Shown here piece by piece: positions 1 through 64,000 of a DNA stretch of 64,000 nt. Where the stretch lies: the sequence record MT968995.1, one strand, 5' to 3'. How positions within the stretch are numbered: the first letter of the stretch is position 1; each line of letters opens with the position of its first letter. The notes beneath the pieces are model-generated. The model was not told the DNA's origin, made no database searches, and saw only the letters and a list, made by a program, of their open reading frames with translations. The stretch is from Escherichia phage vB_EcoM_WL-3. The position numbers were made by a program, and so were the translations under genes.

Positions 1-11
1 AATTTTCCTTA

Positions 12-2189
12 TTAGGCCGCAAGGGCCTTCATAGTTTTAGCGATTTGGGAAACTTCATCATCACTTAAAGAGTTGCGATAACCGATGAAGTCGGAAACAA
101 TACGGAATTTCTTGGTAAACTCAGCAACCATTTTATCACTGTTTTTTGAAGCATTATTTGATAATACATCAAAAAGATTAGTTACTGTCCAGATGTCATG
201 ACCGATGGTATCTTTTCCACCGTTGAAATATACACCCTGTAATGAACTAACCATATTAGCGAGTCGTGTATATTCTTCAGAAACTTCATCTACACTGAAG
301 TACTTCATCATAAAATCTAACTCAGGATACTTGATAATTTTATCAATATATCGTTTAGCTGAACTTGAATAACCTACATACTTATCATAATCTACATCAT
401 CAAAAGCATCTACATATAAATCACGCAGAGTTTCAAAAATACATTGGCACTGACCAAGTTCTTTTACCTTTTTCTGTAAAAGCGGACGAATAACATAAAA
501 TTCATTAATGCCAATAAGATTAGCCATACGAATCAAAATATTCGTAGATGGATGACAAAGCGATGTAGTACCATCCATAGAGAAAATATCAGAACGATGC
601 ATGTATGCTACATAACCAGTAATTTCATCTGCTTCTGATGTGAGCGTAAACAATTCCTCTTTTTCCCAGTGCCCGTCTTTAATTTCAAACTTAAATGCAG
701 TGGCAGTTTTAGGACGAGGAGCTGTACTTTTTACTGCCTTTGGAATATAACTTTTAACTAAAGCTTCAATTTCTGACAAATAATGAATGTTAACTTCATC
801 ACTTTCAAACATTGCCATAATATCAGGGAGTAAATCAATCTGTGATTCTACTTCCGGATTAATAAACAGAAGCCGCTCATTGTGATGAATATTTAAGGTG
901 TTATTAAATTCACTATCATCTAACGCGCGTGCTAATCCACGGACAATATTAACACGATTTTTAGTATTATCAATAACAATATTAATTTTTGTCGTATTAA
1001 TACCAAACAGACGATAACTTGATGCAACGGCTGAAGTTTCATGGCTTTGCTTAATGCGTTTCAGTCGAGGGTCAAGATTTACTTCATACACAACTCCTGC
1101 ATTGCATAACTTACTGTCAGGTTCAAACATACTCTGCATCTTTTTATATGACAGATTTTTAGTCGTGAATTTGACTGAATTGCTAATCATATAATCTCGA
1201 GCAGAATACCCCATCTTCATCAATTCACGGTATGTATGACGAGGAGATGTAGATTCTTTAAATCGTTTTACATCTTCATTAAACGCTTTCTCACTGAGCT
1301 CTTTAACACGCTCAATAATATTTTTACGAGTACGATCATCTAGCGAAAGAGCTTCGCGTGATGGAGCAATATCAAGTGAACCCATTGGAAACTTAATGTA
1401 ATTCACTTCATTGCGAATGCTTAACCAGTTACGGTCTCTAATAACACCATCGATAGGATAAACAATACCGCCATAGATAGCGTACAATCCACCACGATCT
1501 GGCCAGTATCTTTCTGGATTTACACCGTAATAGTCATCAAAATCCGGAAAATAATCAATTTCGCGGTCAAGACCATTAATAATAGCCAAATCTTTGAATG
1601 GTCGCATGATATAAGAAACTTCATAAGCAAAGTTTCTAAAGTCTTTTTCTTCAACTGGAACTACGATTTCAATACCAGTTTTATCATCTGGACCCATTTC
1701 TTTTACGAATGTAGGTTTAATCTGCGGACCATCACCATCCATGTAAGCTACATAACCGCGAATTTCACCTTTATGATATGAAGTAATACTAAATGTATCA
1801 GTATAACTAAACGGAGATTTAGAACCTAAACCAAATCCACCAATGAAATCGTTAGATTCAGCCTTAGATGAACTAAAGTATGAATTATACAACCCAGGAG
1901 AATTATCATCACCCTGAATATCAAAATCGCTCATACCCGGACCAAAATCTCGGCAAACAAATCGCGGATCTAATCGTCCTGGAACTTGAATGATAAATTT
2001 TTCAGGATTTCCATTGAGAGCATGGGCATCAATCATGTTGGTAATCAATTCACGGACTACTGCGCGAATCTTGTTTGTATACAAATCAGATGACAGAATT
2101 TTAAATACTTTAGGAGATGCTGTGATGCTAAATGCTTTTGATTTAGAACCATTGCCAAGAATTGTTTCTTTTTCAGTGGTGATAATCAT
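12..2189 (-). CDS. rIIA: rIIA protein (membrane-associated; rapid-lysis / exclusion-sensitivity locus)
   Basis: 725-aa ORF starting [14 protein letters not shown]; length and coordinates match T4 rIIA from recall; begins the collinear T4 gene order. Confidence 0.9.
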
Positions 2190-2199
2190 AATTTCCTCA

Positions 2200-2403
2200 T
2201 TAATTCATATTGCGTTTAATAACTTCAGCAACTTCTAGTAGTTCATCTTTAGTTGCGGTGTCGGATTGAATTTTATCTCTAATATCCTTAAAGCGGTTTT
2301 TAAACTCTTCGGCTTCTCCCATATCGAAAAAGCGTTGAATGATTCTATATTCTCGATGAACTGCTTTATCAAAAAGTTCTAAATTTACTCTGTATGATTT
2401 CAT
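2200..2403 (-). CDS. rIIA.1: small conserved protein rIIA.1
   Basis: 67-aa ORF immediately upstream of rIIA on the same strand, as in T4. Confidence 0.6.
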
Positions 2404-2424
2404 TTCAATGTCCTCATTTGCCCA

Positions 2425-2460
2425 ATTAATTATACCACATCCTTGTGGTAAAGTAAACTA
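2425..2460 (-). promoter_or_regulatory. early promoter (GTTTAC, ~16-nt spacer, TGGTATAAT) upstream of rIIA.1
   Basis: minus strand reads GTTTACTTTACCACAAGGATGTGGTATAAT; nearly the same motif recurs at 46655-46690. Confidence 0.55.
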
Positions 2461-4278
2461 CTGGCTCATCCATTCTTTACGAAGATCAGCATTATCTCCC
2501 ATAAGCATTTCAAAAAGCTCTTTCCAGTTCTCAGGAAGTTTAACAACGTCATAAACTGGGTTCTGAATCATTTCACGGTATTCAGATTTTTCCAAAGAGC
2601 CAAGTCCCTTAATATAACGGATGCTATGTTTAGGTAGAGCATCTTTGGCACTCTCATATTCAGCGACTGTATAAAACCATTCTTGTTTTTTACCGACCTG
2701 AGCAATGATTACAGGAGTTTTGACAAAGCGAATTCTTCCTTGTTCAAACAGTTCTGGCCAATTACTAAAAAATCCGAGCAGAGAAGGATAAATGCTTCCT
2801 AGACCATCATGGTCGGCATCGGTCATAATTGCAATATTATGATAATTCAAGTTTTCGGCTTTTTCACCAAGAACTAATCCAGTGATTGCGCAAATATCAA
2901 ACAGTTCTTTGTTTTTAAGCATATCAGCATAAGACATACCCCAACTGTTGAGAACTTTACCGCGCAATGGATAACCGCCATGAAGTTCTTTATCACGAAC
3001 ATCAATAAGATATCCGATAGCAGAATCTCCCTCAGTCAAGAAAAGAGTAGTATCAGCATCTTTACCACAAAGATTCGCTTTGATATGTTTATGAACCTTA
3101 GCTTTAGAGGCCTTTTTAGCTGCTTTAGTTTCTGCTGCCTTTTCTGCCGCCAATTTACGAGCCAAGGCAGCTTCAATAATTGGCATTAAAATTGCTTCAT
3201 TATTCAAAATAGCACGTGAAATCTTTTTAGCATCAAGCTGAATATGACTACGGATTTCACCAAATGGAGAAGTCAGACGCTCTTTAGTTTGAGAATCAAA
3301 TCGCATGTTTTTCATATCACGAACAAACATAACGATAGTCAAACATTCTTTAACACGTGCTTTAGTTACATCAATTTTGAACTTGCGTTTGATTTGTGGA
3401 ATAAGGTCTTCACAAATATCATCCATAACACAGTCAATGTGATGGCCACCATTCTTAGTATGAATGTTATTGACGTACGTTAATTGACGAAAACCATCCG
3501 GTGAACGACCAACCGCAATAGAACAGTTTTCTTGTTCTTGAACGATGGTGTGTTCATCATATTGGCGTGCATATTTCTTAAAATTACCCTGAACCTTTTT
3601 ACCATTAAAGGTAAATTGAATATCAGGATAAACTACTGCAAGTGTCTGGAGACGATCTAGTGTAATGTCAAGATAAACTTGAGATAGCTCATTAGTTTCA
3701 AATGACATAAAATCGGGAATGAAAGTAACGCGAGTTCCTTTCCATTTTCCAGGAATATCTTCCCACGATTTATTTTCCATGCCGTTTGAACAACGAACTA
3801 CAATATTATTTTGACCGTCGCCAGTTTCACCGACAAACATCACAGAAAAAATGTTAGTTAAACTAGAACCAACACCATTCATACCACCGGTGACGCGTTC
3901 TTTATCATCACCAAAGTTACCACCTGCTTTTGGAATAGTCCAGGCAGCAACTGGACCAGGAATTTCTTCACCAGTAGGTGTTTTAACCATCGCCTGTGGA
4001 ATACCACGACCGTTATCTTCAACTGTTACTTGATTGTTTTTGATAGTAACATTAATTTTATTTGCGAATTTAAACTTAGTACGAATACCTTCATCTACTG
4101 AGTTATCGATAATTTCATCAATAAGCTTAACAAGACCAGGTACATACTGAACACTTTCCCATTTACCAAACAGAAAGCGCTCATGCATTTCATTAGCAGA
4201 AGAACCAATGTACATGCCGCTACGCTTTTTGATATGTTCAATATCGCTCAGAATTTTAATTTCATTCTTAATCATCAC
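2458..4278 (-). CDS. 39: DNA topoisomerase II large (ATPase, GyrB-like) subunit, unsplit form
   Basis: 606-aa continuous ORF; T4 has this function split into genes 39 and 60; continuous form as reported for T2/T6-like phages (recall). Confidence 0.85.
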   Translation of the reverse strand: MMIKNEIKILSDIEHIKKRSGMYIGSSANEMHERFLFGKWESVQYVPGLVKLIDEIIDNSVDEGIRTKFKFANKINVTIKNNQVTVEDNGRGIPQAMVKTPTGEEIPGPVAAWTIPKAGGNFGDDKERVTGGMNGVGSSLTNIFSVMFVGETGDGQNNIVVRCSNGMENKSWEDIPGKWKGTRVTFIPDFMSFETNELSQVYLDITLDRLQTLAVVYPDIQFTFNGKKVQGNFKKYARQYDEHTIVQEQENCSIAVGRSPDGFRQLTYVNNIHTKNGGHHIDCVMDDICEDLIPQIKRKFKIDVTKARVKECLTIVMFVRDMKNMRFDSQTKERLTSPFGEIRSHIQLDAKKISRAILNNEAILMPIIEAALARKLAAEKAAETKAAKKASKAKVHKHIKANLCGKDADTTLFLTEGDSAIGYLIDVRDKELHGGYPLRGKVLNSWGMSYADMLKNKELFDICAITGLVLGEKAENLNYHNIAIMTDADHDGLGSIYPSLLGFFSNWPELFEQGRIRFVKTPVIIAQVGKKQEWFYTVAEYESAKDALPKHSIRYIKGLGSLEKSEYREMIQNPVYDVVKLPENWKELFEMLMGDNADLRKEWMSQ

Positions 4279-4325
4279 TTATCCTCGTTTGGTTTCGGGA
4301 ATATTATACTCCGGTAATCATAAAG

Positions 4326-4347
4326 CTAAAGGCCCGAAGGCCTTTTA
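4326..4347 (-). terminator. tetraloop hairpin (AAAGGCC-CGAA-GGCCTTT) directly after the lipoprotein gene stop
   Basis: perfect 7-bp GC-rich stem with 4-nt loop, T/A-rich flanks. Confidence 0.5.
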
Positions 4348-4617
4348 TTTAAAACGGATAGTCGAATCCTTGAAGAATAGACCAGAACATACTGTTCCTT
4401 CTACTTTCTGCCCGGTAGGTCCAATAGCACGAAATCCAGTGTGTTGGAAATCATTTTCAGAGCAACCAAACCAATTGTATCCAGTGATTTCAATATTAGT
4501 AAACCCACTTGAAGACAAAACTTTGGTTGCATTATCAGCATCAGTACATCCTACTAAAGATACTGCTAATACTAATGCTGCGATAGAACGATTAACATAT
4601 TTCATAATTTCACTCAA
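4345..4617 (-). CDS. predicted lipoprotein (signal peptide with LVGC lipobox)
   Basis: N-terminus MSEIMKYVNRSIAALVLAVSLVGCTD; occupies the T4 39.1 position. Confidence 0.55.
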   Translation of the reverse strand: MSEIMKYVNRSIAALVLAVSLVGCTDADNATKVLSSSGFTNIEITGYNWFGCSENDFQHTGFRAIGPTGQKVEGTVCSGLFFKDSTIRFK

Positions 4618-4981
4618 ATTTAATGGCTTGAAGAAGACTAATAATTCTCAAGCGGCTTCTTTCATCTTTAACTGTAAAAGAAAGAGGGTCGCCAGATTTC
4701 ATAGTGATAGTGCATTCAAAATCAAAATCTTCAGGAACTTCTTCGAAGAAGTCAAATTCTTCATCATAAATTAGAACATTACTCTGAAAACTATGAAGAA
4801 TTTTTCCATCATTTCCAGATGCTGTACTAATCATTGTAACATTATGGCCTTTCATATCTTCAACGATAAATTCACTTGTAGATATTACGGCATTAATAGA
4901 ACCATTCCTATAAATAGAAGAAAATAGATATTTCTTTTCTTCACCTTCGCGAACACGATATTTCTTACCAATTTTAAACAT
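4610..4981 (-). CDS. hypothetical protein (123 aa)
   Basis: ORF in track, same-strand packing with overlap to the neighbouring gene. Confidence 0.5.
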   Translation of the reverse strand: MFKIGKKYRVREGEEKKYLFSSIYRNGSINAVISTSEFIVEDMKGHNVTMISTASGNDGKILHSFQSNVLIYDEEFDFFEEVPEDFDFECTITMKSGDPLSFTVKDERSRLRIISLLQAIKFE

Positions 4982-4983
4982 AA

Positions 4984-5160
4984 TTACCCTTTAAGTAAGT
5001 CGTAAAATCCACCATTCACATGCTTAGGAGCAGAAGGCCGACGAGTAGACAAACGATGACATTTAGGGCAAACATCATTTTCTCGTTCAGAAATCTTTTT
5101 AATTTTTTCATATTCATGCCCGCAATCTTCGGATTGGCATTTATAATCATACATTGGCAT
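4984..5160 (-). CDS. FmdB-like zinc-ribbon protein (58 aa)
   Basis: hand-translated MPMYDYKCQSEDCGHEYEKIKKISERENDVCPKCHRL...; CxxC...CPxC pattern; fills the gap between flanking genes; missed by the 60-aa track cutoff. Confidence 0.5.
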   Translation of the reverse strand: MPMYDYKCQSEDCGHEYEKIKKISERENDVCPKCHRLSTRRPSAPKHVNGGFYDLLKG

Positions 5161-5162
5161 AA

Positions 5163-5582
5163 TTATTCCTTAAAGTGTGCTTTCAACATCTGATACAAGG
5201 ACCATGCTTGTTCATTATTTTCAATAGTAACTTTCATTACCGGGAATTCTGTGAAATCTTCTATTTGTTCTTGCTCTTCCTGCTCTTGTTCTTCGGCTGC
5301 CTGGTATGGATTTTCCACTTCATCAAAGAACCCAGCTTCGTTAGTAGAGAGCCAGATAAAGTTTTCGTCAAGGATATCAGCGCCGGCACAACGTTTGAGT
5401 ACACCTGTGGATGTCACAATTTTAGTAGGACGCCCAAGATAATCAGCATCTAAAATTTTAAAAGGTTCCATACCTAAACGTCGTGCATAGATTCCGTTAT
5501 CAGTATGGTCTTTAATAAAATTTTCTTGAGCTTGTTTATTTTTAAATTGATACCATTTATTAACTTCAAATTTAATAGCCAT
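5163..5582 (-). CDS. hypothetical protein with acidic [10 protein letters not shown] tract (possibly goF-like)
   Basis: 139-aa ORF at the position and size expected for T4 goF; sequence identity not verifiable from memory. Confidence 0.45.
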
Positions 5583-5797
5583 TAATAAATTTCCTTCCAG
5601 TAAGTTGTGCCATCCTCAGTAATTTCACGAAATACACCGTAAATTGGTTGTTTATCACCAACCTTTTCATACACATAAACCGAAGTCAAGTGAGTAAACT
5701 TAACGGTATGTTCTTTTTGAACTACTACCAAATCTGGATCGAATAATACATCTTCAAATTCGTCATTAGTGCAGTTCTGAACAATTTTACGTTTCAT
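5582..5797 (-). CDS. hypothetical protein (71 aa; possibly cef-like)
   Basis: size and position match T4 cef; ATGA overlap with the upstream gene. Confidence 0.4.
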
Positions 5798-5810
5798 TAC
5801 AATTTCCTCA

Positions 5811-6092
5811 TTAATTGAACAGTGGAGCGATGCGTTTCAGAAGAGTAGCAGCACCTTTGGCAAATTTTACATCATGAAAAACAGTTTCTTCTTCCGTTAC
5901 AACACGAACTTTAATGTTTTCACAATCCCAATTTTTACGAACAATCTTCAAAAGCTGCAGTAAATCTTTACATTCTGCAATATCGATAACACATCCACGA
6001 GAATCTTCCATTATCGCACGATAACCATAAGCCATACCATAATCGTTGAAAGATTGTTCGATGATAATTAAGTTTTCCATTTTATTCTCCAA
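5811..6092 (-). CDS. hypothetical protein (93 aa)
   Basis: ORF in track with consistent strand and packing. Confidence 0.45.
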   Translation of the reverse strand: MENKMENLIIIEQSFNDYGMAYGYRAIMEDSRGCVIDIAECKDLLQLLKIVRKNWDCENIKVRVVTEEETVFHDVKFAKGAATLLKRIAPLFN

Positions 6093-6117
6093 GTTGTTTT
6101 CTGTATCAGTAGTTGAT

Positions 6118-6180
6118 ATTGATATAGTACCATAATCAACTACTGATGTATATAGTTTTATGAAAAAATTTTAAATTTTA
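6118..6180 (-). promoter_or_regulatory. early promoter-like element with A/T UP element
   Basis: TGGTACTAT -10-like motif on the minus strand followed by an A/T tract; diverged member of the repeat family seen at 24421, 49621 and 51061. Confidence 0.4.
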
Positions 6181-6669
6181 TGCATAGCGGGCTTTGCTAT
6201 AGTGTTTAATCCAACTTTCGGGAATGACTTTGTATGTTCCTAAAAATACTGCGTTGTACAACTTAACGCCATCTTCTACCCATTGATCGGTAATGTATGC
6301 ACACATAGCGCGGGTACGGTGAACAACCCCTTCCTCACCTTCGGTAAATTCGAATTCACAAGGAGCAACGAACTTAATAGCCTGACCGAGTTTCCACTTA
6401 AAGTCTACACCTACATGCGAAGTATCAATCGTTTCAATTCCTTTAGCGGGAACAGCTTTCAAAAACGCAGATTCAAGAAATTTCGCACGAACATAGCCAA
6501 ACTGAGGTTTAGACTTTCCATCTTTAGGAATGATACGCACTTTTACTTCAGAATCTTCATCTTTAACGCCATGTTTAAGCTGAATGCTTACAATTTCAAC
6601 CAATTTTCCTGCTGCTTTAGAACGGGATTTATCAGATACACGAGCAATTTCACCAATATTAATAATCAT
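6178..6669 (-). CDS. hypothetical protein at the T4 motB position (163 aa)
   Basis: size (T4 MotB is ~162 aa) and synteny upstream of dexA; no motif recognised. Confidence 0.45.
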   Translation of the reverse strand: MIINIGEIARVSDKSRSKAAGKLVEIVSIQLKHGVKDEDSEVKVRIIPKDGKSKPQFGYVRAKFLESAFLKAVPAKGIETIDTSHVGVDFKWKLGQAIKFVAPCEFEFTEGEEGVVHRTRAMCAYITDQWVEDGVKLYNAVFLGTYKVIPESWIKHYSKARYA

Positions 6670-6709
6670 AGCTATTTCTCACTTGTTAAAAAGATTTTAT
6701 ACTCCACAG

Positions 6710-6745
6710 GACCATTATACTCTGGTCCCAAGAGTTTGTAAACTT
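6710..6745 (-). promoter_or_regulatory. early promoter (GTTTAC ... GTATAAT)
   Basis: minus strand GTTTACAAACTCTTGGGACCAGAGTATAAT; intergenic region upstream of the motB-position gene. Confidence 0.5.
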
Positions 6746-6799
6746 AATTTAATTCACTAAACGATAAATTTCATTTTTATTATCCTCAGTAGCTATGGT

Positions 6800-6835
6800 G
6801 GTATAATACCACAACTAACCGAGGAAGTAAACAAC
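6800..6835 (-). promoter_or_regulatory. early promoter (GTTTAC ... TGGTATTAT)
   Basis: minus strand GTTTACTTCCTCGGTTAGTTGTGGTATTAT; second of two tandem promoters in this intergenic region. Confidence 0.5.
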
Positions 6836-6838
6836 TTT

Positions 6839-7522
6839 TTATCGTTTTGTTGGAAGAGACAGAGGATCGCACTCTTCCTCTGACGGAGCATCTTCAAGAC
6901 CCATAGCATATCGCAAAGCATACTTCATCATCAGGATGTCTTTCGCACAGTCATGAATAGAATCATGTGCAACGAATCCATCTAAAGTTCCCTTTGGAAG
7001 AGGACATGTGGTCATATCACGAACAAGAAGAAGTGCTTCAATTCTGGTACGAATATCACGCTGATTCCAGAATTTACATGGTTCTAACTTAAACGTGTCA
7101 AGCTCATTCTCGGAAACGCCGTTAAGACGTTGAATATCGCGAATGAGATCGACTAAAATTGGAAAATCAAACGACATTCCACGGCACCAACCCTGAGATT
7201 TCCAAGGATCGATATTATGCGCATTGATGTAATCATTAAATTTTACAATACCATCGATAGTGCTTACATCTTCATCTGATGGCGCAATATTTTTTCGAGC
7301 TTCAGGAGACTGATTTTTCCACCATTCGATAGTGCTTTTAGTAAAAAGACGATGTCCTTTTTGGCTTTTTAAATCAAACTTGATTTTAATGCCGCGTGAA
7401 ACTAATTCATCGAATGTTTCAACTACTTCTGGATTAGGGTCAAAGGCAATAACAGCCAAATCAATAACAGCTGCCTTTTCACCGCTTCCCATTGTTTCAA
7501 AATCTATAATAAAATCAAACAT
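6839..7522 (-). CDS. dexA: exonuclease A (DnaQ-like 3-prime to 5-prime exonuclease)
   Basis: 227 aa, starts MFDFIIDFETMG (DEDD exonuclease motif I); size and position as T4 DexA. Confidence 0.85.
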   Translation of the reverse strand: MFDFIIDFETMGSGEKAAVIDLAVIAFDPNPEVVETFDELVSRGIKIKFDLKSQKGHRLFTKSTIEWWKNQSPEARKNIAPSDEDVSTIDGIVKFNDYINAHNIDPWKSQGWCRGMSFDFPILVDLIRDIQRLNGVSENELDTFKLEPCKFWNQRDIRTRIEALLLVRDMTTCPLPKGTLDGFVAHDSIHDCAKDILMMKYALRYAMGLEDAPSEEECDPLSLPTKR

Positions 7523-7797
7523 TAAATTTTCCTCGCTAAATCACGAATTTGACCTACAGTATAATCTTGGATATAAACTTTATTAATGGGCTCATCAATA
7601 AATTTTGCCATAGATTCAATATCTTTTTGTATCTCTTCAAGACTGTATACTATCTTTAAAGCTTTTTCGCGAATAGTAACATTATCAAGTCCTGAATTTT
7701 CTTGAATGACAGCTTTAACATTTGCCATAAGAGATTTAAACTGATGCAAACTTAATTCAATCATTAATAACCGCCTTATAAAGATGGCTAATTTCAC
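7522..7797 (-). CDS. hypothetical protein (dexA.1 position)
   Basis: 91-aa ORF, synteny. Confidence 0.45.
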   Translation of the reverse strand: MKLAIFIRRLLMIELSLHQFKSLMANVKAVIQENSGLDNVTIREKALKIVYSLEEIQKDIESMAKFIDEPINKVYIQDYTVGQIRDLARKI

Positions 7798-8002
7798 CTA
7801 AAACATAATCACTGATTGTAACAGTTTTCACTTCACCGCAAAAGAATTCTAATGCAATCAAATCTCGTTCAATTTCTTCCAATTGAAGCATTAACTTTCC
7901 CGATTCAATTTTCACGTTTTTGCGATTTTTACTATAAGCTATTTCATAAATTTCGCTCACTTTATCTTGAAGTAGATAAAACTGGTCTTTAGTTATTTCC
8001 AC
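7757..8002 (-). CDS. hypothetical protein (dexA.2 position)
   Basis: 81-aa ORF, synteny. Confidence 0.45.
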   Translation of the reverse strand: MEITKDQFYLLQDKVSEIYEIAYSKNRKNVKIESGKLMLQLEEIERDLIALEFFCGEVKTVTISDYVLGEISHLYKAVIND

Positions 8003-8023
8003 GAATAGCTTCCTCGAATTTAA

Positions 8024-9343
8024 TCATACGTAAAACACATCATAACGACCACGAGTGACACCAACATAAAGAAGCTGCTGAGCTAGTTCAGCATCTGCAT
8101 AATGGATACAAGGCGTATAGATAAAAGCACGGTCTACAGACATGCCCTGAGCTTTATGGAATGTTGATGCAGGAAGTGCTTTCACTTTACTAAACTGCGA
8201 TTTAGCATCCCAAAAATCACTCCACGGAGCTTTTCCACCTTTATTCCAATTTTTATAAGTTTCTGCCGTTTTACCTAAAAATAAGTTAAACTTATACAGC
8301 TCTTCATCAGATGAAATTATTTTAATCTTTTCACGATAATATTCATCATCGCCGTAAGTTTCTACTGTTAAATCCCAATGACGAATTAGATATTCTCCAG
8401 AAACACCACGAGCTTTAACAAACGTCGATGTATACTCTGCTTCTATAATACGAACTAATTGTCCATTATTAAAAATAATTTCTGACACAGGCTTTCCATC
8501 AATTTTATATGTTTTAATTAATGGTTCCTGCATTACAATAATTTCACCAACGATAAAATCTTTATCAGTTTCAAAAATCTTTTTGCGAATAATGCTATTT
8601 AACTTATCAACAGATTTATTCGTAAATGCCATTACACGATTTTCAAACAAATCATCTAGTGATTTTACGATTGAAAAATAATTTACCATAAAATCGCGTA
8701 AAGCGGTATCACCAGTAAATCCACGTACTCCATGCCCGTCAACAACTTTATCATAAATCCACTTACCGTTGCGAACATCAGTAGCTACATCAATAATAGG
8801 AGCATTACTGCGTTTAACTTCAGTGAGTTCACACTGATAAAAATCTTTGTGCGTAAAGAATGGACTGATATAAGCAGTGTTTTCTCCTGGGTCAACAGGT
8901 CTAATTTGCTTATTATCGCCTATTCCAATTATAGTACACCAAGGTGGAATAGTTGAAAGCAGAATTTTAAATAGCTTTCTATCGTGCATTGACACTTCGT
9001 CGCAGATTAATACTCTGCATTTAGCCAAATCCGGTACTTCTTTTTGTTCAAAAAGAACGTTTTCTTCGTATGTTACTGGGTTAATTTTGAGAATACTGTG
9101 AATAGTACTTGCTTCTTTCCCTGACAGTTTTGAAAGAATCTTTTTAGCTGCATGTGTAGGAGCTGCTAAAATAATTCCAGTTTCGCCCGTAGATATTAAA
9201 GCTTCAATGATGAACTTAGTAAGAGTAGTCTTACCAGTACCAGCAGGTCCATTAATAGTTACATGATGTTTCTTTTCTTTGATAGCCCTCATAACGATGT
9301 TAAAGGCATTTTTCTGGCCTTCGGTCAAATCATCAAATGTCAT
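8024..9343 (-). CDS. dda: Dda DNA helicase (SF1B)
   Basis: 439 aa; Walker A GPAGTGKTT; size and position as T4 Dda. Confidence 0.9.
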   Translation of the reverse strand: MTFDDLTEGQKNAFNIVMRAIKEKKHHVTINGPAGTGKTTLTKFIIEALISTGETGIILAAPTHAAKKILSKLSGKEASTIHSILKINPVTYEENVLFEQKEVPDLAKCRVLICDEVSMHDRKLFKILLSTIPPWCTIIGIGDNKQIRPVDPGENTAYISPFFTHKDFYQCELTEVKRSNAPIIDVATDVRNGKWIYDKVVDGHGVRGFTGDTALRDFMVNYFSIVKSLDDLFENRVMAFTNKSVDKLNSIIRKKIFETDKDFIVGEIIVMQEPLIKTYKIDGKPVSEIIFNNGQLVRIIEAEYTSTFVKARGVSGEYLIRHWDLTVETYGDDEYYREKIKIISSDEELYKFNLFLGKTAETYKNWNKGGKAPWSDFWDAKSQFSKVKALPASTFHKAQGMSVDRAFIYTPCIHYADAELAQQLLYVGVTRGRYDVFYV

Positions 9344-9651
9344 CGTAAATTCCCTGCAATTGGTATACTAACAATACGCCCAGTATCTAAAATTCGCCGA
9401 TATAATCTTTGTGTGTCTACATCAGGCTTAACATGTTTAACTTCTATTTTATTAAACCAAAACTTGCGTGGAGTCTCAACTAATCTCGGAATTCCCATAC
9501 CTAAAGCTAGTTGATACTGCTCTTTAAGAGTTGTAAATACTTTATCAGCAATCTCCCTTTCAAAAAATATAGCAGGACGATGTTCATCAAGAGGAACAGG
9601 CACCGCAAATCCATCTTTATCTCTATACACTATCGCATATACATAAAACAT
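9340..9651 (-). CDS. hypothetical protein (dda.1 position)
   Basis: 103-aa ORF with ATGA overlap to dda. Confidence 0.45.
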   Translation of the reverse strand: MFYVYAIVYRDKDGFAVPVPLDEHRPAIFFEREIADKVFTTLKEQYQLALGMGIPRLVETPRKFWFNKIEVKHVKPDVDTQRLYRRILDTGRIVSIPIAGNLR

Positions 9652-9652
9652 A

Positions 9653-10399
9653 TTATCCTCGGATAAGTTTAAAAATTGAACAATTTAGCGGGTATCCTCT
9701 TTTCAGTTTAAGTTTATCAATAAAAGACAAGTTTTGATACCGCTCTACACCTTGAATAATTTTATCACACATATCATATTGCATTTCTGCTTCTGACAAC
9801 TTTTTCACAGTTTTCCAATCCGAGCCTTTAAGAAGAACGTTCAATTTAACAACTTCAGCGCCTTCTGCTATACGAGAACCATCAATACGAGCTTTGAGTG
9901 CTATAATCATTAGCTTAATGTCAGATGTTTGTTTTGATTTAGAAAGCTGAGAAATGTGCTCAATTCGGTTTTCACGTTTTTTCTGTATAGCTTTAATTTG
10001 ATTATAAGTCTTTTTGATTTTAGCCCATTTCTTTTCATCTAAATTTAGTTTATGAACTTTTTTCGCAGATGAACGACCAATTCGCAAAGCAAATAAATCA
10101 CGCTTTTCAATCAACTCTTCTAAAGTATAATCAGAACGAAATGTATTATACTTTTTCTTTACTGCAATAACATTCCCTTTAATGTATCCAACGTTATTAT
10201 CAAAACGTTCTAACGATAATTTCTCTCCTTCAATACGATTATCAAAAGGTTCTCCTGAGTAAGCGCAAACTTTCTGATCTAAAATGTTCTTAATGTAATT
10301 GAAGTCTAAGTTAAAATCTTTAGAACGTCTTTTGGCAGATGCCTGAGTATGCTCTAGACGACGTTTAATTTTACGAATTTGATTTTTAGACAGTTTCAT
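9653..10399 (-). CDS. srd: Srd-like protein (T4 srd position)
   Basis: 248-aa basic protein; synteny between dda.1 and modA; sequence not independently verified. Confidence 0.5.
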   Translation of the reverse strand: MKLSKNQIRKIKRRLEHTQASAKRRSKDFNLDFNYIKNILDQKVCAYSGEPFDNRIEGEKLSLERFDNNVGYIKGNVIAVKKKYNTFRSDYTLEELIEKRDLFALRIGRSSAKKVHKLNLDEKKWAKIKKTYNQIKAIQKKRENRIEHISQLSKSKQTSDIKLMIIALKARIDGSRIAEGAEVVKLNVLLKGSDWKTVKKLSEAEMQYDMCDKIIQGVERYQNLSFIDKLKLKRGYPLNCSIFKLIRG

Positions 10400-10426
10400 A
10401 TTTTTCTCACGGACGGGTTAACTACT

Positions 10427-10462
10427 TATACTATAACATTTTTACTTCAGCTTGTAAACAAC
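10427..10462 (-). promoter_or_regulatory. early promoter upstream of srd
   Basis: minus strand GTTTACAAGCTGAAGTAAAAATGTTATAGTAT. Confidence 0.5.
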
Positions 10463-10469
10463 TTTATGA

Positions 10470-10498
10470 AAAATGCTTTAAAACTTTCATGGTATAAT
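10470..10498 (+). promoter_or_regulatory. MotA-box middle-promoter-like motif on the plus (antisense) strand
   Basis: plus strand AAATGCTTTA, 12 nt, TGGTATAAT; spacing fits the T4 middle promoter consensus; could be coincidental. Confidence 0.3.
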
Positions 10499-10515
10499 GA
10501 ATCTAAGTCCTTCCA

Positions 10516-11118
10516 TTATAGATTAAATCCTTCAAAATCAAGAGTATAGATAGTGTATGTTGAATACTTTTTATACTCATATCTATCTGCAATTCTAAAT
10601 ACACTTCCAGCTGGTATCATTACTTCTTGTTCATCTGAAACTAATTCCATATTACGATAGCGATGGCTATCTGGAAATTTAAAACTCGGACTATATTCTT
10701 TACAACGTAAAGCTTTTATAGCATACTCCTGGAAATTAAATACCATAGGAGCTTTAAATTCAAAAATAACTTGTGTGTTGTATTCTAATCCAGAAGCAAA
10801 ATGCAGAGCTATATTTTTATCATATGAAGCTGATACTACTTTATCAAATGTAATAATATCAATTCCTTGATTTAACACCTGCTTAGTCTCAACTGGAACA
10901 CCTCTCCAAAGAGGTTTATCGTTTGGAACCAAACGATATTTGATTATTTCATTTAACCAAGAATGATCGTCTGGCTTATTAGTAATACAATGAATTAAAA
11001 GTTCAATTTCAGATAAATTAAATCCTTCAGAAAGTAATTCTTCACGAATAGAAGCACGCACCGATGCATCCATTGATTTGATTTTAAAATCTTTTAATTG
11101 CATTGCTGAATATTTCAT
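10516..11118 (-). CDS. modA: ADP-ribosyltransferase ModA
   Basis: 200 aa; ART-like R (LWRG), S-x-S (SASY) and EQEVMIP motifs; tandem with a paralog. Confidence 0.7.
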   Translation of the reverse strand: MKYSAMQLKDFKIKSMDASVRASIREELLSEGFNLSEIELLIHCITNKPDDHSWLNEIIKYRLVPNDKPLWRGVPVETKQVLNQGIDIITFDKVVSASYDKNIALHFASGLEYNTQVIFEFKAPMVFNFQEYAIKALRCKEYSPSFKFPDSHRYRNMELVSDEQEVMIPAGSVFRIADRYEYKKYSTYTIYTLDFEGFNL

Positions 11119-11750
11119 TCAACTACCTCAATATCATACACTTTAAATGTTCCAAACGAATCGTGTAATTTTTCTTTTGAAATAGAAGTTATTTTATACT
11201 TTCCAATTGGAATCATCCATTCTTGTTCACGCACAATCATCATTAAGTTATCAGTACGTTCTGAATCTAATCCATCAGTATCTTCATATGTATACTTAAA
11301 CTCAGTATTAGGAGAAGAAAGTATAATATCGCTGATATGGTCAGAATAATTAAAAGCTTTATCAGTTTTTAAGCGAAATATTATTTCAGTGAAATACTCA
11401 ACATAAGAAAAACCGCATGCTGTGTGCAAACTAGTAGTAAATGAATCTACTCTGTTCGTTGAAAACACTTCTCCGACTTGTAAATCTTTAATGAGTTCTT
11501 TTGTCGATTTTGATATACCACGATATAACTGATAAGGTGATTCAGTTAAATGCTTTTTAACGATTTTATTCAACTGCCGATGAAGAGCTTCATTCTTTTT
11601 GGCTTCCATACATTGCCAAAGAATTGACTGTTCAAAGTCAGTAAATTTTTCACAGACCTTTTTATACATATCATATTGAAAATCAACGCTTTCAGCTTTT
11701 ATAGATAACTGTTCAACATCTGCAAGATTAATAATCATGATAGCCTCCAT
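11115..11750 (-). CDS. modB: ADP-ribosyltransferase ModB
   Basis: 211 aa; LYRG, STNRV and EQEWMIP motifs; paralog of the adjacent modA. Confidence 0.7.
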   Translation of the reverse strand: MEAIMIINLADVEQLSIKAESVDFQYDMYKKVCEKFTDFEQSILWQCMEAKKNEALHRQLNKIVKKHLTESPYQLYRGISKSTKELIKDLQVGEVFSTNRVDSFTTSLHTACGFSYVEYFTEIIFRLKTDKAFNYSDHISDIILSSPNTEFKYTYEDTDGLDSERTDNLMMIVREQEWMIPIGKYKITSISKEKLHDSFGTFKVYDIEVVE

Positions 11751-11761
11751 ATACTTCAGAA

Positions 11762-11797
11762 GCTATCATATCATTGTTAGGAAGGAAAGTAAACAAC
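11762..11797 (-). promoter_or_regulatory. early promoter upstream of modB
   Basis: minus strand GTTTACTTTCCTTCCTAACAATGATATGAT. Confidence 0.45.
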
Positions 11798-11805
11798 TTT
11801 TTGAA

Positions 11806-11988
11806 TTATTTTGCCCAGGGAGCCCAGGGCGGAGGGTCAAGATGGTATGAAGCTAGTTCTTCTAGAAGAGCATCTGGGGCTTCAATTCCATAATTCTGTA
11901 ATACTATACGGTACTCTTTCTTATAATCACTAGAATCATTCTGGATATTCGTAGAATGATTATCTTCTAACATCTCAAATAAATCCAT
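11806..11988 (-). CDS. hypothetical protein (60 aa)
   Basis: ORF in track; ends PPPWAPWAK. Confidence 0.4.
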   Translation of the reverse strand: MDLFEMLEDNHSTNIQNDSSDYKKEYRIVLQNYGIEAPDALLEELASYHLDPPPWAPWAK

Positions 11989-11996
11989 ATTAATTC

Positions 11997-12467
11997 CTAG
12001 CGATAAAAACCAAAATAACGATTAGCTTCAATAATTTTTCTTTCTTCTTCGGACATTCTCCAGCGTAGTCCAACATCAAAATGAGCCCAGACCATCTTAA
12101 CAAATGCATTTATGTCTTTAATATCTTCAATAATGAATGTTTTACTTTTAGAAGGTTGACTCGCTAATTTAACTTTATCATCTTCAAACAGGTCAAAAAG
12201 ACCATATTCATGAGCTCTTTTATATCCTTTAATAGTTAAAGCTTCAGAAGAAGAAAACGGTGAATCAGTATTCTGCAAAATATCTTCAGTATGCTTTATA
12301 ATTAGAATAACATTTTCTGGATATTTTCTTTCTTTTATATCTTTAATTAAAAGATCCGGATTTTCTGCTAAAGGAATAATTAATGAGCACTCTTTATCAA
12401 GTGTATTTACCGATTTACCTTCTTTAGACATAAATTCTATTGAATAATGTTTTGCTACTTCAATCAT
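11997..12467 (-). CDS. hypothetical protein (156 aa)
   Basis: ORF in track, same-strand packing. Confidence 0.5.
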
Positions 12468-12624
12468 GTGATTTCCTCTTGCCTACTAATGGGCCGTCAA
12501 GAATTTTGTTTTCCTGGATATATTTCTCATTTTCTTCCATCATTTTACTGCCAATTTTAAGAAGCAAATCCAATGCTTCATTTGCTTTAGCCTTGGCCTC
12601 TTCTAGCGTCATATCTCTGTTCAT
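12460..12624 (-). CDS. hypothetical small protein (54 aa)
   Basis: hand-translated [25 protein letters not shown]...; overlaps neighbours at both ends in the typical T4 manner. Confidence 0.35.
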
Positions 12625-12824
12625 GATTTATCCCCATAGATGTCTCTCATCAATTTAAGCGCTGAGCGTTCTAATTTCTTTTCTTTCTCAGCACTAATCA
12701 TTGATTTCATCCATTCTTCCGATTCGTTCTGCATTTCTTTATTTGCTTGTTCAACCCAACCATCGTCAATGTACATTGAGTTTGGTCTATTGAACCATTC
12801 AAGCATTTTCTTCAGAACTTTCAT
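12621..12824 (-). CDS. hypothetical protein (67 aa)
   Basis: ORF in track. Confidence 0.45.
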
Positions 12825-13296
12825 TTGTTTTACCTAAAACAACAGTAGGAGCATCATCAAATTTATGAATTTTTAGCAAATTTGGATGTAAACTATTCCA
12901 TACAGAAGAAATAAAGTATGATAAAGCATCTTCACTCGCAATTATAAATTTATTTCCTTTATCTATTTTCCAACTATATAATGAATCATACGAATAGAAA
13001 GATAAAGGTTTATCATTATATTGTTCTGCGCTAACATTAATGTATTCGGATTTAGTAAATGCTTCAATTGCTCTAAACGGACTATTTGGCACAGTTTCAA
13101 TGATACCAATCTTTTTAAGTTTTATTTCAGCATCTTCTGGAACTGGCATTGAAACGAAATTTTCTACAAGATACATTGGGTCACAATAACCCTTATCAAT
13201 CATTACTGCTACAGTAATTGGAACGTCTTTAGCAAACGACATACTATTACTGCTAATATACATTTCAAACAAAATCGCTTCCATAATTTTCCTCAA
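12799..13296 (-). CDS. hypothetical protein (up to 165 aa)
   Basis: ORF in track; true start may be the internal MEAILFEMY. Confidence 0.5.
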
Positions 13297-13634
13297 TCAC
13301 AAGATGTAGATGAACAACTAGAATCACAAGAACTTCCACATGAATCGCCCGCCCATGCATGAACAGGAACATTAGTATCATATGAATCAGAACTAGACTG
13401 TGTATTCTGCGTATTAGATGATGTAGTAGGTGTTGACCAGCGCCAAGGATTTTTATAATATTCTTGGGCTTCTTCATAAGTCATAGTAACTGCTTCTACT
13501 GTTCCATCTCCCATATAAACATACTCAACTACAGTTAAAGGAAGGTAGTCATTTGAAATAGGAACTACACCTTCTCCAGGAGCTGTAGAGAAAAAATCCG
13601 TAAAGAAATTTTTAAACCAATTAAAGATAAACAT
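13293..13634 (-). CDS. hypothetical protein with Cys/Ser-rich C-terminal tail
   Basis: 113 aa ending [18 protein letters not shown]. Confidence 0.5.
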
Positions 13635-13846
13635 TACAAAAAGCCTCTTTGAAATTCGACTCTTTGAAATCCACCCCAGTCAGTGTATCGCATTTCAGCA
13701 TTGAACTCGACTGAACCATCTGCATGCATCATGAATGAATGCGTGACGATATCACAATCCCAGCTTTTCATATCCCATTTATCAGAGATAGCTTTATCAA
13801 GAACCTTCTGGAGGTCTTCATTTGGTTTAATCCAACGATTTAACAT
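13634..13846 (-). CDS. hypothetical protein (70 aa)
   Basis: ORF in track. Confidence 0.45.
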   Translation of the reverse strand: MLNRWIKPNEDLQKVLDKAISDKWDMKSWDCDIVTHSFMMHADGSVEFNAEMRYTDWGGFQRVEFQRGFL

Positions 13847-13869
13847 AGTGCTCTCCTCTATAAGATAAT

Positions 13870-13905
13870 TCTATTATACCATACTCATTTTGGAAAGTAA
13901 ACCAG
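13870..13905 (-). promoter_or_regulatory. early promoter (GTTTAC ... TGGTATAAT)
   Basis: minus strand GTTTACTTTCCAAAATGAGTATGGTATAAT; part of a promoter/stem-loop cassette repeated at 54505-54573. Confidence 0.55.
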
Positions 13906-13910
13906 TAAAA

Positions 13911-13938
13911 TGAAAAAAGGACTCCCAAAGGAGTCCTT
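13911..13938 (-). terminator. rho-independent terminator after soc
   Basis: 9-bp stem AAGGACTCC/GGAGTCCTT with 4-nt loop, followed on the minus strand by a U-run. Confidence 0.7.
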
Positions 13939-13944
13939 GAATTA

Positions 13945-14190
13945 TTAACCGCCAGTTACTTTCCACAAATCTTCATTTGCAGCAATCCATTCAGTACGTT
14001 GATTTTCTTCATATACTGTAGAATACGCTGCTTTTTCTGAAGGGAATGTCTGGTAATGAGCGCCAGAAATTTTGTGAACATCAGAATAAAGAGGGAAAGC
14101 TACAGAAATTTCCTTTCCTTCAATTTTCTTATTTCCATCTAATTTCTGCTCAAATGTTTTGATATTAACATAACCGCGAGTACTAGCCAT
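13945..14190 (-). CDS. soc: small outer capsid protein Soc
   Basis: 81 aa starting MASTRGYVNIKTFEQKLDGNKKIEG; matches T4 Soc from recall. Confidence 0.9.
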   Translation of the reverse strand: MASTRGYVNIKTFEQKLDGNKKIEGKEISVAFPLYSDVHKISGAHYQTFPSEKAAYSTVYEENQRTEWIAANEDLWKVTGG

Positions 14191-14220
14191 GTAATTCTCC
14201 TTTTATTTAAATTACATGAT

Positions 14221-14228
14221 TATTTATA
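14221..14228 (-). promoter_or_regulatory. late promoter box TATAAATA upstream of soc
   Basis: exact TATAAATA on the minus strand ~35 nt upstream of the soc start; soc is a late gene in T4. Confidence 0.5.
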
Positions 14229-14272
14229 ATAATTCTCGCGGCTTTTAAGTCGTCGTTTAAATAAACGAGATA

Positions 14273-14791
14273 TTAATAACCTCGATCTTGACGAGCGAAG
14301 TTTTCAGCATTTTTCAGATAATAAAGTTTAAAGATTTCTTCAGCCGTAAGACCGAGACCTTGGAACATATTCAGAACGAAATGAAGAATATCAATCATTT
14401 CAAATTTAATTTCCAACTGGTCTTGCGGAGACAAATCAGTAATTAGAGTTTCACGGCGTTCACCATGCTGTGACTTCCAAGGTTTCCATACAGCAGATGC
14501 ATCTTTTTCACCATTGCTCATACCACCAAGAGAAGTCAGAAGTTCACGGAATTCATCATCAATGTAATCTTTCTGATTACGCAGCCAATCAACAACTTCG
14601 CCTGCAGTAGCCAAATCATCAGGATGACGGTTATATTCAGGTTTATCTTTAGCTAAACGAACCTGCAAAGATTTCTGCATATCAAGCATAACTTGCAGTG
14701 GGTCTTTTTCGTCACCGAGAATATCCCAGTATTCATTTTGAGCTTTATCAGCGCCTTCGATCAGTTGACTACATTCGTTGAAATGTGGCAT
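14273..14791 (-). CDS. 56: dCTPase / dUTPase (MazG-like NTP pyrophosphohydrolase)
   Basis: 172 aa; position and size of T4 gp56. Confidence 0.8.
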   Translation of the reverse strand: MPHFNECSQLIEGADKAQNEYWDILGDEKDPLQVMLDMQKSLQVRLAKDKPEYNRHPDDLATAGEVVDWLRNQKDYIDDEFRELLTSLGGMSNGEKDASAVWKPWKSQHGERRETLITDLSPQDQLEIKFEMIDILHFVLNMFQGLGLTAEEIFKLYYLKNAENFARQDRGY

Positions 14792-14792
14792 G

Positions 14793-15443
14793 TTATTTTT
14801 CCTTTCTTATGAAGTTTTCTATCATATGTCTATAGCAGATATTAGGATAACCTGCCTTGACAGCTATTTTATTAAATTTTGTGCGCTTAGGTCTATTATT
14901 ATAAACCCATAATTCATAAAGCGCATCATAACTATTCCATATTTCTCCTCGCCTAGGATTTGGTAAACCATATCGAGGTGAATTTTTACCGCTAAATCTT
15001 CCTTTTCGGGCTTTACTCATATTAGTCTTGGCTTCATCGGATATAATTTTACCTTTATGAGCTAGACGCATTTTGGCTTTAGTTTCTTCTGGAGTCTTTT
15101 TACCTTTAATCCATGACGGCTTGCCATATCTAGGATTATTTTCACCCGAGAAAAGAACAGAGTTTTGGATTTTAAGGGTTTCTATTAATCTACTTGTTAA
15201 TTTAACACCTTTATTATATCGCATTAAATTTACAGCATAATGCAATCCTCTCACATCTGGATATATTTTAGTTAATAATCTATGAGCTATAAAATGCTCA
15301 CGCGCAGTTAACTCAACAAGATTGTTTTTGCCATCTGCTCCTCCCATACATCTAGGAATTATATGATGGCGTTCTTTATATCCGCCAAGATGCCGGCATT
15401 TAGCTTTTGTAATTAAAGCCGAATAAATTTTTTGGTAATTCAC
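14793..15443 (-). CDS. HNH homing endonuclease (Mob family)
   Basis: N-terminus ...ERHHIIPRCMGG...NNLVELTAREHFIAH, an HNH signature; paralog of the ORF at 52242-52931; sits where T4 has gene 69/dam. Confidence 0.75.
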   Translation of the reverse strand: MNYQKIYSALITKAKCRHLGGYKERHHIIPRCMGGADGKNNLVELTAREHFIAHRLLTKIYPDVRGLHYAVNLMRYNKGVKLTSRLIETLKIQNSVLFSGENNPRYGKPSWIKGKKTPEETKAKMRLAHKGKIISDEAKTNMSKARKGRFSGKNSPRYGLPNPRRGEIWNSYDALYELWVYNNRPKRTKFNKIAVKAGYPNICYRHMIENFIRKEK

Positions 15444-15513
15444 ATATATCCTTTCAATTCATGGATTAGTAGATTAATTATACAATAAATATATAAAGCA
15501 ATAAGGAGGACAT

Positions 15514-15714
15514 ATGGTACAAAAATTAATGGCACTTGTTAATGCCATAAAAGGTAATAAAAAACGTATAGCTTTTACTATTTCTGCTATGATAGGAATT
15601 TTACTTTGGAATTTTGTTTTATCGCCAGTTGCTATTGCTCATGGCGTTAGTATTCCAGTAATTACTCTTGATACATTCGTAGATTTAGCATTTGCTTTAG
15701 TTGGGTTAATTTAA
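15514..15714 (+). CDS. small hydrophobic membrane peptide (66 aa), plus strand
   Basis: strong SD AAGGAGGA 5 nt before the ATG; lies in the only intergenic space here not covered by minus-strand ORFs; two predicted hydrophobic segments. Confidence 0.5.
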   Translation: MVQKLMALVNAIKGNKKRIAFTISAMIGILLWNFVLSPVAIAHGVSIPVITLDTFVDLAFALVGLI

Positions 15715-16739
15715 ATCTTAGCATATTTAGATAGCCGCATTTTAGCCATCAACCCCTGTGCAATATTATTTTTCATATATTCCATAATTTGTTCAGGGGT
15801 TGCACCTTCCTTTCTAATCATATCATTAACATCTTTTGATTTCCAGGGAGATTTGTCCCAAAACATAACCCTTTCTCCTGCATTAACTAATTTAGTCATT
15901 CGTTTAATAGTGTCAGGATGACGAGGTTCATTATCTAAAACCCATACACGTCTATCTTTAAATGGAACAATTTCTAGGTCTAATTGACCACCCGTAATAG
16001 CTATACCATTTTCAATAAAAAGTGAATCTATAGGTCCTTCTAGAACATATACATCACCATCTTTAACTCGTTCAACACCATAGATTTTTGTTGCCTCAGG
16101 ATAAGCTTTGATGGTGATATATTTTTGAGGAGCATCTTTCTTTAATGCACGTCCTTGAAAAGACTCAGCTTTTCCATTAGCATTATAAATTGGAATAACA
16201 AGACGAGGCTCAGGTATTTCCTTTTTATATGTTCCTGGTGCTATACTATTAACTAATTTAGGCCATTCGGTTGTAAACCAAAGATATTTCCATTTATCCT
16301 TTGGAATACAGCGAGCTTTTACGTATTTTATAATTGGATGATCTTCCGCCAGTTTATCTAATCTAATACATGACGGAAGAGATTTAATTATTTTCTTCTC
16401 AGGTTGTTTAGGAAGTTCTTTAGGTTTTTCTACTGAACGACTTTTACCTTTTTCTTTTCTTATTTCAAAGATATACTCACGATATAAATCAGGTTCAAAC
16501 TCCTTTAAATATATTCCGATTGGTGCATGATAGTTACAGTTGTAACAATGAATATTTCCTTCATTATTATCACCGTAATACCATCCACGGGCTTTATTTT
16601 GGTCGGTTTTTGAATCTCCACACACAGGACATCTAAACCGTAATTTAAAAGTTGAACTATTATTTACTTGTGTGAATTTAGGTAAATGAGCTAATGCACG
16701 GTATGCAAACTCATTATCAATCCAAGGTATTGATGACAT
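15711..16739 (-). CDS. 61: DNA primase
   Basis: 342 aa; zinc-ribbon CPVCGDS...CYNC plus TOPRIM-like region; size and position as T4 gp61. Confidence 0.9.
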   Translation of the reverse strand: MSSIPWIDNEFAYRALAHLPKFTQVNNSSTFKLRFRCPVCGDSKTDQNKARGWYYGDNNEGNIHCYNCNYHAPIGIYLKEFEPDLYREYIFEIRKEKGKSRSVEKPKELPKQPEKKIIKSLPSCIRLDKLAEDHPIIKYVKARCIPKDKWKYLWFTTEWPKLVNSIAPGTYKKEIPEPRLVIPIYNANGKAESFQGRALKKDAPQKYITIKAYPEATKIYGVERVKDGDVYVLEGPIDSLFIENGIAITGGQLDLEIVPFKDRRVWVLDNEPRHPDTIKRMTKLVNAGERVMFWDKSPWKSKDVNDMIRKEGATPEQIMEYMKNNIAQGLMAKMRLSKYAKI

Positions 16740-16741
16740 TT

Positions 16742-16906
16742 TTACTCTTCTTTTTCTTTAGATTCCTCTTTTTTCTTTTTAGGAATCTGTTCAGGACCTT
16801 TATTTACTACAGCACCTGATATTGTTCCAGTAGAGATATTTTCAGGATTACCACCTGAATCTCCAGCAACCATATCTTCTTTGATAAATTCTTTATATGT
16901 TTTCAT
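16742..16906 (-). CDS. hypothetical small protein (54 aa; 61.1 position)
   Basis: hand-translated MKTYKEFIKEDMVAGDSGGNPENISTG...; fills the gap after gene 61. Confidence 0.35.
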   Translation of the reverse strand: MKTYKEFIKEDMVAGDSGGNPENISTGTISGAVVNKGPEQIPKKKKEESKEKEE

Positions 16907-16907
16907 A

Positions 16908-17264
16908 TTAACCTCTATTCATAAAAGCATTAAAAATTTGGTCATCAATAGATGGAATAGCAACCTTTTCGGCATCATTTAGCAAATCATTAATTTCATC
17001 AGATAGCATAACACATGTGCCTTTATTTCCTGTAATTGTTACTGCACAATTACGAACGTTTTCTTTATCAAATTTTAGGTTAATATTTTCGTAGTGAAAA
17101 TCCTTTAATGCCGAATATATCTTTAAAATGAAATTGTCTTTTACTACAATAAACCCAACCTCACTATTAAAACGTGGTTCATGGAAACTGTAATAAACCT
17201 TTTCATCTATAAAATCGTATGAAATTTTTTCCATTTTTAAATATGAAAATTCAGAACTATGCAT
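16908..17264 (-). CDS. hypothetical protein (118 aa; 61.2 position)
   Basis: ORF in track, synteny. Confidence 0.5.
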   Translation of the reverse strand: MHSSEFSYLKMEKISYDFIDEKVYYSFHEPRFNSEVGFIVVKDNFILKIYSALKDFHYENINLKFDKENVRNCAVTITGNKGTCVMLSDEINDLLNDAEKVAIPSIDDQIFNAFMNRG

Positions 17265-17276
17265 ACTAACCTCTAA

Positions 17277-17570
17277 TTACTCACCTACCACTTCAGCGAT
17301 GATATTTTTGTTATTAAAGTTTTTATCGCAATACAGAACATAATTATACTGCATTACACCACCAGACTTAAGCTGTTTTTGCACTTCAGCTTTCATTTCA
17401 GGACGATCGCGCTCAACGATATTCATAATATCTGCTTCAATTTGGGTTTCAACCTCAGTCTGATCCGCAGTCATAGACCATTCGCACAAATCTTTATCAT
17501 AACCTGCCATAGCAGGCTGAGCAGCACAAGAAGCTAAAGCAAAAATTGTGGCAAAGATAAATTTTTTCAT
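17277..17570 (-). CDS. sp: Spackle periplasmic protein (superinfection exclusion)
   Basis: 97 aa with signal peptide MKKFIFATIFALASCAAQPAMA; size and position as T4 Sp. Confidence 0.75.
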   Translation of the reverse strand: MKKFIFATIFALASCAAQPAMAGYDKDLCEWSMTADQTEVETQIEADIMNIVERDRPEMKAEVQKQLKSGGVMQYNYVLYCDKNFNNKNIIAEVVGE

Positions 17571-17593
17571 GATAATCTCCTCAGTAGTTTATG

Positions 17594-17630
17594 TTTATAT
17601 AGTATCTCAATTTCCAACAAAAGTAAACAA
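17594..17630 (-). promoter_or_regulatory. early promoter upstream of sp
   Basis: minus strand GTTTACTTTTGTTGGAAATTGAGATACTATAT. Confidence 0.45.
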
Positions 17631-17888
17631 CTATTTTAAAACTTTTGCATAATCACATGTTACAAACTGTTTCTCTAGCTTGACGATTTTACGAAAGTAT
17701 CTTTTGCATTGGCGAATCTGCCGCTTCGTAGGGCGAACAGCAAACTTAATAAATTCCACTCGACCAAATGGAGGACTTTCTTCTGCTGGAATATCTAGCA
17801 CCAATTCCCACGTATCTGCAATAAGTGCTTTGAATTGTGTATTTTTCCTAACGTTATACGGAGTAGGTTTAAATAAAACAATATGCAT
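17631..17888 (-). CDS. hypothetical protein (85 aa from internal Met; 61.4 position)
   Basis: track ORF 17631-17930 trimmed to the Met that avoids overlap with dmd. Confidence 0.45.
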   Translation of the reverse strand: MHIVLFKPTPYNVRKNTQFKALIADTWELVLDIPAEESPPFGRVEFIKFAVRPTKRQIRQCKRYFRKIVKLEKQFVTCDYAKVLK

Positions 17889-17889
17889 A

Positions 17890-18072
17890 TTATCCTCGGC
17901 AATCCACTTCACACACTTTCTTGTCATCAATGAAAGCTTTAACTAATGCTTTATTAACTTCAGCATACTGAGTAGTAGCCCATTGAACGTCATCTTTCAT
18001 CATTGTGGTTTCTTTAGTAAACATGCTTTCATTCTTAAACCACCCCATAAAAACTACCTTTACCAATTCCAT
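17890..18072 (-). CDS. dmd: Dmd, discriminator of mRNA degradation (antitoxin against RnlA/LsoA)
   Basis: 60 aa starting MELVKVVFMGWFKNESMF; size and position immediately downstream of gene 41, as in T4. Confidence 0.75.
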   Translation of the reverse strand: MELVKVVFMGWFKNESMFTKETTMMKDDVQWATTQYAEVNKALVKAFIDDKKVCEVDCRG

Positions 18073-18099
18073 AACAATCTCCTCATTTAACCAACAAGA

Positions 18100-18131
18100 C
18101 TACTATACCATAGTCTTGTCAGCTTGTAAAC
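18100..18131 (-). promoter_or_regulatory. early promoter upstream of dmd
   Basis: minus strand GTTTACAAGCTGACAAGACTATGGTATAGT; the -10 is embedded in an 8-bp palindrome CAAGACTA/TAGTCTTG. Confidence 0.5.
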
Positions 18132-19558
18132 TAAAATTTTAATTCATTTGCCAAAGCATCTAACTGAGCTCGAGTCGATTCGTTTCTTTGATAGCGATTC
18201 TGCTCAGCTTGTATCTGTTGTGAACCTGCTACCTCACTCACTTCAGTTGGAGTAGAATCTTGTTCAATTTCTACCCATTTCTGATTTCCTTTTTGAACAC
18301 CCATCAAAAACTTATTCCATTTATTCTTATCACCATATCGTGATTTGATTTGCTTAATAAGTTGTTGTTCAGCAGCTGCTAACTCCTCGGTTTCAATGAC
18401 CGCAAGCATAAAATCAGCTGTTGCTGGAAGACCGGCAGATTCTGCAATATCGCTCATGTTAACATCAGAAGAATCCCAAGCTTGTTTACCAACCTGTGCT
18501 GCAGTCCAAAGAACAGTTTCGGTTTCAACAGCAAGAGCACGTAATTCCTCTGCAATGGCTTTAACAGTTGTGTAACTATTTTCTGAGTAAACTCTAATGC
18601 GGCAAGATTTACAAATACCTAGATAGTCGACAATAATGATTGTTGGAACAAAATTCTTCTTGAGCTTTAATTCGTTTAAAAGCGATCGAAATGTATTAGC
18701 ATCTGCTCCACCAGTAGGATACTGTTTAACTATTAAACGACCGAGAGTAGATTTCTCGCGCCATTTTTCCATTTTTCCTTTATACTCAGCGTAAGAAATA
18801 TGCCCGTCATCAATGTCATCAAGAGAAACATCAAGCATATTAGCATCAATACGTTTAGCACAGACTTCTTCTGCCATTTCCATGGAGATATAAAGAACGT
18901 TATGACCAAGCTGTAAATAATCCGCTGCTAATGAACAAAGTCCTAATGATTTACCAACGTTAACACCAGCCATTAAAACGTTCAGTGTTCCTGTCTCAGC
19001 TCCGCCTTTAGTAATTTTGTTTAGAATTCTGAGTTTAAATGGAACTTTACGAGCTTTATTCATATAAGATAGCCAGCGTGCTTCGTAGTCATCCATCCAA
19101 TCATGACCAACGTAGCTATCAAATGAAATTGATAATGCTTGACGCATGATATCAGGAATAGCACCTACATCTGGCATTTTCTTATTTCGTTTTTCCGGAG
19201 GAAGCTCAGCATTAGTTTGAATTTCGATTATTTTAGACGTAGCATTAAACATCGCCCTTTGCTGAACATATTTTTCTGTTTCTTTTACTAACCAACTGTG
19301 GTCTTCTGGAGAATCGGCTAGTTTTGAAATAAGTGTTTTTACACCAGAATATTCTGTTTCAGTAAATGAACTATTTTCTAATGCAACATTTAACGCATTA
19401 ATAGATGGAACGCTATGGTACTCATTAACATGAGATTTAATTAATTTGAACGTATTTTTAGCTGGACCACTTTCAAAATATTCTGAATCCATATATGGCC
19501 AAACTTTTGAAAAATAAGCTTGATCAAATATGAGATGAGAAAGAATAATTTCTACCAC
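18131..19558 (-). CDS. 41: replicative DNA helicase (DnaB-like)
   Basis: 475 aa; Walker A GVNVGKS; size and position as T4 gp41. Confidence 0.9.
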   Translation of the reverse strand: MVEIILSHLIFDQAYFSKVWPYMDSEYFESGPAKNTFKLIKSHVNEYHSVPSINALNVALENSSFTETEYSGVKTLISKLADSPEDHSWLVKETEKYVQQRAMFNATSKIIEIQTNAELPPEKRNKKMPDVGAIPDIMRQALSISFDSYVGHDWMDDYEARWLSYMNKARKVPFKLRILNKITKGGAETGTLNVLMAGVNVGKSLGLCSLAADYLQLGHNVLYISMEMAEEVCAKRIDANMLDVSLDDIDDGHISYAEYKGKMEKWREKSTLGRLIVKQYPTGGADANTFRSLLNELKLKKNFVPTIIIVDYLGICKSCRIRVYSENSYTTVKAIAEELRALAVETETVLWTAAQVGKQAWDSSDVNMSDIAESAGLPATADFMLAVIETEELAAAEQQLIKQIKSRYGDKNKWNKFLMGVQKGNQKWVEIEQDSTPTEVSEVAGSQQIQAEQNRYQRNESTRAQLDALANELKF

Positions 19559-19567
19559 ACTTACTCC

Positions 19568-19930
19568 TTAAAAGAATTTAAACTTTTTCTTTGACCTTTT
19601 ATTAAATGCATCTTGTAGTTGCATTGTAATACATTTTTCTACATGAGGAGCTAACTCAGCTTTTCTTTCTTGGTCAAGAACAGCAAAGTCCATTACGACT
19701 TTTCCATCAACCCAATCTAATTTTGTCACATACACAATGTGTGTAGAACCATCTTCTAGTTTAATGACAATCTCCTGGATAACATTTTCCATGGCAGATT
19801 TAATTATCTTAAGAGACTCATTAAAAAGACGTTCTTTTCTTTCTTCTTCCCCCTCCGAAGAGGGGGATTCGTCGATAATTTCTAGATCTAAATCTAAATC
19901 ATCTTTATTCATTAAATTCTTCCATATCAC
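19568..19930 (-). CDS. 40: gp40-position protein (head vertex assembly chaperone in T4)
   Basis: 120-aa ORF between 41 and uvsX; positional assignment only. Confidence 0.5.
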   Translation of the reverse strand: MIWKNLMNKDDLDLDLEIIDESPSSEGEEERKERLFNESLKIIKSAMENVIQEIVIKLEDGSTHIVYVTKLDWVDGKVVMDFAVLDQERKAELAPHVEKCITMQLQDAFNKRSKKKFKFF

Positions 19931-21086
19931 TTAACTGTTCGAGGTCAGTTTCTAAATCAGCAGCTGATTTACTTTTACTTTCTGGAGATTTAAATTTTTC
20001 AACCTTTGAGTTAATCAATTCATCAACTTCAGCTTCAACAATTTCATTACTATCAATAGCACCTAACTGATAAGCACGTTTAATAGCATCTCGGAATGGT
20101 TGATGCTTAAATAAAGGACCCCAGAATGTAGTGCAGTTGGTATCTTTTGCACGCCAAGATTTTTCTTCGCGAATCATCTCGCCGGTTTCTTCATCAAGAA
20201 ATTCACGAGCATACCAACCATTTTTAGGTTTTACTACAAATCCTAATTCTAGAGCCATATCTAACAATCCAGAATAAGGATCAATACCACCGTCAAATTT
20301 AACATCAATAAAGAATTTACTTTTTTCTTTAACGGTACGAGATTTTTCTACATTTAGAACAAATTGATACCCCTGAAGATCAGAACCATCTTTAATCTGA
20401 CGCTTACCGATAATGAATACAGTATCAGCCGAATACATTACGCCTGTACCACCTGTCATCACGGTTTTACTAAACATTTCAATTGTTTCAATTGTATGGT
20501 TAACCGCAACACATGGAATATTTTTAATGCTAAAGTAAGGAGTAACAATACGGAATAATGACTTCAGTGATTTAGCACGAGTCATATCTGCCACAGATTT
20601 TTCATTCAAGGCATCTTCCGTTTCTTTCTTAGAAGCCATATTACCGATTGAGTCGATGAATACAATAACTTTTTCACCGCGCTCAATAGCTTCAAGCTGA
20701 TTCACCATATCAATTTTTAGCTGTTCAACTGACTGAATTGGCGTATGAATTACTCGTTCTGGGTCAACCCCCATGGATCGCAAATAAGCTGGAGTAATAC
20801 CAAATTCGCTATCATAGAATAGACAAACCGCGTCAGGATATTTGTTCAAATATGCCGCAACCATAGTCAAAGACATATTTGATTTAAAGTGTTTAGAAGG
20901 CCCTGCGAAAATAGTTAAACCAGACTGCATACCGCCATCAATCGCACCAGAAATAGCAATATTAAGCATTGGAATTTTTGTACGAATTACATCCTTTTCA
21001 TTAAAGAATTTAGATGTAGTCAGTTCAGCAGTCATTTTAGAAGTGGAAGCTTTAATCAAACGGGATTTTAAATCTGCAATAGACAT
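19905..21086 (-). CDS. uvsX: UvsX recombinase (RecA-like)
   Basis: 393 aa; RecA-fold motifs; acidic C-terminus; size and position as T4 UvsX. Confidence 0.9.
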   Translation of the reverse strand: MSIADLKSRLIKASTSKMTAELTTSKFFNEKDVIRTKIPMLNIAISGAIDGGMQSGLTIFAGPSKHFKSNMSLTMVAAYLNKYPDAVCLFYDSEFGITPAYLRSMGVDPERVIHTPIQSVEQLKIDMVNQLEAIERGEKVIVFIDSIGNMASKKETEDALNEKSVADMTRAKSLKSLFRIVTPYFSIKNIPCVAVNHTIETIEMFSKTVMTGGTGVMYSADTVFIIGKRQIKDGSDLQGYQFVLNVEKSRTVKEKSKFFIDVKFDGGIDPYSGLLDMALELGFVVKPKNGWYAREFLDEETGEMIREEKSWRAKDTNCTTFWGPLFKHQPFRDAIKRAYQLGAIDSNEIVEAEVDELINSKVEKFKSPESKSKSAADLETDLEQLSDMEEFNE

Positions 21087-21163
21087 TCATTTTTTCCATA
21101 GGCATCATTATATTTTCCTCACTGGTTAAAGATAGAGTAATTATAACACAATAAATTTAGGCA

Positions 21164-22006
21164 TTAATCAACTGCTATTGGATGAATAGCATTAAACTTA
21201 TGAAATGCTTCTGATTTTTCTTTACGCGAAACGCACATGCGAAGAACCTTTAATGGCTCGTCTTCTTCACCCAACGATTTTCGTTTTTCAATATTAGAAG
21301 TTTTCCAACGAGCTTGCTCTGGAAACTCTCTATTGATTTGCTCAAGCGCTCTATTATGTTTAGAATTACTACGAATTGAACTGCACCCTCCAGGAGCTTG
21401 TGCTTTTCCAGATACAACCAGATATTTGAACAAGGCCAAATGCGGATAACCTTGATTAATTAAATTGAGAAATGCATACATATCTTCGCACAAATCAATT
21501 TTTCCATACCCAATTTGTTCTGTCGTAAGTTTTCCAAGGTCATACCATGTATTCGTGAATCCATATGAATTTTCACGATAATTACCCCAAGATGAAGTAA
21601 TTTTAAAAATTGGTAGGCGAGCATGACCGTGATAATACCCACAATCCATGGCATCTTCGACGTATTGAATCAATTCATAGAACTGTTCACGAGTCAATTG
21701 ATTGACTTTATCCACACAACGACGATCATCTCTTTTTCGCATTGAACTCATACGAATAGTAGTATCATCGTCAATCATCCAGATTCGTTGACCTGCATAC
21801 ATATCAGTAATTGCTTTACGAGTACCGGCAATTCCATTAACATCATCAGGAATAGTTACAATTTTAGCTTTAGACCCATAGGCATCATAATAAGCTTTTT
21901 CTTCATGTTCACGTACTACGATATGAGGTTCATAATCAGTCGGAAACATATCAAGGGCAGAAACTGCCCCTACACGTTGATAGCTCGGAATTACGAATTG
22001 AATCAT
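21164..22006 (-). CDS. putative glycosyltransferase (DxD motif) in the beta-gt slot
   Basis: 280 aa with IWMIDDDTTI; not T4 beta-gt by sequence recall; position fits the T2/T6 beta-glucosyl-HMC-alpha-glucosyltransferase locus. Confidence 0.5.
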   Translation of the reverse strand: MIQFVIPSYQRVGAVSALDMFPTDYEPHIVVREHEEKAYYDAYGSKAKIVTIPDDVNGIAGTRKAITDMYAGQRIWMIDDDTTIRMSSMRKRDDRRCVDKVNQLTREQFYELIQYVEDAMDCGYYHGHARLPIFKITSSWGNYRENSYGFTNTWYDLGKLTTEQIGYGKIDLCEDMYAFLNLINQGYPHLALFKYLVVSGKAQAPGGCSSIRSNSKHNRALEQINREFPEQARWKTSNIEKRKSLGEEDEPLKVLRMCVSRKEKSEAFHKFNAIHPIAVD

Positions 22007-22644
22007 TTAAGTGCCTTACATTTGTCAAAATGGTATCTTGTCATATTTGGCCCACGTCCTTTTAGTCCGCAATGCGGACATATTTTTTCTATCAAATTAT
22101 GAGGTTTTCCTTTACGATTTTTAGACATCGTTTCTTTAATTATTTTAGCTTTTTCTACGCCAAAAATTTCTTCATAAGTTTTACCAGAATTTTCCTTGGC
22201 TCGATTTATAATTCCATATGCCTGCTCATTTTTACCATACATTGGATTACCTTCGCCTTTCATTCTTTTAGAATGATCAGGACGCTTGATTCCACGAAAG
22301 GCATTTCCGCACTTATATCTTTCTTCTGGAGATAGTTTTTTACCGTACATTCCATTTAATTTGCCTGGAAAACTTCCTCCCCATGCTTCATTCTTTAAAT
22401 TATATGAATCCGGACAATTAGCAGCATCTAAACAAGTTAAAATAATTTCTTCAACCTGTCTAAACATTGGTCCTTCATATAATATTTCTTTATTAAAGAA
22501 TTTTATTCCATATTTCTTTTTAGCATGTTGCCAAACTACACCCGAACCATCATAATTCGGGTTGTGACCATCATGACTTCCTATATACCACTTTTTAGTT
22601 TTAGGATGTTTATACTTATAAACATGTGGCACATTTACTTCCAT
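22003..22644 (-). CDS. GIY-YIG homing endonuclease (Seg-like)
   Basis: 213 aa; N-terminal HVYKY...KWYIGSH GIY-YIG-like motif plus NUMOD-like basic repeats; overlaps both neighbours. Confidence 0.65.
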   Translation of the reverse strand: MEVNVPHVYKYKHPKTKKWYIGSHDGHNPNYDGSGVVWQHAKKKYGIKFFNKEILYEGPMFRQVEEIILTCLDAANCPDSYNLKNEAWGGSFPGKLNGMYGKKLSPEERYKCGNAFRGIKRPDHSKRMKGEGNPMYGKNEQAYGIINRAKENSGKTYEEIFGVEKAKIIKETMSKNRKGKPHNLIEKICPHCGLKGRGPNMTRYHFDKCKALK

Positions 22645-23375
22645 TTTCCAGTATAATCCTTTTTAGCAATATGAGTCTCACCGGTGTTCCACCAATGGTC
22701 AACTAAATAAAACTGATTTTCGTACACATGAAGACTTCCAACGTTCCATATAATAGAACCTGCTTTATATTGCCGCGATGGGTCGCCTGCATTCAAATCA
22801 GATACTAATTTATCTAGTACGTATTTTTGCCAAGCATAATCATTACGATAGCCTGCCCAGCAATCATTGCTTCTCATGCTAACAACCGCATTGACTTTCT
22901 TATCACGAATCAGGTACTGTACTGTATTCGTACACATGAAATCTGACATACCATCTTTATTGTAGTCAAACTGCATGGATGGACGAGTATAAATCATGAT
23001 ACCACGTCGAGAATCAGGATTTTGACCAAGTTCAGCTAAACACATGTCATACTGAGCATAGTTATCTTCTGACCAGATGGCCCAACCATAATTCGAGTTA
23101 ATTTCGCCTTTAAAAGATGCTACCTGCTGCCAAATCTTTGGTGTTTCACCTGGAATATCTTTAACAAACAAACTTTGAGACTTATACCATTCAAGTTCAC
23201 GCTGAATGTATTCATCATTAAGAGCACCAAAAATAAAAGGTTCATCTGCTACAAATGATGCACCAATAATTTCAATAGTTTTAACACCGGTTTTATCAAT
23301 TACGAAATCTTTTTCCTTTAATGCAATTCCCAAATGAAGACGGATTTCTTCAACTGTCATAGAGTCATTAATCAT
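22635..23375 (-). CDS. 42: dCMP hydroxymethylase
   Basis: 246 aa; thymidylate-synthase-like fold; size and position as T4 gp42. Confidence 0.9.
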   Translation of the reverse strand: MINDSMTVEEIRLHLGIALKEKDFVIDKTGVKTIEIIGASFVADEPFIFGALNDEYIQRELEWYKSQSLFVKDIPGETPKIWQQVASFKGEINSNYGWAIWSEDNYAQYDMCLAELGQNPDSRRGIMIYTRPSMQFDYNKDGMSDFMCTNTVQYLIRDKKVNAVVSMRSNDCWAGYRNDYAWQKYVLDKLVSDLNAGDPSRQYKAGSIIWNVGSLHVYENQFYLVDHWWNTGETHIAKKDYTGKWK

Positions 23376-23528
23376 TTAAACCTCAATTGATACATTCATA
23401 TTTAACTTGTAACAGTAATAAACTCCACCCTATAATAAGCGTTGGAATCATACAAGGAACTGTTACGCTATAGTATATACTTATTATAATCATCAAGATT
23501 AAAAGCAATACTGTTATAATTTTGCTTT

Positions 23529-23780
23529 TCATTCCTTCTCTCTGATGATAATTACCTGGTTTGGTTGTGCAGACTTTTTAGTTTCACCCGCAATTGACCA
23601 AATAAATGTAATAAACCAACCAATAATTGACCAGTTAAACAGTAAAGATGTGAAAAAGATTCCTACTGTCGATTTTGACCCACGCATCAAGGCGATAAAC
23701 CATGGAAGCATGTATATAATAATAGCCAACACACCTGAAACTAAAACCATAAAAATTGAACCTGCTACTAAAGTTTCCAT
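23529..23780 (-). CDS. imm: Imm superinfection immunity membrane protein
   Basis: 83 aa, two hydrophobic segments; size and position as T4 Imm. Confidence 0.8.
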   Translation of the reverse strand: METLVAGSIFMVLVSGVLAIIIYMLPWFIALMRGSKSTVGIFFTSLLFNWSIIGWFITFIWSIAGETKKSAQPNQVIIIREKE

Positions 23781-23787
23781 GTTTTCC

Positions 23788-24168
23788 TCACTTAGTCAAA
23801 TTTTTTACACATGAATTATAAGAATTCACTACATACTCCATCGGAGCATTTTTACCAGTACGCCATTGGTAATTATTAGCCCAATTAGCCCAAAGCTCAG
23901 CGCAGTAGTTTTCAATTTTTTCTTCGCGTGTAATCACATCTGAATTACGATATGCTTGTGCAGATTCATCTGGACGAATAGCTTCGTCAAAATTCGCCTG
24001 CATTTGTTCTACTGTCTGTTTTGGAGCCTCTTTATAACACTTGACGTTAGGATTATAAAATTTGCTTGAACAGTTTACAATTTTTCCTACATCAGACTGA
24101 TTTACTACTGGTCCTTGAGCTACACATCCAGTAAGACCCAATGCAATAACCAAAATAGCGATTTTCAT
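23788..24168 (-). CDS. predicted lipoprotein (LTGC lipobox)
   Basis: N-terminus MKIAILVIALGLTGCVAQGP. Confidence 0.55.
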   Translation of the reverse strand: MKIAILVIALGLTGCVAQGPVVNQSDVGKIVNCSSKFYNPNVKCYKEAPKQTVEQMQANFDEAIRPDESAQAYRNSDVITREEKIENYCAELWANWANNYQWRTGKNAPMEYVVNSYNSCVKNLTK

Positions 24169-24178
24169 AATAATTTCC

Positions 24179-24415
24179 TCAAATACAAGTAGTAATTACT
24201 CCAGTAGTGCTTACACAGGTATTACCTAATTGAACACCCAGCGTTCCATTAGTATTCATATGAAGATTATCATCAATTTTTGTTGATACTTTACCATTCA
24301 TGTGAATAATAGTATTAGATTCAATCACATTCTGAGTGTCATTTTCAATATCAATAAATGGAACAACTGCTAATGCAACTAAACACACTGCTAAACAACC
24401 ATAAACAATTTTCAT
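24179..24415 (-). CDS. small secreted/membrane protein (79 aa from internal Met)
   Basis: track ORF extends upstream through the promoter repeat; real start likely MKIVYGCLAVCLVALAVVPF, which has an SD GGAG upstream. Confidence 0.45.
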   Translation of the reverse strand: MKIVYGCLAVCLVALAVVPFIDIENDTQNVIESNTIIHMNGKVSTKIDDNLHMNTNGTLGVQLGNTCVSTTGVITTCI

Positions 24416-24444
24416 TTTATTCTCCAAATCCGTATCAGTTGATA

Positions 24445-24505
24445 GTTGTATAGTACCATGGAAGAACAGGGATGTAAATAGTTTTGTGAAAAAATTTTTA
24501 ATGAA
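24445..24505 (-). promoter_or_regulatory. early promoter with UP element (TTTACA, 17 nt, TGGTACTAT)
   Basis: 47-bp segment 24415-24461 is identical to 51035-51081, covering the -10, 5-prime UTR and start codon. Confidence 0.55.
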
Positions 24506-24561
24506 TTTACAGGACCTAGAATCATCTATTTTTCCTAAGTATAGATTTATATTACTTGTAT

Positions 24562-24584
24562 GAAAAAGGGACCCGGAGGTCCCT
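24562..24584 (-). terminator. rho-independent terminator after gene 43
   Basis: GGGACC-CGGA-GGTCCC stem-loop followed on the minus strand by UUUUUCAU. Confidence 0.65.
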
Positions 24585-24596
24585 AGATTTATTCTA

Positions 24597-27293
24597 TCAG
24601 CCAAACAGGAAGTCTAACGAAGCTTTTTCCTCATAGTCCATACCTGCCGATTCACACATGCCCGCAAGCGGTTTAACAAACGATTTTTGGAACAAAGTTG
24701 AGTAGTCAATCCAAGACAGTACATCAGAACGAATTTCTTTTGGAAGTTCTGTGCCCGACGGCCAAGCAATACACTTGTCACCAAATGGATTTCCCTCACG
24801 TAATGGAAGAACCATTACCTTATTTCCATCCAAAATTGGAGCTACACCTAAACCGCTAACAGCTCGACGATAAGTTAGTACACCACGAATATGGAACGGG
24901 CATTTAAACCCTGGCCAACCTTTATCATCATATTTCGCTATATCGTTCGCGGTTTTTACTTCAGCAATAACTTTATAGTCAAGTTGACGATATTCTTTCT
25001 CAAAGTTCTTATAGTATTCTTGGACAGACTCTTCGCCTTCCTGAAGAATACGACGAATACTTTCTTCGAGAGCTTCTTGTACTGCTTTTGGTGTTGAACT
25101 CTGCTGAGTTTCCATACCCATGATTTTTAGATGTGGTTCAGCAAATCGCTTATCTTCCATATCATAAACGTTCAGAGCATAACGTTTTTTCGCTTTCCAA
25201 AATCCACCAACACCCTTTGAACCAAGTGGAGGGCAAGAAATAGCTTCACGGTCCATATGCATCAGATGCTCGCGGTTATTCATATAATCACATAACTCAC
25301 GATATGCAACATCAATCATAGGTTCCATCTTTTTCTTACCGAACTGATTCATGAATTCAACTAAATCATTTTGTTCTTTAAAGCGGTCAAGACCTACTTT
25401 TTCAATAACTTTATCTACACAGACATATACCGAATCAGTATCACCTGCTGCGATGAAATCTTCACCATCAGTTCCACATACTTTATTCAGATATTCATTA
25501 ATTTTACGAGCAATCCACTGAATACCAACTTGACCAAAAATTGTGATAGCAGTAGCATTTCGCAAATCATAGTAACGGAAATGAATATTACCAAGAGCAC
25601 CATAAAGACTGTTAATAAGAATTTTACGGTTCAGCTGATTTGTGTTAGCAAGTGTAGCAGCTTTTTCACATTCTTCAATCAGACTATTAAGAACAGATTC
25701 GGTGTAATTCGATAATTCGTTTAAGAAATCATCACTGAACTTAACATATCGTTCAACTTCTGGTTTAGTTGAGCAAGTCCCTGCGCCTTTCATAATAATC
25801 TTTTTAATAGCTTCGGCATTCATTTCTTCAGCGAACATTTTCTTTTTCCAATCTTTACGCTGGAAAAATACTTTAGCGATTTCCTTTGGAATGATACCTT
25901 CTTGATGCTTATCATACATCCATCCATTCGGAGAACAAGAATATTCATCACTTGGCTTAGGAGCTGTTCCTGCGATATATTCATGAATTGGATGAACTTT
26001 AAACTGTCCACGAATAGTCTCAGGACTAATGTTAACCTGACGAATAATGCTAGGATACAGAGACGTCAAGTCAAAACTCATAATGTATCGACGGGCAATC
26101 GGTTTAGGTTCAAATACAAATGCACCTGGAAAACTCTGTTTAACGTGCGAACCTTGTTGAGGAATAACCTTATGTTCACCTTTCAGTGAGTTAAAAATAA
26201 TAGCATCCCAAGTTTTAATAGGACTCATTACACCAGAAAAAGGCATTTTAGCGTAATAAGACATACTTAAAACTAGATCAATAAACCCGCGAATTTTATC
26301 AATTGCTTGAACTGATTCTACGTCAATAATGTTATAACTAATGTATCGTTGATGATTAGTCTCACGAAGTTTATTAATAGGACCATCGTACGGCAATTTA
26401 CCTTTTTTGGTTTCGTGCTGAGCAACTGATTCCAAAGAGAATGATGGCAAATTAGTAAATGCGAATTTTTTGTACAAATCTAAATAATCAAGAATAGATA
26501 CGCCATCAATAGAATAAATTTCTTTGCTACCGTACATATTTTGAATTAGTTTAGATTTTACTCGACCGATTGGAGAGAAGCGTTTCATACTACGTTCACC
26601 GAGAACCATTTTAACACGATTCATGATATACGGAACGTCAAATCCCTCAATATTCCAACCGGTAAAAATAGCAGGTCGTTTCTGTTCCCAGAGATTAATA
26701 TATTCCATGAGCATATCACGCTCATTATCGAATGGCATATAAATTACTCGGTCAAGAATTTCTTGAGGAACTTCATCACCACCTTCACAGTCAAGCTTAG
26801 CAGCTAACTTTGCATCCCATTTTGATACTGAACCGTACATTGAATTCAACAAATCAAAGACGTAAAAACGGTCGTCAATTGAATCATAATGAGTGATAGC
26901 ATCAATTTCATATTCTGCTTTCATTGGGTCAGGAAATTTATCACCAGTAACCTCAATGTCACAGTTAGCTACACGAACAAATTTTCGGTCATAAACAATT
27001 TCTGAACCATATGTATCACTGATATAAGCGAGTTTAAAATCGTTCATACCGAGAGCTTCGAGACCGATGTCTTCCATTCGTTTCATCCAATCTCGTGCAT
27101 CTTTCATTGATGGAAATTTTTGAGGAGCACAGTTTTTACCGTAAATGTCTTTGTACTTTGACTCTTCCTTACAATGCCTAAACATAGTCGGAAGATATTC
27201 TACTTCACGAGTACGTTCCTTTCCGTTTTCATCAATATAACGTTCAACAATGTTATTTCCGACTGTTTCGATAGAGATATAAAATTCTTTCAT
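24597..27293 (-). CDS. 43: DNA polymerase (family B)
   Basis: 898 aa; exonuclease and polymerase motifs including YGDTDS; size and position as T4 gp43. Confidence 0.95.
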   Translation of the reverse strand: MKEFYISIETVGNNIVERYIDENGKERTREVEYLPTMFRHCKEESKYKDIYGKNCAPQKFPSMKDARDWMKRMEDIGLEALGMNDFKLAYISDTYGSEIVYDRKFVRVANCDIEVTGDKFPDPMKAEYEIDAITHYDSIDDRFYVFDLLNSMYGSVSKWDAKLAAKLDCEGGDEVPQEILDRVIYMPFDNERDMLMEYINLWEQKRPAIFTGWNIEGFDVPYIMNRVKMVLGERSMKRFSPIGRVKSKLIQNMYGSKEIYSIDGVSILDYLDLYKKFAFTNLPSFSLESVAQHETKKGKLPYDGPINKLRETNHQRYISYNIIDVESVQAIDKIRGFIDLVLSMSYYAKMPFSGVMSPIKTWDAIIFNSLKGEHKVIPQQGSHVKQSFPGAFVFEPKPIARRYIMSFDLTSLYPSIIRQVNISPETIRGQFKVHPIHEYIAGTAPKPSDEYSCSPNGWMYDKHQEGIIPKEIAKVFFQRKDWKKKMFAEEMNAEAIKKIIMKGAGTCSTKPEVERYVKFSDDFLNELSNYTESVLNSLIEECEKAATLANTNQLNRKILINSLYGALGNIHFRYYDLRNATAITIFGQVGIQWIARKINEYLNKVCGTDGEDFIAAGDTDSVYVCVDKVIEKVGLDRFKEQNDLVEFMNQFGKKKMEPMIDVAYRELCDYMNNREHLMHMDREAISCPPLGSKGVGGFWKAKKRYALNVYDMEDKRFAEPHLKIMGMETQQSSTPKAVQEALEESIRRILQEGEESVQEYYKNFEKEYRQLDYKVIAEVKTANDIAKYDDKGWPGFKCPFHIRGVLTYRRAVSGLGVAPILDGNKVMVLPLREGNPFGDKCIAWPSGTELPKEIRSDVLSWIDYSTLFQKSFVKPLAGMCESAGMDYEEKASLDFLFG

Positions 27294-27295
27294 AG

Positions 27296-27335
27296 ATATT
27301 CCTTAGTTTATAGCCCGAGTTATTAGGCTCTTGAT
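27296..27335 (-). promoter_or_regulatory. gene 43 translational operator hairpin with SD
   Basis: minus strand AGAGCCTAATAACTCGGGCTATAAACTAAGGAATATCTATG, matching the T4 gp43 autogenous operator from recall. Confidence 0.7.
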
Positions 27336-27348
27336 ATATTATACTCCA

Positions 27349-27369
27349 AATAAGGGGCCGAAGCCCCTT
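27349..27369 (-). terminator. tetraloop hairpin (AAGGGGC-CGAA-GCCCCTT)
   Basis: 7-bp GC stem directly after the stop of the upstream small ORF. Confidence 0.5.
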
Positions 27370-27371
27370 GC

Positions 27372-27593
27372 TTAAATTAATACCATTTGTCGGTGAAAAA
27401 TTGTCAATCCATCTGCATTAATTGACTTAACCACTGCGGTAAAGTGTTTTTGTTCTGGGTGAACTAATTTTTGAAATTCTACCTGAAATTTTAGTTGGAG
27501 ATTTTCTGGTAAATCAAAAAGTGTTTCTGTTGCAGAAAGATTATATTTTTCTTTAAGAGACGCCATGTATTCTTGCGGGGTTATAGCAGTCAT
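27372..27593 (-). CDS. hypothetical protein (73 aa from MTAITPQEY)
   Basis: ORF between regA and gene 43; start trimmed to avoid overlap with regA. Confidence 0.4.
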   Translation of the reverse strand: MTAITPQEYMASLKEKYNLSATETLFDLPENLQLKFQVEFQKLVHPEQKHFTAVVKSINADGLTIFHRQMVLI

Positions 27594-27594
27594 A

Positions 27595-27963
27595 TTAATT
27601 ACCAATCGTATATTTTGGAACGAGTTTCCATTCATGTTTTTGTTTAAAAGAAATAACTCGGAAGTTATTGGTTAAATCTTTCATAAAAGTTCTTTGACCA
27701 GGAACGATTTCAATCAGTCCCCAATCTTCTAACAGCCATGCAATCGAATCACGACGAACTTCATCTTCTTCTGTCATTTCAACCTGACGACCATCCATAC
27801 GAAGCATTTCTTTAAAATGAACGATATAGTATAGTCCTTTTTTCTGAAGAATATGACAGGACTGATACAGAACTTTATCTTTATTATTAGCAATTCCCAT
27901 ACGAGTCAAAGTTTCTTTTACTTTCAGAAAATCTTCAGGTTTTTTAAGAGTAATTTCAATCAT
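27595..27963 (-). CDS. regA: RegA translational repressor
   Basis: 122 aa; size and position as T4 RegA. Confidence 0.85.
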   Translation of the reverse strand: MIEITLKKPEDFLKVKETLTRMGIANNKDKVLYQSCHILQKKGLYYIVHFKEMLRMDGRQVEMTEEDEVRRDSIAWLLEDWGLIEIVPGQRTFMKDLTNNFRVISFKQKHEWKLVPKYTIGN

Positions 27964-27964
27964 T

Positions 27965-28528
27965 TTACCATTCCAATGCTAGTTTTTTGAGTTGTTTCTG
28001 TTCTTTTACATTCTTAGTCACTTCTTTTAAAAAATCATCCGTGACTAAACCTTTTAGTTCTTTTAATACTAAAGGAAGTTTTCCATTTTTAGTAAGAATT
28101 GATTTATAGTTAATTGCATCATTTGTATTAACTTGATACCGCTTAGCAAGTAACTTAATAATCAATACTTCAGTAGAATCTTCGACCAGTTTTGCCCATT
28201 TACCATATCTTTTACCCCGAGGAACAGCAGCCATCAGGTAATTAAAATGGGCTTCATCGCTTAAACCTGATCCAATTAAATTCATAGCATATACAGCTGG
28301 CATGCATTCAGGAAATTGTGATAATGCATTCTCAACCATGTATTTTGAATAATCTTTTTGAGCAATAGAGCATTTAGTTTTATTATTAATAGCTCCAATT
28401 ATTTCAAAAAACTCATTTTCAGCTTTTTCTTTAAAAGAATCAGCAGCAGATTGGACAGCTGTCCAATCTTTTGAATACCAAGCAACTTGATGCTCGTTTA
28501 ATTGAATATCATCTTCAAATAAGCTCAT
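27965..28528 (-). CDS. 62: clamp loader small subunit
   Basis: 187 aa; adjacent to gene 44. Confidence 0.85.
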
Positions 28529-28529
28529 A

Positions 28530-29504
28530 TCACTTCCACTGCATTTCGCATGCCAATTGAATGAAAAGATATGCTAAATGTAATTCCGTATTAGCTGCAA
28601 TTCCATGATACTGGTTATTTTCACCAACAATTTCATACATACGAATAATACTTTGCGGAGTTACGCGTGTATAAATTTCTTCGGCAAGTTTACCTACGAA
28701 CCACGAATAATCAGCTGCATATTTTGGTGCTAAAGCTCTGAGCTGTTTAACATCTTTATTTTTGAGAGATTCAAGAACATCATCAATAGCACCACGATCG
28801 TTAGTAACCAGTGATAAAATACCAGCATCCAAAACACCTTTAGACGAATAACTATCGAGCTCACCAATAGTTTTACGAAAATCAGGAAAATTCTTTTTAA
28901 CCAAAGCTGCTACAACTTTCATATCAGCTATAGCAATTCCTTCATGCTTACAGATTTCAGTCAATCGACGAATCATCTGCTTCATCATTTCAATTTTATC
29001 TTCATCGGTCGGTTGACCGAACGTAATAACTCGGCAGCGTGACTGAAGCGGTTTAATAATACCATCAATATTGTTAGCAGTAATAATAATACTACAGTTT
29101 GAACTATAAGCTTCCATAAAGGAACGAAGATGTCGCTGAGACTCTGCTAACCCTGAACGGTCAAATTCATCAATAACGATTACTTTTTGACGACCATCAA
29201 ATGAAGCTGCACTAGCAAAATTAGTCAAAGGACCGCGAACGAAATCAATTTTACAATCTGACCCATTCACAAACATCATATCAGCATTTACATCATGACA
29301 CAATGCTTTTGCTACGGTTGTTTTACCTGTTCCTGGAGAAGGAGAATGAAGAATAATATGTGGAATCTTACCTTTACTTGTAATAGATTTAAAGGTTTCT
29401 TTATCAAAGGCGGGAAGAATACATTCATCGATAGTAGATGGACGATATTTCTGTTCAAGAATGTGTTCTTTTTCATTTACAGTAATCATAATTTCCTCAT
29501 TCAA
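28530..29504 (-). CDS. 44: clamp loader large subunit (AAA+ ATPase)
   Basis: 324 aa; Walker A SPGTGKTT. Confidence 0.9.
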
Positions 29505-29521
29505 GTTTTAGTGTAAATTAT

Positions 29522-29538
29522 AAAGGGCCGAAGCCCTC
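29522..29538 (-). terminator. tetraloop hairpin after gene 45
   Basis: AGGGC-CGAA-GCCCT between gene 45 stop and gene 44 start. Confidence 0.45.
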
Positions 29539-29540
29539 TA

Positions 29541-30227
29541 TTAAAAATCGTGGGTAGAATCAGCTTCAAGAGCTACTACATAATTCGCATGTTCACCTTC
29601 AAATTTAGCAGCGCCTTGTTTACCTTTTGCCCAGAGAAGAAGTTTATAATTTCCTGGTTGCATTTTCATATTTGCCATATTGATAATGAAATTAAATGTA
29701 TTTTCACCATCATAATCACCAAGAGTCAAAGAATATTTAACACGGGTCAAAGCAGAATCTTCTACTTTATTAAAACCGTTAATTACGATTTTACCTTCTT
29801 TTACTGTGATAGCAATTGTATCAATCTGCAGACCGCGAGATACACGCAATAGCTGTTGAAGGTCTTCAGCTTTAATTTCAGTAACAACAGATGCTACCGG
29901 GAATGGAATTGGTTTATTAGGAGCAACTACTGTACTCGGATCGGCTGCTGGCCAAAAAATTGTTGAACGGGCATCAGCAATTTTAATATTTCCATCTTCT
30001 GACTGGGAAATTTCTGCATCGTCGTTAACTAGAGACAGAATACCGAGAAAACCGTTCAAATCGTAAATTGCTACATCAAAATCAATAGTGTCAGAAATAT
30101 TTGCTTCTGCATAAGTTGTACCATTAACCGCGCGAGTCATAATAAATTGACCGGATTTAAGCATAATACCGGAGTTAATAGTAGCGAAATTTTTGAGCAG
30201 AGCAGTAGTATCTTTAGACAGTTTCAT
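29541..30227 (-). CDS. 45: sliding clamp
   Basis: 228 aa; size and position as T4 gp45. Confidence 0.9.
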   Translation of the reverse strand: MKLSKDTTALLKNFATINSGIMLKSGQFIMTRAVNGTTYAEANISDTIDFDVAIYDLNGFLGILSLVNDDAEISQSEDGNIKIADARSTIFWPAADPSTVVAPNKPIPFPVASVVTEIKAEDLQQLLRVSRGLQIDTIAITVKEGKIVINGFNKVEDSALTRVKYSLTLGDYDGENTFNFIINMANMKMQPGNYKLLLWAKGKQGAAKFEGEHANYVVALEADSTHDF

Positions 30228-30282
30228 GTAATTTCCTTCAATTCAAATAAGATTTAATTTTATAACTAATTTAATAAAGCAA

Positions 30283-30672
30283 TTAACGATTAAAATCAGC
30301 AGCAATTGTTTCCGCAACAATTTGAGCAGCAACAATTAGACGTTCATCTGCATTACCGCAATAATCATCTTCAAGGCGTTCACCGCATGAAGTCATAATA
30401 AATTTAGCACCAGCATTTAGAGATTCTGCCGTATGTTTGCGCATCAGTTCAATCCATTTATCACTCACTTCACGATCGATAGCTTCATAATACGCATGAC
30501 GAGCAGGTGCAGATTTAATTTTGCTCTGAATAACTTCCATCGCGTTATCAGAAAGAGACAAAACCCATGCTCGACGAATTTTATTTTGGTTTTGTGGATT
30601 TGATTCAGAACGCACGTGTTTTGGCTGAATATCTTTTACATCAACACTATAATTCACAGTAATTTTAGTCAT
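30283..30672 (-). CDS. rpbA: RNA polymerase binding protein RpbA
   Basis: 129 aa; position between 45 and 46. Confidence 0.6.
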
Positions 30673-30681
30673 AATACACCT

Positions 30682-30870
30682 TTAGTCATAATAATCAGTA
30701 ACAGTCCAAGCTTCATTTCTGTTGGACATTATTTTCGTATATTCTGATTTAAATGCATTCTTAAGCATAGATTCAGTAACTATATGCTCTTCATTAGAAA
30801 AATTATTTCTCAGAATATATCGTTTTATTTCAGGAATAGTTAATAGATGCTGTCCAGTTGAATATTCCAA
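30682..30870 (-). CDS. hypothetical protein (45.2 position)
   Basis: 62-aa ORF, synteny. Confidence 0.45.
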   Translation of the reverse strand: MEYSTGQHLLTIPEIKRYILRNNFSNEEHIVTESMLKNAFKSEYTKIMSNRNEAWTVTDYYD

Positions 30871-30925
30871 TGTTTTCCTCCATAGAGATTATACTCTAAT
30901 AAATTAAAGCATAATCTCTTATAAA

Positions 30926-32608
30926 TTAAACCATTACAGTAAATCGACCAACTTTCTTCATTTGAAGATGCTGACCATATTCTTGCGGGTCATGGTCTTT
31001 ATGCGAAATTATAAAAACATTAGTATTTTTCATTGAATTTATAATATTAGCTACGCCTTTGATACCTTCGGCATCAAATGACCCATCAAACACTTCATCA
31101 AGAATTAATGTACTAATACTAACACCAGATACGATAGAAGCAATATCACGCCAAGTAAATAAAAGAGCAATATCGATTCGTGCTTTTTCACCTTCACTAA
31201 ATGAAGCATAACTAAAATCTTCACGACCACGGGATTTAATTGTCTCATTAAATTCTTCATCTAATGTAAACACATAATCCGCTTCCATTATTTTAAGATA
31301 ATGGTTAATCTGCTTATTAAATAATGGAATGTACTTTTTAATAATAGCACCTTTAATACCAGAATCTTTGAGCATGTCAGTCAAAATTCCTCTGTGGTAT
31401 TTTTCCATTACTAAATTAGTTTTTGTCTTAACAATTTTATCAAGTTCTTCTTGAAGCAGTGCTATTTCATCAGCATGGTCAATAAACTCGGATGATGCTT
31501 TTTCTATAGCCGCTTTAACTTTTTTAGCTTTATCTACCGTCGTGATTAGAGATTGCTTTTTATTGCGAATATCATTTGCCAACGTCTGCTGGGTTTTAAT
31601 ATTATCTCGGTATTCATCAACAAGAACTTTTAAATTATCACGGTGTGTTGAAAGCTGTTCAAACGAATGCGTGCATTCAGAAACTTTATCTTTAATTTTA
31701 GAAACAACTTTATCACCGGAACTTAATTGTGACAAACAGGTTGGACATAATCCACCTTCGTGATACATATTAATGACTTTATTATACGAGTCAATTTTTG
31801 ATTTAATTAAAAATGCTTCTTGACCGATTTTATTAAATGCATCAGTCGGGTCTTCATCCAAAACAATATTAACTAATCTTTCATTAGCTTCTTCTATTTC
31901 CGATTTTAACGTTCTAGCTTCTTTCGCCAAATCATCATACATATTCTGCAGACGAGTAAGGTTATCACCAGTTAATTTTTTCTGACGTTCAACGTTATCA
32001 TTATATATTTTAATTTGCTGGATAATACTATCTTTTTTAACATCAAGCACTTGGTTTTGTGAATTTAATTCACGTATTAGTGCTTTATTAAGCTTATCCA
32101 TTTCAGCTAATGTTCCTACCTCAAGCAGGTCTTCCACAAGCTTTCTTCGCGCAGGGGTCGACAAACCCATGAAAGGGGTATACCCTGCTGTACCAAGGAC
32201 AACAATCTGCTTGAAACTGGCGTATGACATTCCGATAAGCTGTTCAAATTCTGCTTGGAAATCTTTACTGCTGGCAGATTCATTAAGACGTGTACCGTTA
32301 ACGGTGATTTCGAAAACATTTGGTTTTTGTCCTCTTTTGATATAGTACTTTTTCTCATCATATTCCATCCACAGTTCAACTAAAAGTTCTTTCTTATTTG
32401 TGCTGTTTATTAATTGACCTTTCTTTACATCACGGAATGGCTTGCCAAAAAGCCCAAACGTGATGGCTTCTAACATAGTAGACTTACCACCACCATTTCG
32501 CCCAGTAATAAGAGTTTTTTGAACCTTATCTAGTTGAATGTCAATAGGATTTCCACCTACTGACATTATATTTTGATACCTAACTCGGTTTAGTTTAAAA
32601 TTCTTCAC
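30926..32608 (-). CDS. 46: recombination endonuclease subunit (Rad50/SbcC-like)
   Basis: 560 aa; N-terminal Walker A GRNGGGKST, central coiled coil with CPTC zinc hook, C-terminal signature/Walker B. Confidence 0.9.
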   Translation of the reverse strand: MKNFKLNRVRYQNIMSVGGNPIDIQLDKVQKTLITGRNGGGKSTMLEAITFGLFGKPFRDVKKGQLINSTNKKELLVELWMEYDEKKYYIKRGQKPNVFEITVNGTRLNESASSKDFQAEFEQLIGMSYASFKQIVVLGTAGYTPFMGLSTPARRKLVEDLLEVGTLAEMDKLNKALIRELNSQNQVLDVKKDSIIQQIKIYNDNVERQKKLTGDNLTRLQNMYDDLAKEARTLKSEIEEANERLVNIVLDEDPTDAFNKIGQEAFLIKSKIDSYNKVINMYHEGGLCPTCLSQLSSGDKVVSKIKDKVSECTHSFEQLSTHRDNLKVLVDEYRDNIKTQQTLANDIRNKKQSLITTVDKAKKVKAAIEKASSEFIDHADEIALLQEELDKIVKTKTNLVMEKYHRGILTDMLKDSGIKGAIIKKYIPLFNKQINHYLKIMEADYVFTLDEEFNETIKSRGREDFSYASFSEGEKARIDIALLFTWRDIASIVSGVSISTLILDEVFDGSFDAEGIKGVANIINSMKNTNVFIISHKDHDPQEYGQHLQMKKVGRFTVMV

Positions 32609-32868
32609 AAAAGATTCCTTTTAATGTATCTTTTAGACCATTCTATCATATCATCATAATCTAAAAAGTATTCATCAAATTCAGCCATGCAAACAACACC
32701 TTGTGCTGCTTTTGATGTGATATAAATTATTCCAACATATCTAGAATCTTCTTCGGTGTATTCAATATTTGCTATGAATTCATCGTTAATGTCAAATGTC
32801 GAAAACTTCACAGTATGCATCCTTAATACAAGATACAGCCATATCTTGTAATGATTTAGGTGTGTCAT
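32605..32868 (-). CDS. hypothetical protein (46.1 position)
   Basis: 87-aa ORF. Confidence 0.45.
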   Translation of the reverse strand: MTHLNHYKIWLYLVLRMHTVKFSTFDINDEFIANIEYTEEDSRYVGIIYITSKAAQGVVCMAEFDEYFLDYDDMIEWSKRYIKRNLL

Positions 32869-33055
32869 TATCTAAAATGTTGAAGTTAAAAGATACAGCC
32901 CAGTCAGTGCAGACCGTAACCTTTTTAATACAATTATCTTCAACCTCTAGTGGTTCAAACCAATATTCAATAATTTCTTTATGACCAATATCATCTTTTA
33001 CTTCGCATTCAAAATGCTGACTCATCATAACATTTTTAAATTCATCAAAAGTCAT
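32792..33055 (-). CDS. hypothetical protein (46.2 position)
   Basis: 87-aa ORF; the track ORF overlaps its neighbour, so the true start is probably internal. Confidence 0.4.
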   Translation of the reverse strand: MTFDEFKNVMMSQHFECEVKDDIGHKEIIEYWFEPLEVEDNCIKKVTVCTDWAVSFNFNILDNDTPKSLQDMAVSCIKDAYCEVFDI

Positions 33056-34071
33056 TGTGTTGCCTCTACATATAACTGATTTGCATATTGAATAAGTGCT
33101 TCACGGTCAGAATCAGTGATGTCTGGAATTGCATTAATGTATTCTTCCATCAACGTCTGAAGAGATTGAACTTCAACTTCTTCACTATCATCTGACTCGA
33201 CAGAGTTATCAATCTTTGACACAACTCGTAATGAATGCACAACTTTTTCTAGTTCAGATTCGAACTTCGTTAGATTTTTGTCTACCTCAGTTACTATAAC
33301 ACGTACTGATAGATTTGTAAAATCTTTATAGTCAATTTTTCCCTTAAATGGATATTGAATTCGACGATGCCAGGTAGTGTTGTTTGGAATAAATTCCATT
33401 CGTTCTGTTTCTGTATCAAACATCCAGAACCCGCGAGGGTCATTCTCGTCACCTGCAGTTAGTGTCCATGGTGTCCCAATATATCTGACGTTAGCAGCCT
33501 CAGAGATAGTATGGAAGTGACCAGACCACACCTCTTTATAAGTCTTAAGGAAATCAGGTTCAAGACCGTGAGATTTCATTCCTTTATAAAAATAAAATCC
33601 ATTCAGCTCCCAGTGACCGACACAAAAAGAAGCAGATGAAGTTTTGATGTGTTCAAGAATTTCACCAGTATTTTCTTCACACATCCAAGGAATTAAATCA
33701 ATCAAACATCCGTCAAAATCTACTGTAGTAGGCTTATCATATACTTTAACATTAGGATATTTAGCCAAAAGCTCAGTAGAAGCATTTGGAGTTAAAGTAT
33801 TTTTAAAGTGCATATCATGGTTTCCTACAACAGTATGCAGGGTAATACCAGCATCATCAAGCATTTGAACTATTTCACGAGCGAACTCCATAGTTTTATG
33901 CGTGATTGCTTTTCGCACATCAAAAATATCGCCGTATTGAATCCATGTAGTAATTCCATTTTTCTTAGAATATTCTATCGCCTGCTTAATTCCATCCAAC
34001 TGGATTGATTGAACCCACTCATCATCGGCTTTAACACCTAAATGCCAATCACCTAAATTTAAAATTTTCAT
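33052..34071 (-). CDS. 47: recombination endonuclease subunit (Mre11/SbcD-like phosphoesterase)
   Basis: 339 aa; phosphoesterase motifs DWH, GDIFD, GNHD. Confidence 0.9.
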   Translation of the reverse strand: MKILNLGDWHLGVKADDEWVQSIQLDGIKQAIEYSKKNGITTWIQYGDIFDVRKAITHKTMEFAREIVQMLDDAGITLHTVVGNHDMHFKNTLTPNASTELLAKYPNVKVYDKPTTVDFDGCLIDLIPWMCEENTGEILEHIKTSSASFCVGHWELNGFYFYKGMKSHGLEPDFLKTYKEVWSGHFHTISEAANVRYIGTPWTLTAGDENDPRGFWMFDTETERMEFIPNNTTWHRRIQYPFKGKIDYKDFTNLSVRVIVTEVDKNLTKFESELEKVVHSLRVVSKIDNSVESDDSEEVEVQSLQTLMEEYINAIPDITDSDREALIQYANQLYVEATQ

Positions 34072-34231
34072 ATATCAAGAACCGTCATTGAAATGCAAAA
34101 TAAAATTATTGAAATAAATCCATCTGGAGTGCTAAAGAACCCAATCCAACATGCTCTAGTAAATAGATAAAATGCAAGAAAAAGTATCACATATCCAAGA
34201 AATATCATTATATCAAACTCCGTATAAAGCT

Positions 34232-34249
34232 AAAGGGCCGAAGCCCTTT
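34232..34249 (-). terminator. tetraloop hairpin at the end of alpha-gt
   Basis: AAAGGGC-CGAA-GCCCTTT. Confidence 0.5.
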
Positions 34250-35450
34250 ATTTTGTAATAATGTCAAATTGTTCTTTAAAGCAGAAGCTTGAATCTTGAT
34301 GCTGATACAAAAATTCATAAGCTTTTTCGCGTTCGCGGTCATAAAGAGCTCGGTCAGATGACAGTTCTTTAATACGTTCAAATGTTGATTCCATGTCATT
34401 TTCATCAAACCAAACGATACCGCTATCATGAGAAATTAATGGAGTATTATCAACACGGAATTTTAAATTTTCGCCCGTAGATTTCCAAAATACTGGAATT
34501 GTTCCGCATGCACCAAGCTCGAGATGAGTATATTCTAAAGAACGTTGTAGATATTTTTTATCTAATTTACTCAGCTGATAACCAAATCCGGATTTACTCA
34601 TACGTTCAAGCATTTCGCTATTTACATAACGGTCAAGAATTTGCGTTGGCAAATTAGGAGCAATTTTAATTTGGTCTACTTGATGAAGACGATAATACTC
34701 GTATGGAATTCCTTTTTCTTTAATAGGAATGAATGCTGGAGAACGTTCCAGACCTTCCATAATAGTACTTAGTCCTGCAGGTTTAAGATGTTTTTCGTGA
34801 AAATCAAACATCTGGTAAAAACCTTTCCATGTAGTCGTACGACCAATCCAACGGTTGATATTCATGTTAATTTCAGAAACATCTTTCCAGTAGGTTGATC
34901 GAACCTTCGCAATATCCATAGGAGGCTGAAAGTTATATACGGTCGGTGCTTCTTCAATATCATCAAACAAAGAAACAGTTTCCGGATACCATTCTTTCAT
35001 TAAAACTTTATTAAAATCGCCATTATCAGAATGACTAAAAATAACATCAGCTCGACGAACAGTTTCTTCTAATCCCAAATTTCGGCGTAAAGAAAGAGAA
35101 GAATGGTCATGCTGATAAACTACAACACGAACCGAAGGTTTAATATTATCAATAATTTTTTTATAGTTATTAATTGTGTCTTCTTCGACTGAAGTAGCAG
35201 GAACTGAATTGATAATTAGAATATCACAATCATTTACCAGCTTAAGTGTTTTATCGTATTCTTTTGCCAATAAAACCGGAATTGAAAATGATTTATAATC
35301 ATGCGCGCAATTACGAGTAAATGATTTATCTTTAGCATAAACCAAAGTTACTTCATGACCATTTTTAATAAACCAATCACGTTGCTCAAGAGAAAATTTA
35401 GTTACACCGCAACCTTCAAGACCTCGAGCCATAAAAATACATACTTTCAT
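34248..35450 (-). CDS. a-gt: DNA alpha-glucosyltransferase
   Basis: 400 aa starting MKVCIFMARGLEGCGVTKF; size and position as T4 alpha-gt. Confidence 0.85.
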   Translation of the reverse strand: MKVCIFMARGLEGCGVTKFSLEQRDWFIKNGHEVTLVYAKDKSFTRNCAHDYKSFSIPVLLAKEYDKTLKLVNDCDILIINSVPATSVEEDTINNYKKIIDNIKPSVRVVVYQHDHSSLSLRRNLGLEETVRRADVIFSHSDNGDFNKVLMKEWYPETVSLFDDIEEAPTVYNFQPPMDIAKVRSTYWKDVSEINMNINRWIGRTTTWKGFYQMFDFHEKHLKPAGLSTIMEGLERSPAFIPIKEKGIPYEYYRLHQVDQIKIAPNLPTQILDRYVNSEMLERMSKSGFGYQLSKLDKKYLQRSLEYTHLELGACGTIPVFWKSTGENLKFRVDNTPLISHDSGIVWFDENDMESTFERIKELSSDRALYDREREKAYEFLYQHQDSSFCFKEQFDIITK

Positions 35451-35502
35451 TTAATATCCTCATTGTTTTGGTTTATTTTACCAAAAATTTATAAAGCAAT
35501 AT

Positions 35503-35518
35503 AGGAGCCGAGGCTCCT
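35503..35518 (-). terminator. hairpin AGGAGCC-GA-GGCTCCT
   Basis: 7-bp stem overlapping the stop codon of the 57-aa ORF. Confidence 0.4.
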
Positions 35519-35690
35519 ATCCACATAATACACCATACAGAGGCTCATTAGAGCTTCTAAATTTTATGCGCTTATACGTTATAGTTCCTTCTGCTTTAGC
35601 TTTATCATGAGACTCTTTAAAACGTCTCATCATTTCTACTTTAGAGGAACGAATTTTATTATAATCTATTTCAGAAGTCTGGGTGTTCAT
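35517..35690 (-). CDS. hypothetical small protein (57 aa)
   Basis: hand-translated MNTQTSEIDYNKIRSSKVEMMRRFKESHDKAK...; missed by the track cutoff. Confidence 0.35.
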   Translation of the reverse strand: MNTQTSEIDYNKIRSSKVEMMRRFKESHDKAKAEGTITYKRIKFRSSNEPLYGVLCG

Positions 35691-35693
35691 CTT

Positions 35694-35900
35694 TCACAGT
35701 TGCCACCATTTTTTGACTTGATAAGAATCAACCCACACTTTCATATTAGGGTCTGCTCTTACAATAGGAGGATTAACTTCTTTGATTGAACTATCATGGT
35801 ATTCTTTTTCAGAAATTTTCACGCAAAGATGACCATTCAAAGATTCAGTAAATCCTGCATTAATTTTAAGACGCTTGAATTTTACGTGTGTAAGCATCAA
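35694..35900 (-). CDS. hypothetical protein (68 aa)
   Basis: ORF in track. Confidence 0.45.
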   Translation of the reverse strand: MMLTHVKFKRLKINAGFTESLNGHLCVKISEKEYHDSSIKEVNPPIVRADPNMKVWVDSYQVKKWWQL

Positions 35901-36183
35901 TCATATCCTCAATCTGCGATCTAGTAGTCTTCCAAAGAATACTAATGAGTTCATCGTTATATGGCTGTTTTAGAATATCCCGACTTTTCTTGATAGCATA
36001 TTCGTATTGAGCGAAATTATTGTTTTCAGCTGCAATCTGAGCGTGTTTATAAAGACGGTTCAGTTCGCGTTTATTTTTAGACAATAACTTATTTGCTTTT
36101 CTTTCTGCTTCAAGACGGTTCTTTTCTTCAATAGAAGAAATAAGCTTTTCCACTTCATCATTAATTTCGGGTTTATCAGTCAT
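35866..36183 (-). CDS. hypothetical protein (105 aa)
   Basis: ORF in track. Confidence 0.45.
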   Translation of the reverse strand: MTDKPEINDEVEKLISSIEEKNRLEAERKANKLLSKNKRELNRLYKHAQIAAENNNFAQYEYAIKKSRDILKQPYNDELISILWKTTRSQIEDMIDAYTRKIQAS

Positions 36184-36184
36184 A

Positions 36185-36403
36185 TTATTTCTCTAATATA
36201 AAATAAAAATCATCATCTGTTAAATGATACCGATAGTTTAATTCTACACCATTAGATTTAAAAGCGGTATCATACGGATTTTCTGGATCAATATCAATGT
36301 CAAGAGCTAAAACTTCCCTGAGATACATTTTAAGTAAATAGGGAATAGCTTCAACTTCAGGTATTTCTTCCAAGAATCCGGAGAGGTTAATCGTTAGCCT
36401 CAT
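36185..36403 (-). CDS. hypothetical protein (72 aa)
   Basis: ORF in track. Confidence 0.45.
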
Positions 36404-36950
36404 ATAAAAAATCCAAACTAGGAGAATCGTCTACAACACTTTTCTTTTCAGCCCCCGGTGTTCTATAGGTTGATTCTTCGTAATGCGTCATTTTATCGTA
36501 GATGTCTTGAATAAAAGTTTCATCTACTAACGCAACCATATCGTCGTCACGACTGTCATAGACATTGTGAACGAAGTAACTATATTTCTTTGCAACTTCC
36601 TTACGTTCTTTTTTAATACGTTGGACAAATGCATTAAAACAAGCTTGAGTTATATATGCATGTGGGTTTTTATATTTCGTTTCATCAAAATTATGAAGTC
36701 CCTTAATAGAAGCTTCTATACCATCTGCAATCATTTCTTGTTTCCAAGATTGGGTGTATCCTGAAAAGTTGAAACGTTTAGATAAGCCTTCTGCAATAAG
36801 CATAATGGCTAATCCGATAGTATCATTCTGACGAACTACTTTATTTGGGTCTTTATTATTTGCTAATTCTGTTTTCCAATCAATAATAGCTTGTAAAAGC
36901 TCTTTATTGTTTACGTAATTATATTTAGGCTTAGTTTCTGACATTTTCAC
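36387..36950 (-). CDS. 55: late sigma factor gp55
   Basis: 187 aa; size and position as T4 gp55. Confidence 0.85.
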
Positions 36951-37022
36951 CTCTTAGCTCAATTCATAGATCTATTATATCATAATATTTGAAGATCTAT
37001 CTTAAAGCATAGAGGATATCAG

Positions 37023-37292
37023 TTATCTAAGTAAACAGTATGCTTGGAACACTTTCTCCATCATCTTTTTAAATTCATGAATATCTATGTAATGACTAGT
37101 TAAATCAGCATGATATAAAAAGTCTAAAAACTTTTCATGTGTGCTAACATATTCGCTTTCATTTAATTCAGAAACATGGCTTTCCCAATATCCAACACCA
37201 GTCTTATTTGGGAAAAATGAAATTTTCATGTATTGGTCAACATAGAAAATTCCATAATTTTCAATAGTAATAGAAATATTAATAAATTTCAT
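37023..37292 (-). CDS. hypothetical protein (89 aa)
   Basis: ORF in track. Confidence 0.45.
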   Translation of the reverse strand: MKFINISITIENYGIFYVDQYMKISFFPNKTGVGYWESHVSELNESEYVSTHEKFLDFLYHADLTSHYIDIHEFKKMMEKVFQAYCLLR

Positions 37293-37504
37293 ACATTCAT
37301 CAACTTAGCCGCTTCAAGAGCTGCATCTAGTGAATCAAATTGGTCAACGTATTCAATCAATTCGCCATAATTAGCGTATAACCACCATTGGCTAAATTCA
37401 TACTCAAGGATGAATCCATTTCCTTCAATTTGAGTTAAACCAATGCCATTTGTATTTACTTCATATCCGGCAAGACGTAAATCGTTAATAAGAGCTTCGT
37501 TCAT
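37289..37504 (-). CDS. hypothetical protein (71 aa)
   Basis: ORF in track. Confidence 0.45.
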   Translation of the reverse strand: MNEALINDLRLAGYEVNTNGIGLTQIEGNGFILEYEFSQWWLYANYGELIEYVDQFDSLDAALEAAKLMNV

Positions 37505-37506
37505 AA

Positions 37507-37833
37507 TTATGCCTTAGTAATTTTCAGATCAGCAAATTTTTTCTTGCGTTGATTTTTCATACGACGAATAGTTTTATCGGAAATTTCATGCTTTTGATAA
37601 GCTTTAGATTCTACACCAAAAGCTTTAACATCAAATTCTGACAAGATATATTGAACAAACAATTCACGAATAGTATTTCGTCCAATTTTCTGATCATTCT
37701 GTTTCATCATCTGATGAAGCTCTTTTTCCCATTTATCCAAAATTTGAGGAGTTACAATATCGCCTTTTTCTAGCAGAGAAACTACTTTATCATATGCATA
37801 AGAATTGATGGCGTTTTTAATTTGAATAGTCAT
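37507..37833 (-). CDS. hypothetical protein (108 aa)
   Basis: ORF in track. Confidence 0.45.
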   Translation of the reverse strand: MTIQIKNAINSYAYDKVVSLLEKGDIVTPQILDKWEKELHQMMKQNDQKIGRNTIRELFVQYILSEFDVKAFGVESKAYQKHEISDKTIRRMKNQRKKKFADLKITKA

Positions 37834-37869
37834 ACATTATCCTCAATTGCGTTAAAATTTTATTATCCA

Positions 37870-37888
37870 AAAAGGGCCGAAGCCCTTA
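37870..37888 (-). terminator. tetraloop hairpin AAGGGC-CGAA-GCCCTT
   Basis: 6-bp GC stem at the end of the ORF 37886-38086. Confidence 0.45.
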
Positions 37889-38086
37889 GCTAAACTGTTT
37901 GGCACCCTTCCAGCCTTCATACATCATTGCGGCTGATATTAATATTGCCCCTGAGCAACTTGAATATTTGTGATTCCAAAACCAGTTCAGAAAAACTTCG
38001 TCATCAATACCTTGGGCTATCATATTTTCAAAGAACTGACGACGAGCTTCGGCAATTCGTTGTGATAATTTAGATTCAGGATTCAT
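37886..38086 (-). CDS. hypothetical protein (66 aa)
   Basis: ORF in track. Confidence 0.45.
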   Translation of the reverse strand: MNPESKLSQRIAEARRQFFENMIAQGIDDEVFLNWFWNHKYSSCSGAILISAAMMYEGWKGAKQFS

Positions 38087-38218
38087 TTAAATTTTCCAAT
38101 TACCGTTTTCATCAATAAATTTAATCCAGTCATTTACTGACCACTTGGTCGTATCGCCTTTTGGAGCAACATTTAAAGTGTATAATCCTTGTTTAAAAAG
38201 CATTCGTTTGATATTCAT
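38087..38218 (-). CDS. hypothetical small protein (43 aa from MNIKRMLFKQ)
   Basis: trimmed from track ORF 38087-38302; good SD GAGGAAAAT before this ATG. Confidence 0.35.
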   Translation of the reverse strand: MNIKRMLFKQGLYTLNVAPKGDTTKWSVNDWIKFIDENGNWKI

Positions 38219-38225
38219 ATTTTCC

Positions 38226-38519
38226 TCAGCTGTAACGATAGCACTCGTTTGATTTACGCTTAGCAACTCGTTGAGAAGTATTGTAATCAAAATCGTCATC
38301 AATGTAAACTGATTTTTTCAACTTTCTTACTTCACCACGCAATTGACGATTTAGCTCATCTTTAACTTCTGAATCAATGCCTTTCATTCTACGCCATTTA
38401 TCAGAGCGAAAAATGTTTTCAACCATATCTTTATGACTTACACCGTCAGGAGCTTTACGCTTTCCGAAATAGTCATAATCACGTACTTTTAAATCTTTAC
38501 GACGATACGTTTTACCCAT
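38226..38519 (-). CDS. hypothetical basic protein (97 aa from MGKTYRRKDLK)
   Basis: trimmed from track ORF 38226-38564. Confidence 0.4.
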   Translation of the reverse strand: MGKTYRRKDLKVRDYDYFGKRKAPDGVSHKDMVENIFRSDKWRRMKGIDSEVKDELNRQLRGEVRKLKKSVYIDDDFDYNTSQRVAKRKSNECYRYS

Positions 38520-38694
38520 GGAGTTTAATTTCCTTAGCAACTGAACTAAATACAACACGATCACAAATCATCTGTTTATGTAACTTGAGTATAAGATAAT
38601 AAACTTCAAAACCGTTTACATAAGTAACACGAACAACATTACCATTAATAAAATAATATTGTCCCTTTTTAATTTCTTTATCAACCACAACCAT
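38512..38694 (-). CDS. hypothetical protein (60 aa)
   Basis: ORF in track. Confidence 0.4.
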   Translation of the reverse strand: MVVVDKEIKKGQYYFINGNVVRVTYVNGFEVYYLILKLHKQMICDRVVFSSVAKEIKLHG

Positions 38695-38833
38695 ATCAAA
38701 TCCTCAAAGGCAATTCATATGTTAATAATACCACAGTTTGAACTTCTTGTAAACAACTTTGTGAAAATTATTTTAGGGAATGATAAGAAGGGAACGATAG
38801 CTTAGAATGGTAATATACAGAATGTGAGAAAGA

Positions 38834-38851
38834 AAGGCCCAGAGGGCCCGT
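38834..38851 (-). terminator. hairpin GGCCC-AGA-GGGCC after nrdH
   Basis: GC stem immediately downstream of the nrdH stop. Confidence 0.4.
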
Positions 38852-38852
38852 C

Positions 38853-39161
38853 TTAGTCTTCTATGATATCTCTATCATATCCAAGTGAAATGAGAGTTTC
38901 TTTGAAGTGTTTAATGTTCTTTTGTCTAGAATCATTGATGAAAATGACTGGATAACGAATGTTAAGAGATGTGAATCCAGCGCGTTTAGCAAGAGATACA
39001 ATCAGTGGACGATCATACTCAATCTTACCATTATTTGTAAGAACTTTATAGAAAGTAAAAGGAGCATTGAGCTCCTTTAGAAGTTTTGTAACTGATTGAC
39101 ATCCAGGACAACGACCTACTTCATCTGGAATTCCATAGACTTCAATCTTGTTTTGTTTCAC
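38853..39161 (-). CDS. nrdH: glutaredoxin-like protein NrdH
   Basis: 102 aa with CPGC redox motif; adjacent to nrdG. Confidence 0.7.
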   Translation of the reverse strand: MKQNKIEVYGIPDEVGRCPGCQSVTKLLKELNAPFTFYKVLTNNGKIEYDRPLIVSLAKRAGFTSLNIRYPVIFINDSRQKNIKHFKETLISLGYDRDIIED

Positions 39162-39163
39162 AA

Positions 39164-39400
39164 CTATTCCTTACTAAGAGCAGCATTCAGCTTATTAGTA
39201 ATTTTATCCAGACGCTCATTGAACTCACTAGAAGATAGTCCTTTTTCTGGAGAAATCAAACTAATCACGAAAAATATAGCAATAAAAGGAATAAGGAAAA
39301 TAGCTCCAACTGCCATAAACAAAAAGAATGTTACGGTTGTAAGAAAATCAGCTAAACCTTTACGAAATTTATACATATTTACCCTTAATTGATTAACCAA
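39164..39400 (-). CDS. small membrane protein (78 aa)
   Basis: hydrophobic segment FFLFMAVGAIFLIPFIAIFFVISLI. Confidence 0.45.
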   Translation of the reverse strand: MVNQLRVNMYKFRKGLADFLTTVTFFLFMAVGAIFLIPFIAIFFVISLISPEKGLSSSEFNERLDKITNKLNAALSKE

Positions 39401-39490
39401 GCATTGATAAGCACTAAACTATATTGCGAATAAAATTCTGGACCAAAATGAAAAATCATATCATTTATAGTGTCCATAATATAATTCAAT

Positions 39491-39961
39491 TTAATCATGT
39501 TTCCACACCCCATCGGTATTTGACCAAAGTCGCTGATTATCTGATCCTCGCCACAGCTTTTTGGTCGGAAGATTTTTCTCATACTTCCCATCAATAATAA
39601 CATCAACATATTTAAGCATTTCTAGTTGTTTAATATCTTCAAATTTATATCCTGTCCACAACCAAATGCTTTTATTGGGATAAAGATTTTTTACTGTTTG
39701 AACAATGCAATGAACAACATCTCGGTTATCAGGATAGAGAGGGTCTCCTCCAGTTATAGTTAATCCTTCTATATAATCATTATTCAAACATTCAATTAAT
39801 TGTTCTAGTGTTTCACCAGTGAATGGAACGCCATTTCTAGCATTCCATGTTGATTTATTATAACACCCTTCACATTTATGCAAACACCCCGTAACGAAAA
39901 GAACGACCCTGCATCCAGGGCCATTCACAAAATCACAGGGATAAAATCTATCGTAATTCAT
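39491..39961 (-). CDS. nrdG: anaerobic ribonucleotide reductase activating protein (radical SAM)
   Basis: 156 aa; CxxxCxxC cluster motif GCLHKCEGC. Confidence 0.9.
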   Translation of the reverse strand: MNYDRFYPCDFVNGPGCRVVLFVTGCLHKCEGCYNKSTWNARNGVPFTGETLEQLIECLNNDYIEGLTITGGDPLYPDNRDVVHCIVQTVKNLYPNKSIWLWTGYKFEDIKQLEMLKYVDVIIDGKYEKNLPTKKLWRGSDNQRLWSNTDGVWKHD

Positions 39962-41775
39962 TGGTGTTTAACCCTATGCATGATTTCTTTATTTTTGCCG
40001 AGATTAAATCCGCGTTCATTCGGATTTCCCAAATAACCACAAGTTCTTCTTATTGTGTTCATCTTTTTAGGATCAGTTTCTCCACAAATAGAACAAACAA
40101 ACCCGTTTTCAGTAGGAGTCATTTCATGGGTACTTCCGCATGTAAAACATTTATCTACTGGCATGTTAACACCAAAATAATCTAAATGTTGTGCAGCATA
40201 ATCCCATACAGCCTCAAGACCTTTTAGGTTATTTTTCATATCAGGAAGTTCAACATAAGAAATGTGACCACCTGTCGCAATGAAATGATATGGGGCTTCG
40301 CGAGAAATTTTTTCAAACGGAGTAATATTTTCTTCTACTGAAACGTGGAAACTATTAGTGTACCAGCCTTTATCGGTAACATCTTTTACACTTCCATATT
40401 TCTCAGTATCAAGTTTACAGAAGCGATAACAAAGGTTTTCAGCAGGTGTAGAATACAAGCTAAAAGCAAAACCAGTTCTTTCAGTCCACTGCTTAAGACG
40501 AGCATTCATTTTAGTTAAAATTTCCTGTCCAATATCACGACCGACAAGAATATTCAATTCGTGAATACCAATGTATCCCAAAGACACTGAACTTCTACCG
40601 TTTTTAAATAACTCAATTATATCGTCATCAGGTTTAAGACGAACCCCGAATGCACCTTCTTGGTAAAGAATAGGAGCAACAGTAGCTTTAACTCCTTTTA
40701 AGGAACTAATTCTACACATCAATGCTTCAAAACACAAATCCATTCGTTCATTGAACAATTCGGCAAATTTCTGTTCATTGAACTGTGTTCCAATATAAGA
40801 ATCTAGCGCAATGCGAGGAAGATTCAGTGTTACAACACCAAGATTATTACGTCCATCAAGAATTTCATTACCAGTCGAATCTTTCCATACACTCAAGAAA
40901 CTACGACAACCCATTGGAGAAACAGGAATAGATGAACCGGTGATAGCTTTATTGTTCTTAGCCGAAATGATGTCAGGATACATTCTTTTACTTGCACACT
41001 CTAGAGCAAGCTGCTTAATATCATAGTTCGGATCGTCTTTATAAAGATTAACACCTTCTTCAACGAACATAACAAGTTTAGGGAAAATAGGAGTTATCCC
41101 GTCACGACCAAGGCCTTTAATACGATTTTTCAGAATTGCTTTCTGAATCATTCGTTCAGTCCAGTCAGTTCCCATGCCAAATGTAATTGTTACAAAAGGC
41201 GTTTGTCCGTTTGAACTAAAGAGAGTATTTACTTCATATTCATAAGCTTGGAATGCATCGTATACGTCTTTTTCTGTTTTAGATTGTGCATAATTCAACG
41301 CATCAGCGATTTGCCATTTTTCTGCATCCTCAATATGTTTTGCATAGGTGCGTTTAACATAAGGAGAAAGGACTTTATCTACATTCGCAAAAGTCGTTCC
41401 ACCATATTGATGGGAAGCAACCTGTGCAGTAATTTGTGCCATAATTGCAGTAGCAACACCGATTGATTTAGGAGTTTCAATCTGTGCATTACCGAGCTTA
41501 AATCCGTTCTCAAGCATTCCTTTTAAATCTACTAAACAGCAATTAGTAAATGGAAGAGCAGGGGAATAATCAATATCATGGAAATGAATAATTCCGCTTT
41601 CATGCGCTTTCATAATAAAAGACGGGACCATATTTTTGGCAATGTGTTTAGACACAATACCAGCCATAAGGTCCCGTTGAGTTGGAAAAACACGAGAATC
41701 TTTATTAGCATTCTCGTTTAAAAGGTCTTTATTAGTTTTATGAATCAATCCTTCAATTTCTTTTTCAATTGTCAT
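39958..41775 (-). CDS. nrdD: anaerobic ribonucleoside-triphosphate reductase, intron-free
   Basis: 605-aa continuous ORF; C-terminal glycyl radical motif RRTCGYLG; T4 nrdD carries a group I intron that is absent here. Confidence 0.9.
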   Translation of the reverse strand: MTIEKEIEGLIHKTNKDLLNENANKDSRVFPTQRDLMAGIVSKHIAKNMVPSFIMKAHESGIIHFHDIDYSPALPFTNCCLVDLKGMLENGFKLGNAQIETPKSIGVATAIMAQITAQVASHQYGGTTFANVDKVLSPYVKRTYAKHIEDAEKWQIADALNYAQSKTEKDVYDAFQAYEYEVNTLFSSNGQTPFVTITFGMGTDWTERMIQKAILKNRIKGLGRDGITPIFPKLVMFVEEGVNLYKDDPNYDIKQLALECASKRMYPDIISAKNNKAITGSSIPVSPMGCRSFLSVWKDSTGNEILDGRNNLGVVTLNLPRIALDSYIGTQFNEQKFAELFNERMDLCFEALMCRISSLKGVKATVAPILYQEGAFGVRLKPDDDIIELFKNGRSSVSLGYIGIHELNILVGRDIGQEILTKMNARLKQWTERTGFAFSLYSTPAENLCYRFCKLDTEKYGSVKDVTDKGWYTNSFHVSVEENITPFEKISREAPYHFIATGGHISYVELPDMKNNLKGLEAVWDYAAQHLDYFGVNMPVDKCFTCGSTHEMTPTENGFVCSICGETDPKKMNTIRRTCGYLGNPNERGFNLGKNKEIMHRVKHQ

Positions 41776-42245
41776 TTTAAACTCTTTCTAAGCTGCTTCT
41801 TAAATGAAGCTATTAACTGTGTTTTGGTGTCAGATTCATTATATTCAAATCCTCTTTGAAGCATCTCGGCCATCATTTCCTCTTTTCCTAAACGAGAAAA
41901 TTCCTTTGATTTATCTCCAACAAAGTTAGGGTGAATATTATTTTGGGTGTAATCGGATTTTAAATAAGTAAGTAAATTTTCTAACCATTCAAGATAATCA
42001 ACACCTTGTCCCTTTAAGCCAGAACGATTAAATTTATGCTTCATTTGACCTTCTGCGGCATTGCAGAGATTACAAAGCAATCCACGTACCTTTCCTGCTT
42101 TTGGTCCATTTAATTCATGGTCATGATCAAGATGATTAGCTTGAACATCAGGATTTAGTTCTCGTTGGCAAATTAAACATTTACCGTTTTGTGCATCATA
42201 AAATTTCTGTTTTTCTTCTTTGTATAATTTGCCAGTCAATAACAT
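41772..42245 (-). CDS. 49: endonuclease VII (Holliday junction resolvase)
   Basis: 157 aa with Cys-rich zinc-binding N-terminus; size and position as T4 gp49. Confidence 0.9.
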   Translation of the reverse strand: MLLTGKLYKEEKQKFYDAQNGKCLICQRELNPDVQANHLDHDHELNGPKAGKVRGLLCNLCNAAEGQMKHKFNRSGLKGQGVDYLEWLENLLTYLKSDYTQNNIHPNFVGDKSKEFSRLGKEEMMAEMLQRGFEYNESDTKTQLIASFKKQLRKSLK

Positions 42246-42247
42246 AA

Positions 42248-42283
42248 TAAATACCCTTACCTTAAATAGATAAGGGTATTTAT
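42248..42283 (-). promoter_or_regulatory. stem-loop immediately upstream of the gene 49 start
   Basis: AAATACCCTTA / TAAGGGTATTT inverted repeat (11-bp arms) ending 5 nt before the ATG; T4 gene 49 is known to have hairpin-controlled early translation. Confidence 0.55.
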
Positions 42284-42287
42284 TATT

Positions 42288-42337
42288 TTTAAGTATTGTA
42301 AAACATTCGATGCAATCGTTTATACTGTCGAATCATC
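42288..42337 (-). repeat. ~50-bp direct repeat, copy 1 (3-prime end of the mini-ORF)
   Basis: ~85 percent identical to 42500-42550. Confidence 0.7.
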
Positions 42338-42465
42338 TTTTTAGTAGGACGAGAATAGGTTCCTACGCAAGTGGTCATATGAGGGTCCGTAGAATGTCCT
42401 TTAATAAAAAGTTTCCAAACCTTACCGCCATTTAACTTTTCAGTATAAACCAATTCGGTTTTCAT
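42289..42465 (-). CDS. hypothetical mini-protein (58 aa) with duplicated C-terminus
   Basis: hand-translated MKTELVYTEKLNGGKVWKLFIKGHSTDPHMTTCVGTYSRPTKKMIRQYKRLHRMFYNT; last 15 aa repeat the C-terminus of the upstream 167-aa ORF. Confidence 0.35.
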   Translation of the reverse strand: MKTELVYTEKLNGGKVWKLFIKGHSTDPHMTTCVGTYSRPTKKMIRQYKRLHRMFYNT

Positions 42466-42499
42466 TAAAATGCCTTGTCAGAAAAAGAATTTTGAGTTT

Positions 42500-42550
42500 T
42501 TTCAAGTATTATAAAACATTTGATGCAATCGCTTATATTGCCGAATCATT
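42500..42550 (-). repeat. ~50-bp direct repeat, copy 2 (3-prime end of the 167-aa ORF)
   Basis: pairs with 42288-42337; a shorter motif GTCAGAAAAAGAATTTTG also occurs twice (42476 and 42555). Confidence 0.7.
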
Positions 42551-43005
42551 TGGTCAGAAAAAGAATTTTGTGTTTCAAGCCATTCAATATATTCTGCCGC
42601 AGCTTGCATCAGGTTACCTTCATAATCATCAATATCTTTTTTCAATGCCACTTTAGCTAATGCATATGAAATACGTTCACCTTGAAAAGCGGCTTTAGGC
42701 TTCTGAACAACTTGATTAGTTCGCTCTACAACTTCTTCAATTTCGCCATTTTCAACGGATTCAGTATTCCATAAGCACCAATACGTAATTGGCTTATCAT
42801 AGATATTAATAATCTTTCCGTCGGAAAGTTCAATTTCAATAATTCCAGTATCAGGTTCTATATCATCTTCACATTCTTTTGCAAGTTCACGAACTTTAAA
42901 GACAGTACCTGCACTAAGTTCCGGCCAGTAATTACACAGCCCTGTATCAACACGATTAATTCTAAACCACTTATCTACTGTAATCATGTCCCATCTCCAT
43001 ATCAA
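42502..43005 (-). CDS. hypothetical protein (167 aa; pin-position)
   Basis: ORF in track; T4 has pin (protease inhibitor) near here but identity is not verified. Confidence 0.45.
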   Translation of the reverse strand: MIWRWDMITVDKWFRINRVDTGLCNYWPELSAGTVFKVRELAKECEDDIEPDTGIIEIELSDGKIINIYDKPITYWCLWNTESVENGEIEEVVERTNQVVQKPKAAFQGERISYALAKVALKKDIDDYEGNLMQAAAEYIEWLETQNSFSDQMIRQYKRLHQMFYNT

Positions 43006-43110
43006 TTAAGTCATTTATCGTTGGTTCATTATATACTGTTTCTTCATCAGTGTAAACCGGTTCTTCCGGCTCTGGCTCTACTGTTTCCCATCTAGCCGCC
43101 CACCAGGGTT

Positions 43111-43431
43111 TTATAGCGTAATCCATTCTCGTATTGTCTGAGTTACTACACGTTCATGGAGCTCGACTAGTTCAACAGTCGGAACTGCATAATACCAGTC
43201 AGAATGGTAAGAACCTGAGCGAGATTCATTTACAGACACATGAACGTTATGTTTTGGACTAAAATAAACACACTGACGATATTGGCATTTACCATCTTGC
43301 ACCCAGTCTTCTATTTCAATAGGTTTAAGATAGTCGGAAAAATCGAAATCATAGTTTTCCGAAAATGCATCATGGTCTTCGATGATTTCACTCAGAACTG
43401 CATCAACATCTAATTTATTTTCAATAGTCAT
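43111..43431 (-). CDS. hypothetical protein (106 aa)
   Basis: ORF in track. Confidence 0.45.
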   Translation of the reverse strand: MTIENKLDVDAVLSEIIEDHDAFSENYDFDFSDYLKPIEIEDWVQDGKCQYRQCVYFSPKHNVHVSVNESRSGSYHSDWYYAVPTVELVELHERVVTQTIREWITL

Positions 43432-43442
43432 TTTTTCACCAA

Positions 43443-43652
43443 TTAATTTCGCAATTTATTAAGTTCTTCATAATCAATCCAGGATTCTAATCCTGATGGC
43501 AAATCAGATTCAATTTCCCACAGAAGTTCTTCAATTTTATGAAGACGATCTAATTCTTCAGCTGGAATAGTAACCATTGATGGAGCTCTTGATACACTAA
43601 TATCGTAAATCATATTTACCCCAGTTTGACCATACAATCGCCGTATTTCCAC
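43443..43652 (-). CDS. hypothetical protein (69 aa)
   Basis: ORF in track. Confidence 0.4.
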   Translation of the reverse strand: MEIRRLYGQTGVNMIYDISVSRAPSMVTIPAEELDRLHKIEELLWEIESDLPSGLESWIDYEELNKLRN

Positions 43653-43831
43653 TTAGAAATAGACTTTTCGCCGTTAGAATAATAAACTTCGAGTTTAGCA
43701 CGATTATTTTTAATTTGAATAACCTTGGCTGTCATTAAAGTTCCATACCCATAGTAAACTGCAACTTCATCACCTACATATACCGCGCTTCCGCGGTAAT
43801 CATGGATATAATCAGTTCCTTCGAGCATCAT
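43616..43831 (-). CDS. hypothetical protein (71 aa)
   Basis: ORF in track. Confidence 0.4.
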   Translation of the reverse strand: MMLEGTDYIHDYRGSAVYVGDEVAVYYGYGTLMTAKVIQIKNNRAKLEVYYSNGEKSISKWKYGDCMVKLG

Positions 43832-44091
43832 TTAAAGTATTCCCGCAATTGGTCAAATCCACCAATATGACTTCCATCAGGAGCAAATACCTGAGGCATT
43901 GTCAAGCCAATTTGAGTATCACGACCTAGTTTAGTCAGAAGCTCAGCAATTTTCTCATCGTCAAAAACACCTTTTTCCGGCATAATGTTGATAAACTCAA
44001 ACGGCTGTTTCTTCACGGTCAAAAGACGTTTTGCATTATCGCAATACACACATTTATGGATGTTGCTATCATAACCATATACTTTAAACAT
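43828..44091 (-). CDS. nrdC: thioredoxin/glutaredoxin NrdC
   Basis: 87 aa with CVYC redox motif; size as T4 NrdC. Confidence 0.85.
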   Translation of the reverse strand: MFKVYGYDSNIHKCVYCDNAKRLLTVKKQPFEFINIMPEKGVFDDEKIAELLTKLGRDTQIGLTMPQVFAPDGSHIGGFDQLREYFK

Positions 44092-44092
44092 A

Positions 44093-44335
44093 TTATTCCT
44101 TAATTCCTAGTACTTGTTTAAAAGTCTCGTCGTAATCAAGACTTTGGCCCGTTTGTTCTTTATGTTTGTATATAATATCACTTACTTCTGATAGCATATT
44201 TTTATATGAACGAGTTAAAGCAGATTTAAGCACACTGTATCTATCAGGAAATTTACCGTGTTCATTATAATAAGCTATTGCTAATTCACGGACTGCCTTT
44301 TCGGCAGTCTCCATATATTCTTTACGCTTTGTCAT
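44093..44335 (-). CDS. hypothetical protein (80 aa from [13 protein letters not shown])
   Basis: trimmed from track ORF 44093-44494. Confidence 0.4.
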
Positions 44336-44639
44336 TTTCTTCTCGGTCAAATCGGTGTTTACAATGGCGGCATTTATAACGAAGATTATTAGTCTGCCAA
44401 TGGACCAATTGCACCTGTTCAGTTCCACACTCAGGGCAATTAGGAACGTTTTTAGAAGCTCTTTCACGTCGTTCAACCATAGCCATAATAGCATCCCATG
44501 CTGGAGGTTTAAAATCTAAATCGTCGCAGCCGTGAATCTTTCCACGCATTTCCATATCATCTTCCTCACCAGCCATAATAATTTTAATTAGACTGGAATT
44601 ACTTGAAGCTGCAATGTCTTCTAATAGACGCTTTTTCAT
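44322..44639 (-). CDS. zinc-finger-like small protein
   Basis: 105 aa with CPECG...CRHCKH. Confidence 0.45.
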
Positions 44640-45565
44640 TTCAATACCTCAATAGCATTGCGTAAACCATTTGCTTTTGCATTAAGAGCTTTTAACAATT
44701 TGGTGTGTTCTGCAATTTGGGCTTCAACTTCAATCAAACGAGCATTGAGATATTCGCGTTCTTCGCTCAGGTTATCAACCTTTTCTACTTTAGGTTCTTT
44801 TACAACTGGCTTATACGTATTAGGGTTCTTCAGTTTAATTAGAATGCGTGAGCTGTATAACATTGAACCATTATCTTCGGTTTCATCATACATTTCTACT
44901 ACGTCCATGATTTTTAACATCATGCGGAGTTTATAAGATAACGAACGAATAGTTTTGTTGTGCTTATTAATTTCTCTAGCTGTCATGGTGCCGAGATTAC
45001 GTGAGTAATAATAAGGAACCTGGATATTAATTAATACTGATGAACCACCTGGCTTGTGTGTTACTTCATCAGCAATAACCCAGTCCTTAACATGAACTGT
45101 ATTTGTACGGTCATCGCCAGCGGTAAACAGTTTGCGAGCATGCTTAAAAAGCATATTCACTTGAGTATTGAATTGACAAGCAAATTTATCAGCAAATTTA
45201 GTTTCAGGAATGGTAGATAACCAATCAGCCAAATGGGTCTTTTTAACATCGTTAATAATAGTAAATTCAACCAAATCGGTTATAGATGTCGAAGTTTTAA
45301 TGAAGCTCGGCTTCATAAAGTTTTTAATGTTATCACGAGCTACAGTAGAAGATAACATACGAGAACGTTTAAACCATTCAAGCAAATTGCCTAACGAATG
45401 AGAATAAGCGTTCTGAGTATCTTTACAGATATGATTTTCCTGGCCAACATACTGAAGGAAATCACGAAGAATATTATTGATTACTGCTCTATGTCCTATC
45501 TGATAATCACGATGTTTAGTAATAAGATTGTCAAAATAATCAATATAATGTTTACGAGTTTTCAT
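44636..45565 (-). CDS. coiled-coil-tailed protein, paralog 1 (309 aa)
   Basis: starts MKTRKHY; C-terminal heptad-rich segment; shares a FK..RKL motif with the next three ORFs. Confidence 0.5.
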   Translation of the reverse strand: MKTRKHYIDYFDNLITKHRDYQIGHRAVINNILRDFLQYVGQENHICKDTQNAYSHSLGNLLEWFKRSRMLSSTVARDNIKNFMKPSFIKTSTSITDLVEFTIINDVKKTHLADWLSTIPETKFADKFACQFNTQVNMLFKHARKLFTAGDDRTNTVHVKDWVIADEVTHKPGGSSVLINIQVPYYYSRNLGTMTAREINKHNKTIRSLSYKLRMMLKIMDVVEMYDETEDNGSMLYSSRILIKLKNPNTYKPVVKEPKVEKVDNLSEEREYLNARLIEVEAQIAEHTKLLKALNAKANGLRNAIEVLK

Positions 45566-45621
45566 ATTCTTCTCACTTGGTTAATAATTTATGCTCCAAG
45601 CCGTCCTTGGCTTAAATTACT

Positions 45622-46629
45622 TTACTTAATTAACTGTAAAGCTTGTTCCAGACGATCAAGACGATTAACAGATTCTTCCCAAATCCTTTTAGCTTGTTCA
45701 TACTCTTTGTGCGCTTTATTAGAAATTTCTAGAGCTTCCTTATACGCCTTTTCTAGTGCGATAACTTCTGGACGAATTTCTATCGGTTCAGGTGAATCGT
45801 CAAGACATTCCATTAGTTCCTCAAGGGTAGTTTCTTCTTTAGGAGTATTCACAATTTCATCACATTTTTGCTGGTAAATTTCTTTATCAGTCGGTGAGTA
45901 CGCACACTTTACTTCACGAAGACTAACTACAATTTTATATCCTTCCCAACCGCATATATTCTTAAAAGGACAAGTATGAATATTTTCTACTGTTTCCATA
46001 CAAAGTAATGCAGTCTCTAACTGACGAGTTATATCACTAGCAATTGAGAAAAATTTATTAATGTTCTTTTGATTAGCTTCTGGTGTAAAAAATCCATAAT
46101 TAATAAAAATAGCTACTTTATTTTTATCAAGCTCATATTCTTTTATTGTAATCATATCAGCAGCTAAAGGATGAATTTGACGATAATCGCCATAACATAG
46201 TTTAGAAGCCGATTTCAGAATTTGCTTTTTGAAAAGTCTAAATTTACTAACCCAACGACGAGTAAAAATATTCTCAGGGTCTTCTTTGGTATTAAGATGA
46301 TAAGAATTAACATCACCGAACCAGTTATATCCTACTACATCTTTAGTTCGTTTAATTTCTTTACCAAATTTACTAAGAATATCTCTGTTGACTAAGTATG
46401 AAAGAAGACGAGACCCTTTAAAGGTTTTCTTAATACCATCTTTATTTGTACGACTAGAAATTTCACGAACTTCATGAATAAATTTGCCGGAAGAAACAAT
46501 ACTTGCATCAATATTATTGAGCCATTGATTGATAATAGAAAGAACGCTATTTTGGCCAAACAACGGTATAGGCATAACTTTATTATCAATAACATTATTG
46601 AATGATTTGATGTATTCGTTACGAGTCAT
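45622..46629 (-). CDS. coiled-coil-tailed protein, paralog 2 (335 aa from MTRNEY)
   Basis: FRLFKKQILKSASKL is similar to ALFRKQLKQILSTASRL in paralog 3; C-terminal coiled coil. Confidence 0.5.
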   Translation of the reverse strand: MTRNEYIKSFNNVIDNKVMPIPLFGQNSVLSIINQWLNNIDASIVSSGKFIHEVREISSRTNKDGIKKTFKGSRLLSYLVNRDILSKFGKEIKRTKDVVGYNWFGDVNSYHLNTKEDPENIFTRRWVSKFRLFKKQILKSASKLCYGDYRQIHPLAADMITIKEYELDKNKVAIFINYGFFTPEANQKNINKFFSIASDITRQLETALLCMETVENIHTCPFKNICGWEGYKIVVSLREVKCAYSPTDKEIYQQKCDEIVNTPKEETTLEELMECLDDSPEPIEIRPEVIALEKAYKEALEISNKAHKEYEQAKRIWEESVNRLDRLEQALQLIK

Positions 46630-46654
46630 AATAATCTCCTCAGTAGAAAGTAAG

Positions 46655-46690
46655 AACATTATACCACATCCTTGTGGCAAAGTAAACTAG
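46655..46690 (-). promoter_or_regulatory. early promoter (GTTTACTTTGCCACAAGGATGTGGTATAAT)
   Basis: near-identical to the promoter at 2425-2460. Confidence 0.55.
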
Positions 46691-47709
46691 TTCAGTGCAT
46701 TTAGTGCATTGTTTAGTTTAGAACGTTGCTTCGTGAGATTTTTGACTTTTTCTTGAGCTTTTTCTAGCATCTTTTCAGCTTCTAGCACTTCATTAGTTGC
46801 TTTGACGAGTTCATCATCTACTGCCTTGATAGACTTCTCAATCGCATCCGCGTGCCATTTTTCAACAGGTTTAAGACTCGGATTTTCAATAGGAAGAAAA
46901 TTCACTTTATTGAATTTCCATGCATCTTTATTGCCTGAACTATACATCCAAAATTTAGAATCGTTTGATGAGTAATTAGATAAATTTAAGTTATCTTGCA
47001 CTTCTTGCTTTTTCTCTTGCGGGACTTCGTCCTTTCTCAAAAAATCGTATTTAAATGAAACGATCATATCAAGTTCATATGTTGTTGTATGTTCCCAATT
47101 TCGCTCAAAACGAGGTAAAATCTTAGAATGAACAGCGGCAACAACATCCATATACTTAAATGCTTCTGTCAACTGCGATTTAAGGCATTCGCAAATTGAA
47201 AGAGAATTTTTTGTATTAGGTTTAAAGCTAATTCGTGCAGTTCTATTATTTTCTTTTAATGGTCTTACTTCCATCTGAAGAGTATAACCATCAAATTTCA
47301 GGTTCTTTAAGTTAATGTCAGAACCTTTTAATCGACTAGCCGTCGACAAAATTTGCTTTAATTGTTTACGGAATAGAGCAATAAATCTCCATTCAATACG
47401 ATAATGATTTGGATTGAAAAATCCAGATGATAAATCGACCTTACTTTGACCAACGCCTTGAACAAATAGAGGATTTTTATAATCAATAGTTTTACAGAAA
47501 TCGGTGAGCTGCTCACGAGCAGTCATTTGTGTAATATACCCCGCTTTACTAAAATGACGTAACCATTCACTGCTATTCAGATGTTTAAAGGCGTGAATGG
47601 AACAATTAACTTTACCAAGGTCTAAATTATTTTCGCACAAAAATGTCATAGCATCACGAGTATAGCTGGCATTACGAACCATATCTTCAATTTGAGAACG
47701 AGTTTTCAT
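46687..47709 (-). CDS. coiled-coil-tailed protein, paralog 3 (340 aa)
   Basis: starts MKTRSQIEDM; C-terminal coiled coil. Confidence 0.5.
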   Translation of the reverse strand: MKTRSQIEDMVRNASYTRDAMTFLCENNLDLGKVNCSIHAFKHLNSSEWLRHFSKAGYITQMTAREQLTDFCKTIDYKNPLFVQGVGQSKVDLSSGFFNPNHYRIEWRFIALFRKQLKQILSTASRLKGSDINLKNLKFDGYTLQMEVRPLKENNRTARISFKPNTKNSLSICECLKSQLTEAFKYMDVVAAVHSKILPRFERNWEHTTTYELDMIVSFKYDFLRKDEVPQEKKQEVQDNLNLSNYSSNDSKFWMYSSGNKDAWKFNKVNFLPIENPSLKPVEKWHADAIEKSIKAVDDELVKATNEVLEAEKMLEKAQEKVKNLTKQRSKLNNALNALN

Positions 47710-47717
47710 GGTGTTCC

Positions 47718-48629
47718 TTAAGATTTAAGTAAATCAACAATTTTAATTAATTTTTCACGCTCAGATTTAGCTTTACTACTCAATCCAGATAGTCTGAAAA
47801 TTTCATCGTCATATTGTTGAATAGAAATATTCAGCTCTTCAATCTGTTTATTAAAATAATCAATTTGTTCAGAATGTTTTTCGTTACTACGAACTGGTAC
47901 AGGTTTTGTAGGCAATTTAGTTGAACTGGATTCATCCGGGCGATAAATTAAAATACAACTTGAACCAATAGGGCATTTTGCACCAGATGAATATTCTAAT
48001 GTTCCGGCTTCTTTTAAAACTTCAAAAGCTAAACAGAGATGATGCCCCATATTAACATAATCTGTAGAGTGAGCTCTGACGTAATAATCATCTCCACGAG
48101 TGCTAAATTTAAAGCATTTAAGGTCTTCTGTATTATTGGTCTTAAAAATCATTTGTTTATCTAGACCTTTAGCTAATCGAGCGCCTAATGCTAATAATCG
48201 TCTTTGATTTTCCCACAAATCCGCAATCATTTGATCGAATGATAATTTTGGCATTAGTCGACCATAAAGGTCATATCCTTTATTATAATTACGAAGGATT
48301 TCACTCGCATTAATACGAGACAATGCTCCAATTTTATTAAGGGCTTTCATAATGCGATTAGATAAACTCATTCCAGATCCGTTTGTTCGCTGCAAATGTT
48401 TTTCTAATCCAAATCCAATATCAACTTTAAACTTATCTAAAATTTCTGCATGAACATCTCTGTCAATAACATTCAAATCCAAAGTTGAGTTAAATCTATG
48501 AAAAAATTTATCTGGCTCTGCACTGCGAAATACAGTCCATTCATTCATCATTTTTTTATTAACTAAAGATTTAATTACTGCATTGACATTATTAATTACT
48601 ACTGACATATTTTCCTCACTCAATTTCAA
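47718..48629 (-). CDS. coiled-coil-tailed protein, paralog 4 (303 aa)
   Basis: C-terminal coiled coil QIDYFNKQIEELNISIQQYDDEIFRL. Confidence 0.5.
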   Translation of the reverse strand: MKLSEENMSVVINNVNAVIKSLVNKKMMNEWTVFRSAEPDKFFHRFNSTLDLNVIDRDVHAEILDKFKVDIGFGLEKHLQRTNGSGMSLSNRIMKALNKIGALSRINASEILRNYNKGYDLYGRLMPKLSFDQMIADLWENQRRLLALGARLAKGLDKQMIFKTNNTEDLKCFKFSTRGDDYYVRAHSTDYVNMGHHLCLAFEVLKEAGTLEYSSGAKCPIGSSCILIYRPDESSSTKLPTKPVPVRSNEKHSEQIDYFNKQIEELNISIQQYDDEIFRLSGLSSKAKSEREKLIKIVDLLKS

Positions 48630-49023
48630 TTTTACTAAATATACAGAATAAGATGGAACAGACTATATAAGCACCACACACAGATTGAACTAATACCATT
48701 CCAAAGAACCAAACAATATTATCAAACAATGTCTGTTTTACGTCGAAAGGACGTAAACTTACAGTAATATTATCACCTTTTTCTATTGAAGAATACATCT
48801 CTGGGGAAATATATTCACTAAATCTATAACCATCTTTGAGTTCATATACGGCAATAAACGATAAACTAGACCCTTTTCCTTGTGTTCCTGTAATGGTATT
48901 AACTACAGTAACATCATAATCTTTATAATGCATATAATCATTAATTGCGTAATAACCATATGCAATTACTACACATAAACAACATATCAATAAATTCAAT
49001 CTTTTAATTATCAACTGTTTCAT
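48616..49023 (-). CDS. membrane protein (135 aa, two hydrophobic segments)
   Basis: N- and C-terminal hydrophobic stretches. Confidence 0.5.
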   Translation of the reverse strand: MKQLIIKRLNLLICCLCVVIAYGYYAINDYMHYKDYDVTVVNTITGTQGKGSSLSFIAVYELKDGYRFSEYISPEMYSSIEKGDNITVSLRPFDVKQTLFDNIVWFFGMVLVQSVCGAYIVCSILFCIFSKIEIE

Positions 49024-49078
49024 AATAATCTCAATTAAAAGGGCTTAGAACCATTATACCATCCTTGGTATAAAGCGG

Positions 49079-49606
49079 TTATGCGAGTACCGTCTTTAAC
49101 CGTTCTTCAAACTTCCGAAGAGTATTTTGGCGTTCAGCTCTTTGCTTTTTGTAAGTTTCAATACGCTCTGAAATGAGAGTGTATCGTTCATTTACTGATT
49201 CTTTCATAAAATCAGGAATTTCACGAGAAGCTTTAATCTCGTCAAATTTATCAATAACAGCTTGCTCTTCAGCAATTAAGTTATCATACATTAAAATATC
49301 TTTCTTGATAAACTCAATATCTTCTTGAGTTACACGAGATAATTTAGATGCTTTATCCTTTTTGTACTGTTCGTTAGTATCACGAGACCAGTGTAATGTA
49401 CGATTTTTATTCGTATTTTTGTAAATTTCTACAATACCGATCTCATCGATAATAACGATCCAATTCCAACGGGATTTGTAAATTTGTCCTCCATCAACAG
49501 TGATTTCACCTCCGATTGAGATGTCATTAAAGAACTTGCTTTGCGCTTCAGATTTAAATTTACCATCGTTGTAATTTACTAAGTTGAAAATATCTTTAGC
49601 GTTCAT
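49079..49606 (-). CDS. hypothetical protein (175 aa)
   Basis: ORF in track. Confidence 0.5.
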   Translation of the reverse strand: MNAKDIFNLVNYNDGKFKSEAQSKFFNDISIGGEITVDGGQIYKSRWNWIVIIDEIGIVEIYKNTNKNRTLHWSRDTNEQYKKDKASKLSRVTQEDIEFIKKDILMYDNLIAEEQAVIDKFDEIKASREIPDFMKESVNERYTLISERIETYKKQRAERQNTLRKFEERLKTVLA

Positions 49607-49629
49607 TTTCTGTTCCTCCGTAGTTGATA

Positions 49630-49666
49630 GTTGTATAGTACCACAGAGGAACAGTCTTGTAAACCA
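49630..49666 (-). promoter_or_regulatory. early promoter (GTTTAC ... TGGTACTAT), promoter repeat family
   Basis: shares AGTTGATAGTTGTATAGTACCA with 24421 and 51061; the -10 is embedded in the inverted repeat GTTCCTC/GAGGAAC. Confidence 0.5.
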
Positions 49667-49981
49667 CTAAAAGAAACTTCTTTCACAATTTTTTCCACTG
49701 AACCATGCGCTTACCGCTTTCTTAGTCTCAGGAGCAGTGTTATCCATAAACCATTCAAAGGCAGCCTTTTTATGATTCTGGAGGGCTTCTCGGGCTTTAA
49801 TCTGCTCACGGTCTATTAACACTAACATATGAGCCTTTCTTGTCACCATGGGCTTCTTATGATTTTTTGAATACTCCCAGTCATTTGTCCATCGCATTGT
49901 CGTTGCGAATTGAAATACTGCTTCTTTAATCTTAGTTTCGTAAATTTCACGAGCCTTTGAGTATAACATCACTACCTCCAT
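49667..49981 (-). CDS. hypothetical protein (104 aa)
   Basis: ORF in track. Confidence 0.45.
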   Translation of the reverse strand: MEVVMLYSKAREIYETKIKEAVFQFATTMRWTNDWEYSKNHKKPMVTRKAHMLVLIDREQIKAREALQNHKKAAFEWFMDNTAPETKKAVSAWFSGKNCERSFF

Positions 49982-50070
49982 TCACCAGTTTAATTCTAGT
50001 CATCTTTTTAATGGCAGTCCATATAATCTATTTCTGAACTGCCTTTTTGTCATAGAAGTCCTCTTATGAA

Positions 50071-51039
50071 TTATTTCAGAAGAGTAACCTCAGCAATTTC
50101 TTCCCAACCGTTTTTGTCGGTCATAATAAAGTCAGCAAGATAAAGAGCAGTACGTAGTGAAACATTGCGTAAACGATTAACATTAACTTTCATCCATGAT
50201 AATGCTTTATAAGTTTCTTCATCAGAAAGACCGCGCTTTTGCATCATGTCAGTTGAAAGAATAACATCTTCAACCCTGACCATAATTTCTTCATTAGTGT
50301 GAACACCCAAATCCAAATAAACTGAGCGGGACACTAATGCTTGTAAGTGTGGAGCAAGTTTAGTACCACGGTCTAATTCGCGGTCAATGTCAACGTTTGT
50401 GATAAAAACAATCGTTCCTTTAAATTCAAACTCACGGTCAATGCCTTTTTCTTCTAAGTAAGAAGATGCAGTGCTCCAGCAGACTTTACGGGTCTCTCCA
50501 GTGTCCAGAGCAGCTTTTAGAAGATTAAGAATGTCCATATCAGAGAAAACATCCACATCATCAATCAAAAGGACAGAATTCTCTTCACGATTATTCCAAA
50601 GCTGTTCATAAAGACCAATACCAGAGATTTTACCATTAATGCTTTTATATTCAATGTATCCATTATCATTTGCTTTATTTAAAGCTTTATCTAAAGAATA
50701 CGTTTTACCAATACCTGCTGCGCCAGAGATAATTAATGAACGAATGTTTCCGTTAATAATACCATTCGTCATCATTCCCATAACATTAAATCTTTTATTA
50801 ATGCGGGTTTTCATATCTTCATACGATTCTTTAACTTCTTCAACTTTTACACCATCATATGAAATGTCTGATTTGTAAACCCAAACACCGCGACGTTTAC
50901 CGTCAATTTCAACAAAAACTTTACCATCTCCTTGTGCATCTACTGGAGCATTATCTGGGAACCATTCGCCTAAGAGCTCAAAAGTTCCAGAGATTTCTTT
51001 ACCGAAGTAGATACCCTTATTGATAGTTACAGTTTTCAT
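50071..51039 (-). CDS. P-loop ATPase (322 aa from MKTVTINKG)
   Basis: Walker A GAAGIGKT and Walker B VLLIDDVD; the track ORF is extended upstream through the promoter repeat; T4 nrdC.10 position. Confidence 0.6.
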   Translation of the reverse strand: MKTVTINKGIYFGKEISGTFELLGEWFPDNAPVDAQGDGKVFVEIDGKRRGVWVYKSDISYDGVKVEEVKESYEDMKTRINKRFNVMGMMTNGIINGNIRSLIISGAAGIGKTYSLDKALNKANDNGYIEYKSINGKISGIGLYEQLWNNREENSVLLIDDVDVFSDMDILNLLKAALDTGETRKVCWSTASSYLEEKGIDREFEFKGTIVFITNVDIDRELDRGTKLAPHLQALVSRSVYLDLGVHTNEEIMVRVEDVILSTDMMQKRGLSDEETYKALSWMKVNVNRLRNVSLRTALYLADFIMTDKNGWEEIAEVTLLK

Positions 51040-51069
51040 TTTATTCTCCAAATCCGTATCAGTTGATAG

Positions 51070-51125
51070 TTGTATAGTACCATAAAGCTTTATGCTTGTA
51101 AACAATTTTGTGAAAAAATTTTTGA
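51070..51125 (-). promoter_or_regulatory. early promoter with UP element (GTTTACAAGCATAAAGCTTTATGGTACTAT)
   Basis: core and 5-prime UTR identical to the element at 24415-24461. Confidence 0.55.
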
Positions 51126-51127
51126 AA

Positions 51128-51154
51128 TAAAAAAAGGGAGCCCGAAGGCTCCCT
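51128..51154 (-). terminator. rho-independent terminator after the nucleotidyltransferase gene
   Basis: GGGAGCC-CGAA-GGCTCCC followed on the minus strand by UUUUUUU. Confidence 0.7.
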
Positions 51155-51155
51155 A

Positions 51156-52202
51156 TCATTTATAATAACTTCGGTGGTTTTCAAGATAAACCTGTTCGAG
51201 GAAATTATTCCAAAAGCTCATATCTACTGTTTTAGGCATACCATTCTTAGAAGCTTCAGTAGATGCTGCTTCTACTTGATCGACCACATCTTCCAAAAAC
51301 TCTTGAACTGTTTTAAATGGATGTTTACCCAACTTCACGTCGAGAATAAATGGAGCATCTTGGAGTGGATAAACCAAGTCACCAGTTTTGTAAATTTCCA
51401 ATAGTTGAAGTCCACCACGACAAGCATGACTCAGAGCTTTCCAGTCAATACCTTCATTGGCTTCGGCCTTACGAGCACGTTCACCATATTCAGCATCTAA
51501 TTTGTTCAGTGACTGCTTAAGCTCAATAAGAGAAAGCGTTGTCTGATATTTACGACCCAACACTGTGTAGAACGTTTGTGGACCTGTTTTCTCATGATTA
51601 TGGAACACCCATTCACAGAATTCGTTTTCTGGAAGACGATGCTTAATATCTTCAACTTTAGTGCGACGCTGCTTAATAGAACCATCTTCTTGGTAATCAA
51701 CCCATTGCTCAGGGATTTGATTAACTACTTTCAATACATCACGTAATGCAGCCAAACGAGAACCCTTGACACCGTATTTAGAAGCTTGCTTGCGGACATA
51801 TCCTAAATATGATTTCATGTTAGTCGTATAAAAACGAGAACGGTTGTCTTGAATAAACTTCCACACATCAGGCAAATCAGATTTAACCACTAGTTCAGGT
51901 GGAGTGTGAAGCATATCCAACGCTACAGTTTCACCATCTGCCGCTAATTTAAAGAAATACTTAAGACTGTATAGTTCATGGTCAATATCATCTTTAGTGT
52001 TTTTAGATGATGTGTTGTTAGTGTTTTTACTCATATGCTCTTTAACATTTCCGATAAGAATATCACGAGCAGGAGGAACAAAGATTTCTTTAAAATCTAC
52101 ATCAGATTCTGGAGTAGAAGTTCCATAAAGATGACTACCAAAATAAGACTTAACTACAGTTTTCATTATTAGACCTTTCATAATCTTCATTAAATTGTAC
52201 AA
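51156..52202 (-). CDS. Pol-beta-superfamily nucleotidyltransferase (348 aa)
   Basis: GS-x9-DVD motif (YFGSHLYGTSTPESDVDF) with a later acidic VALDML; T4 nrdC.11 position. Confidence 0.55.
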   Translation of the reverse strand: MYNLMKIMKGLIMKTVVKSYFGSHLYGTSTPESDVDFKEIFVPPARDILIGNVKEHMSKNTNNTSSKNTKDDIDHELYSLKYFFKLAADGETVALDMLHTPPELVVKSDLPDVWKFIQDNRSRFYTTNMKSYLGYVRKQASKYGVKGSRLAALRDVLKVVNQIPEQWVDYQEDGSIKQRRTKVEDIKHRLPENEFCEWVFHNHEKTGPQTFYTVLGRKYQTTLSLIELKQSLNKLDAEYGERARKAEANEGIDWKALSHACRGGLQLLEIYKTGDLVYPLQDAPFILDVKLGKHPFKTVQEFLEDVVDQVEAASTEASKNGMPKTVDMSFWNNFLEQVYLENHRSYYK

Positions 52203-52241
52203 TCAATCGATGATAATTAGATTTTGGATATCCTAATTTAC

Positions 52242-52931
52242 TTATATAAGTTCCGAATGAGACCCACGTTTAGGTCTATTTAATTTAATCCATAACTTAT
52301 AAAGTAAGTCATAGTCTTGCCAATGTTTACCAGTTCTTTGTCTAATTTTAGATGAATTTGATTGTTTCTTTTTAGTTTCAAAATTATTCAAAGATTTTTT
52401 GACTGCAGCAGAGTGTTTTTCTTTAACTCCCGGTCGTTTAAAAGCAGCTTTCACCCCTTTAGATATTTTTTCTTTAACTTCCGGTTTGTTTTGTGCTTCT
52501 AACTGGGATTCTGAAATTTTAGCCCTTATTTCAGGAAGACTTAATGTTATCGAACGTTTTTCTCTGTATTCATTAGACTTCCACATTTCTTTCATTGTAT
52601 TAGAATGTATTTTTGAAAATTTTTCTCTAACTAACTGATATCCTCTTGAAGTTAATTTGAGATTTCTTCCTAAAGAATCTTCTCCAAAATTATAAAATGA
52701 CCACCATGCATAAATTAATCCAGGCGAATTATAATGAATTTTAGCTAAAAGCCAATGGGCTATAAAATGCTCTCTAGCTGTTAATAAAACTAGATTATCA
52801 GAATCATCATTACCACCAATACAAGATGGAATAATATGATGCTTTTCCGTATAAAAATTTAATTTAGATTTATCTAATTTTCTGAGTTTTCCTTTCTTAA
52901 TTAAATTATTATATACTTTAGTATAATTCAT
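52242..52931 (-). CDS. HNH homing endonuclease (MobD-like)
   Basis: EKHHIIPSCIGG...NLVLLTAREHFIAH; paralog of the ORF at 14793-15443; position as T4 mobD. Confidence 0.7.
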   Translation of the reverse strand: MNYTKVYNNLIKKGKLRKLDKSKLNFYTEKHHIIPSCIGGNDDSDNLVLLTAREHFIAHWLLAKIHYNSPGLIYAWWSFYNFGEDSLGRNLKLTSRGYQLVREKFSKIHSNTMKEMWKSNEYREKRSITLSLPEIRAKISESQLEAQNKPEVKEKISKGVKAAFKRPGVKEKHSAAVKKSLNNFETKKKQSNSSKIRQRTGKHWQDYDLLYKLWIKLNRPKRGSHSELI

Positions 52932-53005
52932 TGGTTCTTCGTCTCATTTAATTTTGCTTTGCATTTATAACACATGTCTGTTCCACTTGAAATAAACATA
53001 TTTCC

Positions 53006-53563
53006 TCACTTTGAAATCATAGTTGGAATGACAGAATCAAGATAAGTCTTTAGCGCAATAGCTTCGTCTTTGGTAAATGTGACAATATGTGATCGAAAAT
53101 CATCAATTTGACGAATAGTTAAGACATCTCCCTCTTCATAACATTTTGATACATTTAAAAGAGTTTCATCATTCTGATTGCAATCGTTAGTAATAATAGC
53201 ATTGCAATTTTTAAACCATTTTAAACCATGTTTTCTTTCGTTAGAATAATAAAAATATTTAATTTTAGTTATAAAATTATCCCAATTATTAATTGATAAG
53301 CATATTGACTCGCTTTCAATGTTAAATCCTGGGCATGAAGAATAAAAATGAATTTTGTGCTCATCATTGATGCTTACTATTTTATCAGTATAAGGATATT
53401 CAATTTGGGTTAAATGAATGATTTCACTAGGCGTAAAATATAGCATATCGTCTTCTTGCGTCAAACGATACATATTATTTACTTTTTCTATAGCCAATTC
53501 GCCAAAAAGTGGACTAACTTCTAATACTAATCGTTTCATATTGATTCTCTTCGACTCACTCAC
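53006..53563 (-). CDS. hypothetical protein (185 aa)
   Basis: ORF in track. Confidence 0.5.
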   Translation of the reverse strand: MSESKRINMKRLVLEVSPLFGELAIEKVNNMYRLTQEDDMLYFTPSEIIHLTQIEYPYTDKIVSINDEHKIHFYSSCPGFNIESESICLSINNWDNFITKIKYFYYSNERKHGLKWFKNCNAIITNDCNQNDETLLNVSKCYEEGDVLTIRQIDDFRSHIVTFTKDEAIALKTYLDSVIPTMISK

Positions 53564-53704
53564 AATTACATACTCCTTTGAATAATATCAATAATGTTGT
53601 TCACCAGATTATAAGTAAACATCGGATGATAATATTGAATCATCACATACACAACAAACAAAACTTTCATTCTCTTCTCCTCGGCAGATGGCAAGATTAC
53701 TATA

Positions 53705-53740
53705 CCATAACCTTGCCAACTTGTAAACCATTAAATGACG
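53705..53740 (-). promoter_or_regulatory. early promoter (GTTTACAAGTTGGCAAGGTTATGGTATAGT)
   Basis: intergenic, upstream of the 185-aa ORF. Confidence 0.5.
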
Positions 53741-53893
53741 TTTTCAATAAAATTCTGAAGCTTTGTGTGAGCATCAACCATGATTTTCATTTCTTCCTTT
53801 GCGAAAGCTGTACCTCTTTCACGAGAAGAATACTCATAGTCAGAAACTGCATTAGCGTATTCTTCAATTAGCTTCATTAAAAACATCTGCTTT

Positions 53894-54088
53894 TCAGTTT
53901 TCATTATTCCACCTAATCATTTCAAGATATTGAACTAACTTAGCTTTGGATTTATCCAAATCCTTTTTAGCTGCTTCTATACCATCGTATGAATATCCTT
54001 CACAATGCTCAACTGCCAATTGGTATGAATCTATTTCAATATCACGTGCTAATTTAATGATTTTTTCAAACTGTTCACGTGTTAGCAT
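53894..54088 (-). CDS. hypothetical protein (64 aa)
   Basis: ORF in track. Confidence 0.4.
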   Translation of the reverse strand: MLTREQFEKIIKLARDIEIDSYQLAVEHCEGYSYDGIEAAKKDLDKSKAKLVQYLEMIRWNNEN

Positions 54089-54090
54089 AC

Positions 54091-54330
54091 TTAAACTCTC
54101 GTATTATGATCGATAATTTCATCAAGAAACATATCTAAAGCTTCTACAGCATTATCAACTTTAGCTTCAAGTTCTTCAGCGCCTTTATTTGCAATGCCTG
54201 CCGAAAACCAAGCAAAGTCACTAAGTTCCTCATCTGCTTTGCGAATTAAAGCTACCAATTCTTTAATTTTATCTGCTTGTTCGATACTAATCATTATTCC
54301 ACCACATATGAAAGAGAGAATATTGCACAC
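54091..54330 (-). CDS. hypothetical protein (79 aa)
   Basis: ORF in track. Confidence 0.4.
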
Positions 54331-54527
54331 GCCATATGAGTTGCAGCTTCATCACACATATCATAACGTTTCTTAAGAAGTTCTACAAGTTCTTCACTTG
54401 TAACTTCATCCATGTCGACGAAAAAATCACCATTAATGATGACGTAAATATTTCCTTCTTGATTAAGTGCTTCAATTTTCATGATGTTCTCCTCTTTATC
54501 CGATGGTTGTATAGTATCACAACTCAA
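54294..54527 (-). CDS. hypothetical protein (77 aa)
   Basis: ORF in track. Confidence 0.4.
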
Positions 54528-54545
54528 ATGGAAAGTAAACCGGTA
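54505..54545 (-). promoter_or_regulatory. early promoter, part of a repeated promoter/stem-loop cassette
   Basis: GGAAAGTAAACCGGTAAAATGAAAAAAG plus hairpin is ~90 percent identical to 13892-13938. Confidence 0.5.
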
Positions 54546-54549
54546 AAAT

Positions 54550-54573
54550 GAAAAAAGTCTCCCGAAGGAGACT
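54550..54573 (-). terminator. rho-independent terminator (GTCTCC-CGAA-GGAGAC)
   Basis: stem-loop followed on the minus strand by a U-run. Confidence 0.65.
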
Positions 54574-54577
54574 AATG

Positions 54578-54964
54578 TTATTCGAGGGAAAGAAGATATT
54601 TGCTCTGGTAAAACATTCCAGTAATATCATCTATCGTGCTTTGAATGGCTGGAGGCATTTCTTTATAAATGCTGTTAGATTGGTCTAGTATGCGATCAAT
54701 CATTTTAATTGTGTCGGTAGGAAGTTTACTGGCATCTGGAATTGAAGGCGTGTATTTTCTACCAGAATACCCCAAATATTGCTCACCAAATTTATCAATC
54801 AAATCTGGCAACTCAGAGAAAATAAAATCGTATGCTTTGTGTCTAGCATAACTTTTAGTTTCAAAATGCGCAGAATGAAAATAAGCTTGTGCAGCCATTA
54901 ATAAACCTAAGTATTCATCTGCCTTTGAAGGTTTTCCACTTTGTGAAAAGTCGCTGAATTTCAT
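54578..54964 (-). CDS. hypothetical protein (128 aa)
   Basis: ORF in track, immediately upstream of rI. Confidence 0.5.
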
Positions 54965-55254
54965 TCAGTCTCCAATTTAATGTTCATAATTCTAGCGTAT
55001 GATTGTGCCATCTCCGCGCCTCGCTCTATACATTCAAAATCAGAAGAGCACGGGTCATTTTTATAGGTCGTTCGCATAAAACTATAGAACTGTTTAGATG
55101 ATTCTACGCTTTTATTTTCAAAAAGCGTATAAACATGTCTAATACCAGATTCCATAAATTTATCAAAATGAGGATCGACATTCGCTTCAATCGGCGGAGA
55201 TAAAACAAACGCTAATCCTAGCATGGCGAATAGTGCCGCTGCTTTTAAGGCCAT
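54961..55254 (-). CDS. rI: RI lysis inhibition regulator (antiholin)
   Basis: 97 aa with N-terminal signal-anchor MALKAAALFAMLGLAFVLSPPIEA; size and position as T4 RI. Confidence 0.8.
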   Translation of the reverse strand: MALKAAALFAMLGLAFVLSPPIEANVDPHFDKFMESGIRHVYTLFENKSVESSKQFYSFMRTTYKNDPCSSDFECIERGAEMAQSYARIMNIKLETE

Positions 55255-55266
55255 AAAGGCCTCCTA

Positions 55267-55479
55267 TCATTTTTGTCCTGTATTTACTTTATGCCGATGC
55301 ACGGCCTTAACTTTATCAAGGTATTTTTCAAAATTTCGCAATCTAGTATAGTCTGCCGGAGATTGGTTGAGTGATACTTCTCGACGCAAAGCTGAAATGA
55401 TATTTCCAACTTCCCTACGAATTTCATCTAATTGAAGAACAGTAAGATTGCGAAGTTGCTTTTCAGTTAATTGTAGCAT
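55267..55479 (-). CDS. hypothetical protein (rI.1 position)
   Basis: 70-aa ORF. Confidence 0.45.
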
Positions 55480-55521
55480 ATATACCCCTTTAGTTAGATA
55501 AACCTATTTATAACTTTTGCA

Positions 55522-56103
55522 CTAACCGAGCTTTTTAGTTAATTCATTCCAATGTTTTCTACACAAAGAAACATAAATTTCATCACCAATACAGATTTGA
55601 TTACCTTCTTTAACTGGTGTTCCATCTTCCATTAATCGAGCTGTCATAATCGCTTTTTTACCGCAATGACAAACTGCTTTTAGTTCAATAAGTTTATCTG
55701 CAATCGCCAAAAGTTCCTTAGAACCTTCAAATAATTTTCCAGCGAAATCAGTCCTTAGACCATAAGCCATAACAGGAACATTATATGTATCGACAATTCG
55801 GCTTAATTGATGCACCTGTTCAGTTTTTAAAAACTGTGCTTCATCTACAAATACACAATGAATATCTTTTTGTGCTTCAGCCCATTTATAGAACTCAAAA
55901 ATATTCATATCATCTGTAATAATATTCGCTTCCTGCTTAATTCCAATGCGAGAAACGACTTCACAGACAGAATCGCGAGTATCAATAGCAGGCTTAAGAA
56001 CTAATACACTCATTCCACGTTCTTTATAGTTATGGGCGGCAGTCAAAAGAGAAGCAGATTTTCCAGCATTCATTGCTGCATAAGTAAAAATTAAACTCGC
56101 CAT
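55522..56103 (-). CDS. tk: thymidine kinase
   Basis: 193 aa; P-loop AAMNAGKS and C-terminal zinc-ribbon cysteines. Confidence 0.9.
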   Translation of the reverse strand: MASLIFTYAAMNAGKSASLLTAAHNYKERGMSVLVLKPAIDTRDSVCEVVSRIGIKQEANIITDDMNIFEFYKWAEAQKDIHCVFVDEAQFLKTEQVHQLSRIVDTYNVPVMAYGLRTDFAGKLFEGSKELLAIADKLIELKAVCHCGKKAIMTARLMEDGTPVKEGNQICIGDEIYVSLCRKHWNELTKKLG

Positions 56104-56104
56104 C

Positions 56105-56293
56105 TTAGTCCTTAGTTAAATTTTCTAAATATGTTTCTAAATCATTTTCAGCTTTATCGATAGATTTTACTAATTCGTAGTATGTTTCAGCATCTCCATA
56201 ATCCGAAGCCAATTCAAAAGATAAATCTCGTTCTAAACTAATAATTTCGCTGATTAAAAATCGTATTTCATTCTTTTGTTCGCAAGTAATCAT
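56105..56293 (-). CDS. hypothetical protein (tk.1 position)
   Basis: 62-aa acidic ORF. Confidence 0.4.
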   Translation of the reverse strand: MITCEQKNEIRFLISEIISLERDLSFELASDYGDAETYYELVKSIDKAENDLETYLENLTKD

Positions 56294-56496
56294 AAGGAAT
56301 TTATATAATCAATAAGTTCTTGTTCTTTATCGTCGAAATCTTTACATAGTTCTTCGTATTCGTCGGTATTAAAAGGACCGCATTCATCGCAAACTTTTTC
56401 CAATTCACTATTTTTATCCATAACTTCGTGAATAAGAGAAAACAGTCTGTCTTTTTGTTCTTTACTCAGACTCATAACCATGTAACCTTTAAGCAA
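56290..56496 (-). CDS. hypothetical protein (tk.2 position)
   Basis: 68-aa ORF. Confidence 0.4.
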   Translation of the reverse strand: MLKGYMVMSLSKEQKDRLFSLIHEVMDKNSELEKVCDECGPFNTDEYEELCKDFDDKEQELIDYINSL

Positions 56497-56684
56497 TATT
56501 CTTCTACATGTTGTTTACGACCTTTCTTATCAATAAAGGTATATTCAACGAATGTTCCAATGTAGTCTTTATCGACATCATGTGGACTATTAATTGGGCA
56601 TTTAGTACGGCAAATGCGTTCCCATTGACGAATAATTTCCGCTTTATTTTTAGGGTCAAACGGATGCGGGTAATGTACTTTCAT
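56472..56684 (-). CDS. hypothetical protein (tk.3 position)
   Basis: 70-aa ORF. Confidence 0.4.
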   Translation of the reverse strand: MKVHYPHPFDPKNKAEIIRQWERICRTKCPINSPHDVDKDYIGTFVEYTFIDKKGRKQHVEEYCLKVTWL

Positions 56685-57135
56685 AATCCACCACTATTAA
56701 ATCAATATCAGGAGTAAACATGTCGATTAATTTAGAAACCTTATCCCAATCACCGCCAGCAATACCACAACCTATGCGTGGAATGTAAATTACTGGTTTA
56801 AACAAAAGGGTCTCTGCCTGTAGATTTAATTCTATCATGCAGTTTACTAAAGCACCATAATCAAGATTAGGACCCGGTTCGTATTGTGTATACAGGTTAT
56901 AGCATATACCAAATCCTGTAGGATTATGTTTAAAAACAATAGACATATCGCCTAATTTATCACGAGAACCGTACTCGGTAGTGGTTTTATCTATTTCTAA
57001 AATTTTAGGATAGGCCCTTGCTAATTGACCCGCTACACCTGAACCCATAGTATGAAAACAGTTGCACCCGTGCGCAATAATATTACCTTGAAGAAATAGG
57101 GCGACAATATCGCCCTTGATATATTTTACAATCAT
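56656..57135 (-). CDS. macro-domain protein (ADP-ribose binding/processing)
   Basis: YIKGDIVALFLQGNIIAHGCNCFHTMGSGVAGQLARAYP and IYIPRIGCGIAGGDWDKV resemble the two macro-domain signature regions. Confidence 0.55.
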   Translation of the reverse strand: MIVKYIKGDIVALFLQGNIIAHGCNCFHTMGSGVAGQLARAYPKILEIDKTTTEYGSRDKLGDMSIVFKHNPTGFGICYNLYTQYEPGPNLDYGALVNCMIELNLQAETLLFKPVIYIPRIGCGIAGGDWDKVSKLIDMFTPDIDLIVVDYESTLPASV

Positions 57136-57473
57136 CTAGTACTCAATCCTCGATTATAAGAATCTACCAAACGGTCAACCATTGAATGACAAGCGGCTTT
57201 ATCTTTCTCCTCCGCAACTGAACATTCTAAGGTATTCCACTTTTTAGCATATCGTTTTAATAAAGTATCGTTCTTGTATCTACTTGATTTATCTCTTTCT
57301 CCGTCTTTATATGCATATATTAATTTCTGCGCAAATTCAGCTTGGCATGCTTTATTTTTCCCACAATAATCCGCGGCAGTACGGTTTACATACTCTCTAA
57401 TTTCAGTGTATGATGTATTTGCTAACGCAGAAAATGAAATTAATCCTATACATAAAACCAAAATTTTAGTCAT
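57132..57473 (-). CDS. secreted protein (vs position)
   Basis: 113 aa with signal peptide MTKILVLCIGLISFSALA. Confidence 0.45.
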   Translation of the reverse strand: MTKILVLCIGLISFSALANTSYTEIREYVNRTAADYCGKNKACQAEFAQKLIYAYKDGERDKSSRYKNDTLLKRYAKKWNTLECSVAEEKDKAACHSMVDRLVDSYNRGLSTR

Positions 57474-58011
57474 TTACTATTTCCAAAAGTTTATTATTTT
57501 TAAGGTAATTAGCCTTTTCTAGGACTTCAGAAGCATATTTAGAACCAGCTTTAACATTCCATCCCGAATTATAAGAGGATATTGCTTTTCTTATATCGCC
57601 CTTATGTATATTTAACCAATAAGAAAGTTCAATGTACGCCCAGGAAGCTGAATTGGACCGTTTATTCAACATTCTTTTTATTTCAGCATCGGTCATATTA
57701 TAACCAAGTTCCTTGACTCTCGCTCGCATAGTAGGCAAATAATTTTGGAACATTCCATAGGCATGATGCTTTGGTTTAGATTTTAAATTAACTCCGCCAG
57801 AGCTTTCTTGCCATAAAATAGCAGCCATTATATGACCTAATCCGCTCTTGTGGATATTTTTGTGTGTTTTATATTTTCCATCCTTAGAAAATTGTTCCCC
57901 GAATTGATACGCGTAACGCATGTTATCGAGTTGGACATTACTGAAAGTATGCTCGGAGCTATGTGCCATCATTGAAATGGCCAATAGACCAGCGAGTAGT
58001 GCTTTTCTCAT
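57466..58011 (-). CDS. lytic transglycosylase-like periplasmic protein
   Basis: signal peptide plus AAILWQESSGG ... YGMFQ, resembling the SLT catalytic motif. Confidence 0.55.
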   Translation of the reverse strand: MRKALLAGLLAISMMAHSSEHTFSNVQLDNMRYAYQFGEQFSKDGKYKTHKNIHKSGLGHIMAAILWQESSGGVNLKSKPKHHAYGMFQNYLPTMRARVKELGYNMTDAEIKRMLNKRSNSASWAYIELSYWLNIHKGDIRKAISSYNSGWNVKAGSKYASEVLEKANYLKNNKLLEIVND

Positions 58012-58018
58012 GCTTACC

Positions 58019-58480
58019 TCATTGAGTTTTAATTACTGCTTTAGAAGCCTTTCCTGGTAAACGACGACTATTGATAATTGCCATCCTGCATTGAAGCGAC
58101 GGGTCTTTGAACTTCGCATTAGGTTTACAAACTGTAAATCCAAGCCAAAGATTTCCATCTGTGATTTCTAAACGTCCAGGACGGTATTCAACCCCATCAA
58201 TAAAATCCTCATCAATGTCAGGACGCGGAGGCATACTCAGGAATTCATTAACTTCTAAAACATGGTCTTTTATTTTGTGGAATAATTCAAAAACATATGT
58301 CTCATCAATCTCCCGTTGAATTGCACGATCAAGAAGATGCTGAGAATATTTTAGATGAAACGATGAGACCCCTGCTGCTTTTGATGCCTCACGAATCTCA
58401 TTGTTAATTTGACGAAACTCCGACTCAAAGTGACGACGAAGCTTATTTCGACGGATAAAAACTTCTGTATTGATAGTCAT
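58019..58480 (-). CDS. regB: RegB site-specific endoribonuclease
   Basis: 153 aa; size and position as T4 RegB. Confidence 0.85.
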   Translation of the reverse strand: MTINTEVFIRRNKLRRHFESEFRQINNEIREASKAAGVSSFHLKYSQHLLDRAIQREIDETYVFELFHKIKDHVLEVNEFLSMPPRPDIDEDFIDGVEYRPGRLEITDGNLWLGFTVCKPNAKFKDPSLQCRMAIINSRRLPGKASKAVIKTQ

Positions 58481-58504
58481 GTTGTTCTCCTCTTAACTGA
58501 TAGA

Positions 58505-58540
58505 AAAATTATACCACAGTCAAGAGGAAAAGTAAACAGT
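58505..58540 (-). promoter_or_regulatory. early promoter upstream of regB
   Basis: minus strand GTTTACTTTTCCTCTTGACTGTGGTATAAT. Confidence 0.6.
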
Positions 58541-58860
58541 TATTCTTTAAATCTAATCAATTTATTCATAGACTTTGAAACTTCTGCACGAACCTCATGT
58601 AGATTTTTGAGCTGTTCAAGACGCTGCTCATAGTAAGCAATTTCATCTTCTTCGAGACAGTCCTGTGAATCTTCTTTAAGATACCGTGCATAGTCCTGGA
58701 AAGCGTTACGGACTACTTCCTGGAAGTCATCAAGACTTTGAATTTTCTTAGGAGCAGCAGACACACGACGAGGGGCAGTATAATACTCATAACCAAACCC
58801 TGCGCTTAATTGAGCCATTAATATTTTTCCTCTGGTTGGAACACAGCACGACAAGCCCAC
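58540..58860 (-). CDS. hypothetical protein (vs.3 position)
   Basis: 106-aa ORF. Confidence 0.45.
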
Positions 58861-59120
58861 ATACTAGCTTCTTTGAGTTTCGTTTTAGCAATAGCTAACT
58901 GATCGAGGCTTTCAGCATAATTCTTCGCGAGTTCAAAGTCTTCGCAATTATCTAGTGCTTCCCAGAATTCATCATATAAAGCATCAAAGATAAGTCCTAA
59001 ACGAACTTCAGCGTCTTTAATAGCATTTACTTTACCGATTTTTTCGTCGGTATGTGGCTTATAACCTTTAATATCTTCAATCATATTTGACTTCCTCACC
59101 AGTACATAAATCGTATTCAA
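58818..59120 (-). CDS. Acb2-like protein (vs.4 position; anti-CBASS cyclic-nucleotide sponge in T4)
   Basis: second ORF upstream of regB, as vs.4 in T4; probable start at internal MIEDIKGYK (~89 aa); assignment is positional. Confidence 0.5.
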
Positions 59121-59298
59121 CTAAACGAATAGGTTCATGAATGCCATATCCCTGAACAGAAATTTCTGTCGTAGGATAAATTCCACTAATATCACCCATA
59201 TTCCACGCTTCATTAAATTGCTGTTCGCCTGAATTACTAAACCATTCTGCGAAAGCATTTAGCACATCTTCAGAACCTTCAATAATTATCTTTGCCAT
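59077..59298 (-). CDS. hypothetical protein (vs.5 position)
   Basis: 73-aa ORF. Confidence 0.4.
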   Translation of the reverse strand: MAKIIIEGSEDVLNAFAEWFSNSGEQQFNEAWNMGDISGIYPTTEISVQGYGIHEPIRLVEYDLCTGEEVKYD

Positions 59299-59672
59299 TA
59301 CAAACTCTCAGTAAAGGTACGAGCGATAACGTCGCGCTGCTGTTCCGGAGTCAGAGAGTTAAAGCGAACTGCATAACCGGATACACGGATGGTCAGCTGC
59401 GGATATTTTTCCGGATGCTTAACTGCATCTTCCAGAGTTTCACGACGCAGAACGTTAACGTTCAGGTGTTGACCACCTTCAATTTTAACTGTAGGTTGTG
59501 TTTCAATTTCAATTTCACGGGCATGCAAACCATAGAAAATTTCTGGGTCTACAAAAGAGTCCTCTTTAAAAGTTTTAGAAACAATAATTCGTGCTTGAAT
59601 ACCATCTTCAAAATAAATAGTACCTTTATGTGTGCCTTCAAGAATTTGATATGCTTTCATATAACCTCTCAA
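59298..59672 (-). CDS. autonomous glycyl radical cofactor-like protein (GrcA/YfiD-like)
   Basis: 124 aa; C-terminal glycyl radical signature [27 protein letters not shown]. Confidence 0.7.
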
Positions 59673-59998
59673 TTAGAAAATAAATTTATCCAAGATTGCT
59701 CTTTAATTAAAAATGGCTCAGAATCATATGCCATTAAACTTTGGGTAATTAGTCCTTTAAAAGGCCCATCAATAAATTCCATGGTAAAATATGGAATTTT
59801 ATTCATTAATCTTGCATTAGGAGCAGTGCACAAAACTCTGCATCCTCTGAATACGCCTTTTTGTAATTTGTATTGCTTAGGATAAAATTCGCTCAAGGCG
59901 TTGTTATTTGCCAAAATTTCAAAATGATTCACCAATTTATTTTTAATAGTTTTTGGCGAAAAATAAAGATATTCGAAAAGTTGCGTATCTGTCATCAT
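59669..59998 (-). CDS. hypothetical protein (vs.7 position; 109 aa from [10 protein letters not shown])
   Basis: trimmed from track ORF 59669-60049. Confidence 0.4.
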
Positions 59999-60582
59999 TG
60001 CATTCCAATTACGAAAAACTGTGGACGAGTAATACCACCAATGCAACATTTACTATTGCAACAGTGTTGCACAGTTTCAATATGAATATCGTAAATTTTA
60101 TCCATATCAGGAGATTTAACAGGCTCATCGATTATATACAAAATTCGAGAAAGCGATAAACCTCTGAACTTGCTACCTCTATTACCAACAAAACTACGGA
60201 CAGAATCAGTAAATAAGCGGAATCGAATATCATCATTAGAATAACGTGAAAATTCCTTTTTAATGTTATTTGCAGAAATTTTAGCGTAAGCTGAAGTATT
60301 AGAAAGAACAATAACTGTTCCGCCATCATACAACCAATTAGCAGCAAAGTTAGTCACAGCAATTGATTTACCAGATTGACGTCCACCGTCTAGTCGAAGT
60401 GTGCAATACTGTTTAAGCAAGTCTTCAAATGGCAGGATATATTCGTTTTTACAAATTTCTTCTACTCTAGCATCAGAATGGTGTGTAAAAGCATTCATCA
60501 GGGATAGATAAGGACCAGTTAAAAATGTTATCATTTTATTCTCTCTAAATTTGGGCCATTCCATGGCGCATGAATTGTCCAT
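59995..60582 (-). CDS. small P-loop NTPase (vs.8 position)
   Basis: Walker A GGRQSGKS and Walker B-like ILYIIDEP; probable start at the internal Met at 60534. Confidence 0.5.
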   Translation of the reverse strand: MDNSCAMEWPKFRENKMITFLTGPYLSLMNAFTHHSDARVEEICKNEYILPFEDLLKQYCTLRLDGGRQSGKSIAVTNFAANWLYDGGTVIVLSNTSAYAKISANNIKKEFSRYSNDDIRFRLFTDSVRSFVGNRGSKFRGLSLSRILYIIDEPVKSPDMDKIYDIHIETVQHCCNSKCCIGGITRPQFFVIGMQ

Positions 60583-60599
60583 TTCTGTATTTACCCATT

Positions 60600-60675
60600 A
60601 CCGCACTTGGGCTCGACCTTATTACAGGTTGGTGGGAATCCCTCACAGAATCATGAGGTCCAGGTTATTCCCATG
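60600..60675. other. GC-rich structured element between the P-loop gene and denV
   Basis: GGGAAT...ATTCCC outer stem enclosing CCTCA-CAGAATCA-TGAGG; GC content well above the local average; no ORF. Confidence 0.4.
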
Positions 60676-60679
60676 TTAT

Positions 60680-61096
60680 TTAAATGTAAATATTTTTGCC
60701 GTAATACTTATACCAGTGTGGCTTCATTAAAATTTTTTCATCGAGTCGTTGTTGACTCAACTTAATAGCTGATTTGCATGGATTATAATCATTTTTCCAT
60801 TCTACTGGAATATCGCTGATGTCAGGAACTTCAGTATCTTTTATACTGAACCCGCGTTTTAAGCATTCCGTTATAATGTCCGATTGACGCTTTCGCAAAA
60901 ATTCTAACTTATCGTAAAAGAAAGTAACATGACCAGAACCTAAAATAAATTTAGAAGATATTTTAAAATCTTTAACGCGCTTACCGTTTGCCACATGCTT
61001 ACGAACTATACCAAAAACACGCGGCAATTCACGGTATTCTGCGATTAAATGTTGATCAGCAAGTTCAGATACTAAAGTCAAATTAATACGAGTCAT
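60680..61096 (-). CDS. denV: endonuclease V (pyrimidine dimer DNA glycosylase)
   Basis: 138 aa starting [17 protein letters not shown]; matches T4 DenV from recall. Confidence 0.9.
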
Positions 61097-61155
61097 TTTA
61101 TCCCTCCAAGTAACTGTGAATATACTATCACAATTCTAGGAGAAAGTAAATAGCT

Positions 61156-61686
<531 letters not shown>

Positions 61687-62142
61687 TTAAAAGAGGCTGT
61701 TCATTATTCGGTAAAGTGAAGGACCCATCACATATTGCCACTGAGTACGAGGAATAAGAGCAAAAGCATCCATCTCTGGAATCATAACACCATCTTTATT
61801 TTCAAAATAAGACTCGCAATGGCAATTTCTAAACATCTCATGCTCTACTGGAATCGTATAATAAAATAACTGAAGGTCTTTATTACTAGAATATTTAAAT
61901 ACACCTAGGTCTTCTAGAAGGTCTGGATTATAATTGCTAAAACCAGTCTCTTCTAAACATTCTCTTCGTGCTGCATCTAGTGCGTTTAAATCAGAATTTT
62001 CTACACGGCCTTTTGGAATATCCCAGCGATGTGCCATCATTCCAGGCTTACGAGAACCAGTAACCCGTCCCATGAATAAATCTTTATCTTCTGTCATAAA
62101 GATAATACCAGCTGATAGTGTTTTCATTTTAATTTCCTGCAT
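61687..62142 (-). CDS. nudE: Nudix hydrolase
   Basis: 151 aa with Nudix box RRECLEETG. Confidence 0.85.
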   Translation of the reverse strand: MQEIKMKTLSAGIIFMTEDKDLFMGRVTGSRKPGMMAHRWDIPKGRVENSDLNALDAARRECLEETGFSNYNPDLLEDLGVFKYSSNKDLQLFYYTIPVEHEMFRNCHCESYFENKDGVMIPEMDAFALIPRTQWQYVMGPSLYRIMNSLF

Positions 62143-62384
62143 TCAGTGATAAAGTTATTTAAATTTTGAGTATATTTCTTTTCATCAAAAATCTTTTGTT
62201 GTCTGCGTAGCCGCCATGGCATTTCTATGAACGTGTACCATATCCCAGATAATATTGCTGCTGTAAAAATATTAACAAGTATGGTTAAAAGAATCCAATC
62301 TCCTATTCTGTCCATTGGATTTTTTATAAAAAAGTAAAATATGAATGATGTCACAGGAAGACTAATAATATACCACAGAATCAT
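62124..62384 (-). CDS. small membrane protein (86 aa)
   Basis: two hydrophobic segments. Confidence 0.45.
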   Translation of the reverse strand: MILWYIISLPVTSFIFYFFIKNPMDRIGDWILLTILVNIFTAAILSGIWYTFIEMPWRLRRQQKIFDEKKYTQNLNNFITECRKLK

Positions 62385-62611
62385 AATTTATCTGTGAACC
62401 AATCAGCGTTCGTTAACTTAGCGCGACCATTATAAATACACACGAATTTATCATCTGTTGCAGTAGATGGCTTAACTGGTTGATATCCCATTCTAAACTC
62501 CCTAATTAACAAATTTTTCATATCTTCGGAACAGCCATTCCAGTCAACTCTATCAACTGGAATGCCATCATCCCCATCATCTAAATCATACCAGCGAGTT
62601 TTTAAAATCAT
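62381..62611 (-). CDS. hypothetical protein (76 aa)
   Basis: ORF in track. Confidence 0.45.
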   Translation of the reverse strand: MILKTRWYDLDDGDDGIPVDRVDWNGCSEDMKNLLIREFRMGYQPVKPSTATDDKFVCIYNGRAKLTNADWFTDKL

Positions 62612-62868
62612 TTAATTTTCCTACAATCACTCACAAACTCTTCCATTGATTCTTTTTCAATATAAGACATGTAGTTATTATATTCCTTTAATTGTATTTT
62701 GTAATCCTTTTTTCTTTGCCAATTTATTTTAAAATTATCATAATGAAAATATAGCATGGTGCCAAAGAATGAAAATAATGAAATCGCTATAGTATAACGA
62801 AGTTCACTCCAAACCTCTGTTATAATTACTGTGCCGTCGATGTTTAAAATAAAACAGTCAATTAGCAA
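62608..62868 (-). CDS. small membrane protein (86 aa)
   Basis: hydrophobic segment. Confidence 0.45.
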   Translation of the reverse strand: MLIDCFILNIDGTVIITEVWSELRYTIAISLFSFFGTMLYFHYDNFKINWQRKKDYKIQLKEYNNYMSYIEKESMEEFVSDCRKIK

Positions 62869-62953
62869 TCCAATAAGAGACTACCCGCAAGAGCTGCAAA
62901 TACTGACACAGCAAGAATTAATAGTGCCTCGGGAAACGAATATTTGACTTTAT

Positions 62954-63367
62954 TTAGTTTTGGCTTTTGCATCGTGATTCCTTAACAAATTTCATAATTT
63001 CATTAAATTCATACATATCTAGTTTAAGCTGGTGTTCCTTTTTAATCTTTTTACACTGAGCTTTCCATTCACGTACACGTTTACGATAATGCCTTCCTTG
63101 ATACCAATATCCTACCCAATTTACAGGTACTAATAAAAATGGAACTACTAATGGAAGAATTAATACTGACAGAAATATTACACCAGATTCAATATCAGTC
63201 ATAACATCTATAACTATTCCAATAATCATTAGGATTATAAATGATACAGCTGTCACAGGACCTACTAATACATCAGTAGGAATTAGCTGGCGCTTTAATT
63301 CATACTTCAACGGTTTACTTGGAAGGTATAGTGATGGTTTTGACATATTCTCTACATTCCTTAACAA
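62954..63367 (-). CDS. membrane protein (137 aa)
   Basis: two hydrophobic segments followed by a basic C-terminus. Confidence 0.5.
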   Translation of the reverse strand: MLRNVENMSKPSLYLPSKPLKYELKRQLIPTDVLVGPVTAVSFIILMIIGIVIDVMTDIESGVIFLSVLILPLVVPFLLVPVNWVGYWYQGRHYRKRVREWKAQCKKIKKEHQLKLDMYEFNEIMKFVKESRCKSQN

Positions 63368-63929
63368 ATTTTTCTAGTAATAAATCGCTTTCAAAATTGG
63401 GATTTTCTACGAATTTATCAAAAAGATCATCAACAATAGTTAAGATATTCTTTTTACTAAGAATACGTTTATTTTCATGCTTCGTTTCAGAATCAACTAT
63501 AAGAGTAAAGAAATATTTCTTGCCCTGAAATTTTACAGTAGTATCAATATAAAATAAATTTGACTTTTGTAAATTACGTTTAAACCATGCGTCACTTAAA
63601 CTATAAACACCGAGATAATCAAAATCGTCGTTTAAATAACAAACCGTCCATTCAGGAGAAATGAAATCAGTAAATTCAACATCAAAATCACACGTCAATG
63701 AATGAATTGATTCAATACTGTTAATGAGTATTCCAGGACGTATTAAAGACTTTTTACCTCTAGAAAATCTTCCGGAAAGGCTTTCATCAGTTTCATATGA
63801 AGACCCCCAATAGTAATTACGTCCTTCTGCCATGCGTTTAAGAGCATTTAGTAATTGGTCTGGAACATCAACCTGTCTTTGGAACTCTTCAAACATTGAA
63901 TTGAAATCACTTTGCATTTTCATTTTCAT
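63315..63929 (-). CDS. hypothetical protein (204 aa)
   Basis: ORF in track. Confidence 0.5.
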   Translation of the reverse strand: MKMKMQSDFNSMFEEFQRQVDVPDQLLNALKRMAEGRNYYWGSSYETDESLSGRFSRGKKSLIRPGILINSIESIHSLTCDFDVEFTDFISPEWTVCYLNDDFDYLGVYSLSDAWFKRNLQKSNLFYIDTTVKFQGKKYFFTLIVDSETKHENKRILSKKNILTIVDDLFDKFVENPNFESDLLLEKFVKECREYVKTITIPSK

Positions 63930-63945
63930 TCCTATTTACTCCAAG

Positions 63946-63968
63946 TATAAGGGGCCGAAGCCCCTTAT
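63946..63968 (-). terminator. tetraloop hairpin TAAGGGGC-CGAA-GCCCCTTA
   Basis: 8-bp stem upstream of the last ORF. Confidence 0.5.
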
Positions 63969-64000
63969 CATTATTTCAGAGAATTAATGTATTCCTGAAC

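Follow-up and report, generated by a model that had tools for sequence, protein, structure and literature searches.

Organisation of the locus

In T4 the interval between gene 42 and uvsX holds beta-gt and segA, in the order 42 - beta-gt - segA - uvsX. In Escherichia phage vB_EcoM_WL-3, a Tequatrovirus (T4-like phage), a glycosyltransferase gene and an endonuclease gene lie side by side in the same interval. This raises the question whether the endonuclease is placed to spread the glycosyltransferase locus, as an earlier note on this DNA had proposed, or whether the two genes have to be explained separately. We consider it likely that the locus comprises two separate things: a glucosyltransferase gene of the T2/T6 type, and a gene for a Seg-type endonuclease which, by prediction, is an active nuclease, cuts within gene 42 and homes into it.

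The window analysed here is a stretch of 64,000 nt (MT968995.1). Both open reading frames of the earlier note were present as given, on the minus strand, where the gene order is 43 - imm.1 - imm - 42 - seg - ba-gt - uvsX - 40 - 41. Gene 42 (22635..23375, minus strand) encodes a protein of 246 aa that matches the Pfam model Thymidylat_synt (E 8e-14), has Cys148 within FMCTN and, to judge by the annotation of matching records, is a dCMP hydroxymethylase. It is followed on the same strand by the putative endonuclease gene, seg (22003..22644, 213 aa), which constitutes a 632-nt insertion relative to T2 and T6, by ba-gt (21164..22006, 280 aa) and by uvsX (19905-21086). As had been noted, seg overlaps both neighbours, sharing 10 nt with the end of gene 42, stop codon included, and 4 nt with the ba-gt start (AAATGATT). 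It also adjoins the glycosyltransferase gene as described, but on the gene-42 side, whereas segA of T4 lies on the uvsX side. Scans of the region for sigma-70 promoters and terminators did not exceed chance (10 hits against 10.5 expected), the T4 late-promoter sequence TATAAATA was absent from the region, and RNA folding was not significant at the seg start (z 0.33) or for the hairpin at the 5' end of ba-gt (z -0.99).

A Seg-type GIY-YIG endonuclease

The description of the 213-aa protein as a Seg-like GIY-YIG endonuclease was borne out by its profile, its relatives and its predicted fold, which together identify it as a free-standing Seg-type homing endonuclease with predicted nuclease activity. 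T4 SegA is 31% identical to it (E 1e-8), and SegC, its closest T4 paralogue, is 35% identical over aa 7-138. The window protein itself stayed below the Pfam cutoffs, the sole hit being NUMOD3 (18.0 bits, cutoff 20.4) with no GIY-YIG model above threshold; TIGR01453 scored 21.4 bits against a cutoff of 56, and a direct sequence search of the PDB gave a spurious match only. In an alignment of 31 sequences (30 family members, relatives at 30-70% identity, plus T4 SegA) PF19835 matched 12, PF01541 7 and NUMOD3 20. The family profile matched the I-TevI catalytic domain (1LN0/1MK0) over the full length of that domain at E 0.013-0.017. An AF2 model, whose input alignment was built without T4 SegA, reached pLDDT 89.3, with strands at 7-12, 19-24 and 51-57, and its top Foldseek match was I-TevI 1MK0 (TM 0.63 on the target).

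The protein consists of a GIY-YIG domain (approximately aa 6-90), NUMOD3-like repeats (approximately aa 94-140), a helical region and a C-terminal module, C189-x2-C192...H205-x3-C209, which has a beta-beta-alpha arrangement and resembles a CCHC zinc finger. The equivalents of GIY and YIG are V8-Y9-K10 and Y20-I21-G22, in which Y20 and G22 are invariant. E65 and N82 align with E75 and N90 of I-TevI (profile to 1LN0). Across the relatives of 30-70% identity Tyr9, Tyr20, Glu65, Asn82 and the zinc-finger cysteines are at least 90% conserved. R27 of I-TevI falls within a segment to which nothing in the Seg profile aligns; the near-invariant K44 might take its place. The I-TevI domain is the best structural match to residues 6-90 or so, with the GIY, YIG, Glu and Asn positions aligned, although I-TevI is intron-encoded and its linker and DNA-binding domains are unlike those of the window protein.

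Characterised Seg enzymes of T4 cut a conserved neighbouring gene: SegA cuts uvsX, SegF gene 56 and SegE uvsW (PMC2988022, Table 1). SegA shares with the window endonuclease its family, its intergenic type of insertion and the three-gene neighbourhood; it differs in lying on the uvsX side of the glucosyltransferase gene, in lacking the C-terminal CCHC module and in its target, which for the window enzyme would be gene 42. The best mechanistic models are SegF and SegG, which cut an adjacent essential gene away from the point of insertion, so that the DNA in between is co-converted. SegC, SegF and SegG have other targets, none of them carries the C-terminal domain, and activity is known for them but predicted here. 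SegH is a different gene, located in the nrd region. Our literature search found no study of the endonuclease described here.

Distribution of the insertion

At 95% identity or more seg was present in 77 phage records, whereas this ba-gt, with the threshold set at 90% identity, was present in 474. Besides T2 and T6, about 400 others have an empty site; in T2 and T6 the gene 42 stop codon overlaps the ATG of ba-gt. Since IMG/VR yielded only five Tequatrovirus loci, alleles were sampled from GenBank phage records, and ten seg+ loci were compared with 13 seg- loci (T2, T6 and 11 others). The insertion between gene 42 and ba-gt is exact and seamless, and the seg reading frame is intact in all ten seg+ loci sampled. 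With a nucleotide diversity (pi) of 0.0115, seg is less variable than the sequences flanking it in these phages (0.034 and 0.041), suggesting that it spread recently across diverged backgrounds.

Beyond these phages seg orthologues occur downstream of gene 42 in about ten divergent lineages, whatever gene comes next. In Yersinia phage MHG19 the downstream neighbour is a beta-gt of the T4 type, and in other divergent lineages it is a different glycosyltransferase gene or none, with spacers of 50-130 nt. On the other side of seg the picture is uniform: in all 18 metagenomic loci (seg homologue of at least 47% identity) a gp42 homologue is encoded immediately upstream.

Linkage of seg to the 3' end of gene 42

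The comparison of seg+ and seg- loci revealed 35 fixed differences, all within nt 502-732 of gene 42 and none in ba-gt. Differentiation is limited to nt 499-731 and has a sharp left edge, the first fixed difference being nt 502. Over the 235 nt at the 3' end of gene 42, dxy reaches 0.206, compared with pi of 0.016 and 0.034. Upstream of this tract dxy falls to 0.042, about equal to pi, and ba-gt is likewise undifferentiated (dxy 0.044, pi 0.041-0.045). seg is therefore linked to the last 235 nt or so of gene 42 and not to ba-gt. Together with the orthologues that follow gene 42 regardless of what lies downstream, this contradicts the idea that the endonuclease is positioned to spread the glycosyltransferase locus.

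The two alleles of this segment will be referred to as the WA class ('CWA/NQ', found with seg) and the common VF class ('VVF/RH'). In the window the WA-class segment (gene 42 nt 502-735) occupies 22641..22874 on the minus strand; it is inherited with seg in every case and is presumed to be resistant to cleavage. The fixed differences are densest in nt 502-528 (22848..22874, minus strand; codons 168-176), where seg+ phages have ATGAGAAGCAATGATTGCTGGGCAGGCTAT and seg- phages ATGCGCTCAAATGACGTGGTCTTCGGATTC, just before Arg177-Asn178-Asp179. Here five of the six bases encoding Arg168 and Ser169 differ without a change of amino acid, and VVFGF is replaced by CWAGY in seg+ phages.

The allele is of the WA class in all 77 seg+ records, and no VF-class allele was found among them. 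The reverse combination exists, since about seven seg-less phages have the WA class, one of which, CJY920, is a verified recombinant. A difference in the flanking allele between seg+ and seg- genomes is also seen in MHG19 and in Jiaodavirus; in the latter, seg+ KPN6 differs from its seg- relatives by VVF to CWA and by ERH to QNQ, and the sequence surrounding the CWA patch is native. At the level of lineages, by our own groupings and with some loci being near-duplicates, xW(A/S)-class gp42 was present in 10 of 10 with a seg homologue of at least 52% identity, while those without seg comprised eight of the WA class and about 20 of the VF class (Fisher p ~1e-4). A more diverged seg orthologue (47% identical; L123) adjoins an AVF-class allele, and in distant lineages the WA class is commonly found where seg is absent.

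The patches at residues 172-174 and 219-220 of gp42 covary across the whole gp42 family. Because this holds with or without seg, the second patch is probably a compensation at the protein level, and codons 218-220 were rejected as part of a recognition site. BYEP02, which at first sight is a natural recombinant for the first patch only, was not used: it contains a 77-bp duplication and a frameshift and is probably an assembly from a mixed population.

Proposed homing into gene 42

Linkage to a tract of 235 bp with about 20% divergence would be expected from proximity and suppressed recombination alone, and does not in itself locate a cut site. From the position and density of the fixed differences we infer that in the common allele of gene 42 the region recognised or cut by Seg lies near codons 168-176. 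In a mixed infection Seg would introduce a double-strand break into gene 42 of seg-less phages with the VVF/RH allele, at or near these codons, some 210-235 bp upstream of the point where seg is inserted. Repair from the seg+ genome would then copy seg together with the intervening 3' end of gene 42. Immunity of the seg+ genome itself would be due to the CWA/NQ allele of its gene 42, in which the presumed site is recoded. If the partner in a cross is a beta-gt phage, the glucosyltransferase cassette could possibly be co-converted as well.

A wider reading, which we put forward tentatively, is that seg represents a widespread family of gene-42-specific homing endonucleases, with members in about ten divergent T4-like lineages, coliphages and uncultured phages among them, and with immunity conferred by a change of residues 172-174 from VVF to xWA beside the active-site Asp179 and a compensating change of 219-220 from RH to xQ. 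If so, a selfish nuclease would have driven an essential enzyme of nucleotide metabolism into two coupled classes of protein sequence, and would now maintain them. On this reading seg would also oppose SegA of T4 across the glucosyltransferase slot when a beta-gt phage is the partner in a cross.

A different target is conceivable. Seg may be an active homing enzyme that recognises the empty junction of gene 42 and ba-gt, in the manner of intron-encoded enzymes; the insertion itself would then confer immunity, and the gene-42 tract would be a relic that was acquired with seg by hitch-hiking. The exact and seamless insertion would fit such a target, as would the strong conservation of the empty site (GGTGAGTGGAAATGATTCAATTCG) in 13 of 13 seg- loci, and tight linkage combined with 20% divergence would be sufficient to keep a relic tract in place. 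Cleavage at the junction should, however, lead to roughly symmetric co-conversion, yet ba-gt is undifferentiated from the first 60-nt window onwards. Nor is the junction sequence conserved across lineages, because the downstream glycosyltransferase gene varies or is absent and spacers of 50-130 nt intervene. The CWA patch of KPN6, set within native Jiaodavirus sequence, does not look like a simple relic, and the recombinants are one-sided, with WA found without seg but not VF with seg. We therefore regard the junction as an unlikely target. An apparent conserved element with zero diversity at the junction of seg and ba-gt was also rejected, the alignment window in question consisting of 11 nt shared by both groups.

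It is more improbable still that seg is a decaying or domesticated remnant that no longer homes and is retained for translational coupling of ba-gt or for another role, such as SegB-like recombination or amplification. The overlap of the ba-gt ATG with the seg stop codon is the same as that with the gene 42 stop codon in seg- phages, so an imprecise deletion of seg would harm ba-gt expression. Moreover, some records (PYps5T, REP2/3) have a frameshifted or split annotation, and a non-homing role has been described for SegB in T6 (PMC13096335). Against this stand the intact reading frame in every seg+ locus sampled, the conservation of the catalytic residues and zinc-finger cysteines described above, and the low diversity of seg relative to its flanks, which points to recent spread and not to long residence.

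With this endonuclease the set of T-even homing endonucleases gains a so far unstudied Seg enzyme, with a target prediction that is specific and cheap to test. Confirmation of the target would provide a clean natural case in which a homing endonuclease selects for amino-acid changes beside the active site of an enzyme. For crosses among therapeutic Tequatroviruses it would also mean that the interval from gene 42 to uvsX contains a determinant of marker exclusion. Current concepts are left unchanged by the findings on either gene.

The glucosyltransferase is the T2/T6 enzyme

The 280-aa protein had been described as a DxD glycosyltransferase unlike T4 beta-gt, and the suggested alignment with the T2/T6 enzyme settles its affiliation. 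It is identical to T6 ggt in 256 of 261 residues (98%), the genes being 95.7% identical in DNA. By sequence it is the T2/T6 beta-glucosyl-HMC-alpha-glucosyltransferase (TAGT) itself. PF20691 TAGT matched at E 2e-9 over model positions 2-205 of 205 (38.1 bits, curated cutoff 27.5), and the phrog_842 profile at E 2.8e-89. In an alignment of 47 sequences of the ba-gt family I6, R11, R63 and D79-D81, the DDD motif, are invariant. A direct sequence search of the PDB found no solved relative. The AF2 model (mean pLDDT 91.5, pTM 0.90) has a GT-A fold, its top Foldseek matches in the PDB, WrtF, TarP, TarS and K4CP, all being GT-A enzymes (E ~1e-6, probability 1.00). T4 beta-gt showed no similarity to the protein (best E 2.2), and no homologue of the T4 type was detected in the whole window (tblastn, best E 1.4). 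T4 beta-gt (PF09198) has the syntenic slot and UDP-glucose-dependent modification of hmC DNA in common with ba-gt, but it has a GT-B fold and acts on bare hmC, whereas ba-gt is GT-A and would act on alpha-glucosyl-hmC.

Homology predicts that the ba-gt product uses UDP-glucose as donor and adds a beta-1,6-linked glucose to the alpha-glucosyl-hmC made by the phage alpha-glucosyltransferase, giving gentiobiosyl-hmC DNA. The latter enzyme, whose presence had also been noted, is encoded at 34248..35450 on the minus strand (400 aa; phrog_2888, full length, E 3.8e-222). As alpha-gt accompanies ba-gt, a T2/T6-type pattern of alpha-glucosyl- and gentiobiosyl-hmC is expected, which would in turn predict the sensitivity of the phage to defences such as Brig1, GmrSD/BrxU and hmC glycosylases. 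That the enzyme uses another sugar or acceptor (for instance hmC directly, or beta-glucosyl-hmC), so that the DNA would not be T2/T6-like, is highly improbable: TAGT specificity does vary, since homologues in other phages pair with beta-GT or stand alone (PMC13216743), but the near-identity to T6 ggt, the T2/T6-like slot and alpha-gt partner, and the alpha-gentiobiosyl-hmC detected by HPLC/MS in Tequatroviruses with this gene pair (PMC13390438) all speak against it.

The value of this assignment is one of annotation. For the T6 enzyme both function and GT-A fold have been published (PMC13216743, PMC13390438, bioRxiv 10.64898/2026.02.25.707755), and the combination is not unusual. Pairing of an alpha-GT or beta-GT with a TAGT is the usual state and the alpha plus beta pair of T4 is rare (PMC13216743); alpha-gt with ba-gt and without beta-gt is a published combination and, with 474 records carrying this ba-gt, the common state in Tequatrovirus. 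In T2, too, ba-gt lies between gene 42 and uvsX and has an alpha-gt partner, and T6 ggt shares with the window gene this slot, the partner, the GT-A fold and the DDD motif, the two differing by few substitutions. Nevertheless the gentiobiosyl fraction is about 5% in T2 and 72% in T6, and for the window phage it is not predictable. In the T6 GenBank record that served for comparison, codon 10 of ggt is a TAG, which the window gene does not have.

Gene order between gene 42 and uvsX

The window comes from a Tequatrovirus (T4-like) genome and has its early genes on the minus strand. Gene 43 (24597-27293) is followed by small ORFs of the imm region, gene 42 (dCMP hydroxymethylase; 22635-23375), a 213-aa endonuclease ORF termed seg (22003-22644), a 280-aa glucosyltransferase ORF, ba-gt (ggt or TAGT; 21164-22006), uvsX (19905-21086) and then 40 and 41. 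The limits given in an earlier note for the glucosyltransferase and endonuclease ORFs were exact. The first 10 nt of seg lie within the end of gene 42, and its last 4 nt overlap the ba-gt ATG. Whereas the equivalent interval of T4 reads 42 - beta-gt - segA - uvsX, the order here is 42 - seg - ba-gt - uvsX. The region is 99.9% identical in Shigella phage JK23, where the ORFs are annotated 'beta-glucosyl-HMC-alpha-glucosyl-transferase' and 'site-specific intron-like DNA endonuclease', and 99.3% identical in the BASEL phage Bas38 AugustSocin (labels 'ba-gt' and 'putative homing endonuclease'). The earlier note had implied that the arrangement is unusual; this was mistaken, since it is the majority state among Tequatrovirus.

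The window encodes a second free-standing homing endonuclease, a 216-aa HNH protein with NUMOD3-like repeats (Mob-like; 14793-15443, minus strand), directly upstream of the dCTPase gene 56 (14273-14791). In T4 the GIY-YIG gene segF lies beside gene 56.

The glucosyltransferase

The 280-aa protein is the ba-gt of T2 and T6; the earlier note had rightly called it a glycosyltransferase unlike T4 beta-gt. It matches Pfam PF20691 (TAGT) over the curated cutoff and phrog_842 'beta-glucosyl-HMC-alpha-glucosyltransferase' (E 2.8e-89), shares 256 of 261 residues with the annotated T6 ggt product and has no detectable similarity to T4 beta-gt. I6, R11, R63 and D79-D80-D81 are invariant in an alignment of 47 sequences. 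The confident AlphaFold2 model (pLDDT 91.5, pTM 0.90) gives no sign of a non-glycosyltransferase fold, because its best PDB matches (WrtF, TarP, TarS, K4CP and AvpGT; probability 1.00, E ~1e-6) are all GT-A glycosyltransferases. An alpha-gt is present at 34248-35450 and no beta-gt homologue was found in the window. T2 and T6 also lack beta-gt, and ba-gt adds a second, beta-linked glucose to their alpha-glucosyl-hmC; gentiobiosyl-hmC makes up ~5% of hmC in T2 and ~72% in T6 (bioRxiv 10.64898/2026.02.25.707755; PMC13390438). In T6 this GT-A TAGT occupies a slot syntenic with T4 beta-gt; a TAGT is usually combined with either alpha-GT or beta-GT, and the alpha+beta pair of T4 is rare (PMC13216743). 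By homology, the T2/T6-type sugar chemistry that the earlier note predicted is the one to expect. This half of the earlier finding is correct and already known from the literature. The gene occurs in 674 records of the phage collection, 474 of them at >=90% identity.

In the T6 record MH550421.1 codon 10 of ggt is TAG (~4808-4810 of our comparison locus, minus strand), so the CDS is annotated from Met20 and loses the invariant N-terminal IPSYxR strand. The codon is CAA in the window, CJY920 and BYEP02, the phages inspected at this site; the TAG may have arisen in the stock or through a sequencing error, or it may be an amber allele. A 9-bp GC-rich hairpin with a T-rich tail (21952-21972, minus strand) lies within ba-gt codons ~12-18. 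It is annotated as a terminator in two GenBank records; its fold energy did not differ significantly from shuffles (z -0.99).

The endonuclease

The 213-aa protein is Seg-like, again as proposed, with 31% identity to T4 SegA (E 1e-8) and 35% to SegC over residues 7-138. Alone it scores below threshold against the Pfam and NCBIfam GIY-YIG models; relatives at 30-70% identity match PF19835 (SegE GIY-YIG), PF01541 and NUMOD3. The family profile aligns with the complete I-TevI catalytic domain (E 0.013), matching its GIY, YIG, Glu and Asn positions, and the best PDB match of the AlphaFold2 model (pLDDT 89.3) is I-TevI 1MK0. Y9, Y20, E65 and N82 are >=90% conserved; no placement was found for a counterpart of I-TevI Arg27. 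Two NUMOD3-like repeats are followed by a strongly conserved C-terminal motif, C189-P-x-C192 ... G-P-N-M-T-R-Y-H205-F-x-x-C209, modelled as beta-beta-alpha and presumably a zinc-finger DNA-binding module, which T4 SegA lacks.

seg, a probable mobile insertion linked to gene 42

In T2, T6 and 11 other sampled Tequatrovirus loci the site is empty and the TGA of gene 42 overlaps the ATG of ba-gt; seg+ genomes have exactly 632 extra nucleotides. At >=95% identity seg is found in 77 records (70 of them at >=99%), and 13 further records, mostly of Klebsiella phages, show 60-80%. The ORF is intact in 10/10 seg+ loci. In the same phages, ba-gt (pi 0.041) and the 5' part of gene 42 (0.034) are each about three times as diverse as seg (0.0115), which fits recent spread over diverged backgrounds. 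In Klebsiella phage vB_KpnM_GF (MK421971.1, ~10282-10512), ~90 nt resembling the seg 3' end lie under a 'dCMP hydroxymethylase' annotation and may be a degraded remnant.

We compared 10 seg+ with 13 seg- loci in an alignment running from the start of gene 42 to the end of uvsX. Divergence between the groups (dxy) was 0.042 in gene 42 nt 1-498 (pi 0.034 in seg+, 0.045 in seg-) and 0.044 in ba-gt (0.041 and 0.045), as against 0.206 in gene 42 nt 499-731 (0.016 and 0.034). This last part contains 35 fixed differences, starting at nt 502 and densest at nt 502-528 (codons 168-176), directly before Arg177-Asn178-Asp179. The Arg168 and Ser169 codons are synonymously recoded at 5/6 bases (AGA AGC versus CGC TCA), and within codons 168-176 Val-Val-Phe-Gly-Phe of seg- phages becomes Cys-Trp-Ala-Gly-Tyr. 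In a second cluster, codons 218-220, Ser-Arg-His becomes Glu-Asn-Gln. The resulting 3' allele (WA-class, 'CWA/NQ') occurs in 86 database records, including 77/77 with seg; we encountered no seg+ record with the common VF-class allele ('VVF/RH'). About 7 phages have the WA-class allele without seg. One of these, CJY920, is a recombinant rather than a deletion, since its gene 42 is again of the seg- type over the last ~40 nt. In BYEP02 (OR757454.1, locus ~1830-2150) gene 42 is frameshifted and has a 77-bp duplication joining a WA-class to a VF-class copy, probably through assembly of a mixed phage population.

The same association recurs elsewhere. In Jiaodavirus KPN6 (42 - seg - TAGT-like) gp42 is the same as in seg- RCIP0102 as far as Asp171, after which VVF becomes CWA and ERH becomes QNQ, the CWA codons being surrounded by native Jiaodavirus sequence. 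Yersinia phage MHG19 has the order 42 - seg homologue - T4-type beta-gt (57% identical to that of T4) - uvsX, and its gp42 carries CWA and ENQ. In IMG/VR a gp42 homologue lies immediately upstream of the seg homologue (>=47% identity) in 18/18 loci; some of these have a gp42 with just 27-63% identity to that of the window, and neither a ba-gt nor a beta-gt could be detected downstream. By our own grouping into lineages, gp42 is of the xW(A/S) class in 10/10 with a seg homologue of >=52% identity, and seg-less lineages comprise ~8 WA-class and ~20 VF-class (Fisher p ~1e-4, or 8e-4 counting L123). L123 (IMGVR_UViG_3300009094_000363), with a 47%-identical orthologue after an AVF/ERH-class gp42, is the only clear exception; this orthologue may have shifted specificity.

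Given the linkage to gene 42 and its replication in other lineages, seg is a gene-42-associated element, whichever glycosyltransferase follows. The earlier suggestion that it is positioned to spread the glucosylation locus is unsupported as stated, because it is the end of gene 42, not ba-gt, that seg drags along. A cross with a phage that carries beta-gt might replace the glycosyltransferase cassette as a whole.

Predicted target

Characterised T4 Seg enzymes cut an adjacent conserved gene, and their own genes are co-converted with the DNA from cut to insertion (PMC2988022). By analogy, the cut by the seg enzyme is predicted in VF-class gene 42, in or close to codons 168-176 and ~210-235 bp from the insertion point, and WA-class alleles would be immune. 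Proximity alone is expected to give linkage across 235 bp of 20% divergent DNA, and seg-less WA-class alleles are common in distant lineages. Moreover, the two gp42 patches covary in all homologues with or without seg, so the second is probably structural compensation. Across diverse T4-like dCMP hydroxymethylases (loci L005-L127) residues 173-174 covary with 220-221: 'WA' is nearly always paired with a Gln and 'VF' with 'RH', which points to a structural contact close to the active-site loop.

The leading alternative is that the enzyme cleaves the empty 42/ba-gt junction. It is disfavoured because ba-gt lacks co-conversion, the junction is not conserved among lineages and natural recombinants are one-sided. 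Cleavage within gene 42 is a specific and testable prediction for seg, on which we found no paper and which, beyond 'putative' annotations in a few records, is unstudied.

In Escherichia phage HY03 (locus 1-1577) uvsX, the gene cut by T4 SegA, has been annotated as a pair of ORFs. It matches the window over the first 640 nt (90%) and not beyond; this may be another mosaic or insertion.

What the first reader, a model, noticed from the sequence alone, without database searches (positions are those of the whole stretch)
23788..24415. Two small exported proteins next to imm
A 126-aa lipoprotein (LTGC lipobox) and a 79-aa signal-peptide protein lie between gene 43 and imm, with a further lipoprotein at 4345-4617. 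Phage lipoproteins frequently mask receptors or block DNA injection, so these may add to the superinfection-exclusion set (imm, sp).
Basis: inference. Interest (0 to 1): 0.45.

Follow-up and report, generated by a model that had tools for sequence, protein, structure and literature searches.

The report
T4 Imm.1 lipoprotein and variable neighbour
The two small genes are real, exported early proteins of a T4-like phage: one is the already annotated lipoprotein Imm.1, which nearly always sits beside the superinfection-immunity gene imm, and the other is a fast-evolving optional passenger gene; neither has a tested function.

Summary
The window is a Tequatrovirus (T4-like) genome. On the minus strand, downstream of DNA polymerase gene 43, lie a terminator, an early-type promoter and four tightly packed small envelope-protein genes.

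- **ORF-A** (24179-24415): 78 aa, not 79. It has a Sec signal or signal anchor and no lipobox.
- **imm.1** (23788-24168): 126 aa, lipobox LTGC with Cys15. It is 99% identical to T4 Imm.1 and belongs to Pfam DUF5481.
- **imm**, followed by an unannotated 49-aa membrane ORF.

Imm.1 is under very strong purifying selection (pN/pS 0.02). In T4 it is an early RNA and early protein, and it is dispensable for lytic growth. Its homologues lie next to imm in seven Tevenvirinae genera. This holds even where the pair moved next to spackle (Mosigvirus) or the gene order is inverted. That supports a role linked to Imm. The link is not obligate: Karamvirus has the lipoprotein without imm, and Imm occurs and protects alone. 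Imm.1 is 98-99% identical in T2, T4 and T6, which argues against receptor masking.

ORF-A is cargo in a hypervariable slot. The slot is empty in T4 and T6 and holds other genes in T2 and elsewhere. ORF-A is not linked to imm in Dhakavirus.

No fold or family match suggests a mechanism for either protein. These are known genes of unknown function, giving a modest but testable lead.

The parts
24567..24584 (-). Intrinsic-terminator-like hairpin (AGGGACC-TCCG-GGTCCCT followed by TTTTT), 13 nt after the gene 43 stop codon
   Evidence: Conserved in T4. Annotated as a rho-independent terminator in phage SA21RB.
24450..24478 (-). Sigma-70 / T4-early-type promoter-like site: TTTACA, 17 nt, TACTAT, with TG before the -10 hexamer. 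It lies upstream of ORF-A
   Evidence: 9 of 12 matches; the number of such sites in the region is not above the shuffled expectation. The same sequence lies upstream of imm.1 in T4. T4 imm.1 RNA is in the early class. Function is inferred.
24179..24415 (-). ORF-A: a 78-aa exported small protein. It has an N-terminal signal peptide or signal anchor, then a predicted beta-rich domain of about 45 residues ending in the conserved LGVQLGNTCVSTTGVITTCI. The Shine-Dalgarno GGAG is at 24422-24425. Its TGA stop overlaps the imm.1 Shine-Dalgarno sequence
   Evidence: phrog_4189, 9e-27; 325 phage records, 78-99% identity; pN/pS 0.40; pLDDT 75-89 for residues 31-78.
24368..24415 (-). ORF-A signal peptide or signal-anchor region (residues 1-16, MKIVYGCLAVCLVALA, with a possible cut after A16). 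It contains a 21-nt repeat that is duplicated in-frame in some phages
   Evidence: Neither cleavage nor anchoring has been shown.
23788..24168 (-). imm.1: a 126-aa lipoprotein precursor, 99% identical to T4 Imm.1 (NP_049661, UniProt P18057) and a member of Pfam DUF5481. The mature part has a flexible tether and a helical domain with four Cys
   Evidence: PF17578, 5.4e-72; pN/pS 0.02.
24124..24135 (-). Lipobox codons L12-T13-G14-C15 of Imm.1. Cys15 is the predicted lipid-modified residue. Val at +2 predicts outer-membrane sorting
   Evidence: Sequence read. PROSITE rule. T4 has LAGC. Ten of 12 lineages keep a lipobox.
23529..23780 (-). imm: the 83-aa inner-membrane superinfection immunity protein, starting 7 nt after the imm.1 stop
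   Evidence: phrog_1039, 3.6e-32; PF14373.
23383..23532 (-). 49-aa hydrophobic ORF (phrog_3610) that overlaps the imm stop by 4 nt (ATGA). It is the probable fourth gene of the unit
   Evidence: 9.4e-26; pN/pS 0.33; present next to imm in phage SP18; intact but unannotated in T4.
4345..4605 (-). gp39.1: an 86-aa predicted lipoprotein (lipobox LVGC, Cys20 counted from the ATG start). This is the 'further lipoprotein' of the finding. It is not linked to the imm unit
   Evidence: phrog_902; 100% identical to T4 gp39.1 over 62 aa; 1070 phage records.

Best explanation
Downstream of the gene 43 terminator, an early promoter drives a compact unit of four small envelope proteins: ORF-A, Imm.1, Imm and a 49-aa membrane peptide.

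**Imm.1.** It is made early and exported by Sec. It is lipid-modified at Cys15. Because it lacks Asp at +2, it is probably carried by Lol to the inner leaflet of the outer membrane. From there a flexible tether (the conserved C-x-x-QG-x-V...VGK segment) and a disulfide-stabilised helical domain hang into the periplasm.

Its most likely job is as an accessory part of the Imm-type protection of the already infected cell against secondarily adsorbing T-even phages. That protection blocks DNA entry and limits envelope damage where the tail tube meets the inner membrane. Imm.1 would act from the outer-membrane or periplasmic side while Imm acts in the inner membrane. It would not act by masking a receptor.

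**ORF-A.** It is an unrelated, fast-evolving, Sec-exported small beta protein. It occupies a hypervariable cargo slot between gene 43 and imm.1. Its link to imm is positional only.

**Shown versus inferred.** Shown: the genes, the export signals by rule, selection, synteny, and early expression and dispensability in T4. Inferred: lipidation, outer-membrane location, disulfides, and any role in exclusion.
For: - **Identity:** 99% to T4 Imm.1; DUF5481 at 239 bits against a cutoff of 27.
- **Export:** the PROSITE lipobox rule is met. A lipobox is kept in 10 of 12 lineages, and the other two have an AHA| signal-peptidase I site instead. No lineage has Asp at +2. The number of mature Cys is always even (2 or 4). 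Cys33 and Cys44 appear or vanish together.
- **Constraint:** pN/pS is 0.02, comparable to DNA polymerase at 0.01.
- **Linkage to imm:** the lipoprotein and imm are adjacent in seven genera. In Mosigvirus the order is dmd - ORF - imm.1-like - imm - spackle, while the 43-42 interval there holds other genes. The order is inverted in Dhaka- and Gaprivervirus. The pair is also adjacent in Gelderland-, Moon- and Jiaodavirus and in the other contigs retrieved.
- **Operon compactness:** the ORF-A stop overlaps the imm.1 Shine-Dalgarno sequence. There are 7 nt between imm.1 and imm, and an ATGA overlap between imm and the 49-aa ORF.
- **Expression:** T4 imm.1 is classed early RNA and early protein, the same class as sp (PMC9697503 supplement).
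- **Literature gap:** a review states that Imm does not give full immunity alone and needs another membrane protein (PMC9952470).
- **ORF-A as cargo:** T4 differs by exactly 247 bp between two ATGAAAAT repeats. The slot is empty in T6, holds an unrelated ORF in T2, and holds a Frd.3-like ORF in L007. The Dhakavirus homologue sits in the e-lysozyme region. pN/pS is 0.40.
Against: - There is no functional test of Imm.1 anywhere in the searched literature.
- In the CRISPRi-ART screen of T4, imm.1 knock-down is 'Not Fit' (-0.77, p 0.98) while imm knock-down is 'Fit' (1.40, p 0.02). This is not what an obligate partner would give.
- Imm expressed alone protects cells (PMC12373910).
- Imm homologues occur without any such lipoprotein in Jerseyvirus and Gamaleyavirus.
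- Karamvirus keeps the lipoprotein but has no detectable imm.
- Most of the adjacency lies within the generally syntenic 43-42 backbone of T4-like phages. Truly independent support comes from the Mosigvirus relocation and the order inversions only.
- The structure model is weak (mean pLDDT 66), and no fold match suggests a mechanism.
Confidence: 0.4

Rival explanations
1. Imm.1 is a periplasmic or outer-membrane effector that acts independently of Imm. It might inhibit or recruit a host envelope component such as a protease, murein hydrolase, nuclease, Lpp or Tol-Pal, to stabilise the infected cell or tune lysis timing. Its place beside imm would only reflect co-regulation as early envelope genes.
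For: - Karamvirus has the lipoprotein without imm.
- Imm works and occurs alone.
- The imm.1 and imm knock-down phenotypes differ.
- Very strong purifying selection and near-identity across T2, T4 and T6 fit a conserved host target.
Against: - The pair moved together in Mosigvirus and stayed adjacent through order inversions.
- No similarity to any known inhibitor family or fold was found.
Confidence: 0.3
2. Imm.1 is a receptor-masking exclusion lipoprotein of the Llp (T5) or Cor (phi80, N15) type. It would bind the phage's own outer-membrane receptor and block adsorption.
For: It is a predicted outer-membrane lipoprotein, made early and encoded in a superinfection-exclusion locus. Llp and Cor are precedents (PMC9586334, listed; mention of Cor).
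Against: - Imm.1 is 98-99% identical in T2, T4, T6 and this phage. By established knowledge these use different receptors (OmpC/LPS, OmpF/FadL, Tsx).
- By established knowledge, T-even exclusion does not block adsorption (restated in PMC6832632).
- The Foldseek search of the PDB found no match with E below 1.
- Two lineages have lost the lipid anchor.
Confidence: 0.07
3. ORF-A plus Imm.1 form a two-component spanin-like pair. A type II inner-membrane protein would be followed by an outer-membrane lipoprotein, and the pair would act in lysis.
For: The gene order and predicted topologies resemble a separated i-spanin/o-spanin pair.
Against: - ORF-A is absent from T4 and T6 and lies elsewhere in Dhakavirus.
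- Its periplasmic part is a predicted beta domain of about 45 residues, not a coiled coil.
- Mature Imm.1 is 111 aa and helical, not short and proline-rich.
- Expression is early, not late.
- By established knowledge, T4 already has the spanins PseT.3 and PseT.2.
Confidence: 0.02
4. ORF-A is a phage-versus-phage or phage-versus-host competition factor under diversifying pressure, and this would explain its rapid change. The alternative is that it is a weakly constrained passenger with little function.
For: - Its non-synonymous divergence is about 20 times that of the flanking genes.
- Identity ranges from 59 to 99% among otherwise near-identical phages.
- It sits in a slot that takes different cargo.
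- Its signal peptide undergoes in-frame 21-nt duplications. In some alleles these create a LAAC lipobox.
Against: - pN/pS stays below 1 (0.30-0.59). This fits relaxed purifying selection equally well.
- No family, fold or literature gives a function.
Confidence: 0.15

Closest known systems
T4 Imm.1 (gene imm.1, NP_049661, UniProt P18057; Pfam DUF5481 / PF17578; phrog_1754)
   Same: The 126-aa ORF is this protein. It is 124/125 identical, in the same position upstream of imm, and carries the same lipobox type.
   Different: The window has LTGC where T4 has LAGC, plus one extra C-terminal Lys. In T4 the gene directly follows the promoter and Shine-Dalgarno sequence that serve ORF-A in this phage.
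T5 Llp and phi80/N15 Cor (superinfection-exclusion outer-membrane lipoproteins that inactivate FhuA)
   Same: A small phage-encoded predicted outer-membrane lipoprotein, made early and encoded beside exclusion genes.
   Different: No sequence or fold similarity was detected. Imm.1 does not vary with receptor usage. T-even exclusion acts after adsorption.
T4 Spackle (gp61.3), a periplasmic inhibitor of the gp5 tail lysozyme
   Same: An early, exported, small, helical, Cys-containing periplasmic protein of the exclusion set. In Mosigvirus its gene directly follows the imm.1-like/imm pair. The signal peptides are alike (MKK...L.SC.AQ).
   Different: Profile comparison aligns only the 18-residue signal peptide. 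There is no homology in the mature domain.
T4 Imm (PF14373), the inner-membrane protein that blocks DNA entry
   Same: Same transcription unit, and conserved neighbour in seven genera.
   Different: Imm is a two-helix integral membrane protein. Imm.1 is a lipid-anchored soluble domain and is unrelated in sequence.
phrog_4189 small proteins of Tequatrovirus and Dhakavirus (for example Shfl2p051, T4-like phage HY01_0043)
   Same: ORF-A is a member (9e-27) and is 98.7% identical to Shfl2p051.
   Different: Some alleles carry 7-aa duplications in the signal peptide that create a lipobox, and one is named 'Lipoprotein' in UniRef. The window allele has no lipobox.

Membership tests
Bacterial-type lipoprotein (signal peptidase II substrate) - Imm.1 | Basic n-region, uncharged h-region, and a lipobox [LVI][ASTVI][GAS]C with Cys at position 15-35 (PROSITE PS51257) | tested here: met
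   K2, ILVIALGLTGC, Cys15. Conserved in 10 of 12 lineages.
Bacterial-type lipoprotein (signal peptidase II substrate) - Imm.1 | Actual diacylglyceryl modification and globomycin-sensitive cleavage | not testable with these tools
   Needs palmitate labelling, globomycin treatment and a C15A mutant.
Bacterial-type lipoprotein - ORF-A (window allele) | Lipobox with Cys at position 15-35 | tested here: not met
   No PS51257 match. Cys7 and Cys11 lie too close to the N-terminus, sit in VYGC and LAVC contexts, and are absent in divergent homologues.
Sec signal peptide / signal anchor - ORF-A | Basic N-terminus, hydrophobic core of at least 10 residues, and small residues at -3/-1 | tested here: met
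   K2; Kyte-Doolittle mean of 3.28 over residues 8-18; A14-L15-A16|V17. Whether it is cleaved or anchored is undecided. SignalP was not available.
Pfam DUF5481 (PF17578) / phrog_1754 | HMM score above the gathering threshold over the full domain | tested here: met
   239.2 bits against a cutoff of 27, residues 22-124 matching profile positions 1-103 of 103. phrog_1754 at 5e-44.
Llp/Cor-type receptor-masking exclusion lipoproteins | Sequence or fold similarity to Llp or Cor | tested here: not met
   No PHROG, Pfam or PADLOC hit. Foldseek against the PDB gave no match with E below 1. The model confidence is only moderate.
Llp/Cor-type receptor-masking exclusion lipoproteins | Specific binding to the phage's own outer-membrane receptor, so that the sequence tracks receptor usage | tested here: not met
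   98-99% identity across T2, T4, T6 and the window phage. The receptor differences come from established knowledge. Binding itself was not tested.
Spackle (phrog_1586), gp5 lysozyme inhibitor | Homology of the mature domain | tested here: not met
   hhalign aligns only signal-peptide residues 1-18.
Two-component spanin (i-spanin plus o-spanin) | An obligatory gene pair, late expression, a coiled-coil i-spanin and a short proline-rich o-spanin | tested here: not met
   ORF-A is absent in T4 and T6. It has a beta-rich domain. Imm.1 is helical with 111 mature residues. Expression is early.
Imm-associated module (proposed here, not an established family) | Lipoprotein gene adjacent to an imm (PF14373 / phrog_1039) gene | tested here: met
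   Adjacent in seven genera and in all four other contigs retrieved. The exception is Karamvirus.

The most novel reading that the evidence does not exclude
Imm.1 is the long-postulated 'other membrane protein' of T-even superinfection immunity. It would be an outer-membrane-tethered periplasmic partner acting with inner-membrane Imm, and perhaps with the unannotated 49-aa peptide. Together they would form a trans-envelope block at the point where the tail tube of a superinfecting phage meets the inner membrane. The conserved tether motif C-x-x-QG-x-V...VGK would be the contact site.
Probability: 0.25. Interest if true: 0.6.

Novelty: already known. Interest (0 to 1): 0.3.

Why it matters
How Imm stops DNA entry has been unclear since 1989, and reviews still say it needs an unidentified membrane partner. 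Imm.1 is a strongly conserved, early-expressed lipoprotein that stays beside imm through rearrangements across seven genera. That gives one cheap, specific experiment: test imm with and without imm.1, and with and without the 49-aa ORF. If the result is positive, it would add a third component to the classic T-even exclusion system and show a trans-envelope mode of exclusion. If negative, Imm.1 remains one of the most constrained T4 proteins without a function. ORF-A marks a recombination hot-spot slot downstream of gene 43 that could be used to survey accessory genes.

Tried and rejected
- **Sequence-family searches.** Pfam, PHROGs, NCBIfam and PADLOC gave only families of unknown function, or chance-level hits, for both ORFs.
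- **Deep homology.** An HMMER scan of 1.84 billion representative proteins found only six representatives for Imm.1, all T4-like. Word-indexed searches found only close relatives.
- **Homology to other window proteins.** Imm.1 was tested against Spackle and gp39.1. Only the signal peptides align. No paralogues of either ORF exist in the window.
- **Literature.** There is no paper on DUF5481, and no functional study of imm.1. The primary papers by Lu and Henning are not held in the library. The accessory-gene screen of Silas et al. did not include either protein.
- **Corrected reading.** I first took the Frd.3-like context (L007) as a third independent genomic location for the pair. That contig starts with the 3' end of gene 43, so it is the same slot.
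- **Failed scan.** The search for related loci with the broad alignment failed because no conserved stretch was available. The narrower alignment returned only seven loci.
- **Rejected readings.** The spanin reading and the longer upstream start for ORF-A (114-141 aa) were rejected. The longer ORF would run through the promoter. Homologues and the T4 deletion junction start at the ATG at 24415.

Full report
**What the window is.** The region matches more than 500 Tequatrovirus (T4-like) genomes at 90-98% nucleotide identity. All genes discussed here are on the minus strand. In transcription order they are:

- gene 43, DNA polymerase (24597-27293);
- a terminator-like hairpin (24567-24584);
- a promoter-like site, TTTACA, 17 nt, TACTAT, with an upstream TG (24478-24450);
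- a 78-aa ORF, here called ORF-A (24179-24415);
- a 126-aa ORF (23788-24168);
- imm (23529-23780);
- a 49-aa hydrophobic ORF (23383-23532);
- gene 42 (22635-23375).

The unit is compact. The ORF-A stop codon TGA lies inside the Shine-Dalgarno sequence (TGAGG) of the next gene. Seven bases separate the 126-aa ORF from imm. The 49-aa ORF overlaps the imm stop by ATGA.

**Check of the observation.** The 126-aa ORF starts MKIAILVIALGLTGC. It meets the PROSITE PS51257 lipoprotein rule, with Cys15 and Val at +2. ORF-A is 237 nt with its stop codon, so it encodes 78 residues, not 79. It has a basic N-terminus, a very hydrophobic core and an A-L-A|V site, but no lipobox. Its probable start is the ATG at 4605.

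Across all six frames of the window, 601 ATG-started candidates of at least 45 aa were tested against the lipoprotein rule. Four match: Imm.1, gp39.1, Spackle and one spurious ORF. The signal is therefore not a by-product of base composition.

**Identity of the 126-aa ORF.** It is T4 Imm.1. It is 124/125 identical to NP_049661, where the lipobox reads LAGC. It belongs to Pfam DUF5481 with 239 bits against a cutoff of 27, and to phrog_1754. tblastn finds it in 656 phage records: 501 at 95% identity or more, and 155 at about 33% (Mosigvirus). An exhaustive HMMER scan of 1.84 billion representative proteins found only six representatives, all T4-like.

Across seven Tequatroviruses its pN/pS is 0.02. 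DNA polymerase scores 0.01 and imm 0.09. Two published T4 data sets add expression and fitness evidence:

- In the time-resolved omics study, imm.1 is classed as early RNA and early protein, the same class as sp (PMC9697503 supplement).
- In the CRISPRi-ART screen, imm.1 knock-down has no fitness cost (-0.77, p 0.98). imm knock-down scores as 'Fit' (1.40, p 0.02) (PMC11879866 supplement).

Imm.1 is thus a real, expressed, highly constrained but dispensable early protein. Its function is listed as unknown.

**Anatomy of the Imm.1 family.** I compared 12 lineage representatives.

- Ten keep a lipobox. Two have replaced the Cys with an AHA| signal-peptidase I site, so the anchor is dispensable but export is not.
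- None has Asp at +2. By the established E. coli Lol rule this predicts outer-membrane sorting.
- The number of Cys residues in the mature protein is always 2 or 4. Cys89 and Cys120 are invariant. Cys33 and Cys44 appear or disappear together. This fits disulfides formed in the periplasm.
- The best-conserved stretch across genera lies directly after the lipid Cys: C-x-x-QG(D/E)-x-V...VGK.

AlphaFold gives a confident C-terminal helical hairpin (residues 81-125, pLDDT about 90) holding Cys89 and Cys120. The N-terminal half is poorly defined, and the mean pLDDT is 66. Foldseek against the PDB and against BFVD found nothing beyond the protein's own family. A profile search of PDB sequences found nothing either.

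**Linkage to imm.** A phrog_1754 or phrog_18344 lipoprotein lies next to an imm (PF14373 / phrog_1039) gene in each of these cases:

- Tequatrovirus, including the window, T2, T4 and T6.
- Four divergent contigs from public sequencing runs, 33-46% identical.
- Gelderlandvirus phage Melville and Moonvirus phage Moon.
- Jiaodavirus (hhalign probability 96.7% for the N-terminal 60 residues).
- Dhakavirus and Gaprivervirus, where the order is inverted to imm then lipoprotein.
- Mosigvirus MM02. There the pair has left the 43-42 interval, which holds other genes. It lies between dmd and spackle, in the order dmd - ORF - imm.1-like - imm - sp.

Most of this adjacency sits on the generally syntenic T4-like backbone. 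The relocation and the inversions are the informative cases. They show that the pair stays together when its surroundings change.

There are counter-examples:

- Karamvirus has the lipoprotein but no recognisable imm.
- Imm homologues stand alone in Jerseyvirus and Gamaleyavirus.
- Imm expressed alone protects cells in an accessory-gene screen (PMC12373910).

The link is therefore strong but not obligate.

**Receptor masking is unlikely.** Imm.1 is 98-99% identical in T2, T4, T6 and this phage. By established knowledge these phages use different receptors. T-even exclusion also leaves adsorption intact (PMC6832632). A receptor-specific mask of the Llp or Cor type does not fit these facts.

**ORF-A.** It belongs to phrog_4189 and has no Pfam family. 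It occurs in 325 phage records at 78-99% protein identity, and down to 59% in contigs from sequencing runs.

T4 lacks it. The T4 sequence differs by exactly 247 bp bounded by two ATGAAAAT repeats, which are the start codons of ORF-A and imm.1. As a result, T4 imm.1 inherits the promoter and Shine-Dalgarno sequence of ORF-A. The same slot is:

- empty in T6;
- occupied by an unrelated 83-aa ORF in T2;
- occupied by a Frd.3-like ORF in a contig from a sequencing run.

In Dhakavirus the ORF-A homologue lies in the e-lysozyme / nudE region, far from imm.

**Most likely mechanism.** Imm.1 is exported early, lipid-anchored (probably to the outer membrane), and presents a disulfide-stabilised helical domain and a conserved tether motif to the periplasm. 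I give about 0.4 probability that it acts as an accessory to Imm in protecting the infected cell from secondarily adsorbing phages. Reviews still state that Imm needs another membrane protein for full effect (PMC9952470), and Imm.1 is an obvious candidate for that partner.

The main rival, at about 0.3, is an Imm-independent periplasmic effector acting on a conserved host target. The export signals (by rule), selection, synteny, expression class and dispensability are shown. Lipidation, location, disulfides and any role in exclusion are inferred.

**Novelty.** Both genes are already annotated. Imm.1 is listed as a 'hypothetical predicted membrane protein' in T4, and its homologue in phage Melville is called a 'putative conserved lipoprotein'. 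The new element here is the cross-genus linkage analysis and the separation of Imm.1, which is linked and constrained, from ORF-A, which is cargo. Interest is modest.

Noticed in passing
window 23383-23532 (-); T4 locus L002 2228-2377 (-): A 49-aa double-hydrophobic ORF (phrog_3610) overlaps the imm stop by ATGA. It is intact but unannotated in the T4 RefSeq record. It also follows imm in Gaprivervirus SP18 and in contig L007. Its pN/pS is 0.33. It is probably a real small membrane protein of the imm unit.
   Followed up: partly
window 4345-4605 (-); T4 locus L020 3399-3671: gp39.1 is a widely conserved predicted lipoprotein, found in 1070 phage records across many T4-like genera. The T4 RefSeq record annotates only 65 aa because the signal-peptide part is out of frame there, whereas strain T4T matches all 86 aa. 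This is either a frameshift or a sequencing difference in the reference.
   Followed up: partly
window 17277-17570 (-): Spackle (97 aa) also satisfies the PROSITE lipobox rule (FALASC, Cys15), and its signal peptide resembles that of Imm.1. Whether any Spackle is lipid-modified appears not to have been considered. It also shows that the lipobox rule alone can over-call.
   Followed up: no
window 22003-22644 (-) and 22635-23375 (-): A 213-aa homing-endonuclease-like ORF (phrog_314; weak NUMOD3 match) overlaps the 3' end of gene 42. gp42 of this phage carries two divergent patches (SNDCWAGYRND and VYENQFYLV, against SNDVVFGFRND and VYSRHFYLV in T4, T2-like phages and others). This could be a homing-site signature.
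   Followed up: no
window 24340-24400 (-), ORF-A signal peptide: A 21-nt repeat (TTAGCAGT..., spaced 21 nt) lies in the hydrophobic core. Other phages (ZN18, HY01 and others) carry one or two extra in-frame copies. These lengthen the signal peptide and in some cases create a canonical LAAC lipobox.
   Followed up: partly
window 24168 and 24415; T4 locus L002 about 3014: T4 and T6 lack ORF-A. In T4 the difference is an exact 247-bp stretch between two ATGAAAAT direct repeats, which are the two start codons. This looks like microhomology-mediated deletion. The slot between gene 43 and imm.1 holds at least four different states among T-even phages.
   Followed up: yes
window 2458-4278 (-): The topoisomerase large subunit is one 606-aa ORF, gp39 and gp60 fused. 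It has no mobA / 60.1 insertion and no translational bypass segment, unlike T4.
   Followed up: no
T4 RefSeq NC_000866 and several other records: Imm.1 is named 'iduronate sulfatase' in some RefSeq-derived annotations. No family search supports this name. It is probably a propagated annotation error.
   Followed up: partly

Follow-up and report, generated by a model that had tools for sequence, protein, structure and literature searches.

An accessory TifA-family gene and two direct repeats at the polymorphic pin-gene 49 junction of T4-related phages

Introduction

TifA, the product of T4 gene 61.4, binds RNA and inhibits ToxN, the endoribonuclease of the type III toxin-antitoxin system toxIN (Srikant et al. 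2022, PMC9391042; Guegler et al. 2023, PMC10853763). RNA binding by the RB69 protein needs K55, R56 and R59, and a Pro-Thr cap is followed by a basic alpha-helix (PMC10853763). Several true TifA orthologues inhibited none of the toxins tested (PMC10853763), and membership of the family is therefore no predictor of the target. T4 is also known to produce amplifications and deletions at short homologies of 6-10 bp (PMC9391042). As for gene 49 of T4, Barth et al. 1988, as cited in PMC2988022, described early transcripts that are not translated, late transcripts that are, and a functional late promoter.

Here we describe a locus in Escherichia phage vB_EcoM_WL-3 at which a relative of tifA, an apparent short-homology rearrangement and the gene 49 leader lie side by side. 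The window, that is the whole stretch of DNA analyzed, comprises 64,000 nucleotides of record MT968995.1. On its minus strand, pin is followed by a 58-aa open reading frame (ORF58), a hairpin and gene 49.

Results

Direct repeats at the ends of two consecutive genes

The genes and repeats of the locus are listed below, with the basis of each assignment.

41772-42245, minus strand: gene 49 (endonuclease VII, 157 aa); ORF list, synteny and annotation in T4 and RB32
42289-42465, minus strand: ORF58 (58 aa; TifA family, Pfam DUF7279, phrog_3272); Pfam, PHROG, dN/dS, AF2 and hhalign
42289-42336, minus strand: repeat A1, ORF58's own final 15 codons plus TAA (MIRQYKRLHRMFYNT, then stop), holding most of the predicted basic helix
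42465-42497, minus strand: second short pin remnant, the last 11 codons (TQNSFSDKAF, then stop), now non-coding and including repeat B1; comparison with Type I alleles
42473-42476, minus strand: Shine-Dalgarno AAGG for ORF58, 7 nt 5' of its ATG; sequence
42497-42502, minus strand: A-run at the putative recombination junction (CTTGA6CTC); allele comparison
42502-42549, minus strand: repeat A2, 15 ORF58-derived codons plus TGA, in frame at the end of pin (MIRQYKRLHQMFYNT, then stop); repeat search and phrog_3272 match
42502-42987, minus strand: pin (PinA, Lon protease inhibitor; 161-aa fused form as in T4); Pfam Inhibitor_I24 and T4 annotation
42553-42575, minus strand: repeat B2, pin codons ending in TQNSFSD, where the Pin core truly ends; comparison of alleles

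Repeat A consists of two 65-nt copies (42272-42336 and 42485-42549) that are 82% identical at a spacing of 213. Its coding core is formed by the final 15 codons and stop codon of each of two successive minus-strand ORFs and is identical at 42/48 positions, bearing out the initial annotation, which had noticed a direct repeat encoding one C-terminal peptide at both ORF ends. Chance was ruled out as its origin by 60 shuffles of the 1.1-kb region, where the best 48-nt direct repeat reached 34/48 and the mean was 28. The second short repeat noticed there is equally real: repeat B spans 23 nt (B1, 42477-42499; B2, 42553-42575), with 96% identity and a spacing of 76. The 58-aa ORF, which had been found missing from the gene track, is present and bracketed by the repeats, and many related GenBank records annotate it as a hypothetical protein (e.g. 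RB32ORF078c).

The pin remnant was identified against the Type I alleles (see below) of G50, EcNP1, pSs-1, BMB16, Aplg8 and GRNsp7. It supplies the ribosome-binding site of ORF58, and its TAA overlaps the ORF58 ATG, as in the ancestral alleles. A translation signal, on which the earlier reading of the mini-ORF had been made to depend, is thus in place, and ORF58 would be translated from this putative Shine-Dalgarno of its own. At the same site the Type III relatives examined carry AAGG (SG1), AGGA or AGGG.

A foreign tail on Pin

The window's Pin matches Pfam Inhibitor_I24 with 157.5 bits over residues 4-140. The PHROG profile of the Pin family covers residues 1-146, and residues 146-161 match positions 43-58 of phrog_3272. 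The Pin domain stops by residue 146 and residues 147-161 match the ORF58 family, and we therefore regard the protein as a true Pin with a foreign appendage of 15 residues. As judged by these matches, the final 15 residues of T4 PinA appear to be a fossil of an ORF58-family gene, and they would be carried as a passenger.

Alternatively, the duplicated peptide might have been retained for a function in either protein: its basic helix could, for instance, let PinA bind RNA or a toxin, or form the surface by which Pin and the TifA-like protein cooperate. All 15 codons and the stop are intact in every fused pin that we saw, and a second, independent in-frame fusion (EYLERR/FHRDFYNVY, at an ACGTTT microhomology) occurs in a Mosigvirus-like contig; both could mean that the tail serves some use and is not a passenger. 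A 191-aa DUF7279-pin read-through fusion was also found, and in Mosigvirus-like phages pin is flanked by DUF7279 genes on both sides. Against this, a third of random deletions would be in frame in any case, and the Pro-Thr cap is missing from the fused tail, as are two of the three residues on which RNA binding by TifA depends. Changes in the fused tail are non-synonymous to synonymous at 5:1, compared with 0:3 in the tail of ORF58 itself (one-sided Fisher test, p = 0.048, small sample). Tail-less Pins of 148 aa or 136-137 aa are found in many relatives; short pins are common within Tequatrovirus, and in other genera they are universal. The AF2 model of the 161-aa Pin has a pLDDT of 59, with the tail below 50, a level at which docking of the tail on the core is not judgeable. 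Taken together, we consider a retained function of the tail quite unlikely.

ORF58 belongs to the TifA family

ORF58 scores 62.7 bits against Pfam DUF7279 (PF23945; cutoff 24.5), its residues 7-56 aligning with profile positions 1-53, and it matches phrog_3272 (PHROG 3e-34). ORF58 and TifA give reciprocal PHROG cross-hits, and hhalign of the two profiles returns a probability of 91.9% (E = 7e-7), the similarity being short (about 25-30% identity) and strongest over 24 columns. The dN/dS of ORF58 was 0.06-0.27, and the gene is under purifying selection. A chance ORF is ruled out by dN/dS and the family matches. We also rejected a truncated pin duplicate, a reading that derives from the RB32 annotation ("similar to ... 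pin"), because the two genes share only the 15-residue tail, with transfer running from ORF58 to pin.

The AF2 model of ORF58 (pLDDT 81.7) has three beta-strands and a basic C-terminal helix (residues 42-56). Among 10 homologues, R39-P40-T41-K42-K43-M-I-R46-Q-Y-K49-R50 is invariant or nearly so; K42, K43 and R46 are the equivalents of TifA K55, R56 and R59, and the Pro-Thr cap is kept too. The family is tiny, deep searches yielding 10 clusters at the 90% identity level and 9 representatives at the 50% level, and sequence searches of PDB, PADLOC and NCBIfam gave no matches.

The window carries the canonical tifA elsewhere, recovered with the ORF58 profile.

17631-17888, minus strand: tifA (T4 gene 61.4), the paralogue of ORF58 that has been characterised; found by hmmsearch using the ORF58 profile
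17890-18072: dmd, adjoining tifA; sequence comparison with T4

This TifA scores 73.5 bits against DUF7279 and is identical in amino-acid sequence to T2 TifA (supplement of PMC10853763), and 61.4/dmd/sp is 97% identical to T4 at the nucleotide level. ORF58 lies between pin and gene 49 and not beside dmd, where the separate tifA is found, and it is therefore a paralogue of TifA, not an orthologue. We infer that its product may act as a TifA-like counter-defence protein.

Four alleles among Tequatroviruses

Alleles of the junction were typed from exact junction strings in 24 Tequatrovirus sequences. A 901-nt megablast could not separate them because repeat A was counted twice, whereas a 181-nt junction query did; the numbers for Types 0, I and II were estimated from a spread sample together with tblastn totals. 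In Type I, which is ancestral, a short pin (148 aa, ending SFSDRAF, then stop) precedes ORF58, and the pin stop overlaps the ORF58 start (TAATG); the late promoter and hairpin of gene 49 come next. In Type 0 the short pin is retained and ORF58 is cleanly deleted (169 nt, between GTTTTA(C)AAT repeats). In Type II, represented by T4, T2 and T6, a 137-nt deletion has placed pin in frame with the last 15 codons of ORF58, and the T4 junction GAC CGA/ATG ATT equals the Type I left flank joined to the Type I right flank. Type III, the allele of the window, combines the fused pin with an intact ORF58; it accounts for 113/450 database records in the junction query and includes RB32 and the BASEL phage Bas35 "WilhelmHis". 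Most frequent is the fused allele that lacks ORF58. Universal conservation of the repeats had been named as an argument for function over recent rearrangement; this does not hold, for no more than roughly a quarter of Tequatrovirus records have them. ORF58 itself is carried by roughly 40% of sequenced Tequatroviruses, including RB32 and Bas35, and is absent from T2, T4 and T6.

Aligned with T4, T2 and T6, as the initial annotation had proposed, the window has 213 additional bases with the mini-ORF within them. This appearance, an insertion between direct repeats, is what one would expect if the mini-ORF and its repeats were a recently inserted mobile cassette with the repeats as target duplications, and recent spread is also suggested by six Type III phages that share one ORF58 nucleotide sequence, their pin genes differing by 5-8%. 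However, ORF58 occupies the same pin-to-49 slot in four genera, namely Tequatrovirus (G50, EcNP1 and others), Dhakavirus (JS98), Gaprivervirus (VR7) and Mosigvirus (RB69). In G50 (where short pin precedes it), JS98 and VR7, its ATG overlaps the gene before it or directly adjoins that gene's end, and in RB69 it starts 9 nt past the pin stop; in more distant genera a 146-aa-type pin immediately precedes gene 49. As coding remnants of pin and ORF58, the repeats are not target duplications, and the ORF list, repeat search and Pfam gave no nuclease, transposase, integrase or terminal inverted repeats for such a cassette. Ordinary homologous recombination through the flanks would explain the spread, and SG1 is itself a mosaic from such recombination. 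A mobile cassette is thus very improbable, and ORF58 is a real gene, not an insert. The initial annotation had offered a recombination footprint or a small inserted module; the footprint stands, and the mini-ORF proves to be the older state. What is new relative to the ancestral layout is a 76-nt piece, in which the fused copy of the 15-codon tail leads into the final 11 codons of a second pin.

Origin of the Type III allele

We consider it likely that the interval is one allele of a polymorphic pin-gene 49 junction, and that Type III arose by unequal crossover between Type II and Type I. ORF58 would have been lost by two deletions, giving Type II (137 nt) and Type 0 (169 nt). The left part of Type III would be a Type II allele through the fused pin stop, and the right part a Type I allele from 11 codons before its pin end, the two being joined at a CTTGAAA/A-run common to both parents in an unequal, short-homology crossover between co-infecting phages. 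A join of this kind would leave two copies of the ORF58 tail, one attached to pin and the other in its original position (repeat A), and two copies of the 3' end of pin (repeat B).

The Type III junction is identical in 7/7 Type III sequences save for the length of the A-run, which ranges from 5 to 7 A; CTTGAAA is present here in both presumed parents. A point against this scheme is that the junction holds 2-3 A's beyond the simple CTTGAAA crossover product. A2 differs from Type I and Type II tails by 1-2 bases and is nearly identical to local alleles. Three synonymous changes in A1, on the other hand, occur in no ORF58 allele but that of Type III, and dS of the whole gene is about 0.25 against local Type I alleles; this fits two different parents. 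As a further point against, searches returned no Type I phage whose ORF58 matches that of Type III exactly (loop HSTDPH, TAA stop), which makes the right-hand parent a putative one.

An intragenomic origin is also conceivable, in which a tandem duplication of the pin 3' end and ORF58 at CTTGAAA in a Type I phage was followed by loss of 137 nt from the first copy, giving Type III, with T4-type alleles produced later by recombination between A2 and A1. T4 makes tandem amplifications at microhomologies of this size (6-10 bp, PMC9391042), the 48-nt repeat with its 88% identity could excise the intervening 213 nt to leave the exact T4 layout, and polymorphisms of the fused tail (M/K, H/N, TAC/TAT) are common to Types II and III. 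Yet this scheme takes three events against two, and it sits poorly with the divergence of A1 and ORF58 beside a near-local A2. It also sits poorly with the stop codons: 12/12 Type II alleles end in TGA, followed by AAATAAT or AAAATAAT, as Type I alleles do, while A1 ends in TAA in 6/7 Type III sequences. The 12 comprise seven named phages, four IMG/VR contigs and T2, the last by a matching junction-query hit only. We regard the intragenomic origin as unlikely and favor the crossover between two alleles.

The gene 49 leader hairpin

Directly downstream of ORF58 lies the leader of gene 49.

42244-42286, minus strand: gene 49 leader hairpin (5' arm 42286-42268, loop 42267-42263, 3' arm 42262-42244)
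42277-42284, minus strand: AATAAATA, a 7/8 match to the T4 late-promoter -10 element TATAAATA, within the 5' arm of the hairpin

The inverted repeat had been described as having 11-bp arms and as abutting the gene 49 start. Its arms in fact measure 22 nt (42241-42262 and 42268-42289; 91% complementary), and the 3' arm takes in the Shine-Dalgarno AAGGG together with the first two bases, A and U, of the AUG (42245-42243). Folding of the leader, suggested earlier as a check, gave a stable hairpin with 19 contiguous pairs (-23.5 kcal/mol, z = -5.2), and a hairpin was found in 36/36 leaders folded. TAAATA is invariant in an alignment of 21 leaders, always with the stem directly after it, and compensatory changes affect 4/7 core pairs (CG, GC, AU and UA), with double changes in 7-12 of the 21 sequences. 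The structure covaries across genera, and on this comparative basis we identify it with the known translational-control hairpin of gene 49, for which an explanation already exists: the hairpin would hide the ribosome-binding site on long early transcripts, and late transcripts starting inside the stem would free it. Given that TAAATA lies in or just before the 5' arm, such late transcripts would lack that arm.

Discussion

The locus offers a clean natural case of T4-type short-homology deletions, fusions and unequal crossovers, and it shows the repeated independent loss of one accessory gene, ORF58. That the tail of T4 PinA appears to be a fossil bears on mapping of the PinA-Lon interface, T4 PinA being the only Pin studied biochemically. 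As a paralogue of a proven anti-defence protein, ORF58 is a candidate for host-range and toxin-inhibition screens. A bolder proposal, which we hold only tentatively and judge to be doubtful, is that ORF58 is a second, functionally distinct TifA-type counter-defence protein, which shares the basic RNA-binding helix with TifA but whose different, fast-evolving loop traps a host RNase toxin beyond the ToxN variants dealt with by TifA, that it forms a second anti-toxin island with pin and the neighboring phrog_3402 "antitoxin" gene, and that the uniform Type III cassette is spreading among Tequatroviruses as it restores the gene to T4-type genomes from which it had been lost. The role of pin in such an island would be to block Lon-dependent antitoxin turnover.

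Compared with TifA, ORF58 falls in the same Pfam family, both being above the curated cutoff, and shares a predicted architecture of N-terminal beta-sheet, variable loop and Pro-Thr-capped basic C-terminal helix (RPTKxxIRQxKRxxR). Each is encoded by a small gene in a dispensable part of the T-even genome, and the allelic differences of ORF58 cluster in the loop, as described for TifA. ORF58 is shorter, however (58 aa vs 85 aa), without the N-terminal 17 residues and the C-terminal extension, and its loop has about 8 residues against about 20 in TifA. It adjoins pin and gene 49, whereas TifA adjoins dmd; it is absent from T4, T2 and T6 and falls outside the homologue sets tested in PMC9391042 and PMC10853763. 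As for PinA, the window encodes the same 161-aa form of the T4 protein that was used in biochemical work (UniProt P07068); what sets this form apart is that residues 147-161 lie outside the Pin family and appear to derive from the adjacent TifA-family gene.

The hairpin resembles the T4 hairpins that sequester ribosome-binding sites and embed a late promoter (genes 49, e, soc and I-TevI), with the Shine-Dalgarno and AUG buried and the late promoter at the 5' arm. In contrast to that of T4 gene 49, the window stem is a perfect 19 bp, owing to one extra A relative to T4. T4 also has an internal GUG start for the nested 12-kDa gene 49 product, which allows short gp49 to be made from early transcripts; in the window this GUG is replaced by GUA (42089-42087). 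Finally, the rearrangements are akin to short-homology events described in T4, such as rII deletions and the Hp17 and dmd-tifA amplifications, in having junctions at homologies of 0-10 nt; GTTTTA(C)AAT, ACGTTT and CTTGAAA match the 2-10 bp reported experimentally (PMC9391042). They differ in that the alleles described here are natural ones, circulating and recombining in the wild, rather than laboratory mutants, and in that one of them appears to combine two parental alleles.

Repeats and gene order between pin and gene 49

The window comes from the genome of a T4-like phage (Tequatrovirus). All genes of the interval lie on the minus strand, in the transcription order pin (the gene for PinA), ORF58 (a 58-aa mini-ORF), hairpin, gene 49 and nrdD.

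42987-42502, minus: pin
42465-42289, minus: ORF58, 58 aa
42245-41772, minus: gene 49 (endonuclease VII)
42272-42336 and 42485-42549: repeat A, direct, 65 nt, 82% identical
42477-42499 and 42553-42575: repeat B, direct, 23 nt, 96% identical
centred at ~42265: inverted repeat, 22-nt arms

The initial annotation described a ~50-bp direct repeat ending two consecutive ORFs. This was confirmed as repeat A, whose core comprises the final 15 codons and stop of both ORF58 and pin; the core copies are identical at 42/48 positions, compared with at most 34/48 in the best of the region shuffles. A second short duplicated repeat was likewise recovered (repeat B), and an inverted repeat is indeed present by the gene 49 start, with arms of 22 nt and not 11 bp. 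T4 nrdD is split by an I-TevII-bearing group I intron; the window's nrdD (39958-41775, minus) lacks this intron and is uninterrupted (605 aa).

Four alleles of the junction

The interval was set against T4, RB32, a further 22 Tequatrovirus sequences drawn from GenBank and IMG/VR, and sequences of other genera, and four alleles were distinguished.

Alleles of the pin-gene 49 junction
Type I: short pin (148 aa, ending ..SFSDRAF and stop), TAA overlapping the ORF58 ATG (TAATG), then hairpin and gene 49; G50, EcNP1, pSs-1, BMB16, Aplg8, GRNsp7
Type 0: short pin, a 169-nt deletion bounded by GTTTTAAT and GTTTTACAAT having taken out ORF58; LYE-01, HY03
Type II: 137-nt deletion joining pin GACCGA to ORF58 ATGATTC, without ORF58, pin fused in frame to the final 15 codons of ORF58; T4, T6, RB9, wV7, Solly, e11/2, and T2 (judged from a junction-query match only)
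Type III: fused pin, TGA, A-run, final 11 short-pin codons, intact ORF58; window, RB32, FN, PYps11T, WilhelmHis, SG1

Type I equivalents are present in JS98, VR7 and RB69. Joining the left and right flanks of Type I reproduces the T4 Type II junction exactly, and Type III is longer than Type I by 76 nt and than Type II by 213 nt. A 181-nt query spanning the Type III junction was matched in full in 113 of 450 records; combining this search with ORF58 tblastn counts, we estimate rough shares of 25% for Type III, 48% for Type II, 18% for Type I and 9% for Type 0. The Type III A-run (42497-42502; also in relative loci L002, L010, L063-L065 and L067) ranges from 5 to 7 bases among phages, a variation that fits homopolymer slippage in a spacer that no longer codes for protein.

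Order of events and origin of Type III

ORF58 occupies the same site in four genera, more distant genera carry a 146-aa-type pin immediately before gene 49, and Pin profiles (PHROG, Pfam) stop at residue 140-146, which together make ORF58 the older state. The mini-ORF is therefore not the insertion, as the suggestion of a small inserted module had it. Since residues 146-161 of the window Pin, beyond the profile end, match the ORF58 family, Pin gained ORF58's tail and not the reverse; the C-terminus of T4-like PinA derives from ORF58.

Type III would have arisen by an unequal crossover in which a Type II genome supplied the left part and a Type I genome the right, at CTTGAAA, which one parent has at the end of the tail and the other immediately upstream of repeat B. 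Two parents are indicated because the repeat A copy fused to pin (42502-42549) is one or two bases away from local Type I/II tails, the copy in ORF58's own tail (42289-42336) is marked by three synonymous changes and a TAA stop that no allele other than the Type III ORF58 shares, and this allele overall has a dS of ~0.25 against sampled Type I alleles. T4 experiments readily yield short-homology amplifications and deletions of exactly such kind (PMC9391042). Alternatively, a tandem duplication may have been followed by internal deletion, with T4-type alleles descending from Type III, but this route requires one more step and is a poorer match to the stop codons. Unequal crossover is the simplest path, and the early reading of a recombination footprint is borne out: the repeats are a recombination scar, with fused pin and intact ORF58 probably coming from two alleles.

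Selection on, loss and spread of ORF58

ORF58 appears to be a real gene. Its dN/dS is 0.06-0.27 in every comparison except one close pair, between-genera comparisons included. The ORF58 start is coupled to the pin stop in Type I; the Type III pin remnant carries AAGG, AGGA or AGGG 7-8 nt before the ORF58 ATG, where Type I has CGAGCG, a change to be expected if translation was selected for once stop-start coupling was lost. An AF2 model (pLDDT 81.7) comprises three strands and a C-terminal helix (residues 42-56), most of which corresponds to the duplicated tail. Upstream of pin, inside gene 49.1, a near-consensus sigma-70-type promoter (43028-43056, minus; TTTACA-17-TATAAT, 11/12) is a candidate early promoter for a pin-ORF58 transcript, by consensus match only.

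In the Mosigvirus-like contig L068, a fusion at the microhomology ACGTTT has joined pin to the final 9 codons of the gene that follows it, a third, independent loss of ORF58. In locus L021 the downstream copy of DUF7279, the Pfam family holding TifA and ORF58, is frameshifted, perhaps through a sequencing error. Six Type III phages share one ORF58 nucleotide sequence while differing by 5-8% in pin, which suggests that the segment has spread recently through ordinary homologous recombination; SG1 shows such a mosaic. Pin codons ~113-120 (about 42630-42650) occur as two allelic blocks differing at 11-12/60 nt, VALKKDIDD (window) and LAAQENNDG (common to RB69-like Pins), which suggests local mosaic exchange.

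Gene 49 leader hairpin and internal start

As RNA, the inverted repeat folds into an uninterrupted stem of 19 pairs (-23.5 kcal/mol, z = -5.2). Its 3' arm takes in an AAGGG Shine-Dalgarno together with the A and U of gene 49's AUG, and its 5' arm contains AATAAATA, which differs at a single position from TATAAATA, the late-promoter element of T4. Among 44 gene 49 relatives taken from IMG/VR, 36 leaders were folded, and all 36 have TAAATA followed directly by a stem pairing with the Shine-Dalgarno region. Stem sequence varies among genera with pairing retained, including double compensatory changes in 4/7 core pairs. Barth et al. (1988) reportedly described the same arrangement in T4 gene 49, and PMC2988022 cites their work for RBS sequestration. 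The hairpin is known biology, already explained. T4 and the window differ at the internal GUG start of T4's nested short (12-kDa) gp49, a codon that is GUA in the window (42087-42089, codon 53). Of 44 gene 49 loci scored, from IMG/VR and phage records, only 5 keep GUG and the others have GTA or GTT, so the two nested proteins look specific to a few T4-type strains.

ORF58 and the TifA family

ORF58 scores 62.7 bits on Pfam DUF7279, and an ORF58-profile search of the window found a second member at 17631-17930 (73.5 bits). This is T4 gene 61.4 (tifA), adjoining dmd and sp; with canonical tifA also present, the phage has two DUF7279 genes. The dmd-tifA pair (T4 61.5/61.4) lies at 17631-18072 (minus), its TifA identical in amino-acid sequence to that of T2. 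The tifA product inhibits the ToxN endoribonuclease of toxIN (PMC9391042). TifA does this by binding RNA with its basic C-terminal helix, which has a Pro-Thr cap, so that ToxN is caught in a ribonucleoprotein complex; its variable loop is thought to determine toxin specificity, and triple mutation of K55, R56 and R59 abolishes RNA binding (PMC10853763). ORF58 retains the motif RPTKKMIRQYKR, with K42, K43 and R46 corresponding to these residues, and profile-profile comparison with TifA gave 91.9% probability over a short similarity. ORF58 alleles differ mainly at loop residues 24-29. Fold and database searches with ORF58 added nothing.

In the fused tail, 5 non-synonymous and 1 synonymous changes were counted, versus 0 and 3 in the tail that ORF58 itself carries (p = 0.048, from a small number of sites). 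Because the fused tail also lacks the Pro-Thr cap and two of three key basic residues, and tail-less Pins are widespread, we regard the 15-residue tail on Pin, with modest confidence, as a passenger; the quality of the Pin model was too low for judging tail docking.

The genomic context is suggestive of a counter-defence role. Pin inhibits Lon, and two ORFs upstream of pin, beyond 49.2 and 49.1, a 69-aa ORF (43446-43652, minus) matches phrog_3402, 'antitoxin from a toxin-antitoxin system' (2e-39), and also, weakly and below threshold, T7 Gp5.9 in Pfam; the T4 nrdC-49.2 interval has a different gene (49.3) instead. Mosigvirus-like phages carry DUF7279 genes on both sides of pin. The second paralogue, upstream of pin, was noted along with the L021 frameshift and the L068 fusion (L021, 668-865 and 1281-1461; L068, 1329-1499 and 1501-1926); in protein P0046 (191 aa) this paralogue is read through into pin.

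ORF58 would most likely be a TifA-like counter-defence protein against a different toxin. Several TifA orthologues inhibited no toxin among those assayed (PMC10853763). The homologues assayed in PMC9391042 and PMC10853763 are all dmd-adjacent orthologues, the pin-adjacent paralogue not among them; neither paper mentions paralogues, and 'DUF7279' is named in none of the papers searched. New here are the series of four alleles, the source of the C-terminus of PinA, and another TifA-family gene besides tifA, one that is absent from T2, T4 and T6.
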